DNA of 64,000 bases from Mobula hypostoma (taxonomy: Eukaryota): positions 119,104,001 to 119,168,000 of the forward strand of contig NC_086097.1 of assembly GCF_963921235.1 (NCBI RefSeq), written 5' to 3'. This document shows, piece by piece, positions 1 to 64,000 of this stretch. Below the pieces are notes generated by a model. It was not told the origin of the DNA. It made no database searches and saw only the letters and a list, made by a program, of their open reading frames with translations. Numbering within the stretch: the stretch's first letter is position 1; each line of letters opens with the position of its first letter. A program made the translations under genes and the position numbers.

Positions 1-339
1 TTACCAGTTAGGGATATCTACTGATGTGTTAAAATATTGAGATCTTCAAGTCAGATTTATTTGTCAAACCTTCTTAGAGTTATTCTTCATTTGCTGCATT
101 TTCTTTCGCAACAGAAGGGGAAAAAAGAATAGGAATTCCATGTAATGAACCCCAGATTCCTTAATGTGATGATGGAAATTTTTGGGTGAGGACAACAGAT
201 GATGCCCAGATCTTTGAACACTACAGCACAGTAATAGATACTTTGGCCCATTTGTCCATGGCAAATGATAATTCTGCCTTGACCCATTGACCTACACCTG
301 GACCATACTCCTCCATTCATCTCCCATCCATGTATCTAT

Positions 340-492
340 GCACACAACATGCTGGAGAAACAAAGCATTTATGGAAAAGAGTAAACAGTTGACATTTTGG
401 GCTGACACCCTTTATCAGGACTGGAAAAAAAAAAGATGAGAAGTCAGACTACAAATGTTGGGGGAGGAAAATCTACAGATTTTCTCCTGTTC
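340..492 (-). mobile_element. Penelope-like element (PLE) terminal-repeat fragment with degenerate hammerhead ribozyme (386-423)
   Basis: Minus strand reads cagtc-CTGATAA-agggtgtcagccc-AAAA-tgtc-aactg, a decayed version of the motif at 4366-4396 and 21884-21921. Confidence 0.65.
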
Positions 493-539
493 GGGTATTT
501 ATCAAAACTTCCCTAAAGTGTCTCAACCAGATTCACCAC

Positions 540-900
540 TGTCTAGTACGGGAATTACAAGGCATCTGACTGCAAGATCCTAAAAAGGATTGTGAGAACT
601 GCTGAGAAGATCATTGGAGTCTTTCTTCCACCCATCCATGATATTCATCAGAACTATATGACCCCCTTATCAGTACCACAAATCCTTTGACTCATTACTA
701 TCAGGCATGAGGTACTATAGCATTAGGACAAGGATTGTTAAGATGGGAAACAGCTTCTTCCCCTAGGCTGTGAGACTACTGAACTCCCTGCCACCGCCAA
801 GATCACATCACATAAGAGAGGCCAATACTGTACAGTGATTTCATTTTTTTAACACGCTGTAAATGCATCTTATTATTTGTTAATTTATTGTTGACAATAT
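540..900 (+). mobile_element. Rex1/Babar-type LINE 3' fragment
   Basis: Degenerate frame YGNYKASDCKILKRIVRTAEKIIG...RMGNSFFP.AVRLLNS, typical of the Rex1/Babar ORF C-terminus. Confidence 0.65.
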
Positions 901-1109
901 TTGCCACCCTTTGAATGAAGAAGTTAACCCAATACATGACCTCTAGTTCAAGTCTCAACCAAGATCAGTGGAAAAAGTCTGCTCGTATTTACCTTACGTA
1001 TACCCTCATAATTTTATCAAATATCCCCTCATCCTCCTACACTTCCCTCTGATTGAAAAACAGTGAGAGCAATGCTAAGCATGCAGGCTGCTTTGCTTTG
1101 TATGATGTT

Positions 1110-1430
1110 GATCTTAAAAGAGTATCATAATTTGTCACATATACCTGTACAGTGAAACATGCAGCAAAAAGCATTGCTTGCATCAAATCAAATCAGCGAG
1201 GATTGTGCTGGGCAGCTTGTAAGAGTCCCCATGCTTCCAGTGCTAACAAAGCATGCCCACAACTCACTATAACCATGACTCTATGTCTTTTGAATATGGG
1301 AGAAAACCGGAGTACCTGGAGGAAATCTATGTGGTCATGGGGAGAACGACAGACTCCTGACACACAGAGGTGGGAATTGAACCCAGATCTTATAGCTAGT
1401 ATTAAGATAATGACTACCATGCTGCCCCAT
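1110..1430 (-). mobile_element. tRNA-derived V-SINE-like element
   Basis: Minus strand has a B-box-like GGGTTCAATTCCC followed by the V-domain-like segment also seen at 56872 and 57715. Confidence 0.55.
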
Positions 1431-2449
1431 CTATGCAACAGCGCTGTCCCATCTTAAGTCCTAAGTGCCTTACTAGCTGCCTTCACCCAAGCAAGTACAC
1501 ATTAACCAATCACTACAGAGACATGTGCCTTCCTAATGATGGAAAACCTTTGGTGTGTGTGGAGATGCTTCAAGATGTCATTTTCCACAAGATACCTGTC
1601 CTCTTAACAGCTCTTGTATTTACTGCATTCGTGTGGCCAGCAAGTTGAGCTGCTAGTTAGTGGTGACCCATTATGTTGATAGAGTGGAACTCAGCAAAGC
1701 TAATGATAGAAAATTTTAAAGGGTAGGTGGTTTCAAACTCGCTTGTCGAAGATGATTGTTGCCTCACACTTTTGTAGGATGAATATAACCTGCTGTTTAT
1801 TAGTCAATATCTGGACTTTGTCCCATACTTGCTGCATGAGAGAGTTGGTAGGTTCATAATCCTAGGTGTTAGCATTTTGAGTGACCTGCCCTGGGCAAGA
1901 AGTAATTATAGATAATACATAGACATAATCATTAAGAAGGCTGCCATCTACTTTCTTAGAAGCTTAAGGAGATTTGGCATGTCTCCAAACAGTACCCAGA
2001 GATTCATTTTCTTGCAGGCATTCATGGTAGAATAAAGAAATACAAATAAATCATTGCAGATGTACACACAAACAAATGTAACCCAGGTTAATTATACCCA
2101 AAGTTGCAATGTTAGAAAGTTCTACCTGCGGAGGGATGAAAATGAGGTTTACTGATTTTAAAGAAAGAGAATTTGAAAAAAACGCTATACAAGGAAAGGG
2201 CGGTCTGGACACAGAACAGACAAGGAGAGAAACACAGCGATGATTAGAAGCTGAAGATACAATGGAGATACAAAAACCGAGGATGAGGAACCCAAGAGAA
2301 AAGATCAGATGGTAATCGAACGTTACCAAGATCAAGATGCACAAACTAGAAGAAGAAAAAGGAGGGAAGGGATGAAGAGAAAGAATGTGAATAAGAAAGA
2401 GAAAGGTGTGAAACAGAGAAGGAATGTATGAAAGAAAAAGAAAGGGGTC

Positions 2450-3056
2450 ATATTATGTCGAGAGAGAGATAAGAGGAAGAAAGGTGTCCAGAGCTGTCAC
2501 AACCACTTACTGCAGTCTCAGCGTGAGTTCCTACAACCACCACGGAGGAGGCTCTAGAACCTGACACTGTTTCACAGCCACAAGTCTCAGCTGCCAAGAA
2601 GAGTGAAACCCCTTGTCAGAAAGATGTTATCCAAGAAGAGGAAAAAATCCTCCACAGTGATGAAATATTTAGCCCTGAATGGGACTATTTAGAGATTTAC
2701 TATGCTGTAGATGCCTGTATATAATAGTTATATTATATAATATACTATTTATATAGTTGAGATGCATTCCACAGTGAGTTGGAGTTTATAACTAAGCAGG
2801 GAGTGTTGTGTATTTAATATTTCATTTATATTTGAGTAATCTTGTATACATAGACATAAGTTGATTAAGCATTCTTGTTTGTTTAAAATATTTCACTACA
2901 GGATATATGTATAAATACATGAATTGCAAATGTAAACATGCTACCAAGTGATACATACTCATCTTGCTAAAAGTAAACTCGAAGTTAGACCTGCATTTCA
3001 AACTTCCATGTCTTCCTTTGAACTAGTTAAATGTTATAAAGTTACCAAACATAACA
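2450..3056 (+). mobile_element. Gypsy retrotransposon 3' end: integrase tail, polypurine tract (PPT) and 3' LTR (2804-3056)
   Basis: Degenerate integrase tail resembling RxYPxRxxNPPQ near 2620-2670; purine tract AAGCAGGGAG directly before TGTTGTG; LTR ends CATAACA. Confidence 0.6.
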
Positions 3057-5502
3057 GGTATGACCTGTACAAAAGGGATGGGTAACCTAAACACGAGGGG
3101 GCCCAATATCCTTGTAGGCAGGTTTGCTAGAACTGTTGGAGAGGTTTCAATCTAAATTGGCAAGGGCTTGGAAAACTGAGTGAAAGGCTGAGAATGGGGC
3201 AGTTTGTATACAAGCAGAGGCAGCATGTAGTGAGACTGTCAGGAAGGAGACACAGATGGTAGGGCAAAATTGCAGTCGGTGGAATGAGTTGCAGTGTAAC
3301 GGGGGACAAAATCGAGAAGGTTGATGAATGCAGGCCTGAAGGTGTTACATTTAAATGCATGCAATATATGAAATAAGGTCGATAATGTTTTAGCGTAGTT
3401 AGAGATTTGTAGGTATGACATCACTGAACTGTAGCTGAAAGGAGATTATAATAATGAGCTTAATATCCAAGGAAACACATTGTATCAAAAGAATAGGCAG
3501 GAAGGCAGAGAGGACGGCATGGGTCTGTTGGTAAAAATTAAATCCTTTGGAAGAGGTGACATACGATCTGAAGAATTAGAATCATTGTGGGTAGAGTTAA
3601 GAAACCGCAAGGGTGAAAAAACCCTGACGGGAGTTATATTCTGAACAGTGGTATGGTCTACAAATTACAAAGGGAAACAGAAAAGGCATGTCAAAAGGGC
3701 AACGTTACAATAGTCATGATCGATTTCAATATGCAGGTAGGTTGCAAAAATCAGATAGGGTCTTGGGAAGCTGAATGGTCTGAGGTAGATAAATCACATA
3801 GACCAGATAGTCGACACCCCAGGGTTCTGAACGATGTGGCTGGAGAGATTGTGGAGGCATTAGTAATGATCTTTCAAGAATCAATAGATTCTGGCAGAGA
3901 TCTGGAGTACTAGAAAATTGCAAATGCCACTCCACCCTTCAGGAAGGGAGGGAGGCAGTAAAAAGGAAATTATAGACCAGTTAGCCTGACATCAGTGGTT
4001 GGGGTAGGTGCTGATTGTTAAGGGTGAGATTTTGAGGTACTTGGAGGTACATAATAAAATAAGCCAAAGTCAGCATGATTTCCTTAAGGGAAAATCTTGC
4101 CTGACAAATATGTTTGAATTCTTTGAAGAAATAATAAAATAAATGACAAAGGAAAATTGTTTGTTGTTGTGTAATTGGGTATTCAGAAGGCTTTTGACAA
4201 TGTGCTGCGTCTGAGGATGCTTAGCAAAATAAGAGGCCACGGTATTATAGGAAAGATACTAGCATAGATAGAGTCACATACATCAAAGTTGCTGGTGAAC
4301 GCAGCAGGCCAAGCAGCATCTATAGGAAGAGGTGCAGTCGACGTTTCAGGCCGAGACCCTTCGTCGACGAAGGGTCTCGGCCTGAAACGTCGACTGCACC
4401 TCTTCCTATAGATGCTGCTTGGCCTGCTGCGTTCACCAGCAACTTTGATGTATGTAGCATAGATAGAGTGTTGGCTGATTGGTGGGAGGCAAAGAGTGGG
4501 AATAAAGCAAGCCTTCTCCGATTGGTTGCCGGTGTCTAGTGGTTTTCTGCAGGGTTTGTGTTTGGAGCCACTTCTTTTTGTGATATATGTCAATGATTTC
4601 AATAATGGTATAGATGGCTTTGTGGCCAAGTTTGCAGATGACACAAAGCTAGGTGGAGGGGCAGGTAGGGTGGCTGTAGAAGAATTTAGACAGATTAGGA
4701 GAATGGACAAAAGTGACAGAGCGAAATCCGTGTCGGAAATTGTATGGTCATTCATTTTGGCAGAAGGAATAAAAGCATAGTTTTTTTTCTAAAGGGGAAG
4801 AAAATTCAAAATCACAAGTGAAAGGGACTTTGGAGTCCTCATGCAGGATTCCCTAAAAGTTAACTTGCAGATTTAGTCGGTAGTGAGGAAGGCAAATGCA
4901 ATATTAGCATTCATTCGAGAGAACTGGAATATATATAAAAATATGCAATGCTGAGGCTTTATAAGGCACTGGAGAGGCCTCACTTGGTCCAATCTGAGCA
5001 GATTGCCCCTTATCTAAGTAAGGATGTAAAGATGCATTAACATTAGAGAGGGTTCAGGGGAAGCTCTCAGGGTTATCATATGAGGAGCATTTGATGGCTC
5101 TGGGCCTGTACGCACTGGACTTTAGAAGAATGAAGGGGGCCTCTCAATGAAACATATAAAAAGTCGAAGGGCCTAGATAGAGTGGATGTTGAGAGCATGT
5201 TCCTATAGTGACGGAGTCTAGGACAAGAGAGCATAGTCTCAGAATAGAAGGACACCTATTTAGAATGGCTATGAGGAGGAATTTCTTTAGCCAGAGGGAG
5301 ATGAACCTGTGGAATTCATTACCACAGATGACTGTGGAAGCTAGGTCATTGGGTGTATTTAAGGCAGAGGTTGATAGGTTCTTGATTAGTCATGGTGTGA
5401 AAGATCATAGGGAGAAGGCTGGAGAATGGAATTGAAAGAAAAATGGATCAGACATGATGAAATGGTGGAGCAGATTCAATGGGACAAGTGGTCTAATATG
5501 CC
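3057..5502 (+). mobile_element. CR1 LINE, decayed (ORF1 end, APE endonuclease, RT, 3' UTR), with internal deletions
   Basis: Frames IVMIDFNMQV, KGNYRPVSLTSVVG, LFVIYVNDFNNGIDGFVAKFADDTKLGG, RRNFFSQREMNLWNSLP; many stops and frameshifts. Confidence 0.9.
4276..4455. mobile_element. Perfect 180-bp palindrome of PLE terminal-repeat sequence inserted in CR1 ORF2 with a 14-bp TSD
   Basis: 4276-4365 is the exact reverse complement of 4366-4455. AGCATAGATAGAGT is duplicated at 4261-4274 and 4456-4469. Each arm contains GACGA-agggtctcggcct-GAAA-cgtc-gactg. Confidence 0.92.
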
Positions 5503-6699
5503 TACAACATACAAACCAAGACTGTCAAACAAGCAATGTGCAAACGAAAACAAACCGTGCTAATACAAATAATAAACAATTAATGTAATAAATAAGTAAA
5601 TGATAAATAATATTTGACTTGGCCAACAACAGTGGTGTTGCCAGCAGACAGCTTTGTGGTGTACCTTTGCTGATGGTGATCATAAAAGACTTGTTTTTGC
5701 TAATCCAAACTGACTGTTCTGTAAATTTTCGGTTTTAGTAGCCCAATATGGGAGATGCTGCCAACTGTGCCTATGTGTCATCTATTAATGAAGTTTCCTT
5801 TATTTTTGCTTTACATGTCTGAGTGTCCCTATGCAACCCGATTTTATTCCTTCAGATTTTGTGAAGTCCATTCAGTACTGAACAGTTATCACATGTTTGA
5901 AAACTCCAAAATGACTGATGTGCTACTGCACAACAATTAGCTGGTCAATTCAGTGCCTATGTTAGTTAGCTGTGGCCTGAAACCTAGCACCCATTAATAT
6001 AAAATAGTAAGGTTAATTTATGAGAATGCTCCATATAAACAAGTTAGCCCTTCTGGCAAGTGTTTCAATCAGTGTCACTGACATATTTTGAAAGGGTCAG
6101 GCATTGGCCCTTCCTTCACTTATTTGGAGATTTATGTCTGTGTGTTTGGTTTCTGTCCCCTTCAGCCTTAATTGATGAACTACACTCATTTGTTCCAATA
6201 CAGTGCCAGTTTGCCCTGATTTAGTGATTTAGCATAACAACAAATTTGTCAAATAAGCCTTTGTTTTCTATGCAAATTGCTATTTGTTACAATTTGGAGC
6301 GGTTTGAGGATATCTATGAGCTTTCCTGCATTTTGTACTGCAGCTTTTCAAAATTCAGTAGCTTTGAAATACATGATTCTTTTATAATACATATGGAGGC
6401 AATACATTTTCAGTGTTCTGTCATTTTCTTCTCCATCTTTAGTGGAAAGTCCATAGGAATTATAAAAGAATGGTGGAAGCACAATTTCTGAAAATGTTCT
6501 ATAAACTCAAAAGTGAATGGAGAGAATCTCCGTGGAACTTGATACCAAATATTTACTTCATATAAAACTTTTCATAAAATGTAGAGTGTAGAATTCAGCC
6601 ATTCTGTCCATCTGTCTCAAGACTACTAGATCCAAAGCAGTTAGTTTTTATAAGTCATCAGAATCAACTCCAATTAACACAATCCACCTTTCTCACCAC

Positions 6700-7075
6700 C
6701 ACTACATGGCAGATTTATTTTCCATCTCAACCCCACTCTCCTGCCTTCTCCCTGTAACCTTTGATGCCCTTGCTAATCAAATATCTATCAATCTCCACTT
6801 TAAATATATCCAGAAACATGGTCTCCACAGCCATCTGTGGCAATGAATTCCACAGATACACTACACTCTCCCTAAATAAATTCATCCTTATCTTTTTTCT
6901 GAAGGGTTGTTCTTCTATTCTGAGACTATATTCTTTGGCCCTAGATTCTCCCACTTTTGGGAACATCCACTCCACAGCCTTTCAATATTCAATATATTTT
7001 AATGAGATCCCTTCCCCTTATTCTGCTGAACTTCAATGAGTACAAGCCTAAAGCCACCAAATGCTGTTCATACAT
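6700..7075 (-). mobile_element. CR1 LINE 3' fragment
   Basis: ORF 6727-6975 (…RESVVYLWNSLPQMAVE…FKVEIDRYLISKGIKGYREKAGEWG) matches the CR1 ORF2 C-terminus at 5208-5435. Confidence 0.85.
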
Positions 7076-7156
7076 GTTTAATTCTGATGTTTTTAATCCA
7101 AGGTTCTTTCTGAAGTAAGAAAGAGGCATAAAGCTTTTTGCTTCACAATTGATTTA

Positions 7157-7448
7157 AAGGCATCCGTTAGTCTTGCGAGACCATGGATCTGCGTCTGGAA
7201 AGTCTTCACTCTCCAGGGCATAGGCCTGGGCAAGGTTGTATGGAAGACCAGCAGTTGCCCATGCTGCAAGTCTCCCCTCTCCACGACACCAATGTTGTCT
7301 AAGGGAAGGACACCAGTGTTGTCACAGAGCAATGTGTGATTAAGTGCCTTGCTCAAGGACACAACACATTCCCTTGGCTGGGGCTCGAACTCACGACCTT
7401 CAGGTAGCTAGTGCAATGCCTTAACCATTTGGCCACGTGCCCGCACAA
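7157..7448 (-). mobile_element. tRNA-head CORE-like SINE with 13-bp TSD
   Basis: A box TGGCCAAATGG, B box GTTCGAGCC, CORE-like GTGTCCTTGAGCAAGGCACTTAA; TSD CACAATTGATTTA at 7144-7156 and 7449-7461. Confidence 0.85.
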
Positions 7449-7750
7449 CACAATTGATTTATTAAGCACTAATGGTACAAAGAAAATTGGAAAAGAACAG
7501 TAACAGGGACCTAAGAATAGTAGTAGAAGGGAAAAAGGAAGCAAGTGTGGCTGGGCAGCCTATTCAGCGTTTTTTATACGCCATAGATAATAAACGTTAT
7601 ACTAAAATTTGTAGAAAAGATAGCTCTATCCAAATAATGCAATACCAGCAGACGCTTCCAGAATCAACAGAATTGTAACCACTGGGACACACAGAACAAT
7701 TGCATATACATACTGTGACCATTAGGAAACATACTAAACAGTTATATATA

Positions 7751-7820
7751 TAGTACTGTACAAAAGTCTCAGGCATCCTAGCTAGATGTATATGTGCCTA
7801 AGAATTTTACACTTTTGCAC
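7751..7820. mobile_element. Small Tc1/mariner-like MITE
   Basis: Imperfect inverted repeat TGTACAAAAGTCTCAGGCA…TGCCTAAGAATTTTACA, next to a TA run. Confidence 0.5.
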
Positions 7821-8039
7821 ACAAACAGGCAATTAATTGCTAAGCTGCAAAGATAATGATAATTAAACAGTCTAATTAACAATTCCCCGCCCCTCCCACC
7901 TTGATTCAAAATCACAACTTTAGAATCATTACAACTGAAAATTCAGAGGCAGATAAACTTGTGGTATCTACATTAATCATAAAATAATCAAAAAATACCT
8001 AACTTAGGAAATACCAAAAGCTATATATTCTTCAAAATA

Positions 8040-9336
8040 TGCATAAGAATATGTCATAATTAGATAGATTAAAAGGCACAATTATGTGAGTTTGAACTAC
8101 TCTATTAATGATCACCTTTATACAAATAAAAAAGATGTGAATTATCGATAAGGCATATCAGGACAATTAATATGACTCTTAATATTGAGTAACCCCAGCT
8201 CCTGAGATCCAATCAAAGAATCCCATCAATCAGACTGACGTATGTATTTTAGATGATTCTTCACCAATATGATCAGACAAAATAGTTATGTCTTCAGATA
8301 TGTCAGGTATATAATACAGCGCCCGTTGCCTACATTTCCCCATCACCACTTAACTGCGAGGAGAAGAACTAACGCCATACGATTTTGAAGAACCATCTCA
8401 TACATGGTGACTATTTCTGTTGTTACTTTTCCCAAGGCATCAACAGCATCATTGCTGACTCTTTCTAAGGCTGCAGCAACATTTTTATTCTCTCTTAGAC
8501 TCCTTGCAATATGATAAAATGGGAATAAAGTTGATGCAAAATAATCTCCTTCTGAAGTCTCTTTTACCTCTGGACTCAGAGGTAAAGGTAAGGTTTGTGT
8601 ATGTCTCATGGCAGGAAGAACATACTCCAAATAACAAATCCTAACCAATTACGTGGTAGTGAGGTGTAGGCTCCATTACCACACATAAACTACGTATTTT
8701 TCCCTGATATTTAGACCATTCCTTATTATTCAACAGAAGCCTAGTTGAATAGAAATATTTTTCTGATGGGATGTTGCCAAAGAGAATTTCAGAGTCACTA
8801 GAACAATGTAAAGCAAAATTGTATAAATTATGCCCTATTGGAGTGATGCCATCTGAACTCAAGCAAAAGGTAGCTTTTATAGTGAACACATAGAAATATT
8901 TAATAGCTTTTTCATGAACAATATATATGCAGTTATAGAGATATCCCAGGACATGATATGAATAGGGTCAGATATGATATGATTCCCTAAATAATTCTGA
9001 TTATAATTACATCATCTTGTTTAAGACAGTTCGTGTAGGGCATAATCATTGTATATTTAGGTCTCCCTTGGGTATTAGTGTCAATATCGCCATTGCTGAA
9101 ATGTTGAAGTAAGAGGGCTCATATTTGATCTGAATCTGCAGGAATGCTGAGCATTGCTGAATATTTTGAAGTGTGCAGTATATATTGACATACCCAACAG
9201 CTATGGCATTAACAGCATCAGCAAATTCATGTGATACACACAATTATACATTGTGAAACATCTCAATAGGTACATTGTGAGTACGGAAGAATGGCAAAGA
9301 TATAATAATAACAAATAATACTGGAGTAAACTTCAT
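8040..9336 (-). pseudogene. env: Retroviral env, gamma-type TM, disrupted
   Basis: Hydrophobic start MKFTPVLFVIISLPF (ATG at 9336); furin-like RGKR at 8560-8571; heptad region then MVLQNRMALVLLLA, then LYIPD and a hydrophobic anchor; multiple stops and frameshifts. Confidence 0.82.
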
Positions 9337-9429
9337 AATGTCCAGCAAATGTTGACTCTATTTGAGGTCTTCTAGCTGGTTAATAATTTTCTCACTGTAG
9401 CCCAGTAGCATAGGCCCAGGATCAGAGGT

Positions 9430-11370
9430 TACTGGCAGATTAACAACGCTCTTGTTGTCCTCACCAGGTACCACTTTCGCACTTTCGTGGCTGGTGTGTA
9501 TCCACCTTTACCTTCGACTTTCACCATTGAGTTGGTAATTAACAGCACCTCATAATGATCTTCCCACCAAGCTCCCCGTGGATTCTTGTGTGTTTTTTTA
9601 ATTAAGACCTGCTCACCAGAAATCAGCATGTATCCTCCCTCTGTTGGATCATTCCACTGCAAGCTGCAGAAACCTGTTGAGAAGCAGATTGGACAGTCTG
9701 GGTTAATTTCATACTATAGTCGACTAAACAGTCTGCCGAAATGTGCAAATCAGCCTCTCTGAGATCAAGGGCTTCCAGCAGTGACATAGTATGACCTGCT
9801 ACTGCCTCGAATAGATGTAGGTTTCTTGCTTGGGGTTGCTCTGATGCGGCATAAACGCATAGAAAGAGCTGTAGGTTCTTCATCATGATACTTAGTCAGT
9901 CATTGTTTGATGGTTTCAATTTTTTCACTTGACTTGTCTGATGACTCTGGATGATGTGGACAATGAAAAGACCATTCAATTTTCATCAGTTGACATAATT
10001 CCTGACAAACAGTCCCAGTGAAATGTGTTCCTTGGTCAGAATCAATATGACATGGCAAGCCCCATTTAGGAATATAATCCTTGATCAGAGCTTTTGGTGT
10101 GTGTGTGTGGCAGTCACTTTTTTGCTGGAATAGCTTCTGCCCATTCTGAAAACTTGTCTAATATTATCAGTACATCTCAGTATCCTTTGACACTTTGGCA
10201 AGGTAACGTAGTCCATTTGTAAGTGTAAAAATGGACTAAGTGAGGCAGGAGCACTTAATTGTGGTAGTTTTTCCACTGCTCTGGATTTGTTTTCTGGCAC
10301 GTCATGCATCGTTCAAATGTTTGCTGAGCCTATGCCCTGACCTTTGGATTCCACCACCAGTGGGAGAATCTACTAATCATCTTTTCCATTCCAATATATT
10401 CTAGGGTGTGTACCTGCTGTGCCAGATAAGAAAGCAATGTAGTTGGAGCTACTAGTCTATGACTAGTGCGATATCTCCATGCTCCATCACTGTTTAACCT
10501 CCCACCATTCTCCATCTAGAACCACTTTTCCTGGTTAGAGGATTGGAACTTCTATGCTCGCCTGTGATACAGAGTACAACTTCATTTCCATAATTCGTGT
10601 TGTGAGTTCACTGCATATGTTCTTGGTATTTCTTCCAATTCTTTGACCTTTTTAGCTTGTTTTCTTCCTTCTTGTGCTGCCGTTTCTGCAATTTCATCCA
10701 CAAATGCATTTCCATGGCTTTCTATGGCAGTCATTTTAGAGCTGCTTTTAATAAACTTTGATACTATAACTTCTGATGGCAGTTGTATAACATCAATGAG
10801 TTCTTGTAATAGTTGAATATTATTGATTGGGGTTCCTACAACCATAAGAAACTTCCATTGTCTCACAAGTCTCCACAGTCATGAACAACTCCAAAAGCAT
10901 ATCGAGAATCAGTGTAGATATTAGCTGATCTTCTTTCTGCCATCGTACAGGCTTCAATAAGAGCTTTCATTTCTGTCTGTTGTACAGAGGTGTCAGGATC
11001 CATGCTTCCTGATGCCAGCATTTCAGTTTCAGAAACAATGGTTCATCTAATCATTCAAATCCCTTTCTCAACCATTGAGCAACCATCAGTGTACACATAT
11101 CTGGCAGATTAATAACCAACAGTGTGCTGTCAGTCTTTGTGCCTTGTGTTAAGGCTGCAATCATGTGTTTCTCTCTGACAAACGGTTTACCTGTGTCAGG
11201 AATTCTTAATACAGGTGCAGTACACAACATCATCTTTAAAGTCCGAAATGCTTTCAGTTGTTCTTCATTAAGAGTTATAGGTTCATCTGAGCGCTTATTG
11301 TCCGTCAGCAGGTTGTTGAGTGGTTGAGCAATAGTTGTTGGATTAGTTGCTAATATATTGATTAGCAACC
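9430..11370 (-). pseudogene. pol: Retroviral pol remnant: RT connection, RNase H, integrase
   Basis: KAFRTLKMMLCTAPVLRIPDTGKPF; IYTDSRYAFGVVH; HGNAFVDEIA; PFLHLQMDY; IPKWGLPCHIDSDQGTHFTG; WEDHYEVLLITNSMVKVEGK. Confidence 0.9.
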
Positions 11371-11379
11371 CAGTAATCC

Positions 11380-12107
11380 AACGTCAGTCTCCTTTCATAG
11401 GTTCCATCTTCAGTCCTACCTGTCTTCACTCCCTTGGACTTTATTGGTGTGAGCTGTGACATGGATAGCTTAGTTCATCACTGTCAGCCTCACTTGAGTT
11501 GTGAGGGGCCTCTGTAGATTCCATGTTCTTCCTGTAGATCTTCGGAGTTCAGACGATTTTGCTGTCTCAGAGGACTGTCCAATGTAGGGGATGTAGGGGG
11601 TGTTTCCCAGGGAGGAATGTCAATATTGGGACCACATACTGGGCTGACAGGACCATCCACCTGAATTCCCTGCTCTGCTTTTTGATATTACCTCAGTCTG
11701 CTTTGAAGCTCCGTCCACTGTACTTTGATTCTATTAGATTTATCACGTCTTTCAGCTCATCTGGTTAATGCAGAGATTTGCTCTTTAGACTTTTTACTGT
11801 GCGTTTCGTACAGTTTTTGTAGCTAATCACGTGTTTCACATTCCTTTCCTAATTGATTGGTAAACGAATTTATTCACCCCATTAACTCTTTCATTTGCTC
11901 ACATATTCGATCTAATCAACCACATGGTCTTATCTTTAGCTCACACCTTCCAGGATTTTCCTTTCCCTGAGGCATTCTCTGGATCTTATCACATTCCTTC
12001 TTAATAAACTTAACATTTTTGGTATATTTCATCTGGATTTTTTCATTAATTTTATCAAACTCAGATATTTTATTCAGGTAAGAGCTCGGTTTCACGACTT
12101 TCAACAT
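11380..12107 (-). pseudogene. Putative N-terminal gag remnant (capsid, protease and RT core appear deleted)
   Basis: Lies between leader and pol; Lys-rich start MLKVVKPSS… and Pro-rich segment PNIDIPPWETPPTSPTLDSP; no diagnostic capsid motif seen. Confidence 0.4.
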
Positions 12108-12394
12108 TATCTTAAATTAAATATACTTTCTATTACTTTGACTGCAATCTCAAAATATCATTAGATTGCCACTGAAATTTTAATGGGTTTTCCTACAACT
12201 AAAGTTTTCTAATGCATTCCGCTGACTGTTATGTAATACACCCCACCTGCTTGATTGTATGTAATTTTTTTAAAACTCTACTGGCTTGCACTTTTTTCTC
12301 CCTCTGGAGGTACTGTTCATTTTGTATGTAGTTTGTTTGTATGAACATCACTCCCTGCATGTAATCTGCCTTTTGTATCATTTCCTGCCTGGGC

Positions 12395-12825
12395 AATTCA
12401 CACATGAAGTGTTGCCTCACCTGGAAGGACTGCCTAGGGCCCTGAATAGAAGTGAGGGAGGAGGTGTATGGACAGGTGTAGGACTTAGGCTTCTTGCCAG
12501 GAGGGAGGTTAGTGAGCAGGGGTGAATGGGCAAGGGAATTATGGAGGGAGCGATCCCTGTGGAAAATGGAAGGGGGGGGGAGAGGTAAAGATATGTTTAG
12601 TGGTAGGATCCCTTTTCAGATAGCAGGATTTGTGGAGGATAATGTGTTAGGTGTGGAGGCTGATGTGGTGGTAAGTAAGAACCAGAGGAATTCTATCACT
12701 GTTAAGGTGGCGGGAAGTTAGGGTGAGCACAGTTGTTCGGGAAATCGAGGAGATGCAGGTGGGAGCAGCATCAATAGTGAAGGGAGGGAAACCCTGTCCT
12801 TTAAAGAAGAAGGACATCTCTGAGT
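12395..12825 (-). mobile_element. PLE ORF fragment (linker leading into GIY-YIG endonuclease) inserted in the ERV leader
   Basis: Minus frame …SLTSIQGPRQSFQVRQHFMCE, the segment that precedes the GIY-YIG motif in PLEs. Confidence 0.75.
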
Positions 12826-13110
12826 ATTATTGCACTCCATTGACTTGCACGTATTTAATCATTTTCATGCTCCAGCAGCTTGCAGATATTTAATTTTTAT
12901 AGATCTACTTTTTACAAAATAGCAACGTAGTAGGTTCCTCACTCCTACTTCCTTCCGCCGATGTATTGAAGCCAGAACTAGCCTTCTGTCAGAAAATTTG
13001 GAATTAGAGGAAGCTCTTACCACCTTTGTTTAGGTGCCAAAAATTTCCACTTCTCCAAGGATTCTTTCAAGTTCTGAAATCTTTTCATCATCATTAGCAA
13101 GTATGGATTC

Positions 13111-13485
13111 TGATGTTTTTAATCCATGGTTCTTTTGGAAGTCAAGAAAGAGGCATGAAAACTGTTGCTTCACAATCGTTTTATTAAGTGCTAACAGAAC
13201 AAATAAAATTGGATGCAGACAATAAAGGAGTAGAGCTTTTATAGGGGAAGGGAGAGAAGAAAGAAAGATGGTGATGGAACATGGTCAGCCCTTTTTATAC
13301 CCCATAGATAAGAAACATCGCAAATTTGTAGATAAAAGTTAACCATTCAGATAGCCCCTAGCCAAATAATGCAATACCAAGTGAAGCTTACAGTATCATG
13401 CAGAATTGTAACCATTAGGGGACACACTGAACAATTGCATATACAGTACATACTGTAACCATGAGAAACATACCGAACAGTTACA
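13111..13485 (-). repeat. ERV 5' LTR, U3 end truncated
   Basis: Collinear with 7085-7746 once the SINE is removed (shared TGATGTTTTTAATCCA, CCAAATAATGCAATACCA, CAGAATTGTAACCA, GAACAATTGCATATACA). Confidence 0.8.
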
Positions 13486-13502
13486 CGTACTGTATAAAGG
13501 TG

Positions 13503-13632
13503 CGAGGGGTGATTAATAAGTTTGTGGCCAAAGGTAGAAGGAGATGAGTTATTAACTTCAAACTTTCTGCATAATCACTCAAAGAGTTGAACTTCACATG
13601 CGTGTAGTGAGAGCTGTATAACTCATCTCCTG
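13503..13632. mobile_element. Mariner-like MITE fragment
   Basis: Begins CGAGGGGTG…; internal inverted repeat AGGAGATGAGTTAT / ATAACTCATCTCCT. Confidence 0.5.
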
Positions 13633-13669
13633 ACTTCATTTCCTATATTGATGTGATTTTGTCTATCAA

Positions 13670-14190
13670 GTTTAAGTTCAATTTTAAGATCATGTTTAAT
13701 TCTCATTCAATCATACACATGTATATAACTAAATGAAACAGCAGTTCTCCGGGTCCAAGGTGCAAAACGTAGTATATACAGACACATGCAGCACACAACA
13801 CATATATGATACAGTCAGAAAGTAATATTAGCACAAGTCCCTGAGTGACTTGGCCTGCAGACTGATGATGTACGGGATGTTGTCCTGGAGCAACATTTCT
13901 GCAAGAACAAGCATGCAGCAGTTTCTCATCTCATGCCACAGATGAAGGCGATCCAGCTTGTCTACCAGGGAGTGAACACTGGAGTGCAGTGCTGGCAGGA
14001 GAACCAGCATGCAGGAGCTAGCTATCAACCCAGCACTCGTTCTAGTGTTCCTGCTGCACCTCCTTCTCTCCCACACCACTTCCAGTGTTTCCTCTCCTGG
14101 ATGGCTGTAACAGGCTATGTCATTAGGGGCTTGTCTGTGCAACAACCAAAGCTACACAGTTCCCCCACAATGTCTTGCCAATGACCAATA
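13670..14190 (-). mobile_element. Internally deleted Rex1/Babar-like LINE (endonuclease N-terminus plus tail)
   Basis: Frame SLVDKLDRLHLWHEMRNCCMLVLAEMLLQDNIP resembles the APE N-terminus also seen near 22489. Confidence 0.55.
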
Positions 14191-14319
14191 AACTAGACTT
14201 ACAGTGTTTTGTACTACCAATGTCCAATAGGGTCTTGTGAACACTAGAAAAACAATTAAGACAAACCATTAATTGGATCAGGAGAGGCCGCTGTGGCCAA
14301 GCATGTTGCCCTATTACTG

Positions 14320-14647
14320 TAATGGATATGACCCAGTCTATCATGGGTAAAGGCCTCCCCGCCATTGAGCATTGTCACAGGAAAATGGCGTCCATCGTCA
14401 AGGACCCCCACCATTCGACATGCTCTCTTCTCACTGTTGCATTCAGGAATAAAGTACAGGAGCCTCAGGACTCACACCACCAGGTTCAGGTACAGTTATT
14501 ATCCCTCAGCCACCAGAAATGGACAACTTCATTCAAATTCATTTGCCCCATCATTGAAGTATTCCCACAACCTATGGACTCACTTTCAAGGACTCTTCAT
14601 TTCATGTTCTTGATACTTATTGCTTGCTTGCTTGCTTGCTTATTTAT

Positions 14648-14687
<40 letters not shown>

Positions 14688-14900
14688 TTATTTATTTATT
14701 TATTATTTCTTTCATTTTGTATTTACACATTTTGTTGACTTTTGAACACTCATTGAATGCCCAAGTTGGTGTGATCTTTCATTGATTCTATTATGGTTAT
14801 TATTCCTTTCTGGATTAATTGAGATTGCCTGGAAGAAACTGAATCTCAGGGTTATATACAATAACTTATATGTACTCGGCAATAAATTTACTTTGAACTG
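14320..14900 (+). mobile_element. Rex1/Babar-derived 3' fragment with compound (TTGC)/(TATT)/(TATC)n microsatellite
   Basis: HALFSLLHSGIKYRSLRTHTTRFRYSYYP; tail AATAAATTTACTTTGAAC. Confidence 0.7.
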
Positions 14901-15268
14901 ATCCTCCTCTCTTTGTTCAAAGACTGACCAGATATACTGTACATATTAACCCTCTTAATGATCAAGTTCTTTCCTGTCCTTTCACTGATGCTGAATTTTA
15001 TTCAATGGAACCTCTTCATCACACAATCACTTAAGATTTTGTCAGTACACGCTTGAACACTTTAAACCATTAGTGGGTACTTTGAAAGCTTTGCTTGCAG
15101 GAAATTCAACAGAGCATCAGCGACAAGACATTGAGTTTGAGGAAAATTGTGCTTTCATTTGAGTCAGAGCAGAGTTGATTGATCCTTGGGTTAGGGAGGA
15201 AGAAAGGTTGTGAAATTTTAGCGTTATTCATTAAAGCTTAGAATGAAAGGGCATCTTATTGGCACCTA

Positions 15269-15828
15269 CACTCAGTGGTCACTTTATTAGGTATGCCTGT
15301 ACACTTGCTCATTAATGTAAATATCTAATCAGTCAATCATATGTCAGCAACTCAATGCATGAAAGCATGCAAACATAGTCAAGAGGTTCAGTTTTTGTTC
15401 AGACCAAACATCAGAATGGAGAAGGAGAAGAAATGTGATCTAAGTGACTTTGACTGTGGAATGATTTTTGCTGCCGGATGGGGTAGTTTGAATATCTCAG
15501 ATCTGCTGTTCTCCTGGAATTTTCATGCATAACTGCCTCTAGAGTTTTCAGAGAATCATATGAGAAATTATGAAACATCCAGTGAGCGGCAGTTCTGTCA
15601 GCAGAAATGCCTTATTAATGTGAAAGATTAGAGGAAAATGGCTAGACTGGTTGAAGCTGACAGGAAGGTGATAGCATCTGAAATAACAACAGATTACAAC
15701 TTTGCTGTACAGAGGAGCAACTCTGAATGCACAACACATTGAATTCTGAAGTGAATGGGCTACAGCAGCAGAAGAGAACGAACATACATTCAGTGGTCAC
15801 TTTATTAGTTACAAGAGGTACCTAATAA
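15269..15828 (+). mobile_element. Tc1-like non-autonomous DNA transposon
   Basis: TA followed by terminal inverted repeat (TIR) CACTCAGTGGTCACTTTATTAGG; transposase HTH remnant KCDLSDFDCGMIF; homologous to 32566-33049. Confidence 0.8.
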
Positions 15829-17347
15829 TATCTCCATAGAGTGCGCTCTGAGGGGGTTGCAAAGTGGATGCCGATAGGTTGCTTCCCTGGATAGAGCATC
15901 CAGAATTTGGGGGGCCGGGAGCAGAGGTGGCACAGTTCCAAAATGAAGTGTTTCTGTTGTAAGGTGGACAGAAGAGGAATTTCCTTCCTTTGTGATTCAG
16001 AAGCTCTCGGAGCTGCAGATATGGAGTCATGGAACTTACTCAAGGTGAAGGTAGCCAGTTAGCCCAGGAGTATGTGGGGAGCATGAGAAAGTAGGTTTGA
16101 AGCTAAGGTAGGATCACGTGCAATCAGCTTATTAAACAGCAGAGCTAGCATAGGTAATGGGCCTCCGAAATCTTAGATTTATAATCAGATTAATTTATCA
16201 CATGCACGTTGCAGCATTCAGTGAGATGGGTTGTTTGTGTTAACAACCAACACACCCAAGCATGTTCTGAGGGCAGCCCACAAGTGTCATCACATATCCC
16301 ACAGTGCTATCCATAAACTGGTGGATTCTCCATCCATTCCACGAGATCAGAATGATGATAGAAATTCAAATTCAAGTTTAATTGTCATTCAACAATATAC
16401 ATTTACACAGCTAAACAAAATAGCAGTCTGCTGGAGCCAATTTGCAAAACACAGTTCATACAGTCACATACAGAACACCAAACATATATTTATGATAGAA
16501 CACCCAGTCACTAGAAGTAATATTAGCACACGTTCCTGGTGACATGGCCTAAAGATTGATGGTGCATGTGAGTTGCCCTGGAGCCATGTCTCTGCAGGAA
16601 CAAGTACACAACAGTTCTTCATCTCGCACTGGTTCAGCACACAAAAGTAAATCAATTTGTCTCAGAAATCAAAGTCAGGGAGAAATCAGAAGTTGGTTAG
16701 CTCACTCAAGATGCACAAAAGCATCTTCAGAGAGGCAATAGAGCTTGCTTCTGCATAAGGGACCTGAAGACAGCAAAGACACTGAGACATTTCCAAAAAT
16801 CTCAGCAGCAGGTCGGGGTGAGTGTTAAATGTTGCTCAGCACCTCACTGTCTGTTCTTCTCACATACTCAGGTCCTGGGATGAAAATCACAAGTTTCATG
16901 CAGCAGTTTATTTTTCATTCATAAGCTGGAATTGTGTAGCATGCACTGATTGAAGTAGTTATCTGTCACATCCAATGACAACAGAGAAACCTGTGCATGA
17001 GTGTTTTTAAAGTGGAGAAGTCTTTGCACCATTCTCTCAACTCAGAAGTCTGGGTCCCCTGATACAAGTAATCATAACAACTAGGCTCTGCCTTGATGGG
17101 AATGGATGACCATAACTTCTTATGTGCCTTGTCAAACCTCTCACTCTCAATGAAACATTGCAGTACCACGTTCCTGGTCGTCAGGTCTCACTGTTGATCT
17201 CATGCATCCAGTCTGCAAGAGCTGACTTTGCACATTGGGACAAGTATGTCCCTATCTCACCGGGGTAAGAGGCCTGCTGCCAGCCCTCATTATAATAACA
17301 TGATGCTAACTAATCCGGTTTCTGGTGAATCACTCTTTCATCTGCCG

Positions 17348-18241
17348 TGTTACATGCTCAAGGAGATCTGTTTTTTTTTGTGAGAATGATGTAATGGTCT
17401 TTTGGAGGTCACTTGATGTGATTTTCCCGCCAATGTGAGGTCATGTGATGACATGTGCCCCGTGACTATATAAGGGTCGACCCAGGTGATGCAGTTGGTT
17501 TTTGAGTTTGTAGATTTCCAGGTAGAGCGTACTGTATCTCCGTTTCTGTTGCGTGTTTGTTTTTGTGACGCAGTTTCATTTTCTGTTTCATTTTTAAAAC
17601 AGAAAGTGCGTTCTCTTACAAGATATTGTATTATTGGACAGGAAATTTGTGGCTGGAAGTGCCAATTTACTCAATTCTGACAGTTTTGAAGGGGAAGTGA
17701 AGAATTCATCGAAGTGAAGGATCGAGAGAGGTTGGCATCGTTTGGCAGTTTAATAAAGAATCAACCTTATTGAGCCTTCATTGGAGAGAACCTGCATTAA
17801 GATAACTCTTGCAAAAGGGCATTGAGTTCATGCAAAAAGATGCTTTCTCTCTCTCTAAAGGAAATTAAAGTCAGTCAATTTAAACTGTTTATTTTCGGCA
17901 TCGGGAGTCCTGTGGACAGAACCAGCAGTAAAGGTGCGTCTGTGAAGAAATCCTTCTCCAGAGAAGTCTCTCCCAATTGAATGTGTAAAACTGTTGGACT
18001 TCCGAAGTTATCGCTTTAAGAACTATATCTGACTGTATCGCTTTAAGAACCGTTTTCGCATTTAACGCTTTAAGAACCAGAGCCGAGTGGAGCTGGTGAA
18101 CGGCTGCGTACCTGTTAACCTCTGTTTAAAGTTTTCCTTTGCTTTTTTTTTTACCTTATCGTTTATACGTGTTTAATAAATGTTTGGTTGTTTTTATATA
18201 ACCTGCCTCGATTGATATTCATTGTTGCCGGTTACGTAACA
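17348..18241 (+). mobile_element. Solo LTR (Gypsy-like)
   Basis: Termini TGTTAC…GTAACA; TATATAA and AATAAA present; flanks GCCG/GCAG; similar to 41413-42260. Confidence 0.8.
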
Positions 18242-18759
18242 GCAGATTTATTTCCTCTTCTGTCTGGCTTCCGATAAATGGCTCAGTCACAGTCCTTGCA
18301 CCACTGTATGATCCTGCTTTTTAATTTAATTCCTAATTCCTCAAATTATTTCAGGAAGGCCCATCAAATAAATTATAAGCCCAAAACCATATTTTTCAAT
18401 TTGTTTTCTGGGGCTCCTGAACTAATTTTGAAAGTTAGAGATACCAAATAAGCAATACATCCAAGACCAACACCTGAAAATGTTGAAGATAATTATCAGG
18501 ACAGGCGACATCTATTGACAAGGAAACATGGTTGCCATTTTCGAATTATTCAACTTTCCTCAGAACCTCTGTACTGCATATTCTCCTGAACTCTTGTCCA
18601 TAACTGCTGGGAATACATAGCACAACATCTATAATATAATGTAATTGATATTACAGAGACAGTAATATCACTGTCTCTGTAGCCTTCAATCAGAATCATG
18701 CCTGTTGGACTTGAACTGATCCAGTCTGTGAGTACTCCTCCTTCACCCTACCTCAGCAA

Positions 18760-19140
18760 TTGACAATCAGAATCCAATTCGTTATCGATGATATAGGTCG
18801 TCAACTTTTTGTTTTGTGGCAGTGGTACAGTCTACTATATAAAATATACTATAAGTTACAATAAAAATACATTTTTTTAAATTATGTATGTAGTGCAAAA
18901 AGAGAGCAAAAATAGTGGGTTCATTGTTCATTCAGAAATTTGATTGTGAAGGAAAAGATGCTGTTCCTAAAATGTTGACTGTGTGTTTTCAAGCTCCTGT
19001 ATCTCCTCCCTGATGGTAGCCACGAGAAGAGGGTGTGTCCTGGATGGTGGGTTCCTTAATGACGGATGCCACCTTCTTGATGCATCACCTTTTGAAGATG
19101 CCCTTGATGCTGAGGAGGCTAGTGCCCATGATGGAGCTGG
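18760..19140 (-). mobile_element. Rex1/Babar-derived 3' fragment
   Basis: Reverse complement of the KxASIIKxPxHPGHxLFS…YRSLKxH segment seen in other copies. Confidence 0.65.
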
Positions 19141-19616
19141 CACACCTTCTTCCTGCATCTTCCCTTTCATCTAAGTAATGATCCAGAAAGTCCACTCCCT
19201 CCCTTTTCCCTTGGAATATCTCTAACACAAATCAGTGACTCTGAACCAAAACATTTTAAGCCAGAAACACTTCACATGCATGTCATGTTCCAGGGCAATC
19301 TTGTTATCCACACTCACACTTTCTGCAGCTCTAACTCACCAGCGATTCGCGTATTTATTTGTTAGCATTCTTTGATTTATAATCAAATTTACAGTAATTC
19401 AATATCTTTAATTTTGTATTAACTTAATTAATTAGTTATAGTCATTTAAATATTTATAGTTCTAATTTGGTTAACTCTTAATAAATGATTGTAAATTAAA
19501 ATTACCATCTCAACTTTTCTCTTACTTTGCATTAATTGAGGCATTTCTAACATTCATTCTTTTACTCTGCCTGCAAGTGTTCTTCTGTGCTTTTTAAGTT
19601 CCTGGGGCTTCCCATT

Positions 19617-20200
19617 GTCAGGCAGCATCTATGGATAGTTGATGTTCTGGACCAAGACCCTTCATCAAGACTGGAAAGGTAGAGGGAAGAAGCCTGAACC
19701 TGAATAAGGATGTAGGGAAAGGGGAAGGGGAAGGAGTACAAAGTGGCAGGTTGTAGATGAAGCCATTTTCAGGGAAGATAGTTAGATGGTGAAGAAGAGA
19801 TGAAGAGAGTAGCTGGAAAGTGATAGACGGAAATGGTAAAAGGCTAAAGAAGAAAGAATCTGCTAGGGCAGGAGAGTAGACCATGGGAGATTATGAGATG
19901 GGCAGGTGAAAAGAAGATAATGATAATAGGGAAGCTGATATGGGAAATGAAAAAAAGAGAATGTGGAGTAGGGCGAAATTATCAGAAGTTAGAGAAATCA
20001 ATGCCGTGCCACCATGTTAGTGGCCACCCAGGCGGAATATGAGGTATTGCTCCTCCAGCTTGAGAGTGGCCTCATCATGGCATAAAAGGATGCCATGGAC
20101 CGATATGTCAGAATGGGAATGAAATGTAGAATTAAAGTGGGTGGTCACCGGGAAATTCTGGCTGTTGGAGAGGACAGAGTGAAGGTGCTTGACAAAGCAG
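19617..20200 (-). mobile_element. PLE 3' end: GIY-YIG C-terminus plus terminal repeat with degenerate hammerhead (19636-19673)
   Basis: FVKHLHSV…PVTTHFNSTFHSHSDISVHGILLCHDEATLKLEEQYLIFRLG; minus strand cagtc-TTGATGA-agggtcttggtcc-AGAA. Confidence 0.8.
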
Positions 20201-20601
20201 TAAACCATAAGTTCCACCACTCTTTCTGTCGCAAGTAACTATGCATAAAATCTAAATAATTCAAAATGACATAAATACATTTAATGAATTTCTCAAGTTC
20301 CCTGCAGATACTGGTAATATTTATTAATTCAAACATTATTCTTAAAACATAATATTTTTAGAAGATTACAGAGTGTTGATAACTGAATCTCTTTCGAAGT
20401 TGTATTATAAATGTAACATAATAATCTAACATTTAACATTATGATGATGAAGGCTACCACAAAAAAACAACAACATCCATCATCATAGGACACCCCACTA
20501 CCCCCGCCACCATCCAGGTTCTACTCTGAATGCCTCTAAGGAAATGAATCTCAGGGTGGACATAGGTTGTGGAATCTCGGGGTAGTATACGGTGGCATAT
20601 A

Positions 20602-21022
20602 TTGGCTCCATCTGTCTAAGTAGACAATGGATGCACCTGTCTGGGGCGCAGACCTGGGTGATGAATATGGAGATCCTGGGCTTCCCAGATATCAAGATCC
20701 CCCTCTCGGCCTCGCAGATGTGGTCCAAAGGAATGGAAGCAGTATATTTGGCATCAGCTTGGCTGCAGGAGCTGCCGGGAGGTGACATGATATGTCATCC
20801 AACCACCTTAGGGGCTCCACTCTGGATTTGTGAGGGTTTACTGCTTAGCCTTCTCTTCTACAGAAGATACCCACAAGGCAGTGGGATCCGTAACCCTGGA
20901 TAGGGGCCCATACCGGGTACTGTCAGCCGGAGCCAGCTGAGCCCGGGACTCGTGTAAGGCAGGGTCGTCGCACCCTGTAGTAGTGACATATGGAGCCGCT
21001 ACCCACTACCCACTACCCACTT
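20602..21022. mobile_element. Unclassified GC-rich interspersed repeat with inverted termini
   Basis: GGCTCCATCTGTC (20604) versus GACATATGGAGCC (ends 20997); interrupts a LINE tail between CATATA repeats; homologous in reverse to about 39990-40280. Confidence 0.6.
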
Positions 21023-21883
21023 CATATACATACTTTGATAATAAATTTATTTTGCACTTTGAACTTTATTGAAGGCATTGTACTCTTGACAGGTGCATTA
21101 AGGATTGCAGGACTATGGAACATAAACGTTGCAGCCTGTACAGGGCCTTCAGAACACAATATTGAGCTGACCTTTTAACCTACTTTCAGATCAATCTCAC
21201 CCTTCCCTCCTACATAGCCTCCATTTTTCTATGCCTAAGAATTTTTGGAATGCCCCTAATGTATTATTTAAAATATCTCGAAAAACATTGGATATTCAGC
21301 CAGTCTTGCTAATGGTGTGGTGACTTATTGCAGACAGTCTCAATTGTTTCATTTCATCTGGAGTGGATTCAAGTCGTCCTTGATTCTGAGGACTGCCTAA
21401 GAAAAATAATAAGAATATCGGATGAAAATTCTTTTGTGATTGGACTAAAACTGTGTCACGAGGAGATGTAACTTGGAAATATAGCAGTCTTTCTTCCACA
21501 CAGCGTACCTTCAGGAGAGAGTCTGAGAGGATCCTGGAGAAACTCACTTTCCTGACACAATGTTTTATACTTCTTCAACACAAAGATAACAATAAAAAAT
21601 TAACTACCGTTTCCATTGTTATAATCACCAACTTAACATTGTTATAAAGCCAGGTGGATTTACAGAATTACATATTTACAATGGTAGCACATCCCAAGTG
21701 GAATAGCCTATTTGAATATTCAATACTGGTGTCTTTTGCAAAGATCAGATATCCAAAATATAGATGAGGGATTCTGCAAATCATAAACACAAGATATTCT
21801 GTAGATACTGGAAATCTAGAGTAAAACATACAATATACAGGAAAAACTCAGCAGGTCAGACAGCATCTATGGAAAGGAATAAA

Positions 21884-21921
21884 GAGCCAATGTTTCAGGC
21901 TGAGGTCCTTCATCAGGACTG
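21884..21921 (-). ncRNA. Minimal type I hammerhead ribozyme motif in a PLE terminal repeat (21785-21990); activity doubtful
   Basis: cagtc-CTGATGA-aggacctcagcct-GAAA-catt-ggctc: both core boxes intact, short stems I and II, stem III palindrome ACGT changed to ACAT. Confidence 0.6.
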
Positions 21922-22419
21922 GAATGGGAGGGGGAGGAAACCAGAATAAAAAGATGGAGGGAGAGGAAGGAGTACAAGCAGGACAGCTGTACTCCTACCC
22001 CACCCTCACCCAAAATATACCCCTTTTGTTACAGCATTGCAGGATGGGTCTGTGAGAATACAACTAACAAGTAAGAGTGACAAAACAGATTTGTCCCACA
22101 CTGTGTGTTAAATAGCAGGGATACACCTTTAACAGAGTGCTAATTGTAGCAAGAATATTATCAGTCTTCCTCCCCTGTGTAATTTCAATGGGCCAGAATC
22201 AAAATTATCGCGTTAAATTGTGTACAGCTTTTATCCCTTGAAGACTAGTTCTTATTTTAGTTAATTTATACTGTAATTATGCTATCTATAACTGGGGCAT
22301 GTTTGACACTTGATTTATACTGAGATAGCTCATCACCACACAAGAAATCACAGCAGCCTTTGGATGGAAAAGAAAATGTGAAAGAAAAAGTTTATACCCA
22401 GTGACGCCTGATGGGAATG

Positions 22420-23810
22420 GACTGGTAACCATTATAGCAGGGCAAATCTGCAGAATTGGAAAATAAAACTGAAGATCTTTGAGTAAGATTGAAGTACCAG
22501 AGGGACATCAGGGACTGTTGTGTACTTTGTTTCACAGAGACAATGGCTCATCCCCAGTATTGTAGCCACTGTGCTGCAGTCCAAGGGATTCAACTTCCAC
22601 TGCAAAGTGGACAACAGTGTCAGGTAAAGGCAGAGGCAGTGGCATTTTCTTCAGGATTACCTCGTTGTAATGCACAGAAATGACAGTTCTGTCTCAATCC
22701 AGGTCTCCTGACCTGGAGGATATAGTGGTCAGGTGTCATCCATTCTATCTGTCAAGGGGGTTTTCCACCATCATCCTGGTTGTAGTGTACTTTCTATCCC
22801 TGGTCAATATCAGGTAGGCACTAGAGGGGCTGATCACAGTGATCAGCTGTCATGAGACAGTGCACCCTGATTCCTTCTCAATCATTGTGGGATACATCAA
22901 TCAGACCAAATCGATGAAATCTCTGATCAACTACCACTAACATGTCTCCTGTGGAATCAAAGGAGCCAGCACACATCACCATCAATAATGCTTACTTTGC
23001 CATCCCAAGCCAGCATATTGGCAAGTTTGATCACCTAGTTGTACCTGTACTCCTGGCACACTAAGAACCATGGCACCAGTGGTGAGGACCACAAAGGTAT
23101 AGTCTAGGAAGTTGGAGAACCTTTTACAGGAATGCTTTGAATTGAAGGACTGAACAATAATCAGGGATTCATCTTTGGATCCGAATGATCATGCCACAGT
23201 TGTCACAGACTTCATCAAGACCTGTGTGGATGAGTGTGTGCCCAGACCTGAAGCCATACATGAACTGTGAGATTCACAGTCTGCTGAGGGCTAGAGCTGG
23301 GGCATTCAAGTCTGGTGATCCAGAAGTCCACATACAATATACAGAAAGCTCTCTTAAGAGTGAAAAAACAATTCAGAGTGAAGTTAGAGACGGAATTGGA
23401 TGCACATCAGCTCTGGCAGGGTTTGCACGCTATCATTTCTGACAAGGCAAAACCTTGTATTGAAATTGTGAAGTTTCACTCCCAAATGCTCAACGTCTTT
23501 TACAGACGTGTCAAAAGGGAAAAGAAAGCTACACCTGTGTGAATCCCTGCAGCATCTGGAGACCTTGGGATATCTACCTCAGAGTCCAATGTCTGAACAT
23601 CTTCAAAGGTGTTGAACCCTCACAAGGCATCAAGACCTACTGGTGTACTTGGTAGGGCACTGAAAACTTGCACCAACCAACTGGCTGGAATGTTCAAGGA
23701 CATTTTTGATCTTTCACTGCTGTAGTTGGAGGTTCCTACCTACTTCAAAAGGTCGACAATAAAATTGGTACCCAAAAAGAGCAGAGTGAGCTGATGCAAT
23801 GAATATTACA
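22420..23810 (+). mobile_element. Rex1/Babar LINE, APE endonuclease to start of RT, decayed
   Basis: YQRDIRDCCVLCFTET; LWQGLHAIISDK; RALKTCTNQLAGMFKDIFDLSL. Confidence 0.85.
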
Positions 23811-24199
23811 AAAAGAGCAAGAGAAACATGATTCAGGATTCAAGATTCAAGTTTACCTGTCACACATACATCAAAATATATGCTATCTGCATCAACAATG
23901 AACATACCCAAGGATGTTCTGGGAGCAGCCTATAAGTGTCACCACACAGTCTAGCACCAACATAACATGCTCACCCTTTTTGACAGAACACAACAAGCAA
24001 CAAAAGAACAATAGAAAAACAAGCCCTCTTGCTCCCTCCCAACCACACACATACACTGTTGTCAAACCTCAAGACAGTTCGTGTTACTCAGCCTCCAGCC
24101 TCCAGGTGACTCCGTTTCGCACTCTGTTGTGTGAACTCAGCTTTGCAGGTTCAGTGAGTGAGGACAGAAGAGACTCACTATTGAACTAATTATTTACAG

Positions 24200-24540
24200 C
24201 ACAAGAAGGACACTAAAACTTTCGGTAGACCCTTGAAGTTACACCCATTTACAAAAACTTATCTAAAGTGTGTGTTCGGTCTCCCTCTCACCGTGGCACA
24301 CATCCACTGTTCCCACGGCATGGGTTGCAACCCAGTCCATCGGTCAGCCACCGAAGCAAAAAGAGTAAAAGACAGGGTGCTTTCTGCATGTCAAAATTAT
24401 ACTTCACCGACACCATGATGTCATTGGCCGGTGCTGCGGCACCAAACAGCAACTAGTGGAAGGGCTGTGATGCTCCTTAAACAGACGAATCCCTAGCCAG
24501 CACGGGGGAATGGGTTTCGATGAACAGGTATGATCGGCAC
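24200..24540 (-). promoter_or_regulatory. CpG-retaining unique patch; candidate promoter or first exon
   Basis: About 13 CpG in about 330 bp. Minus strand shows CCAAT, TGACATCA, TATAAT, ATGs and a donor-like CACG|GTGAGA at 24292/24291. Confidence 0.3.
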
Positions 24541-24697
24541 TTAAGGCAATTGCATTGCATTGTAGTGCTGTCGCAAAATAACCAGTTTCATGTTACATGT
24601 CAGTGATAATTAACCTGGTTCTAATTCATCATTTTAATATCAAATTCTGTTGTTTACGGTTGGAAATATGCAGGCTGTTCTGAACTTTAATTTAGAG

Positions 24698-24745
24698 CAG
24701 GGTTCCAACCTGTGGTCTATGTAATAAAAAAGGCTGGGAACCCTG
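24698..24745. mobile_element. 48-bp hAT (Charlie-like) miniature element
   Basis: TIRs CAGGGTTCCAACCT / AGGCTGGGAACCCTG; exact 8-bp TSD ATTTAGAG at 24690-24697 and 24746-24753. Confidence 0.8.
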
Positions 24746-24944
24746 ATTTAGAGGAATTGGTAGGAATTTTCAGGATCTAGCAGGTGACTTAAAAAAATAT
24801 GAGAATTCCTGAACATCCAGACACATCAGTGGTAACTCTGAAGAATGCAAACTTGGATTGGTGTATTTTCAATTATACTTAAGCCCGTCTTTGCAGAAGT
24901 GACCTTGAGTCTGTGTGCTTGTGAACATGAAATATGCTGTGTTC

Positions 24945-25716
24945 TCTCTCGTTTTTCTGCAGATATATCTCCTTATTGTGACAGACGTAATAATGGAGAG
25001 TCTTCATTAATTCATATGTTTTGGTCATATTCGAGCCTTGAAAAATATTCAAAAGATATATTCCAAACTTTTTCTGTACTTTTTAAAGTTAATTTTAAGC
25101 CCAATCCTTTGACTGCCTTATTTGGTATTGTTGAGGAAAGAGCTATAATTTTGGAGCCTTCTCATTTGCGGGTATTGGCTTTTATTTCTTTTATGGCTGG
25201 GGAGAGGGGGGTGATCTTGCTTAAATGGAAGGAGATTGCCCCCCACACACATGCTCAATGGTTATGCAATGTTATGTCACGTTTAAATTTAGAGAAGATT
25301 CATTGTTCGATTTCTGATTCTAATCAAGATTTTTAAATGTTATGGAGACCCTTTCTCAACGATTTTGAAAATCTTTGAATTGTTATTGTTATTAAAATAT
25401 AGATCTGGGCTATTATTATAAGACACTATATGGTAAAGTACTCTTTTTTTTTGTCTTTTTTAACCAACCAGCTTTGTCTTGGTAGTGGGTGTAGATTTTT
25501 TTAATAATATAATTAACCATATTATTGTATTTCATAATTCAATTTGTTTTATTTGATTGATCATGAATATGGGATACCATGATTGTGTCAGTGTGATTTA
25601 TATATAGCGCATTATGTGCTACCTTATTTTGATCTATAATAAGTATCCTTATGAATTCTGTATTTATGTGTATGAAATGTAATAAATTTAATAAAAATAT
25701 TGGAAAAAGAAAGAAA
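24945..25716 (+). mobile_element. L1-clade LINE 3' end (ORF2 zinc-finger region and 3' UTR)
   Basis: SPYCDRRNNGESSLIHMFWS…ILLKWK…LNLEKI; ends with AATAAA and an A-rich tail. Confidence 0.8.
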
Positions 25717-25748
25717 TATGCTGTGTTCATGACTGTATAACCTCAAGA

Positions 25749-25777
25749 TGTGTGTGTGTGTGTGTGTGTGTGTGTGT
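25749..25777. repeat. (TG)n microsatellite
   Basis: Direct reading. Confidence 0.95.
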
Positions 25778-26559
25778 CTAACAGTGCAAGCTTCAGCCAC
25801 TAATTAGTCCAGAATCTAAATGATTTTCATTTAAAAGGCTAATTTAAAGATTTAAGTGAATAAAATTACAAGCTATTCATTCATGTTTTTTAAAAAAAAC
25901 ACTTTTTTTGATGAATGCATGGGAAATGAAAAGGATAAGTATCTTTTTCTACTTTCATTTTAATTCAAAGGAATCCGATTTCTCTTTGTAACCTGTCCAG
26001 ACTGTAGCTGGGAGGGAAAAGAGGTTCACCTGTTCTAGGAGCACTGCCAAAACCATTGCAAATTCACCAATTAAGAAGCTTATGAGAGGTATCCGGTTCA
26101 ACTTCTCCCTTATTGCTTCTACATCCCTAAAGGGAATCTTGTGACAGCATGTTGGAGTGTCACTAAGTCAGCATGGCTGTAATTGGCCACAGCTTCAGTA
26201 CAGTGTCTGCTTGCTGCATGTGGCCTACTTCATTGCAAAAAAATCCTATCATTTATTAATGGGAACATTTCCAAAATCAAATCTATTCAAGCAGGTGTCA
26301 TTAAGGAGTTGAGATTCCTCATTATTAGAAAACATGCTAACTGAGAATTAACATTGTAATCACACTTGTGTAGTATACCTTAGACCATAGGACCAGAAGA
26401 CACAGGAATAGAATTATGTCATTTGGCCCATTGAGTCTGCTCCATCATTCAATCCTGACTGATTTATTATCCTGCTCAGCTCCTTTCTTCTGCCTTCTCC
26501 CCATAAATTTTGACACCCTGACTAATCAAGAACCTGTCAAGCTCCACTTTAAATATAAT

Positions 26560-28200
26560 CAGAATCCGAATCAAAGTCAGATTTATTATCACCGGCATGT
26601 GTCATGAAATTTGTTAACTTAGAAGCAGCAGTTCAATGCAATACATAATACAGGAGAAAGAAAAACATAAAATAACAATAATAATAATAAATAAATAAAT
26701 AAATCAATTACAGTATACACATATTGAAGAGATTAAAAATCACGCAAAAAACAGAAATAATATGTATTTAAAAAGTGAGGAAGTGTTCAAGGGTTAAATG
26801 TCCATTTAGGATGTGCCTTCAGGCTTCTGTACCTCCTACCTGATGGTAACAGTGAGAAAAGGGGATGCCCTGGGTGCTGGAGGTCCTTAATAATGGATGC
26901 TGCCTTTCTGAGACACCAGTCCTTGAAGATGACCTGGGTATTTTGTAGGCTAGTACCCAAGATGGAGCCGACTAAATGTACAACCCTCTGCAGCTTCTTC
27001 TGGTGCATTAGTCTCCCCATACCAGACAATGATGTAGCCTGTCAGAATGCTCTCCACGGTACAACTATAGAAGTTTTTGAGTGTATTTGTTGACATGCCA
27101 AGTCTCTTCAAATTCCTTATAAAGTATAGTCACTGTCCTGTCTTCTTCATAACTGCGGGTTAGGTCCTGAGAGATCTTGACAGCCAGGAACTGGAAACTG
27201 TGCACTCTCTCCACTTCTGATGCCTCTATGAGGATTGGTATGTGTTCTTTTGACTCACCCTTCCTGAAGTCCACAATCAGCTCTTTCGTCTTACTGATGA
27301 TGAATGCAAAGTTATTGCTGCGACACCACTCCACTAGTTGTCATATCTCGCTCCTGTACACCCTCTCGTATCAATCTGAGACACTAACAACAATGGTTGT
27401 ATCATCAGCAAATTTATAGATGGCATTTGAGCTATGCCTAGCCCCACAGTCATGGGTATCGAGAGAGTAGAGCAGTGGGCTAAGCACACACCCTGAGGTG
27501 CACCAGTGTTGATCGTCAGCAAGGAAAAGATGTTATCACCAATCCACACAGATTGTGGCCTTCCAGTTAGGAATTCGAGGATCCAGTTGCAGAGGGAAGT
27601 AAAGAGGCCCAGATTCTGTAACTTCTCAATCAGGATTGTGGGAATGATGATATTATATGCTGAGCTATAGTTGATGAGCAGCATTCTGACATAGGCTGTT
27701 TGTATTGTCCAGGTGGTCTAAGGCCATGTGAAGAGCCATTGAGATTGCATCTGCCATTGAACTATTGTGGCAATAGGCAAACTGCAATGGGTCCAGGTCC
27801 TTGCTGAGGCAGGAGTTCAGTCTAGTCATGACCACCCTCTCAAAGCATTTCATCACTGTAGATGTGATTGCTACCAGGTGATAATCATTAAGATAGCTCA
27901 CATTATTCTTTTTAGGCATTGGTATAATTGTTGGCTTTTTGAAGCAAGTGGAAAATTTTGCCCATAGCAGTGAGAGGTTGAAAATGTCTTTGAATACTCC
28001 CGCTGGTTGGTTGGTACAGGTTTTCAGAGCCTTACCGGGTAGTCCATTGGTACATTCTGCCTTGCGAGAGTTCACTCTCCTTAAAGACAGCCTAACATTA
28101 ACCTCTGGGACAGAGATCACAGGGTCATCAGGTGCAGCAGGGATCTTCACAGTTGTAGTTATATTCTCCATCTCCCTTTCAAAGCGGGCATAGAAGACAT
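26560..28200 (-). mobile_element. Rex1/Babar LINE RT and 3' end, decayed
   Basis: LNDYHLVAITSTVMKCFER…LDPLQFAY; NTGAPQG; ISKTKELIVDFRK; (TTCTGA)-like tail. Confidence 0.9.
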
Positions 28201-29779
28201 TGAAGTTCCTTTTGGGGAAGCTGTTGTGTATTATATATTTGAGTTATTTTGTGTATACAGTATTACCTCCAGCTTCTCACTTCATACCCCATCCCCACTA
28301 CCCATCCAGTGCCTACTATCATGATTTGGCTTGTACTTCTTGATCTCCCACCACCTTCATGTTCTAGCTTCGTCCCTGTTCATTCATTTCCATGGATGCT
28401 GCCTAATCAGTTGAATTCCTCCAGCATTTTGTATGTGTTATTCTGTGTACACTTCTTTCTATAGACTTTTGCATTCTTGGGCATTGATGTTTCAATACCA
28501 GCCAGTGATGGTACTCTCCACTGTGCATCTATTGAAGTTTGTCAAAGTTTTTGGTGACGTGCCGAATCTACAAAACCTTCAAAGAAAATAGAGGCACTAC
28601 TTTGTGATATCACTTACAGTATGTGCTAGTCGCAGGAATATGTGAAATAATTTATAATTAATTCGTTTTTCTTGTGAATGCTGCTTGTATGATTCTATGT
28701 ACTTATGTTGCTGAAAGTAAGTTCTTACATTGCACCTGTTAATACATATACCTGTGCATATGACAATAAACTTGGTTTTGTCTTTGACATTTTGCCTATA
28801 GTCTTAACAAGTCCACAGCAGAAGACATTTCATTGGCTTTTCACTCAGCTCTGGAACATCTGAAGAATGAAAATGCATGCAACAGGATGCTCTTCATTGA
28901 CTACAGCTCAGCATTATCATCGCCTCAAAACTAATCCTAAACTTAAGCCGCGATACCTCCCTGTACAACTGGATCCTTGATTTCCTCACTTGCAGACTCC
29001 AGTCTGTACACAGCCCAGAAACTCAAGGCAGTCTATGGTGACTTATCGTACTTAGATAATCACTCAGGAGTTTGCAGTTTGATTTTGACCGGATTGCTCC
29101 ATCAGGAGTTGGCAAAACCATAATGAGCTGAACAGTCTCTTTCTATATTACTTCATTTCTACAGTTTTATGTTATATTACTTTATGATGTGATTTGATAG
29201 GATAAAGGATGCAAGAATGTTGAAGGAAAGGTAGTTATTGGTTTGAAAGCATAATCACAAGTAGACTGGAGATTCCAAAGGTGGATACAGAATGATATAT
29301 TTTCGGCTGTGGAAGTGTGACATGACTCGAGAGGAATCCTGGAAGGTGATGAGTAATGGCTTTATATGTGACTGAGGCAGTGAGAATAGAGAGCTTAAAC
29401 ACATTGAATGGCAAAGGAGAGAAAGGGGAAGGTTGTAAGTTGATGTGGTTGAAGTAAACGATACTGGACAAATGAGCGAGAAAGGACATGCTGATGCTAG
29501 GAGGAAACTTGTGTCAAACTAAAGCAAAGGTAAAAGCCAGATGGATTTTTTTCATGTTGTATGCCAGCTTCAGTCAAGTATTATAAAGTGTTAGAAAAGA
29601 AGTTATGTTTTACGTAATTCTTTGGTTCAAACATAAAACAGGTTGTAGTTGTGCTCTGTTACTGAGAATTATTTATAACCCAAACAACATGGATGTTAGA
29701 AATAGAGCAACCTGGTAACATATTTAAATAAAAATACTTGGACCCATCCTGGACAAAATATATTTATCTATTTATTTAT

Positions 29780-30045
29780 TTATTGAGATACAGCACGTCC
29801 CAGGCCTGTCTAATCCTTTGAGCCACGCCACCCAGCAATCCTCCAGTTGAATCCTAGGGCCATTTACAATGACCAATTAGCTTACCAACTGTTGTGTCTT
29901 TGGACTGTGGGTGGAAACCTGAGCACCCCGAGAAAACCCACCTGTTTATGGGGAGACCGCACAAACACCTTACAGACAGTGGTTGGAAAATGAACCCATG
30001 TCACTGGTACTATAAAACATTATGCTAACCACTATGCTACAGTTA
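29780..30045 (-). mobile_element. V-SINE-like tRNA SINE
   Basis: Reverse complement of the V-domain GGGTTTTCTCGGGGTGCTCAGGTTTCCACCCACAGTCCAAAGAC, with a tRNA-like head near 30040. Confidence 0.7.
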
Positions 30046-30704
30046 AGCCAGGTCATTTAACTCAATCAGTCATATATTGCCCTGGACTGAGTTTCCACAT
30101 GACAGGATATGCCAGCTGCATGGCAGAAGTTGGAAATCCTTCCCACCAGTCTCCCATGCTCTTGTATAGCCTGCCCATAAGTCAGATGTTGATAAACAGG
30201 AGAGTACAGAAGATTAATTGTTTCCCTTGTTTATATTAGATTTTGTCCCCCTTGTTTTCCATCAGTCTTTATCTTGGGACTTCATTTTGGATATCTGATT
30301 GTATTAGGTATCCAATTCAGGAGGTTTCATCAATGCAGCTCCATATTATAATAATAGACACTGAACAGTAAAGTCCCCAGCTCCTGATGATAAGGATTAT
30401 TCATTCGCAGAAGAAACCATGACGATGAAATAAAGAAAAACCAATGCATAACCAAAATGTGTAACTTTCTCCCTTTATTCTCTGACATTTTAAAATCTTT
30501 ATTAAGGCCATGGTTTATGCTCTCAGGTTCCCCCTCTCTGTTCTCACACTTGTCTGAAATTGTGCTTCCTGCAATCATTTCTGAGAATTGTCTACCCTTA
30601 TGAACTGGATGTTTTGCTTACCAGGCAGAATTCTGACTGATGACTTCAGGTTCAAGAGTCTTTTCTCTATTACCATGAACGTATCTGACCTGGAGAATAC
30701 AGTA

Positions 30705-31120
30705 AGATAGGTGGCTAGAGAAGACTCTGGTCAGGCCACACTTGGACTATTGTGGGCAGTTTTGGACCTTTTATCTGAAAAAGGATATTCTGGCATTGGA
30801 GAGGGTCCAGAGGAGTTTCACGAGAATGATCAGGAAATAAAAGGGTTAACACCTGAGCAGCATTTGATGGCTCAGGGCCTGTACTCACTGGAGTTTTGAA
30901 GAATGGGGGTGGAGAATCTCATTGAAACCTATTTAATATTGAAAGGCCTGGATAGAGTGGATGTGGTGGGGATGCTTCCTATAGTGGGAGTGTCTAGGAC
31001 AGCCTCAGAATAAAAGGATATCCCTTCAGAATAGAGATGAGGAGGTATTTCTTAAGCCACTGGATGGTGAATCAATGGAATTCATTACCACAGATGGCTG
31101 TGGAAGCCAAATCATTGGGC
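30705..31120 (+). mobile_element. CR1 ORF2 3' fragment, followed by a Rex1/Babar tail to about 31410
   Basis: LVRPHLDYCGQFW…ERVQRSFTRMI…WNSLPQMAVEA. Confidence 0.8.
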
Positions 31121-32439
31121 AAGGCCTGAAAGCACACACTTAGTGATTCAGGAACAGCTTCTTCCCCTTTGCCATCCGGTTCTTAAATGGACATTGAGCC
31201 TGTGAACACTACCTCACTTTTTAAATATATATTATTTCTGCTTATTTGCATGATTTTTAATGTATTCAATATATGTATACTGTAATTGATTTACTTATTT
31301 ATTTATTTTTCTTCTTCTTCTTTATTATGTATTGCATTGAACTGCTGCTACTAAGTTAACAAATTTGACGACACATGCCGGTGACAATAAACCTGATTCT
31401 GATTCTGGTTCTGCATTGACATACATGATGAACCGCGCTTATTGCACCAAAATGGGGAGCTTATGAGCCCCAGCGCATGCATGATTTCAAAAGCTATTTA
31501 GTCAGGAGGAAGCGGAATGAAAAGTATACATATTAATAACGTCCACTTGTGTATTTCACCTCCATACGTACTCAATGTGCTCTGTCTAAATGTTGTCCCT
31601 GAAATTCTCTGAGGGTAGTGTACTATAATGCACACGTCCTATATCAGACTCCTATATTTATAATTTGTTTTGCCATCATGTCCCTGATCTGCTTTCCACT
31701 GCCAGTGTCACTTGGGCATAGGGAAATGAGATGAGTGCTGTGCCAAAGGAAGAGTAATATTTTTACTGAGGACCGGCATTGCAAATGAGGTGCTATGGAG
31801 ACATTTATTAGAGTGTTTTCACAGATGAGAGATTTCAGCTCTACTGTTTAATTAGAGAGGCTAGCGCTGCTTTCAGAGTAAAGTCATTTGAGGTGAGATT
31901 TGATAGACAATCATAATCAAAGGGCAGACAGAGAGAAGCCATTCCCATAAGCAGAGAGTTCAAAGACTAGAAATACAAACATGTAAGTTTCCAAAGCATC
32001 TGAGCAAGACATAAAGCTCTTTTACACAGAGGGTAATTATCGTCTGGAATTCTGTACATGTAAGAGTGGTGGAAGTAAACTAAATCAGTAATTTTAATTG
32101 GTACATGAATGTACAAGAACATGAGAAAAAATAACTTTTACATCAATGGGAAAGAAGAAAGGAATGGTTACTGACTACGCACTTCTTAAAAATTCTAAAA
32201 ATTGCCAAAGTCAAACAAAGTTTATTTCCAAGTACTTTTATGTTATCATAGAATAAATACATTGAGTAGTACCTCATTCTTCTTGCCGGCCTTTCCAGGA
32301 CAGTAAAGAAATACAATAGAATTTACAAAAAAACTAGACATCAATAAAGACTGATAACAAATGCTCAAAAGAAGACAAACTGTTCAAATAAAACAAAACG
32401 ATGTCAAAAACATGAGTTGTAGAGAGTCCTTGAAATCAG

Positions 32440-34400
32440 AATCAGAATCAGACTTAATATCACTAATATTGAAAGATAAAAGATCATCTGTCATGAATTC
32501 TATTTTGTTTTATGGCAACAGTACAGTGCAAAACATAATAAAACAATAAAATAAAATAAGAATTTCACTCAATGATCACTTTATTCGGTACTTGTCTTCC
32601 ACTACTGTAGTCCATACACTTCAAGTTTTAAATTTCTGTGCTTTTCTGCACACCACTATTGTAACATATGGTTATTTGAGTTACTGGCACCTTCCTGTCA
32701 GCTTGAACCAATTTGGTCATTGTCCTCTGACATCCCTCATTAGCAAGGCATTTTCATCCACACAACTACCAGTTTACTGGATTTTTTTTTTGCACAATTC
32801 TCCATAAACTCTAGAAACTGTTGTGTGTGAAAATCCCAGGAGGCCAGCAGTTTCTGAGGTGCTCAAAACATCCCGTGTGGCATCAACAGTCATTGCATGG
32901 TCACATATTTTTCCCATTCTGATGTTTTGTCTGAACAACAACTGAACCTCTTGACCGTGACTGCATGGTTTATGCATTGAGTTGCTACCACATGATTGGA
33001 TAATCAGATATTTGTACTAACGAGCACCTAATAAAGTGGCCACTGAGTGCACATGTATATTTATGAATATATTTAAAATAAATAAATAAATAGGGCAAAA
33101 AGACAACAAAAAAACGAGTAAGGTAGTCTTCATGGATTGGTGCATTGTCCATACAGAAATATAGTGGTGGAGGGGATAAAGCTGTTCCTAAAATGCTGAG
33201 AGTGTGTCTTCAGGCACACGTATCTAATCACTGAAGGCAGCAATGAGAATTGGACATGTCTTGAGTGATGGGGGACAATAATGATGGATGCCAACTTTTT
33301 GAGGCATTGCCTTTGGAAGATGTTCTCATACTGGGAAAGCTAGTGTCCAAGATGGAGTAGGCTGAGTGTTCAAACCTCTGCAACTTTCTCCCCTCCTGTG
33401 ATGAAACCAGTTAGAATGCTTTCCAAGATACATCTTTTAATATTGTTGCAATCTTTGATGACATGCCAAACTCCTCAAACTCCTAATGAAATATAGCTGC
33501 TGTTGTACCTTCTTCATACTTGTATAATTATGTTGGGCCCAGGGTAGACCTTCAGAGATGTCCACACCCAGGAACTTGAAACTGCTCACCCTTTCCATTT
33601 CTGATCCCTCAATAAGGACCGGTGTGTGGTCCTCTGACTTCCCTTTCCTGAAGTCCACAATCAAATCCTTGATCTTACCGATGCTGAGTGCAAGGTTGTT
33701 GTTTTGACACCACTGAACCAGCAGATCTATCTCACTCCCGTAGCCGCCGTGTCACCATCTGATATTCTGCCAATAACAGTTGTGCCTGAGTCAAATTTAC
33801 TGATGGCATTTTGAGATGTGCTTTGCCACAGAGTCATGACTATATCGTGAGTAGAGCAGTGGGCTAGGCACACATCCTTGAGTTGCACCAGTGTTGCTTG
33901 TCAGTGAGGATGTGACATTATTTACAATCCACACTGACTGCGGTCTCTAATGAGGAAGTCAAAGACCCGGTTGCAGAGTGAAGTACGGTTTTGAAGTTTT
34001 TTGGTTAGTACTAAGGGAATAATGATGTTGAATGCTAAGCTGTAATCAGTAAACAAGAGCCTGACATAGATAATGCTATTGTCTAGATGGCACAAGGCTG
34101 AGTGGAGAGCCAGTGAGGCTGCACCCGCCATAGACCTATTGTCAAATGTCCGGGTCCTTGCTTAGGTAGAAGTTGATTCTGGCCATGACCAAGCCCTTCA
34201 TTAAAAATAAAGCATTTCGTTAGGTTTTGCTTGAAGGAGGTAATGGCCTGCAAATCATTCCAGAGATGACATGCATCCAATTCTGTCTCTACCTTCAATT
34301 AGAATTGTTTTTTTTTTGCTTTTAAAATGGCCTTCTGTAGGTCTTAACTGGTTTTTTTGTATAGGTCTGGATCACTGGTTTTGAACGTCAGAGGTGTAAC
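32440..34400 (-). mobile_element. Rex1/Babar LINE, decayed, interrupted by a Tc1-like element
   Basis: YVRLLFTDYSLAFNII; IVDFRKGKSEDH…ERVSSFKFLGVDISE. Confidence 0.85.
32566..33049 (-). mobile_element. Tc1-like non-autonomous DNA transposon
   Basis: TIRs CACTCAATGATCACTTTATT / AATAAAGTGGCCACTGAGTG; remnant SETAGLLGFSHTTVSRVY. Confidence 0.85.
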
Positions 34401-34659
34401 AGTCAAGATTGTCTTTAAGTTGTAGGATCAGCTCGGAGTTGAGGTCAGTGAGGTTATCGAAGCTGGCTCTGAAGTATGATCGTTTTAGAGTAATAGCTTT
34501 TCCTGAACTTGGCTTCTGTATCTCTTGCACCATGTTAGTAATGAGAAGAGCGCATGGCCTGGATGGTGGGGTTCTTTAATGATGGATGCTGCGTTCTTGT
34601 GGTAGCGCTAAATAGTGGGAAGGCTTTGGGCTGTGATACACTAGGTTGGAACCACTATA

Positions 34660-35145
34660 TAAACACAAAAGATTCTATAGATGCCGCAAATCCAGAGAAA
34701 CACACACAAAATGCTGGAGGAGCTCAGCAGGTCATGCAACACCCATGAAAAGGGATGAACAGTTGACATTTCAGGAACAAGCAGAATTTCCAGGGGGCCA
34801 AACATTTTAATTTCAACCCCCACTCCAATTCTGACATGTCAGTCCATGGCCTCCTCTACTGCTATGATGAGACCCCTCTCAGGTTGGAAGAGCAACATCT
34901 CATATTCCATCAGGAAGCATCCAACCTGATGGTACAAACATTGATTTCTATAATTCTGGTATTTTTTTCCCACTTCCACTCCCACTTCTTCCATTCCCCA
35001 CACTGGCTCTCTTCTTACCTCTTTTCTTCTTCTTACCTGCCTATAGCTTCCCCCCGATGCTCCCCTTCCTTTCCTTTCTCTCATGGTCCGCTCTCCTCCC
35101 CTTTCAGATTCCTTGTTCTTCAGCCTTTTATCATTTCTACCTACA
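34660..35145. mobile_element. PLE fragment: inverted terminal repeat abutting a GIY-YIG C-terminus
   Basis: 34660-34780 is the terminal repeat in minus orientation; 34800-35145 reads SDMSVHGLLYCYDETPLRLEEQHLIF on plus. Confidence 0.75.
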
Positions 35146-35319
35146 GTATATTCTGTTCTGGAAATGATTCAGTAAATACCAGGCACATTATTGAACAAAC
35201 ACGATAAAGCAGTGTTGTTAATGCTCTCACATCTGCTCATTGTCAATTGGTTTGTTGTTTTCATATACAGTATACTGAGATACAGTGAAAAGCTTTGTTT
35301 TGCATGTTTCGATGAAGAC

Positions 35320-35790
35320 CAGTCCATCACAGGCAAAGCCCTCCCCACCAATGGGCACACTTACAAGGAACACTGCCACAAGAAAGCAGCATCCATCACC
35401 ATGGAACACCATAATCCACACCATGATCTCTTCTTGCTACTACCAACAGGCAGGAGATACAGAAGCCTTAGGTCACACACCACCAGGTTCAGGAACATTT
35501 ATTAACATAACCAGCATGGATAACTTCACTCACCACAACTCTGAAAGATTCTACAACCTACAGTCTCACTTTCAAGGACGTTACAACTCATGATCTCAGT
35601 AGTTTTTTATTTGCTCTTTTTTTTGTACATTGATTGTTTATCAGTCTTCATTTATGTGTGTTTTTTTTGTAAATTTTATTGCATTTATTTGTTTTTTTTT
35701 AATTCCTGTAAGTGCCTGCAAGAAAATGAATTTTAAGGGAGTACATGGTAAAATATATGTACTTTAAAAATAAATGTTCTTGGACTATCC
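35320..35790 (+). mobile_element. Rex1/Babar-derived 3' fragment
   Basis: SITGKALPT…CHKKAASI…LLPTGRRYRSLRSHTTRFRN. Confidence 0.75.
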
Positions 35791-37733
35791 AAACATATTA
35801 CTGCAAACATGAGTACATTAAGGTAGTACAATAGGAAAAAGGAGAATGTTACAGTTACAGAGAAAATGCAGTGCATTGTCAAAGCTTTGTATCTTCCGCC
35901 AGATAGAAGGAGAGAGAAGGGATAATGACCAGCGTTGAAGTGGGCTTTGATTATGTTGGCTGCTTTTCTGGGACAGTGGGAAGGCTGCCTTCATGATAGA
36001 CTGGACTACGTTCACACTCTCTGCAATTTCCTGAAATCTCCAGATCTCCAGTAGCAATTAAATCTAAAGTAGTGTAGCTCCCACATTTGTAATGGTTAAT
36101 TATTTATTTCTCACAAAGACTGACTAGCAGTAATTAACATTTATCACATTATTGAAAAAAATCATTTGATGCAGAGGAGACTTGGCTTTCACATCCACTA
36201 CGCAAGAGCAATATCTTCACATCATTCAGTACTGGAGCCTGACAGCCAGGCACTATCTCCATCCAGCTATCAACAATGTGATGCATTACATACTGATGCT
36301 TCCACATTTTGTGGTTAACAACTGAGCGACAGTCCCCAGAAGCATATCTAACAGTGAATGCTATTAGCCACACACTTATTCTGTCAGTAAGCAATGGGTC
36401 TCCATGAGTTATGCTGAAGGACAGTAGCATGCACTACCATCCTCTTAAATAACTGCATTCATACAATTCTAAAGTAAACAAAGATGTATTACATTTCTCA
36501 GCTAATTTTATAGGAATAGTACTACACCACAATTGTTTTCCAGGGCTTATGGGAAATAACTACAGAGTCTCTATGCAAAAATCTGCTATTATGGCAGCTT
36601 GTCTCAACCATGTGGCAAATCTTTAAGAGCAACATGCACACAAAATGTTGGAGAAGTTAAGCAGTTCAGACAGTATCGATGGAAATGTATGAACAGTCAG
36701 CCTTCGGGCCAAGACCCTTCATCTGGTCTCACCAGGCAGGTTTTTACTTTTTTTTATTTCGAGGTACAGCGTGGTAGTTGGCCCTTCCAGCCCACCAAGC
36801 CTCTGTGGCTCTACCTCACCCATGTGAACAATTAACCGACGAACCCGCACGTCTCCCAGGCAGGAGTGAGTTGGAGACAGTTCCTTGTGGATATTAGGCA
36901 CCGGGGTTAAAAAGTGACCGCAGCCTGTTGGGACTTGTCCACCAAGTGGGAGATTGCTCGGATTATTAGTAACTTAGCAAGGACCAATAAAAAGAAGTGA
37001 GGTGTAAGTGGAGCTGCCATTGTGGGAGCATCCATTGTGTGAATGGGCCAGTATTAGAGTGGTCAGGATTTTGGTTGACAGACTTAGGCAAGAATGATCA
37101 GAGGCTGAGGGCGCTGAGTTATTTGGAATCATTTAGTTGATTTTAGAACTTAAGAAGTCGGAACCAAAGGTATAACAAGTGGGCTTTCCCCGGGTGCTCT
37201 GGTTCCTTCCCACAGTCCAAAGAGATACTGGGTGGTCGTTAAGGCAGTGGAATGCTCCTCCTATAAGACGTGGGATTCCCAGCTACCTAATGGCATCCCT
37301 GATGACTCTTCCTGCAGGAAGAGCACCCGACTTCAGCTCCTGACTGACAGGGCCATGTAACTGGAGCGGGAGCTGCTTGCGCCAGGGACCATTCGGGAAG
37401 ATGGAAACATCATAGACAGAGCTTTTACTGACGTGACCACTCCCAGTGTGTAGGCTTCAGAGAGTAGACGGGTGACCAGCAGAAGAGGTATAGGGAGTAT
37501 GCAGTCAAGGCAGGGTTCCCCTTCAGCAATAAGTACATCCCTCTGGATACTGAGGTGCGTAATACCTATCTGGACATGGTAGCAGCAGCCAGGTCAGTTG
37601 TACTGTGGCTGGCTCCTGGGCTCAGCAGGGAAGGCTAAAGTCAGGCAGAGTGATAGTGATAGGAGACTCTGTGGTCGTGAAAGAGACGCCAGGATGATGT
37701 ATTGGCTCCCAGGTGCTAGGGTCCAGGACATCT

Positions 37734-38325
37734 GTCTACAAGAAGGGCCAGAGCCGTCTCTATTCCTGAGGAGACTGAGGTCCTTTAACATCTGCCGGAC
37801 GATGCTGAGGATGTTCTACGAGTCTGTGGTGACCAGTGCTATCATGTTTGCTGTTGTGTGCTGGGGCAGCAGGCTGAGGGTGGCAGACTCCAACAGAATC
37901 AACAAACTCATTTGTAAAGCCAGTGATGTTGTGGGGATGGAACTGGACTCTCTCACGGTGGTGTCTGAAAAGAGGATGCTGTCTAAATTGCATGCCATCT
38001 TGGAGAATGTCTCCAATCCACTACATAATGTACTGGGTGGGCACAGGAGTACAGTCAGCCAGAGACTCATCCCACCGAGATGCGACACAGAGCATCATAG
38101 GAAGTCATTCCTGCCTGTGGCCATCAAACTTTACAACTCCTCCCTTGGAGGGTCAGACATCCTGAACCAATAGGCTGGTCCTGGCCTTATTTCATAATTT
38201 ACTGGCATAATTTACATATTACTATTTAACTATTTATGGTTCTGTTACTAGTTATTATTTATGGAGCAACTGTAACGAAAACCAATTTCCCCCGGAATTA
38301 ATAAAGTATGACTATGACTATGACT
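37734..38325 (+). mobile_element. 5'-truncated Rex1/Babar LINE with (ACTATG)n tail, inserted in CR1 ORF1
   Basis: FLRRLRSFNICRTMLRMFYESVV…RKSFLPVAIKLYNS largely intact; ATCT duplicated at both ends. Confidence 0.88.
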
Positions 38326-38397
38326 ATCTCAGAACGACTGCAGAGTATTCTCAAGAGGGAGGGTGTGCATCCGGTGGTCTTGATTCACAGGGTTGTG

Positions 38398-39570
38398 ATG
38401 ACGTTGGTAGAGAGGGGGAAGAGGTCCTGTACACCGAGTGTAAGGAGATGACATTAGTAGAAGGGGGAAGAGGTCCTGTACACCGAGTGTAAGGAGATGA
38501 CGTTGGTAGAAGGGGGAAGAGGTCCTGTACACTGAGCATAAGGAGATGACGTTGGTAGAAGGGGGAAGAGGTCCTGTACACTGAGCATAAGGAGATGACA
38601 TTGGTAGAAGGGGAAGAGGTCCTGTACACTGAGCATAAGGAGATGACGTTGGTAGAAGGGGGAAGAGGTCCTGTACACTGAGCATAAGGAGATGACGTTG
38701 GTAGAAGGGGGAAGAGGTCCTGTACACCGAGTGTAAGGAGATGACGTTGGTAGAAGGGGGAAGAGGTCCTGTACACCGAGTGTAAGGAGATGACGTTGGT
38801 AGAAGGGGGAAGAGGTCCTGTACACCGAGTGTAAGGAGATGACGTTGGTAGAAGGGGGAAGAGGTCCTGTACACTGAGCATAAGGAGATGACGTTGGTAG
38901 AAGGGGGAAGAGGTCCTGTACACTGAGCATAAGGAGATGACATTGGTAGAAGGGGAAGAGGTCCTGTACACTGAGCATAAGGAGATGACGTTGGTAGAAG
39001 GGGGAAGAGGTCCTGTACACTGAGTGTAAGGAGATGACGTTGGTAGAAGGGGGAAGAGGTCCTGTACACCGAGTGTAAGGAGATGACGTTGGTAGAAGGG
39101 GGAAGAGGTCCTGTACACCGAGTGTAAGGAGATGACGTTGGTAGAAGGGGGAAGAGGTCCTGTACACTGAGCATAAGGAGATGACATTGGTAGAAGGGGA
39201 AGAGGTCCTGTACACTGAGCATAAGGAGATGACGTTGGTAGAAGGGGGAAGAGGTCCTGTACACCGAGTGTAAGGAGATGACGTTGGTAGAAGGGGGAAG
39301 AGGTCCTGTACACTGAGCATAAGGAGATGATATTGGTAGAAGGGGAAGAGGTCCTGTACACCGAGTGTAAGGAGATGACGTTGGTAGAAGGGGGAAGAGG
39401 TCCTGTACACTGAGCATAAGGAGATGACGTTGGTAGAAGGGGGAAGAGGTCCTGTACACCGAGTGTAAGGAGCTGACATTGGTAGAAGGGGGAAGAGGTC
39501 CTGTACGCTGAGCATAAGGAGATGACGTTGGTAGAAGGGGGAAGAGGTCCTGTACACCGAGTGTAAGGAG
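38398..39570 (+). repeat. Minisatellite, 24 copies of a 48-50-bp (mostly 49-bp) unit derived from CR1 ORF1
   Basis: Unit ATGACGTTGGTAGAAGGGGGAAGAGGTCCTGTACAC(C/T)GAG(TG/CA)TAAGGAG; CR1 frame resumes FGKRLKSRTSKAVISG at 39571. Confidence 0.95.
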
Positions 39571-39669
39571 TTCGGGAAGAGACTGAAGAGCAGGACCTCC
39601 AAGGCAGTAATCTCTGGGTTTCTCCCAGCGCCACATGCAAGTCATAGCTAGAATAGGATGGTAGCACAG

Positions 39670-40285
39670 GTGTCAAAATGGCTGTTGTAACACACCTAGT
39701 CTGGTGGTGTAGTAAGTAGTGCTTGTCACTCTCACTTTGTTTCCACCGCAGGCTAGCAGACTTACAAAGAAAGAGTGTCTGCCTGCCAGTACATAGCCTC
39801 TCCAATAGCAAGCCTCATGTAGTGCCTCCTCGCAGGCGACACACGGAAACTGAACTCCTTTTGGACTCAGACTGAACTACAGAGGAACGGGAGGAGTTCT
39901 GACCCCTGCATACCCAGCATGCAGGCCCACCGGTGTGTGGGCAAACCCTGGCACTCATGAACCAGCTGCCCAGCTATGAAGGAATCGCCGCACTGCCTTG
40001 TGGGTGGCCTCAGAAGACACGAAGACTATGGGAGTACACCCAGATAGCAAATCCAGAGTGGAGTCCATAAGGTGGCTGAATGTCATTGAATATCTTTCTG
40101 GCGGCTCCTGCAGCCAAGATGATACCAAATGTATTGCTTCATAAGCTTTCCTTTGGACTGCACCGGTGAGGCTGAGAGGGGGATCTTGACGACTGGGCAT
40201 CTCAGGATCTCCATACCTTCTGCCCAGACTTGTGATGATGATCATCATCACCCATTGTCCTTCGAGGCAGGCAGATGCCAACCAT
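39670..40285. mobile_element. Unclassified interspersed repeat inserted in CR1 ORF1
   Basis: Splits CR1 ORF1 between NRMVAQ and …DHWNLFWG; shares blocks with 20604-20880 in reverse orientation. Confidence 0.65.
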
Positions 40286-41412
40286 CACAAATGAAGATGG
40301 TGCAGTGGGGCAATGTTTCTGATTTCCGGATCATTGGAATCTCTTCTGGGGAAGGTGTGACCTTTACGAAAATGATGGGATACACCTGAATCTGAGGGGT
40401 ACAAATACCTTTGCAGGCAGGCTTTCTAGCACTATAGGGGATGGTTTAAAACTATTTGACAGGGGTTGGGAACCAAAGTGATAGGGCTGAGGATAGGCAG
40501 TTGTATACAAGTAGGTGCAGTGCGTAGTGAGAATGAAGAAGAATAGGCAGATGATTGGGCAAAACTGCAGTCAATGGGATGAGTTGAAGTGTAACATCAG
40601 GACAAAATTGAAAAGTTAATGAATCCATGACTGAAGTTGTTATATTTGAATGCACACAGGGCACAGACTAAAGTAGAAGTTGTAGTGTAGTTAGAGATTG
40701 ACAGGTATGTTATTGTGGGACTACTTAGTCATGGCTGAAAGAAAATCATAGTTGGGAGCTTAACATCTCAGAATCCACATTGTGTCAAAAGGACAGGAAG
40801 GTAGGTAGAGGCGGGGGGCGACTCTGTTGACAAAAGAATGAAATCAATTTCTTGGAAAGAGGTGACATAGGATTGGAAGACGTGGTATCCTTGTGGGTAG
40901 ATTTAAGAAACTACTGGGGTAAAATGATCCCAATGGAAGTTATATACAGGCCTCCGAACAATAGTCAGGGTGTGGATTACAAATTACAACGGGAGATAGA
41001 TAAGGCTTGAAATAAATACAATATAATGATAGTGATGGGAGATTTCAATTTGCAAGTCAACTGGAATAATAAGGTGAGTGCTACATAAGAGATGGAACTT
41101 GTAGAATGTCTACAAGATAGCTTTTTAGAGCATCTTGAGCTTGAACCCACTAGGGAAAAGGTAATTCTGGACTGAGTGTTGCGTAATGAACCAGATTTGA
41201 TGTGGGACCTTAAAGTAAAGGAACCCTTAGGAGACAGTGATCATAATTTAACAGAATTTACCCTGCAATTTTAGAGGGAGAAGATAAAGTCAGGTATATC
41301 AGGACCACAGTGGAGTAATGGGAACTACAGAGACATGAGGACCTGGCCAATATCAATTGGAAAGGGACATGAGGATGGTAGACAGCAGAGCAGCGATAGC
41401 TGGAGTTTCTGG

Positions 41413-42260
41413 AGTTACATCATCAGCAACAATGAATATAGAATTGAGTAAGGTTTTATAAACAAACATAAACATTTATTAAACTCTGCTCAACGATTAA
41501 TTTAACCGGAAGTTAACTGCGATATGGCAACTCAAGAACAGTTCTTAAAGTGGTAAATTCGAACAGTCTTAAAGTGGTAAATTCAAAAGTCCAAGTGATT
41601 TATACAGTCAGTAAGGAGAGACTTCTCTGGAAACGGATTTCTTCGAAGACGTGATGGTACTGCTGATCCTGTCCAAAGGATTCATGACGAAGGAAATAAA
41701 ACAGTTTAAAGGAACTGAACTTTCTTTTGGGTGGTGAACACTGCACAAACCTTCCTGATCTTGCAAGAGTTATCTCAGATGCAGGCCACTCTCCCTGAAC
41801 AAAGATTCAATAAGGTCAATCCTTTATGAAACTGCTGAACGACACAGACTTTACTCAATCCTTCAGGTTCCCGTACTTCGGTAAGGTCTTCACTCCCCAA
41901 TGCTAGACTGTAAAGATAAATCAAAAGTACACCAAGAAAAAACTGGCAGTGATTGGCGAAACTGCCAGCACAATGATTTCACCTTACAATAGAAAGTAAA
42001 ACTCCGCTTTAAAACAAAACTGCAACGTGAGACGAATACGAAGCATAACGGAGTAACTGATGAACAAAACAACAAACTAAACTGCGTAACAACAGGGGTT
42101 TCCCTTTTATTTATCTGTAGGGAACATGACATCACATGACCTCACACTGGTGAGAAAATTACATCACCCACCATCACAAGACCATTACATCATGCTCACA
42201 AGATACTCAATTACATCATGGTCATAAGACAGTCACAAGATACCCACGATGTATGTAACA
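41413..42260 (-). mobile_element. Solo LTR inserted in CR1 ORF2, 4-bp TSD
   Basis: Ends (A)GTTAC…GTAACA; CTGG at 41409-41412 and 42261-42264; similar to 17348-18241. Confidence 0.85.
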
Positions 42261-43135
42261 CTGGGGACAATTCAGAAGGTGCAGGATAGATACATCTGAA
42301 AAATAAAGGAATATTCTATAGAGAGGATGAGGCAACTGTGGCTGACAACAGAAGTCAAAGACAGTATAAAGAGAAAAAAGATAGGGCATAAAATATAGCA
42401 AAAATAGTGGGAAGTTAAAAGATAGGAAGTATTTAAAAATCAACAGAAGACAATGAATAAGGAGAGAAAAGATGAAATATAAAGGTAAGCTAGCCAATAA
42501 TGTTGTGGTGCTCCGGGTGTAGTTGACAACTACCCCCAGCATTCCTAGTAGCCAACACTACTTATTGTGCATGGTGTAGAATTATCGTGAGGTGTTCAAG
42601 CTCATTTATTGTTACATCTTAGCTCGAGTTAGACAGTTGTTTGCTTGTGTGTTTGTGTGTCATGCTGAATGCAACTGAGGTGTGTAATAATCACCTTCCC
42701 TGCCTGTATATGATTGAACAGTTCTCACTGAACGATGGTGCCATGCCTGTTATTGTGCTTGTCACAATAAAAATGGCAGTTGAGATAAATGAGCTTTTCT
42801 TGTCAGTCATCATGGTGTCAGAAGTGGGATTAGAAATTGATGGCAAAATTGAAGAACTACAACGTTGGATGGAGTGCCTCAAGACCCAGGGAATAAATTG
42901 AGAGACAGAGCCGTATGCCTCCCCTGCACCCCAGAGTCAGGCCTCCACAGACGCGACACCTAACCAAAGAGAGAACGTGTCATGGTCCGGCCTGTGGTCT
43001 GCATTCAATCCGGTTCACGGTCCGGTCCATTGTTCCCTATTCCAGGTTTTCCCAGTTTTCCTCAGTTTCTGTTGAGGCAGCTGATTCTCGTTTGGATCGA
43101 TTTCATAAATAGCTTCAGGATTCAGCCTCTGGCTG

Positions 43136-44278
43136 TGATAAATGATATCTTTCATCAGGTAGGGACAGGATTTGGCAAATCATTGTTCTCAGGCGATGGT
43201 GCAATCTGGAAAAGAGGAAGAAACATTAAGTATATATTAAGTCAGATACAGAAGGCTTTAAGATCAGTTGAAAATTGGGCTAATAAATGGGGTTTCAGGA
43301 TTTCTGCTTTTAAGTCCAAATATCTGAATTTTGGCTTTAGGAGAAAGATTCCTGATTGTGAATTGTGTCTATATGATTCTCCACTAGAAAAAGTCAAGGT
43401 ATTCAAGTTTTTTAGGTGCCTGGTTTGATGAAAGACTTACTTGAGGGTTCATATTGATAAAACAATTGGAAAGTGTGAGAGAGTTTTAAATGTTATGATA
43501 AGTTTTGTTGGATGCGACTGGGGAGCAGGGCGGGAAGCTATGTACTTAATATATCTAGCTATGATTAGATCAGTTATAGATTATGGTTGTATTGTTTCTG
43601 GTTCCGCTGCTATGGCAGTGCTTGGAAAACTAGACACTGTGCAGTCCAAAGCACTTAGACTCTGTTCTGGATCTTTTAGAACATCAGTCCCGGCATTATG
43701 TGTGGAGATGGGAGAAGAGCCTCTGCATTTAAGACGAATTCAGTTGGGCCTGAAGTATTGAGTAAAACTAAATGGATTCATTCACAGCTGTCTACCGAAG
43801 TGTCTTTTGCAGGGGAAGTCAGAGCACCAAAGTAAAATTAAAATTTACCAATTTTTAGATTTGGTTAATAACTGGGCTGTGAAATTGAAACTGACTGAGG
43901 AAGACCTAGTTGACCAAATTTGCCTGCCACCCGTCCCTTTTTGTCTCTTTCCAGAACCAGAATTAGACCTATTCCTCCTTTTTCAGCTTCAAGGAAGCAG
44001 TGCAATTTCATCAGTGTTGATCGCAAATGAATATTTAAATAATAAATAGGGATCATCTGAAGATTTTTACTGATGGCTCAGTGGACCCAGAGAGCAGTAG
44101 GGCAGGATTTGGGATGTATGTTAATTATACATCCTGCAGAGGGATGTAATATGCCTAGATGCATCTAAACAGCCGGAAAGAGGAGGAGGAGGAGGAGAAG
44201 GAGGAGAAGAAGAAGAAGAAGAAGAAGAAGAAGAAGAAGAAGAAGAAGAAGAAGAAGAAGAAGAAGAAGAAGAAGAAT
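43136..44278 (+). mobile_element. I-group (Nimb-like) LINE, 5'-truncated RT plus start of RNase H, with (GAA)n tail
   Basis: INDIF…SLFSGDGAIWKRGRN…WGFRIS; WGAGRE…IYLAMIRSVIDYGC; IFTDGS; TSD CCTCTGGCTG/CCACTGGCTG at 43126-43135 and 44279-44288. Confidence 0.85.
44178..44277. repeat. (GAG)n-(GAA)n microsatellite, the LINE tail
   Basis: Direct reading. Confidence 0.95.
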
Positions 44279-47200
44279 CCACTGGCTGCTGGACTGTTCC
44301 CTACCTTCCCTTCCTTCTGTATCCCTGACAGTTGCCACGACAAGTTACCTCGCCAGTTACCACGGCAAGTTCCCTCGGCAGCCACCCCGGCCTTGTGTCC
44401 TAAAAAGGGTCTGGCCCTGAATCCTGAAAAGCATCCTGACCCCTACATTCAAGAAAGGAGCCCGGCCCTGCGTCCTGGAAAGCATCCTGGCCCTGTGTCC
44501 TAGAAGGGTCCCGGTGGCTCCGAGCCCCAAGAAGGAGTCCCGGCTCCAAGCCCCGCCAACGTACCCAAGAGCCAGCCAAGCCGGGTCCTGGAACCACGTC
44601 CCGCCCAGGAGTACCTCGTCCAATCCAAGAGTCAAGAGCCGAGCCCGGCTGAATCCGCAGTTCCATGCCCAGCCCAGTGCTGGAATTCCTCGTCCCATCC
44701 TGGAGTCCCTCATCACGCCCGAGAACCTTTCCTTGTCCAAGCCTCATCCTAAAGCCTCGTCCAGTCCATGTCAAGGCTTCATATTCCCTGTACTATTTTT
44801 GTTTCTCATCTGTTCTTAGTACCAAGTCCTCACCTGGATCCAGATTCCGAGTCCAAGTCAAGACCCATGTTCTGGGTCCCTGTGCAGTCTCTGGCTCAGA
44901 GTCCTAGTTCAGGCTCCTTGTTTCAATTTCCTTGTCCAGGTCCTAAGCTCCCAGTCCAAGTCTTAGCCCAGGCCTGGTGTCCTTGTCTCGTCTAGGGTCT
45001 GTGTCATGTCCAGCATCATTTCCTCCAAACTTCCCTTGCCTTCTGGACACTCCTAGTCCGGTTCCTAGTACGTCAGTGCCTGTGCCTTGCATTTGGGGCC
45101 AGACACCAGCGCCCCCTTATGACAGAACTTGGGAACAGAGCATCGTGTTTTCCCAGGAAACCCTGATGAGGCAAGTGTACTCAGGCTCCCCAGTCTGGGA
45201 TACACAGCGGAGCGCATCACCTGCCTCGCTTGTGGCCCGCACCAGGAAACCCAAGACACTGTACCTGTGGGAGGATATGCAATGCAGCAGGTACCACCAG
45301 CGATGCTGGAAAAGAAGGAGGACCAAAAAAGGCCCCAGCAGTTAATGGCACAAGGCCCACCCTGAAGCTCTCCAGATACAATGGTTCCGGCCATCTGGAG
45401 ACTTTCCTGGCGCAAGTCAAACTTACCCCATGGCACAATGGATGGAGCCCTACAGAAGCTGCAGTGCACCTTCCTCTGGCACTGGAGGGAGATGCCTTGT
45501 GGGCTGTCCTCAACCTAATGCCAGCTGAGCACCATGACTACAGGGTCTTCATAGTGGCGCTGGAGCAGTGCTTTGAGCAGAGGCCATTGGAGGAGGTAAT
45601 GATGGAAGAATTGGACATTAGGTGGGGTCATGTGGGAAAACGGCTGGGAGCGATTGTGGCAGATCTCCGCCACTGTGCTCGGCAAGAGTGCCCTGAGTCC
45701 CCTCCCGCAGCCCAAGAAGAGTTTGCTCTCCACGCCATGATATAGGTGCCATAGCTGGAGCACCTTCGGCCTCACATTCACCTCACATTCGCCTCACATT
45801 GCCATCAATGCTGGCTAAAGTGCTGGTGGGGACGGAGAGGGCAGAAGCAAGTTTACCCCCCAAAAAGCATTCCACCATAACCACGCACACTGCAAGTCCA
45901 GGCTTGTGTTACCAAGGTGGAGAACGAAACTGACAAGGAGGAGCTTGTCATGAAGTGATCTCTGCTACCGGTATGGTGAGGCAACCATGTGGTCTGGTAC
46001 TGTCCCGTGCCACAACCCAGCGCAGCCATCGGGAAACACCGAGCGGATGGCACCATGAGGGAAGCACCACCCGAGACGTCCAGCAGAGTCCTTCTGTTGT
46101 CGCCTCCCCAGCTGGGCTGTTTGAGTCAGGAGCAAGGCTTATATGTGGACTGCATGTAGAGGGCATCAGATGCCGCGTTGGTGGACACAGGATCAACCAT
46201 CAGCTGGGGGGTGTCCTTCCTAACACAGAACAGCCATCCCCGCCTGGCTGGACAATGACGATGGTCTGGCTGGCTACGGGCACCTGCGATTGTGCGGCAA
46301 TGAGAGGGAAGAGATGGCTGTGCAACGCAGTGGGGAAGAACACAGAGGAGCACGAGGTGTGGCTAGCCAACCTCCAGGATTCCTGCATCATGGTCCTGGT
46401 CTTGCTGTCCCGCTGGGGGGCCTGTGCGGATGTGCAGGGGGCAATACTCTACCTCGGCACTGAAGCCGTGGCTCTCCGGCAGGGTATCTCCAGGAAGCGG
46501 ATCAGGCAGGTGCAGCAACAATCACCACAAGTCTCACAACGGCTCACCGCAGTGCAGCACACCCCGCAGTGGCCCAACTCAACGCAGCGCACATCACCAA
46601 AACCTCAGATGCAGTATTGCACACCTTCACCGACCACCACAGCACAGCTTACCGTGCCTTGGTCATCTTCAACTGCATTGGCGCAACATGATGACATCAG
46701 CAGCACTGCTGTGGCACCCCCCAGGAAAACCAACCTGGCAATGCAGGAGCTGTGGCAGCCAGGGCTTAGATAAGGACCAGCATCAGCGGCAGAAAGACCT
46801 CCTGGACCAGCACCTCGACATCTTTGCAGCCAGGGTCAAGGACTGCAGGTGCACGAGGCTGGTCTAACACCAAATTAACACTGAGGATGATCAGGGCACC
46901 TGCCTGAGTCCCCATTGTTTGGCCCTCGCAAGGCGGAGGAGCAGCGGATCAAAGGGATGGCAGCAGCTGGCATGATTGCACCCTCTGACAGCCCATGGGC
47001 AGCCCCAACAGTGCTGGTCAGGAAGCAAGATGTATCGTGGCAGTTCTGCATAGACTACCGCTGTCTCAACGCCGTGACCCAGAAGGACTCCTACCCGCCG
47101 CCCCGAATTGATGATGCCCCGGACTGTATCGCGGGCTTGACCTTGTTCAGCTCTCTCAATCTCCGCAGTTAACTGGCAGGTTGAAATGGCCCCAAAATGG

Positions 47201-49769
47201 CCCAAGATTGCCTTCACAATTGGTCAAGGGTTGCGGCACTTGCACATCGTAGAAAGGGCCTGGCGTCCAGTCTAGGGCACCAATGCATCAGTACTTGGTG
47301 GGGCCCCAATGCAGCAGACAGGAGTGGGACATCCTGGGCCCCTTCCCCAGAACTAATACCAGGATCCACTACATACTCGTGGCCATGGATTACTTCATGA
47401 AGTGGCCAGAGGAGTACACGGTCATGAACCTCCACTGCTGAGAGTCTCGTGGAGGAGTCCTTCTGCTGTTTCAGTCTGCCTGAGGAACTCCACAGTGACC
47501 AACAGTGCACCTTTGAGAGGCAGGTATTTAGTGAGATCTCCAGGCACCTGGGAACCGCCAAAACACGGACTACCTCCCTTCACCCGCAAAGTAATGGGCT
47601 GGTGGAGTGTTTTAACCACAGCCTAGCTACACAGCTAGCCATCCTTGTCAACCAGCACCAGCACAATTGGAATAGCTATCTACCCCTAGTGTTGTGGGCA
47701 TACCGGGCATCAGCTCAGGGGAGCACCAGGTGTACATCGGCTGTGCGCATGTTTGGGTGGGAGCTGCAAACTCTGGTGGATCTGGTGTTTGGCCAGCTGC
47801 CCGATCCAGAGATTCCTGGGGAGACCGGGTTGGAGATCTTGATTCACGATGAAGTTCGGCAGAACCAAAGCACTGCTTGTGGCTGCCAAAAGCAGGCTCC
47901 TGATGCCTGCAGCTGGGGACAGTACTTTTTTGTGGGGACCCGAGTATGGGTCTTCTGCCCCAATCAGGAAAAATGATCTATCCCCCAAGCTTGGAAGCCA
48001 CTAGAAGGGGTTGGGACAGGTGCTCGATTGCATCTCTGATGCAGTATACCAGATGCGGTTGAATGGCAGAAGAGACTGGCTGGCACCATATCTGCCCTTG
48101 GTCACCACCAACCCAGTGAGGCTGAGAGAAGGAGGTGACAGTCTAGGAAGTGCCCGGCCTCTTGCCTCACCAAACAGTCCTGCCCCGGGGGGGGGGGAGC
48201 TACAGACTCCCCCAGCATCTCAGGCAGTGGTGTCAACCACCACTGGGAGTTCGGGACATGGTTTGGACTCTGGGGTTGCCGGAGATGGCTGGCCCATCAA
48301 ATGGGGGTAATGTGGCGCTCCAGGGCCATGAACGACAGCTTGCCCCTGCATTCCTAGCAGCCAGTGATACTCATTGTTCTTATTTTAAGACATATTTAGT
48401 AGAACTATGGTGAGATGTTCAAGTTCATTTATTGCTACATTTTAGCTCGGGTTATACAATTGTTTGCTTATTTGTTCATGTGCCACCCTGAACGTAGCAT
48501 GGGTATGTAATAATCACCTCCCCAGTCTGTATGTGACTTAGTTCTCACCGAGCTATTGTGCTCTGTTTGTTATTGTGCTTGTTGTGATAAAAACAGCAGT
48601 TGAAATAAACGAGCTTTTCACCCCTGTCATCATGGACCAAAGGCTTCCCACAATATAGAAGACTACACCAAAAGTTTTTTCAGATATATCAAGGGTAAAT
48701 GAAAGGTGAGAGATACTAGAGAGGTACTAATGTGATAAGAATAAATGGTGGACAAACTTAATAAGTATTTTGCATCAGGCTCACTCCTGGAAGACACAAA
48801 CTATATGCCAGAAATTCAAGTGTGTCAGAGGGCAGAAGTGAGTGTAGTTGCTATGACTAGATAGAAAGTGCTTGGTAAAATGAAAGATCTGAAGGTACAT
48901 AAGTTACCAGGATCAGATGGACTACACCCTAAGGTTATGAAAGAGGAGACTTCGGTAATGATCTTCCAAAAATCACAAGATTTTGGAATGGTGGCAGAGG
49001 ACTGGAAAAATTCAAATGTTGCTCCACTCTTTAAGAACAGACAGAGGCAGAAGAAAGGAAATTCTAGGTCAGTTAGTCTGACTTCAATAGTTTGAAACAC
49101 GTTGGAGTCTTATTAAGGATGAGGTTTCGAGGTACTTGGAGGCGCATGGTAAAGTAGGGCAAATTCAGCATGGTTTCCTTAAGGGGAATTTTTGCCTGTG
49201 AAATCTGTTGTTATTATTTGAAGAAGTAACAAGGAGGATAAACAAAAGAGAATTGATGGATGTTGTGTACTTGGATTTTCAGAAGGCCTTTGACAAGGTG
49301 CCAAACATAAAGCTGCTTAACAAGATAGAGCCCATGGTATTACTACATGAAAGATATTTGTATGGAAAGAAGATTGGCTGACTGGCAGTAGGTAAAAAGT
49401 GGGAATGAGGGGAGCCTTTTCTGGTTGGCCGCCAGTGACTATTGGCGTTCCGCAGGGGTCAATGCGGAGACAGCTTCTTTTCACGAAGTTCTTCAAAGAG
49501 CTGGATGATGGTATTGATGGCTTCGTGGCCAGGTTTGTGCATGATATGAAGATAGATGGAGGGTCAAGTAGTGTTAAGGAAGCAGGGAGTCTGCAGAAGG
49601 ACTAAGACAGGTTGGTAGAATGAAAAAGAAGAAGCAGATGAAATATAGTGTAGGGAAGTGTATAGTCGTGCACTTTAGTGGAAGGAATAAAGATATAGAC
49701 TATTTTCTAAACAGGGAGCGTTGATAAAGCAGTAGCTGAAGGGAGCCTTTTCCGGTTGACGTCGGGCAG

Positions 49770-50200
49770 CAACCATGGAAAAGAGCACTGTCAAAGTTTT
49801 GTGCTGGTACCTTTCAGCAGGACTGGAGAAAAAAAGATGAGGAGTAGATTTTAAAGGTGGGGGGAAGGGAAGGAGAAACACAAGGTGATAGGTGAAAAAA
49901 CTGGGAGGGGAGGGGTTAAAGTAAAGAGCTGGGTAGTTGATTGGTGAAAGAGAATCAGGGCTGGAGAAGAGGGAATATAATTGGAGAGGACAGAAACCAC
50001 AGAAGAAAGAAAAAGGGGGAGGAGCACCAGAGGGAGGTGATGGGCAGGCAAAGAGATAAAGTGAGAGAGTGAAAAGGGATGGGGAATGATAAAGGGGGTG
50101 GGGGGCATTACCAGAAGTTTGAGCAATCGATGTACTTGTCCTCAGGTTGGAGGCTACTTAGATGGAATGGGAATGGGTAGAGGAATTAAAATGGTTGGCC
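49770..50200 (-). mobile_element. PLE 3' fragment with terminal repeat
   Basis: Homologous to 19617-20150; minus strand cagtc-CTGCTGA-aaggtaccagcac-AAAA (decayed hammerhead). Confidence 0.7.
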
Positions 50201-51567
50201 ATTTTCTCTCTTTATTCCTGCTAAGCCCTGTTTATTAGTAAATAATTACTTCACACTGAATGAGAATTTTAAAAAAATGAGTGTATTTTAAAAATTTTTA
50301 CTTGGACATATTTATTTTGCAGATTCTTTCCTGGCACAATGGAGAAAAATTAAAGAAAAGCCAACTAGCTTTTAGTTACATCATACACCCGGTGTGGAAC
50401 ATTTTTGGGAGTAAACTTTGAGCATTCTAAGTCTTTGGAAATTGAAATTTAAAATGTACTCAACAACACCTTCCATGCTTCAGAGATTGTTCAAGATGCC
50501 AACAGCCGGAGAAGTGGCTCTTTGGCATATTTTCAGGTCTTCTTGTATATATTTTCAATCACAATGATAAAATATTTCTAAACAATCTTCCATGTTTTCT
50601 GTGCATTAAGTTTTCATCCTGTGATCCTTCAGTAAGTGATAAGTATTTATTTATGCACACAACCCTAACTTGCAGTTAAATACACAACCAGTCTTATTCA
50701 GTGTTTTGTACACAAATGAAGGTAGACCTTTTTGACAGCTCAACAACATGATCAAAAACTGTCAAATTTCCGGAGTGTGTGGCGGATTTATGTAAATCAA
50801 GTGCTCCATTTTATATCCAGAGAATCACTCAGAATGAAGCACAGTGGTTATAAGATCCAGAAAAAGCTATGTAAGATGACTTAACTAAAATCATTGTAAT
50901 TGAAACATACATGAAGATGTTTTTTTATTAAACTTCAATGGTTTAATAGTTCCATTTAATATCAGGGAATGTGTACGTTAGTCAACCTGAAATTCGTACT
51001 CTTCACAGACATCCATGAAACAGAAGAAAACCTCCAAAGAATGAATGGCAGAAACATTAAAGCCCCAAAGTCCCCCCTACACACAAGCAGCATCAAAACA
51101 CCAACCCTCCCCTCCCCTCCCCTCCCTCCACTTGTTCCAGCAAAAAGCATTAGCCTCACCATCACCCATCATGCAAGCAATAGCAAAGCCTCCAAAAGAC
51201 ACCAACATCGAAAGACCAGCAAAAACCACTGTTCACCCAACAGCTTGGCATGCCACAGGCTCTCCAGAAGATATAAAATTAAAGGTCAACTTTATCTATC
51301 ACATACATATCAAAACATGCAGTGAAATACAACATTTTGTGTCAACACCAACACAGTCCGAGGATAGTGCTGGGGGCAGCCGACAAGTGTCACTACACTT
51401 CTAGCACCAATACAGCATGCCCAGAACTCAGTAAGTCAAACCCCAACTGCACATCTTTGGAATGCATGTATGTTTGGATGCATTTATTTATTAATACAGC
51501 GCAATAACAGGCACTTCATGTCAAATGATCCCATGCCACCTAATTGCACCCATATGACCCATTAACC

Positions 51568-53868
51568 TGTTGCTGGCCATGAAGGAATTAAAATAAGGAA
51601 GGAAACATTGCACATGAATGAGTCAAGGACAGTGGAGGTAGACAAACCAGTTGTCTTTTTTCTTGCCATGTAATGGTGGTTGCCATTTTGCATTGCTGCT
51701 CTGTAACTTCCATTGTTTGAACTGTTTGATGAACTGGTTCTTGCTCACAGCAATGGAACATGGGCAGAAGGAGTTTCTGTTATCGATCTGCTGAAACTGA
51801 GATCATTCTCAGATAAATTGTATATTGTGCACAATGGCAGGTTTGCAGAAGTAATCTCTTTATCTAGGTCCAGTGTATGAGCCGCCAAGTTTAACTGGTT
51901 TGAACCAGAGTTGAGGAGAACAGAATGTTACCAAAGGTATGAAGTTGTGTAGCCCTGGGACTACATCCGATGGGAAGGTGATATACTCAGTCAGATGACC
52001 TACAGCTTCCAATGCAAAGGAGTGAGAACCCTGGAGACTAACTGTTGCAAGGATAACCAGTTCTTGCCAGGGAGTGGGAGAAGAAAGTATCGATCATCTA
52101 GCCAACAGGAGATCCCCTATGTCGGTGCTATAAATTGGAAAAGCAGTCTGAGTGAGTAGGTTCAGAGGGTACAGGAGAATTTCTGTTTTAACTTGTTGGC
52201 CTGGGTTCGACATAGTTACAATGCAGTTTGTTCAGAGACAAAAAAGTGTGAGCTTTAATTAATTAAGAGTTGCGTAGTGAGTTGCCTAACGTAGATCTGT
52301 TGATGAATCGTCAACATTATTGTAATGTATGGATCTATTTTTTAAAGCAATAACCCCTGCTTCCCCTTAGCACTATGCTTTGTTCTGTGGTCAGTGCATG
52401 TGTTGTTGTCTGTGCATGCTCATTGTTTCCCTCTCTCTTTCTCTCTCGGTGCAATGTGAATACACCAGTTAAAGCCATCTCTTAGGTACATGCCTTTATT
52501 TGCTGTGTACGGACACCACAAATTGGCAATGAGTATGAACCTGAATGTCAGAAAATATCATGACTGCGCTGACAGTTGTGGGATGAAACTGTGAGAGTTA
52601 AACAGCATGAGAATGCAGTCATAAATGCCAAGCAAACATGTGAGTGTCAGTGAAAGACGTGCTGAATTTCAAGTGAAAATAATATGGTTATGGCTTCAGT
52701 TGGAAAAGTTGACAAATTTGTGTGTGCGAATGAAGCCTGGGAGCCGTATATTGAGAGGGCTGAACTGTATTGTAACGCAAACAACGTGGAGGAGCAAAAG
52801 AACGTCCCTACACGCCTTAGCTTGATGGATCCAAGAACGTACAGTCTGTCATGCAACGTAGTAACCCTTGAAAAGTCAGCAAGCAAGACATTCAAAATGA
52901 TACAATTTTGCTAAATCACTTGAGCCCTAAACTGCTGGTAATAGCTGACAGATTTAGATTTTACAAAAGGAACCAGTCAAAAAATGAAAGCCTTTCTGAA
53001 TATATTGCAGAAATGCACAAGCTTTCCCAGGACTGTGACTAGATGTGGACTTTCTGATTCTTTAAGAGATAGGCTTGTATGTAGTATGCATGATCAAAGC
53101 ACTCAACTGAGGCCACTGGCAGAAAGAGACCTAACCTTAAAATGGACATTGACAATTGCAATTAGAGACCACAGCAAAGGATGCAGCAGAACTATAGAAA
53201 AGTTTAGAAAGTGAACTGCACAAAATGTCCCTGAATGCTGCAAACAGCCAAAAATGTTATCAATGTGGCAAATGAAATTTCAAAGAAAAAGTCTGCAGGA
53301 AGCGTCACAGACAAGGTCACACAGAGAGAATGTGCAAGGCAGACAAAAAGCACAACCGAGTGAAAAGTCTCAAACATAAAACCAAGCAAATGCATAAAGT
53401 TACCGAATGTAAAACAGAATCAGACAACATAGAGTCTGACAAAGGTGAATTGTCATATCTAGAAATGCATAGTATAACTGAAGCAGCTCACAAAATCACC
53501 TGGATTACAATAGATGTGTCTGGTGTGGAAATGAAAATGGAGTGGGGTACATGGTCAGCTTTGTTCATAATTCCAGAGGCTGACTACAACAGACTGCTTT
53601 CTAAGATACTACTAGAGAAGTTGTCAGCGATGTCACAAGCCTATCTGCAAATGGATATTGAGGAGTCAAGCTGGAAGTTCCTCTCAATCAACACTACCAA
53701 AGGGACTGTTCGAGTATAAAGAGCAGTCCCTTGTGAAGCTCTTCATCACTTTTGCCAGTCACGATTATGTTATCAAGGTAACATTGTGTTTCTGGGATAT
53801 CTTGGAGCACTTGGTCCTTTACTCTTTCGCAAATTGCTGGAGCTGATGCAATGCCAAGGACAAGACCT
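51568..53868 (+). mobile_element. Gypsy (Mag-like) 5' half: LTR about 51568-52520, PBS, gag, protease, partial RT with an inverted segment
   Basis: …ACCACA then TGGCAATGAG (decayed TGGCGACGAG-type PBS); MASVGKVDKF…WEPYIERAELYCNAN; RFRFYKRNQ; LRDRLVC; SQAYLQM…INTTKGLFEY. Confidence 0.85.
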
Positions 53869-53982
53869 GAACTAGCAGCCCCTCCAAAGACAGTGATTTG
53901 AACTAGCGGCCCTTCTGAGGGCAGTGACATGAACCAGTGGCCCCTTTGAGGGCAGCAACTTGAACCTTGCGGCCTCTTTGAG
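53868..53982. repeat. About four degenerate tandem copies of a roughly 31-bp unit, within a probable LINE 5' region (minus strand, to about 54320)
   Basis: Unit TGAACyAGyGGCCCyTyTGAGGGCAGyrAyw; CTTCCAGTCAAGATGGCACC on the minus strand near 54300-54319. Confidence 0.55.
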
Positions 53983-54879
53983 AACTGTTTGCTCTCCTCT
54001 ACATTTGTCTCAATGTTTCAATCTTCCTCAACGTTTAAATCGGTGAGAAATGTAGTCGATCATGGCCTCTCATCTCATTTCTGAGCTTCTCTTCATGGCA
54101 GCTTGTGCTCACATTTATTTCCTGGAGTTTTCTCAGGGGTAACAGAGCACAAGCTCACTCGATCGAACTACAGAGTGTAAGTCACAGGCTCCAACAGTTT
54201 CAAAAGCAAAATTAAGATAAAAAGTATAAGTAGAAGATGTAGAAAAAAATGAAATGATTGACTATCTGGAAGATGTTGCCCAAGGAACTGTTGTCAGCTG
54301 GTGCCATCTTGACTGGAAGGTTCCTGTCCGTAGGTTCTGCCTGACTTGTTAAGCTCATCCAGAATATTTGTGGAATCTCTCATTACACATTTCCAGCCTG
54401 AATCCCTCAAGAGAGCCTAAAATTGCTTTTCGAAAAGCAAACCACGCAAATCATGAAATTTCTGATAACTTGCTTGGAGAAATAAATTAATACTTACGTA
54501 CAAATCTATGATGAATTGTCTAGTTCATGCTGACTGGCAAAACTTGTGTTTCTTTTTAACTTTGCTTATAGATTCTGATATATAGACAGTTGGTAATGAG
54601 AGATGACCAAAAGAATTTTAACTTATTGCTATACTTCCCATGAGAAACTTTTGAACTTATTACACTGAAGTGCTGTACCACACATGCTGAGAATTTATGG
54701 GATGCTGAACTCTGATTTTATCTTCATTGTTCACTTTTAATAGATCTCTCCAAGGATATAATAATGGTTAATATGACAGGCATAATTTTAAGGAGATCAG
54801 AAGAAAATATGGGGGAGATGTCAGAGGCCACAGGAGTGGTGGGTGTATGGAATGCCATGCCAGGAATGGTGGTGGAAGC

Positions 54880-55800
54880 AGATTAAAAATCTTACCTCTA
54901 ACATCTCCCCTATACTTTCCTCCAGTTACCTTACAATTATACTCCCTTGTATGAGTCACTTCTGCTCTGGGAAAACAGTCTCTGACTATCTCCTCAATCT
55001 ATGCCTCATCATCTTTACACTTCAGTGAAGTCACATCTCAACTTCCTTTGCTCCAAAGAGAAAATCAATAGCTTGTTCAACCTATCCTCAGAATTCATGC
55101 TCTCTAATCCGGGAAGCACTCTGATAATTCCACTCTGTATCCTCTCTAAAGCTTCCACATCCTTCCTAAAATGAAGCAAACTGAACTAAACACAATATTC
55201 CAAGTGTAGTCTAACAAAGGTTTTAAAGAGATACAACAGTACCTTGCAACTCTTGAACTCAATCCCGCAACCAATGAGAGCCAACACTCTATATTCCTTC
55301 TTATCAACCCTATGAACATGTCTGGCAACTTTGAGGGATCTATCAACGTCGACCCCAAGACCTGTCTGTTCCTCCACACTGCCAAAAATCCTGCCATTAA
55401 CCCTGTATTCTGCCATTATATTCGACCTTCCAAAGTGAATAATTTTACACTTCTCTTGTTGAACAACATCTGCCACTCTCAGCCCTTCTGCATCTTGTCA
55501 ATGTCCTGTTTTAACCTAGGGCAACCTTCTATACTATCCACAATTCTATCAACCTTCACATCTTCTACAAATTTATTAACTCACCCTTCCCCATCCTCCT
55601 TATTCAGCCCACAAAAAAAAATCACAAACAGCAGGGGTCTAAGAACATCTCCATGTGGAACATCACCAGTTACAGACTTCCAGGCAGAAAATACTCCGTC
55701 AACAACTTCCCCCTTCCTTCTATGGGCCAGACAATTCTGAATCCACACAGCCATGTTTCCCTGGGTCCCTAGCCTCCTAACTTGCTGAATGAGGGAGGAT
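54880..55800 (-). mobile_element. CR1 ORF2 RT fragment
   Basis: KCKIIHFGRSN…YLFKTFVRLHLEYCV; VTGDVPHGDVLRPLLFV. Confidence 0.85.
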
Positions 55801-55884
55801 CAGCTTCCTTAAGTAGCTGGCAGGTTACATCCCTCTTTTGTTACTAGGTTTTGTGAGCCATTGAATACATATGCAAATAGGCTC

Positions 55885-56206
55885 TTTCCACTTAGATTAG
55901 GAGAGATAAGTATGAGAGGACATGGCTTTAGGGTGAAAGGGGAAAGGTTTACGGGGAACATTTGGGGGAACTTCCTCACTCAGAGAGTGGTGGGAGTGTG
56001 AAATGAGCTGCCATCTGATGTGGTAAATGCGGGCTCACTCTTAATTTTTAAGAATAAATTGGATAGATACATGGATAGGAGAGGTCTAGAGGGTTATAGA
56101 CTGGGTGCAAGTCAATGGGACTAGCGGAATAAAGTTTCAGCACAGACTAGAAAGGCCGAATGGCCTGTTTTCTGTGCTGTAGTGTTCTATGGTTCTATGG
56201 TTCTAT
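55885..56206 (+). mobile_element. CR1 3' end with (TTCTATGG)n tail
   Basis: RGHGFRVKGERF…FLTQRVVGV; GGCCGAATGGCCTGTTTTCTGTGCTGTAG followed by the tail. Confidence 0.85.
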
Positions 56207-56766
56207 ATCTAGAACAGGAAATTCTTAATGCATTTCATATTTAAGACATCTTCATAAAAAATGTTAAAGTGTTATGCCTATTGTCAGCATGATGCTTGCC
56301 CACTACCATAAAAATACAAAGCAGGTGCAAACACTGCCGTCCTGCATAGTTCACATTCAAACTCCCTTTCCAACCCTCTTGAAGGGGGACGTACAGTATA
56401 TTGAAGCCAAAGTACCCAAATACTTGGTGAGCTTTATGTTGTCATTCAGGTTTAAAACTTATCATCAAATTATTCATCACCAACGATGATTCTAGACATT
56501 TACCATCTTTTGATTCTATATTTCATTCCCATTTGTCCAAGAAGATTTAAAGTCATCGGTGTGATTTTGTTGTCAATTTCTTGAAGTTGTGCATTTTATT
56601 TCCCAATAGCATGAATCAGATGATGTACATCAGAAGATGGTGGGTTAAATTCACTCTGCAGAGCAATTAATGTTCTTTGATATGAAATACTAGGTTGAGT
56701 GGTGGGGGGAGCTAACACCCAGTGAGGTGGAGTGGAAGGGGCTGTGATGCTGATTAGGGTCTTTGA

Positions 56767-56859
<93 letters not shown>

Positions 56860-56871
56860 TAAGGAACTGCA

Positions 56872-57110
56872 AGGGAGCCCAGTGGCTAGCATAACACTAT
56901 TACAGCACTGGCAACATGGGTTTAATTCTTCTGCTGCCTATAAGGAGTTTGTACACTCTGCCCGTGACCATGTGGGCTTTCTCTGGCTGCTCCAATTTCT
57001 TCCCACTTTCCAGAGACATATGAGTTAGGAGGTTCATGGGTGATATGCATGTAATAGGGTGGCATGGGATCATTGGACTGGAAATGCCTGTTATCATTCT
57101 GTACTAATAA
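56872..57110 (+). mobile_element. V-SINE-like tRNA SINE
   Basis: tRNA-like head then GGAGTTTGTACACTCTGCCCGTGACCATGTGGGCTTTCTC. Confidence 0.65.
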
Positions 57111-57714
57111 ATAGATAGATAGGGAGATAAATAAATAAATACCCAGCATGGGAAAAATAAATCTTCAGTCAAAACTGAAGGATGTAAATAAGAGACTATA
57201 GTTGGCATGAGGTTAATCACATCAGATGTGAAGATATAAGCGGGTAATCTGTCTAAGCTCTCCTTAGATATGTCCCCACATTCATCTTTACATCTGACCA
57301 GCTCCTGCAGTGAAGACCTATGTCATTAATCATTCACCTATACTGTAGAACATAGAATATAGAACACTACAGCACAGTACAGGCCTTTTAGCCCATGATA
57401 TTGTGCCGACTTTTTAACTTACTCTAAGATTAACCTAACCCTTCCCTCCAACATTACCCTCCATTTTTTATCATCCATGTGCCTATCCAAGAGCTCCTTA
57501 AATGCTCGTAATTATTCTGCCACTGCCACTGCCCCCAGTAGGGTGTTCCATGCACCCACCACTCTGTGTCAAGAACTTACCTCTGACCTTCTCCCTATAC
57601 TTTCCTCCATGCACCTGAAAATGATGCCCCTCGTAAAAATCATGCACACGATATTGGCTGTGATTGATGTTACTGCAAGTGTCTGGAGTGCTTCATATAC
57701 ATAGAACACATTTG

Positions 57715-57982
57715 GTGGTGTAGTGGTAAGCAGAACACTTTACAATGCAGGTGACAGGGGTTCAATTCCTGTTGCTGCCTGAAAAGAGTTTGTACATTTT
57801 CCCTGTTACTGCGTGGGTTTCCTCTGGGTGCTCTAGTTCCCTCCCGCACTCCAAAGATATACCAATTAGTGGGTTAATTGGACATTGTAAAATTGCCCCA
57901 CGATCAGGCTGGGATTAAATCAGGGGATTCCTGAGCAGCATGGCTGGAAGGGCCAGATGAATCTATTCTGCGCTAAATAAAT
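57715..57982 (+). mobile_element. V-SINE-like tRNA SINE with CR1-like tail
   Basis: A box TGGTGTAGTGG, B box GGTTCAATTCC, V domain GCGTGGGTTTCCTCTGGGTGCTC. Confidence 0.75.
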
Positions 57983-58244
57983 ACACCAGAATGGAGTTCA
58001 GAGAAGTACAAAAAACACTGGATTGCAATTATCGATCAGAATCCTGAGAATATTCCATGGCATAACTAAGCAACAGAGCTTGTAAACACCTAGTAAGATC
58101 ATTAACACTGCTATTTAACATGGATACAATAGATAAGTCAAGGGATTTGAAGGCTTTGGAAGAGGAGAGAAGAATCAATGAAGGAATAAAACATCCTTGA
58201 GAGAAAATAAAACCACTAAAAAAAAATCCTGAAGAACTAAGAAC

Positions 58245-58465
58245 TCCGATGGACGGCCCTAAACCTGGCTGCGAAAGGAGGAGGGCTGGACCAATCCCAT
58301 CCTGTAAAAACCCAGAGCTGCAGAAATGCCAAGAGAAGATCCAAATACCTCAGCCTTGGGAGAGGAAGGATCTTCAAAGATGGGCTACACCCCGGGATAA
58401 CGTGGCGAGCTGCTGTTGGTGGCCTAAGCCCCAGTATGGGTGAAGAGCTTAAGAAGAAGAAGAAG
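58245..58465 (+). mobile_element. RTE-derived short element with (AAG)n tail
   Basis: Ends GGTGGCCTAAGCCCCAGTATGGGTGAAGAGCTTAAGAAG; flanks GAAGAACTAA/GAAGAGCTAA. Confidence 0.5.
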
Positions 58466-59011
58466 AAGAGCTAAAGTGATGTTTTTAAGTTAAGCAAAGA
58501 AGACATTCTCAGTGAGAAAATCTGGTAGGAATGACAACAAATTCAGGTGAAAACCCTTAAAAATATGTTTTCCTTTCTTAATCTGCTTTATCTCCAAAAA
58601 GTCTGAAAACAAACATTGTTGATGCTACAAATCTGAAACAGAAACAGAAAATGCTGGAAGCACATATGAGTCAAGTAATACCCATGGAGAAAAAAAATTG
58701 TTAGAATAATCATCGATCTGAATCCTCTTTCCCTACAGATGTTACATGACCTGCTGAACTTCAGGTATTTTCTGTTTTTGGTGGAAACCAAAGTGTCTTC
58801 AGTATTAGGAGAGCTTCTATCTCACTGTTTTAAGACTATTGAACAGTCCCCTGGTATAATAAGAAGGCCTCTTGACCTTACAATCTACCTTGTTATGGCT
58901 TTGCACCTCTTTGGGTCTGCCTGCACTGCATTGTCTCCGTAACTGAAACATTTTACTCTGAACCTGTTATGTTATTGTTTTCCCTTCTACTACCTCAATA
59001 ACCTCTATGGG

Positions 59012-59244
59012 GAAATGGGGGGGGGGGGGAGGGGGCATCAACTCAGACCATGAGAGGCCTGCTCCAGGCATTTTCATGCCTTACAAGGCACAGATTAGAA
59101 GTCTGTGTGGCCACTCCTCGCATAGACTAGAGCAATGTGTGATTGTGCCTTGCTCAAGGGCACAAACACGCTGCCACAGTTGAGGCTCGAACTAGCAACC
59201 TTGAGATAACTAGACAAATGCCTTAACCACTTGGCCACGTACCC
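59012..59244 (-). mobile_element. tRNA-head CORE-like SINE with 12-bp TSD
   Basis: Same head and core as 7157-7448; TSD AACCTCTATGGG at 59000-59011 and 59245-59256. Confidence 0.8.
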
Positions 59245-60289
59245 AACCTCTATGGGTGACATACAAAGCAAATTATATTCCCTGTCCCCCACTATATATT
59301 GTCAATAATAATTTATTGACAATAACACCCAAATTTGTATGCAAATTCATAATTGAGTTGTTGATCCTCAAATTAAACTAATCTATGGAAAATTAAGCTA
59401 ATTATTCAAGTACACAAACATTTAGGATTTTGTCACCAATTTCAATCAAATATGCCCTTGTTCCGCAAGCTTCCATAATAGTTCCTGCCTCTCACTCATG
59501 TGAGCTTGATTTGCTAGATTAGTTAAGATTATCAACATGGTCTTTTTGTTCAATTTTTAAAATTTTTTTTATTTGTTTCATAGTGATGTTTTGATTCAAC
59601 CACTTTTCAACTCTGGGATAAGGTAAATTTAGTTGAATAACATTTCAGCATGTTCCAAATCTACTCTTCATCATGTGTTCTGTGATTGGTTGTGCGTAGA
59701 ATTGCTCTGGACTTCAGCAGGAAATTAGCCTTGCTTCATGCTGTGTTTTGAATAACCCTACAACAGTTATATACACAAGATGTTCTGCAGATTCTGCAAA
59801 TCCAGAATGTTGGAGAGACTGGTTCATTTCTTTTGTGTATCACTTATTACATGATGCATCATATGCTAATTTCAGCAAAGAGGGCCTCTCTTACTTTATA
59901 TTAATCATATGTACTTTATTGGTCTATGATTCCATATTGATTTCGATCCTTTTTCAATGACTGTTGCAAAGGGCTAAACACAATAGCAACATCAGAAGGT
60001 AATCATATGTAATACCATACTGTCCTTCAGATAGGCCCAAGCTCTGTAATATAATCAGGTTTTGGTGCATTAAAACTTGCCTCCATCTTTTCCCTTCTCT
60101 AGTTATAGTTATTTGGATCAACCTTCAAGGCACTTCTTTTTTGTGAAATATGCATTGACTCACACATAGTCTAAAGAGAGCTTTTGACATTTAAGGGGAA
60201 TATTCACTCCATCATATGCGTGCAGGGCAAAGAAAAGAAAACTGTATAACGTAATCCCATATTTCAGCAGTTGTTGCAGATCACATCTC

Positions 60290-60650
60290 TCCCACACACG
60301 TCCAGTTTTTAAAATGCTGAGTAGTTCTGCCACCAACAGTTCTCCAGGCAGTGAGTTCCAAAACTCCATCAACTTCAGAGTGAAAACAGTTCTTCTCATG
60401 TCTACTTGAAATTTGATTTCTACTTGAAATCTAACCCACTCTCTTAGTTTTTGTCATGCTGCTAAAGGAAATTTAAGTACTGTCATTAGGTCTCCTTTTC
60501 TTTCTAAAGAAAATAAGCCTATCCTATCTAGCCTGTTGTTATGGCTATAGTTCACCAGTCCTGGAAATATCTTCATATATTTTGCTTGCATCCACTCCAT
60601 AACAATCACATCTTTTCTGTACAGAAATGAACATAATGTTTATGCTGTGT
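60290..60650 (-). mobile_element. Old CR1 ORF2 3' fragment
   Basis: MRRTVFTLKLMEFWNSLPG…SILKT. Confidence 0.6.
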
Positions 60651-60699
60651 CTTAGTTTCATTTTTTCACTGTCCTTATACAGACGTTGTACATGGCCTA

Positions 60700-63600
60700 T
60701 CAGTGGTGACAATAGAGCTTTACCAAGAGGGATTTCTCACAGGATGGCGGTGGTTATTTAAAAAGGGAGCTTCGTGAGTGTTTGTCAGATAGTAGAGAGC
60801 ACCCCTGTGGCAATCCATCTCAATAATCGTTATCTCATTTTGGATGCTTTTGAGGGGGGTGACGTGACAGAGGATGACCATGGTGATTAGGTCTCTGGTA
60901 CTGAGCCTAGTTCTGTGGTGCAGAAGGGAAAGAAGAAGACAAGGAATATGGTAGTCATAGGGGATTGCATAGTTAGAGGAACAGACAGGAGGTTCTGTCA
61001 GCATGATAGATATATCCAAGTGGTGTGTTGCCTCCCAGGTGCCAGGGTACGGGATGTCTTGGATCGGGTGCAAAGTATTCTGAAGGGAGAGAGTGAAAAG
61101 CCAGAAGTCTTGGTACACATGGTACACGTTGGTACCAATGACCTAAGTAGAAAAGGAGGGGGTCCTGAAGAGAGAATTCAGGGAGAGAAAATAGGATCTC
61201 TAGGGTAGTAATCTCGGGATTGCTGCCTGTTCCATGTGCTAACGAGTGTAAGAATAGCATGATTAGGAATATTAATGCGTGGCTGAGAGACTGGTGTAGG
61301 GGGCAGGGCTTAGGGTTCCTGGACCATTGGAGCATCTTCTAGGGGAGGTATGACTTGTACAAAAAGAACAGGTTACACCTGAACCCAAAGGGGTCCAATA
61401 TCCTAGCAGGCAGGTTTAATAGAGCTGTTAGAGAGGGTTTAAACTAATTTGGCAGGGGGATGGGAACCAGAGTGATAGGGCTGAGGAAGGGGAAAACAGA
61501 AATATATCAAAGATAGCGTACAACAGAGATGATAGAAAGGAAAGGCAGGAGATGAGGCATAATCACAGCCAGTGGGATGAATTACAGGGCAATAAAGGCA
61601 TGGTACAGTTAAAACAGAAAGTAACAAATACTGGACTGAAAGTGTTGTATTTGAAAGCATGCAGCATAGGGAAAAAAATGGACAATCTTGAAGTTCAGCT
61701 ACAAATTGACAAATATGACATTGTGGCCATCTCCAAAACTTGGCTAAAGGTTGACTGCCATTGGGAGTTGAATGTGCAAGGATATACGGTGTATCAGAAA
61801 GATAGGCTAGTAGTCAAAGGGGGTGGTGTGGCAATGACAAGGGTATAAGGACCCTAATGGCAGCTGTATACAGGCCTCCAAATAGCAGCAGGGATGTGGA
61901 TTACAAATTACAGCAGGAGATAGAAAAGGCATATCAGAAGGGCAATATCATGATAATTTTTGGAGATTTTAACTTGAAAGTGGATTGGAAAAACCAGGCC
62001 AGTACTGGACCTCAGGAGAGAGAATCTGTAGAAGGTTTAAGGGATAGCTTTTTAGATAGCTTGTTGTTGAGCTCACTAGGGGATTGGCTGTGCTAGATTG
62101 GATGTTGTGCAATGATCCAGAGTGATAAGAGAGCTTAAGGTTAAGGAACCCTTGGGGAACAGTGATCACATTATGATTGAGATAACTTTGAAATTTGAGA
62201 AGAAGAAGCTAAATTCCAATGTGTTAGTATTTCACTGGAAGAAAGGAAATTACAATGGCATGAGAGGGGAATTGTCCAAGGTTGACTGGAAAGGACACTA
62301 GCAGGAAGGACAGCAGAGTAGCAATGTCTGGAGTTTCAGAGAAAAATGAGGAAAGTGCAAGACAGATATATTCTAACGAAGAAGAAATTTTCAAATGGAA
62401 GAAGGACACTATCGTGTCTGACAAGTGAAGTAAAAGCGAAAAAGAGGGCATACGAGGAAGCCAAATCTAGTGGGAAGATAGATTATTGGAAAGCTTTTAA
62501 AAACTTCCAGAAGGAAACTAAGAAGATCATTAGGAAGGAAAAGATGAATTATGAAAGGAAGCTGGCGACTAATATCAAAGATACTAAAAGCTTTTTTAAG
62601 TACAAACGTGTATATAAGGAGTAAAAGGGAGTTGAGGGTAGATACAGGACCAAGAGAAAATTATGCTGGAGATATTCTAATGAGAGATGCAGGGATGGCA
62701 GAGGAACTGAATGCGTATTTTGCATCAGTCTTCACAGTAGAAGACATCTGCAATATACTGGACATTCAAGAGTGTCAGGGAAGTGAAGTACATGCAGTGA
62801 AAATTGCAACTGAAAAGGTGCTCAGGAAGCTTAATGGTCTGAGGGTGGATACATCTCCTGGACCTGATGGAATGCACTCTTGGTTCGGAAGGAAGTAGCT
62901 AGAGAGTTTGCGGAGGCAATAACAATAATCCTTCACAAATCGATAGATTCTGGCATTATACCGGATAACTGGAAAATTGCAGATGTTACTCCACTATTTA
63001 AGAAGGGTGGGAGGCAGCAGAAAGGAAACTATAGACCTGTTAGCCTGACATCAGTGGTTGGGAAGTTGTTGGAATCAATTGTTAGGGATGAGATTATGGA
63101 ATACCTGGAAGCACATGACAAGATAGGCCAAAGCCAGCATGGTTTCTTGAAAGGAAGATCCTGCCTGACTAATCTACTGCAATTTTTGAGGAAATTACAA
63201 GCAGTGTAGACAAAGGAGATGCAGTAGATATGGTGTACTTGGATTTTCAGACCTTTGACAAGGTGCCGCACATGAGGTTGCTTAGCAAGATAAGAGCCCA
63301 TGAAATTACAGGGGAGTTACTAGCATGGGTGGAGAATTGGGTGATTGGCAGAAAACAGACAGTGAGAATAAAGGGATCCTACTCTGGCTGGCTGCTGGTT
63401 ACCAGCGGAGTTCCACAAGGGTCGTTTGGGACCGCTGCTTTTTAAGATGTATGTCAAAAGTTTGGACTACGGTATTAATGGATTTGTGGCTAAATTTGGC
63501 AATGATACAAAGATAGGTGGAGGAGCAGGTAGTGCTGAGGAAACAGAGAGCTTGCAGATAGACTTAGATGGTTGAGGGGAATGGGCAAAGAAGTGGCAAA

Positions 63601-64000
63601 TGAAATACAATGTTGGAAAGTGTATGGTCATGCACTTTGGTGGAAGAAATAAACATGCTGACTATTACTTAGATGGAGAGAGAATTCAAGATGCAGAGAT
63701 GCAGAGGGTCTTGGGAGTCCTTGTGAAGGATACCCTAAAGGTTAACCTTCAGGTTGACTCGGTGGTGAAGAAGGCCAATGCAATGTTAGCATTCATTTCT
63801 AGAGGTATAGAATATAAGAGCAGGGATGTGATGTTGAGGCTCTATAAGGCATTCATGAATCCATATTTGGAGTATTGTGTGCAGTTTTGGGCTCCTTATT
63901 TTAGAAAGGATATACTGACATTGGAGAGGGTGCAGAGAAGATTTACAAGAACGATTCCATGAATGAGAACGTTACCATATGAGGAACGTCTGGCCACTCT
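60700..64000 (+). mobile_element. CR1 LINE ORF1 esterase and ORF2 APE-RT, decayed, runs off the window end
   Basis: VVIGDCIVRGTDRRFC…CCLPGARV…HVGTND; AVYRPPN; KGNYRPVSLTSVVGKLLESI…SQHGFLKGRSCLTNL; YLEYCVQFWAPY. Confidence 0.92.

Follow-up and report, generated by a model that had tools for sequence, protein, structure and literature searches.

A spacerless 180-bp palindrome in Mobula hypostoma, most likely a minimal head-to-head insertion of two Penelope-like element ends

The palindrome and its insertion site

The window (the whole 64-kb stretch of DNA that was analysed) contained two 90-nt arms, 4276-4365 and 4366-4455, which were exact reverse complements with zero spacer. The centre of the palindrome, TTCGTC/GACGAA, lay at 4365/4366, and its unspaced sequence in the assembly was TTCGTCGACGAA. 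The original prediction of two 90-bp arms around this centre, free of mismatches and loop, was matched in full. The runner-up spacerless palindrome in the 64 kb had arms of only 10 nt, and no second copy of the 180-mer was found in the window. Neither a promoter nor an ORF was found within the palindrome. The 180 nt held 11 CpGs with an observed/expected ratio of 0.86, above both flanks (0.42 and 0.25), and the CpGs could be regarded as intact, as had been proposed. The hexamer GTCGAC occurred at 4337, 4363, and 4389, in steps of 26 nt; three of its eight occurrences in the window lay in the palindrome. The palindrome centre remade the heptamer CGTCGAC, which also lies across the predicted cut site of the ribozyme at a distance of 26 nt. 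The features of the locus are listed in Table 1.

Table 1. Coordinates of the palindrome, the target site duplication (TSD), and the host element in the window
Feature	Position	Strand	Remarks
Left TSD copy	4260..4274	+	15 nt; 14 nt if T4455 is assigned to the arm
Lone C outside TSD and palindrome	4275..4275	+	Likely non-templated or a one-base slip at the cDNA start
Left arm, inverted 5'-truncated tail-less Penelope-like element end	4276..4365	-	Arm comparison, family contigs, older copies
Right arm, sense 90 nt, from hammerhead G5 to ~40 nt before the end of older tailed copies	4366..4455	+	
Truncated minimal hammerhead	4366..4396	+	Sequence, family upstream letters, layout from the available text of PMC4209133
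Mirror copy of the truncated hammerhead	4335-4365	-	Reverse complement of 4366-4396
Head-to-head junction, without spacer and without microhomology to family sequence	4360..4371	.	
Right TSD copy	4455..4469	+	Contig X2 record 16 (4432-4500), 0 differences
Host decayed CR1-like LINE, broken in the RT-coding region	3823..5480	+	Approximate; start may be further left

The DNA fold of the palindrome had an energy of -123.7 kcal/mol (z = -31), and none of 200 shuffled sequences was equally stable. The RNA was predicted to fold into a single 88-bp stem, and the computed energy of a perfect 90-bp RNA duplex was -187.5 kcal/mol. Long perfect palindromes are described as fragile and able to form hairpins and cruciforms (PMC7999016, available text). 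The formation of a cruciform or of dsRNA by the palindrome is accordingly a prediction from these models. A microRNA precursor was considered and rejected: all six Rfam hairpin matches were below threshold (the best, MIR6136, scored 66.1 bits with 99 required) and were read as generic hairpin matches.

The palindrome was flanked by an exact direct repeat. The 14-mer at 4261-4274 was found again at 4456-4469, and the chance of such a match at a fixed place was about 8e-9. The full repeat was 15 nt (4260-4274 and 4455-4469), with T4455 common to the end of the right arm and the start of the repeat, and C4275 belonged to neither repeat nor arm. The predicted 14-bp TSD was therefore duplicated exactly as claimed, although the true repeat is one letter longer and the extra C4275 had no place in that claim. 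When the insert and one repeat were removed, the sequence aligned gap-free at the site with two CR1-like paralogues in the window, one at ~49110-49574 (73% identity) and one from 63078 (70% identity). The paralogue at 62868 gave a weak RVT_1 match (E 1.7e-6), just below the Pfam cut-off. The host LINE, which we take to be a CR1, was thus interrupted at this point, and the predicted insertion inside an old CR1 was borne out by the collinear flanks. Together with the high-copy family sequence of the arms, the 15-nt repeat and the gap-free empty site upheld the reading of the locus as a TSD-flanked insertion of a Penelope-like element (PLE) end.

The age of the insertion was estimated from its arms. 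There were 0 differences in 104 paired positions, which gave a 95% divergence ceiling of 2.8%, assuming no arm-to-arm conversion. The flanks of this species differed from those of organism B at 4 of 247 nt (X5). The claim that the insertion is very young agreed with the high CpG content; it rests mainly on that content, because the 2.8% ceiling exceeds the divergence from organism B.

Four public runs were compared over 3900-4850; X1 and X2 represented one sample of organism A and may come from the assembly's own sample. The organism A flank contigs showed 0 differences from the assembly. A 69-nt contig (4432-4500) crossed the right junction with 0 differences, linking the arm, the duplication, and the flank; its arm portion measured 24 letters, short of the 31 that the bridging rule requires. 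Contigs broke off in the arms, and the centre and the left junction were not among the 32 contig pieces shown of ~146,000. For organism B, in which both flanks were present at ~98%, no contig or joint crossing the site was found among those shown (the best 15 of 483 joints). Joints from 4272/4273 to 4485 were considered as an empty allele and were attributed instead to CR1 paralogues, as they had short sides and came from several contigs and all four runs, and X1 and X2 contigs ending at 4270, considered as heterozygosity, were explained by shared CR1 words.

The summed depth at 4364 was 405-9,732, compared with 1-6 million in the arm bins. These depths are not a copy number: X1 and X2, from one sample, differed 24-fold at this position, and palindromes may be depleted. 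The low depth hints that the exact centre is not abundant and was not counted as evidence. The exact centre junction had 0 matches in metagenome contigs, which do not cover vertebrate genomes, and the exact family motif had 0 matches in metagenome, viral, and prokaryote contigs of the same kind. The blank scan for the centre says nothing on copy number because the family motif was absent there too.

The arm family, its hammerhead, and older copies

The arm sequence was high-copy in all four runs, and the family sequence ran on past both arm ends. Contigs passing 4365 continued with AGGACT in 4/4 runs (31-57 records each), and X6 contigs entering at 4366 ended in ...GTCCT. The AGGACT continuation indicates that the family has GTCCT before GACGA. 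An older copy in the window at 21916 (minus strand) read CAGTC-CTGATGA, in agreement with this result. The hammerhead core was complete in the family contigs and in the 21916 copy and truncated in the palindrome. The hammerhead of the palindrome could thus be described, as originally proposed, as the family consensus minus CT.

The segment 4366..4396 was laid out as GACGA, stem II, GAAA, a palindromic stem III (ACGT), and the 3' strand of stem I, with the cut predicted after 4391. C3, U4, and the 5' strand of stem I were absent. The arms broke off at the 5' edge of the core, before G5, which placed the fold point in the hammerhead core as had been stated. The palindrome had no intact C3-U4-G5-A6-N7-G8-A9 box with stem I, and it failed in this respect as an active minimal hammerhead. 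In PAc, a change of C3 abolishes cleavage (PMC11167929, available text). The motif in the palindrome is predicted to be dead, because C3 is missing and because the transcript is modelled to fold as an 88-bp stem.

Both arms carried the same minority letter of the family at 4312/4419. This is consistent with a single source template and is just as compatible with fold-back copying. At 4333, a T-to-C variant of the family accounted for 22-26% of the summed depth in organism A and for <1% of that in organism B, a hint of subfamily expansion specific to one lineage.

Older copies carried an outer extension of ~40 nt (21783-21822, 34659 on, and 59769-59806), which was missing from both arms. A tail of 30-40 bp on one end is optional in PLE insertion units (PMC3846280, available text); its absence from both arms therefore does not exclude PLE membership. 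Diverged older copies of a related end module were observed at 21783-21925 (minus strand), 28376-28444, 36637-36729, 364-426, and 59769-59806, the last of which matched the 38-nt tail part only.

A putative link to a coding sequence came through an older relative of the arm. Its end module, inverted and tailed, lay at 34659-34775 and stood head-to-head with the C-terminal end of a GIY-YIG-type ORF on the sense strand (window 34659-34940). Over 46 aa, the adjoining peptide shared 67% identity with the C-terminus of a ray protein (P0001), which has an RT-type YIDD motif and a weak Pfam GIY-YIG match (E 4.6e-4, under the cut-off). The path from arm to ORF was indirect and took two steps, first to an older copy with 71% identity and from there to another with 74%. 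No second arm of this older fragment was found within 1.2 kb, and a pyrimidine-rich stretch followed its ORF end. A six-frame motif search of the window found no intact GIY-YIG core, and the 39-aa GIY-YIG-type fragment itself gave no Pfam match. Pfam analysis of 24 of the 40 window ORFs of at least 110 aa gave three weak matches.

Junctions of the family and the origin of the palindrome

The best-supported 15 of 483 joints were analysed, and three CR1 paralogue joins were set aside. The other 12 of the 15 shown were head-to-head joins of two arms. After mirror folding, the 12 joins gave 11 distinct junctions, all different and all asymmetric. One arm was 88-90 nt long in seven of the 11, and both arms in none; near-symmetric junctions may be under-displayed, and 0/11 is no rate. 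In another set of 12 displayed rows, nine reached 4365/4366 head-to-head with just 1-5 extra family letters, and two of these nine carried 2-3 further non-family letters. Two of the remaining three rows represented one join with a variant core, and the third was a different joint type. Part of the pile-up at 4366 stems from the reference itself, but the arms in these rows run only 1-5 family letters further. Head-to-head joining near the 5' edge of the ribozyme is routine for this PLE family. The shorter arm measured 32-36 nt in 6/11 distinct junctions (window 4307-4311 / 4420-4424), suggesting a preferred stop or joining point.

A microhomology of 3 nt was present in 4/12 joins shown and absent from the palindrome's own join. 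In the enumeration of possible joins, GTC/GAC pairing gave 90-nt arms plus a spacer of AG or CT. Eight joins near the core had 3-nt microhomology, and two of them gave exactly 90-nt arms with such a spacer. The observed join had 0 microhomology. The proposed template switch at GTC/GAC microhomology was not supported, since it would leave a 2-nt AG or CT spacer and the observed join has none. A junction at the ribozyme cut site was also rejected, as the arms would then be ~64 nt.

The palindrome is very probably a head-to-head insertion of two PLE ends. The route as a whole is less firm: a two-ended target-primed insertion, with a blunt join of two identical 5'-truncated cDNAs, is somewhat favoured. 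A GIY-YIG endonuclease would nick both target strands 14-15 nt apart, the distance given by the duplication. Each nick would then prime a cDNA at the same inner RNA start, as suggested by PAc in vitro. For PAc, nicking and extension occur on both target strands with internal start sites in common, and they do not depend on hammerhead cleavage (PMC11167929, available text). Double nicking and extension of this kind would explain why the target is duplicated and why the two arms have one outer end. The arms would share their end base and lack a tail because both cDNAs were primed from the same inner start site. Both cDNAs would halt at the 5' edge of the hammerhead core, the usual stop of the longer family arms in the displayed junctions, which would account for the inner ends. 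The two 3' ends may then join with no microhomology, or be bridged by three bases copied from the internal GTCGAC, and the gaps would be filled. For exact symmetry at both ends without microhomology, a coincidence or an extra step is needed.

Several other origins were weighed against this route. In an unlikely though far from negligible one, a single cDNA folded at GTC-AG-GAC or at a slipped GTCGAC and was copied back to its start, with the loop bases lost; the family and the one-off nature of the event would be unchanged, and only the chemistry would differ. Such self-priming accounts for the identical arms, the shared minority letter at 4312/4419, and a fold point at a short inverted repeat, and it has been proposed for junction palindromes (PMC3846280, available text). 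However, GTC/GAC pairing retains AG or CT, the copy must stop exactly at the border of cDNA and target and not enter the duplicated target, and the added base C4275 differs from what run-on would give. Rather improbable is annealing of GTC and GAC around a 2-nt spacer that was lost later, by germ-line hairpin-tip processing or by base-calling or polishing. The two enumerated joins with 90-nt arms and an AG or CT spacer are compatible with it, as are the fragility of long perfect palindromes (PMC7999016, available text) and the position of the centre outside the 32 contig pieces shown of ~146,000. It nevertheless requires a precise 2-nt deletion, and no base shown of the flank and right-junction contigs departs from the assembly. 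Loss of a spacer is also disfavoured because hairpin-tip repair would generally be expected to create asymmetry and not to remove it.

There is a small chance that the 180-mer is a self-contained palindromic unit which the Penelope enzyme copies in one piece, or the mark of a distinct joining step that gives perfect palindromes at a fixed point of the hammerhead core. Such a step may consist of cDNAs bridged by GTCGAC-templated bases or of a covalently closed hairpin intermediate. If either were true, the exact centre would recur at many loci with different TSDs. It is very unlikely that the 180-mer is one of a small family of non-coding palindromes which the PLE enzyme copies as units. The perfect symmetry at both ends, the tail-less arms, and the high CpG content agree with such a family, and cis-acting pLTR ends suffice for trans mobilisation in rotifers (PMC3846280, available text). 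Against it, all 11 distinct junctions displayed differ and none is symmetric, the window has a single copy without promoter or ORF, the core lacks the C3 needed for PAc cleavage (PMC11167929, available text), and a 90-bp RNA duplex would likely bury the start site. The claim of a tiny mobile palindromic family was thus not sustained. An assembly or sequencing artefact of the whole palindrome is hardly credible. The centre and the left junction are missing from the contig pieces shown; fold-back artefacts, however, mirror the flank, while the flanks here are direct and CR1-collinear with an exact 15-nt duplication, and the 69-nt contig that covers arm, duplication, and right flank agrees with the assembly throughout (0 differences). 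The earlier choice between a one-off switch and a tiny family was therefore half right: a one-off event is the most likely, and neither the GTC/GAC switch nor the family was supported.

By the two-ended target-primed route, the product is predicted to be an inert dead end, with no ORF and a hammerhead without C3 and U4. Its sole likely effect would be local fragility through a hairpin or cruciform.

Comparison with known elements

The published systems were compared through the available text of the papers cited in this section. Head-to-head inverted pLTRs, junction palindromes, and TSDs of 8-10 bp are described in PMC3846280. PMC8557442 and PMC8969392 cover tails and truncated partners in inverted orientation, and PMC4209133 reports opposite-strand min-HHR pairs 100-700 bp apart.

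The palindrome resembled the head-to-head inverted-pLTR units of EN+ PLEs, such as Pen2a_Av and Pen3a of Adineta vaga (Arkhipova et al. 2013, PMC3846280; Craig et al. 2021, PMC8557442), in its head-to-head 5'-truncated copies within one TSD and in having a palindrome at the inverted junction. It differed from these units in that it has no ORF or internal body, both copies are cut at the same base, and there is no spacer or overlap. Its TSD was 14-15 bp, compared with 8-10 bp in the rotifer cases, and a 30-40 bp tail was found on neither side.

The hammerhead remnant was similar to the min-HHR type-I motifs of metazoan PLEs (Cervera and De la Pena 2014, PMC4209133), with a GA-N-GA core remnant, an extra base after A9, a G-C-closed stem II, GAAA, a palindromic 2-bp stem III, and close opposite-strand motifs. 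Unlike min-HHR, the palindrome has neither C3 and U4 nor the 5' strand of stem I, and its two motifs abut, whereas those described are 100-700 bp apart. As in PAc, the Poseidon element of Anolis carolinensis (Frangieh et al. 2024, PMC11167929), extension on both strands would give one outer end. The target of the palindrome, unlike that of PAc, is no obvious ATT or AT-rich site, and cDNA joining is not part of the PAc result in the text available.

Non-LTR retrozymes (bioRxiv 10.64898/2026.07.22.740005) are likewise short, non-coding, PLE-derived, and related to type-I hammerheads. They are head-to-tail tandem units with complete hammerheads, whereas the palindrome is head-to-head with a broken core. 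No tandem head-to-tail array with complete HHRs was found at the locus, and a retrozyme was ruled out by the head-to-head arms, the broken cores, and the missing array.

A TSD, a head-to-head 5'-truncated inverted copy, and, in the family, a min-HHR in the terminal module were all found, as in EN+ PLE insertion units. The palindrome is therefore most likely best filed as a minimal head-to-head PLE insertion, of which the exact symmetry alone is unusual. No report of a spacerless minimal PLE palindrome in cartilaginous fish was found in the open-access literature, a body that leaves older PLE papers and supplements outside. The palindrome illustrates a known PLE insertion pattern cleanly and in minimal form. 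With the same starts, the same stops, no tail, and no microhomology, it places a modest constraint on the unsolved last step of PLE integration, and it is a natural test of the survival of a GC-centred perfect palindrome in a vertebrate germ line. Recurrence of the exact centre at many loci would suggest a previously undescribed mobile unit or joining by a fixed chemistry, of interest to retroelement specialists.

Two further observations were made. A predicted ray ATP synthase subunit c isoform (P0002) ended in the same PLE GIY-YIG C-terminal peptide, which represents either exonisation or an annotation chimera. A minisatellite at 38397-39570 contained 24 copies of a 49-bp unit with 94% matches and had higher-order periods of 195 and 244.
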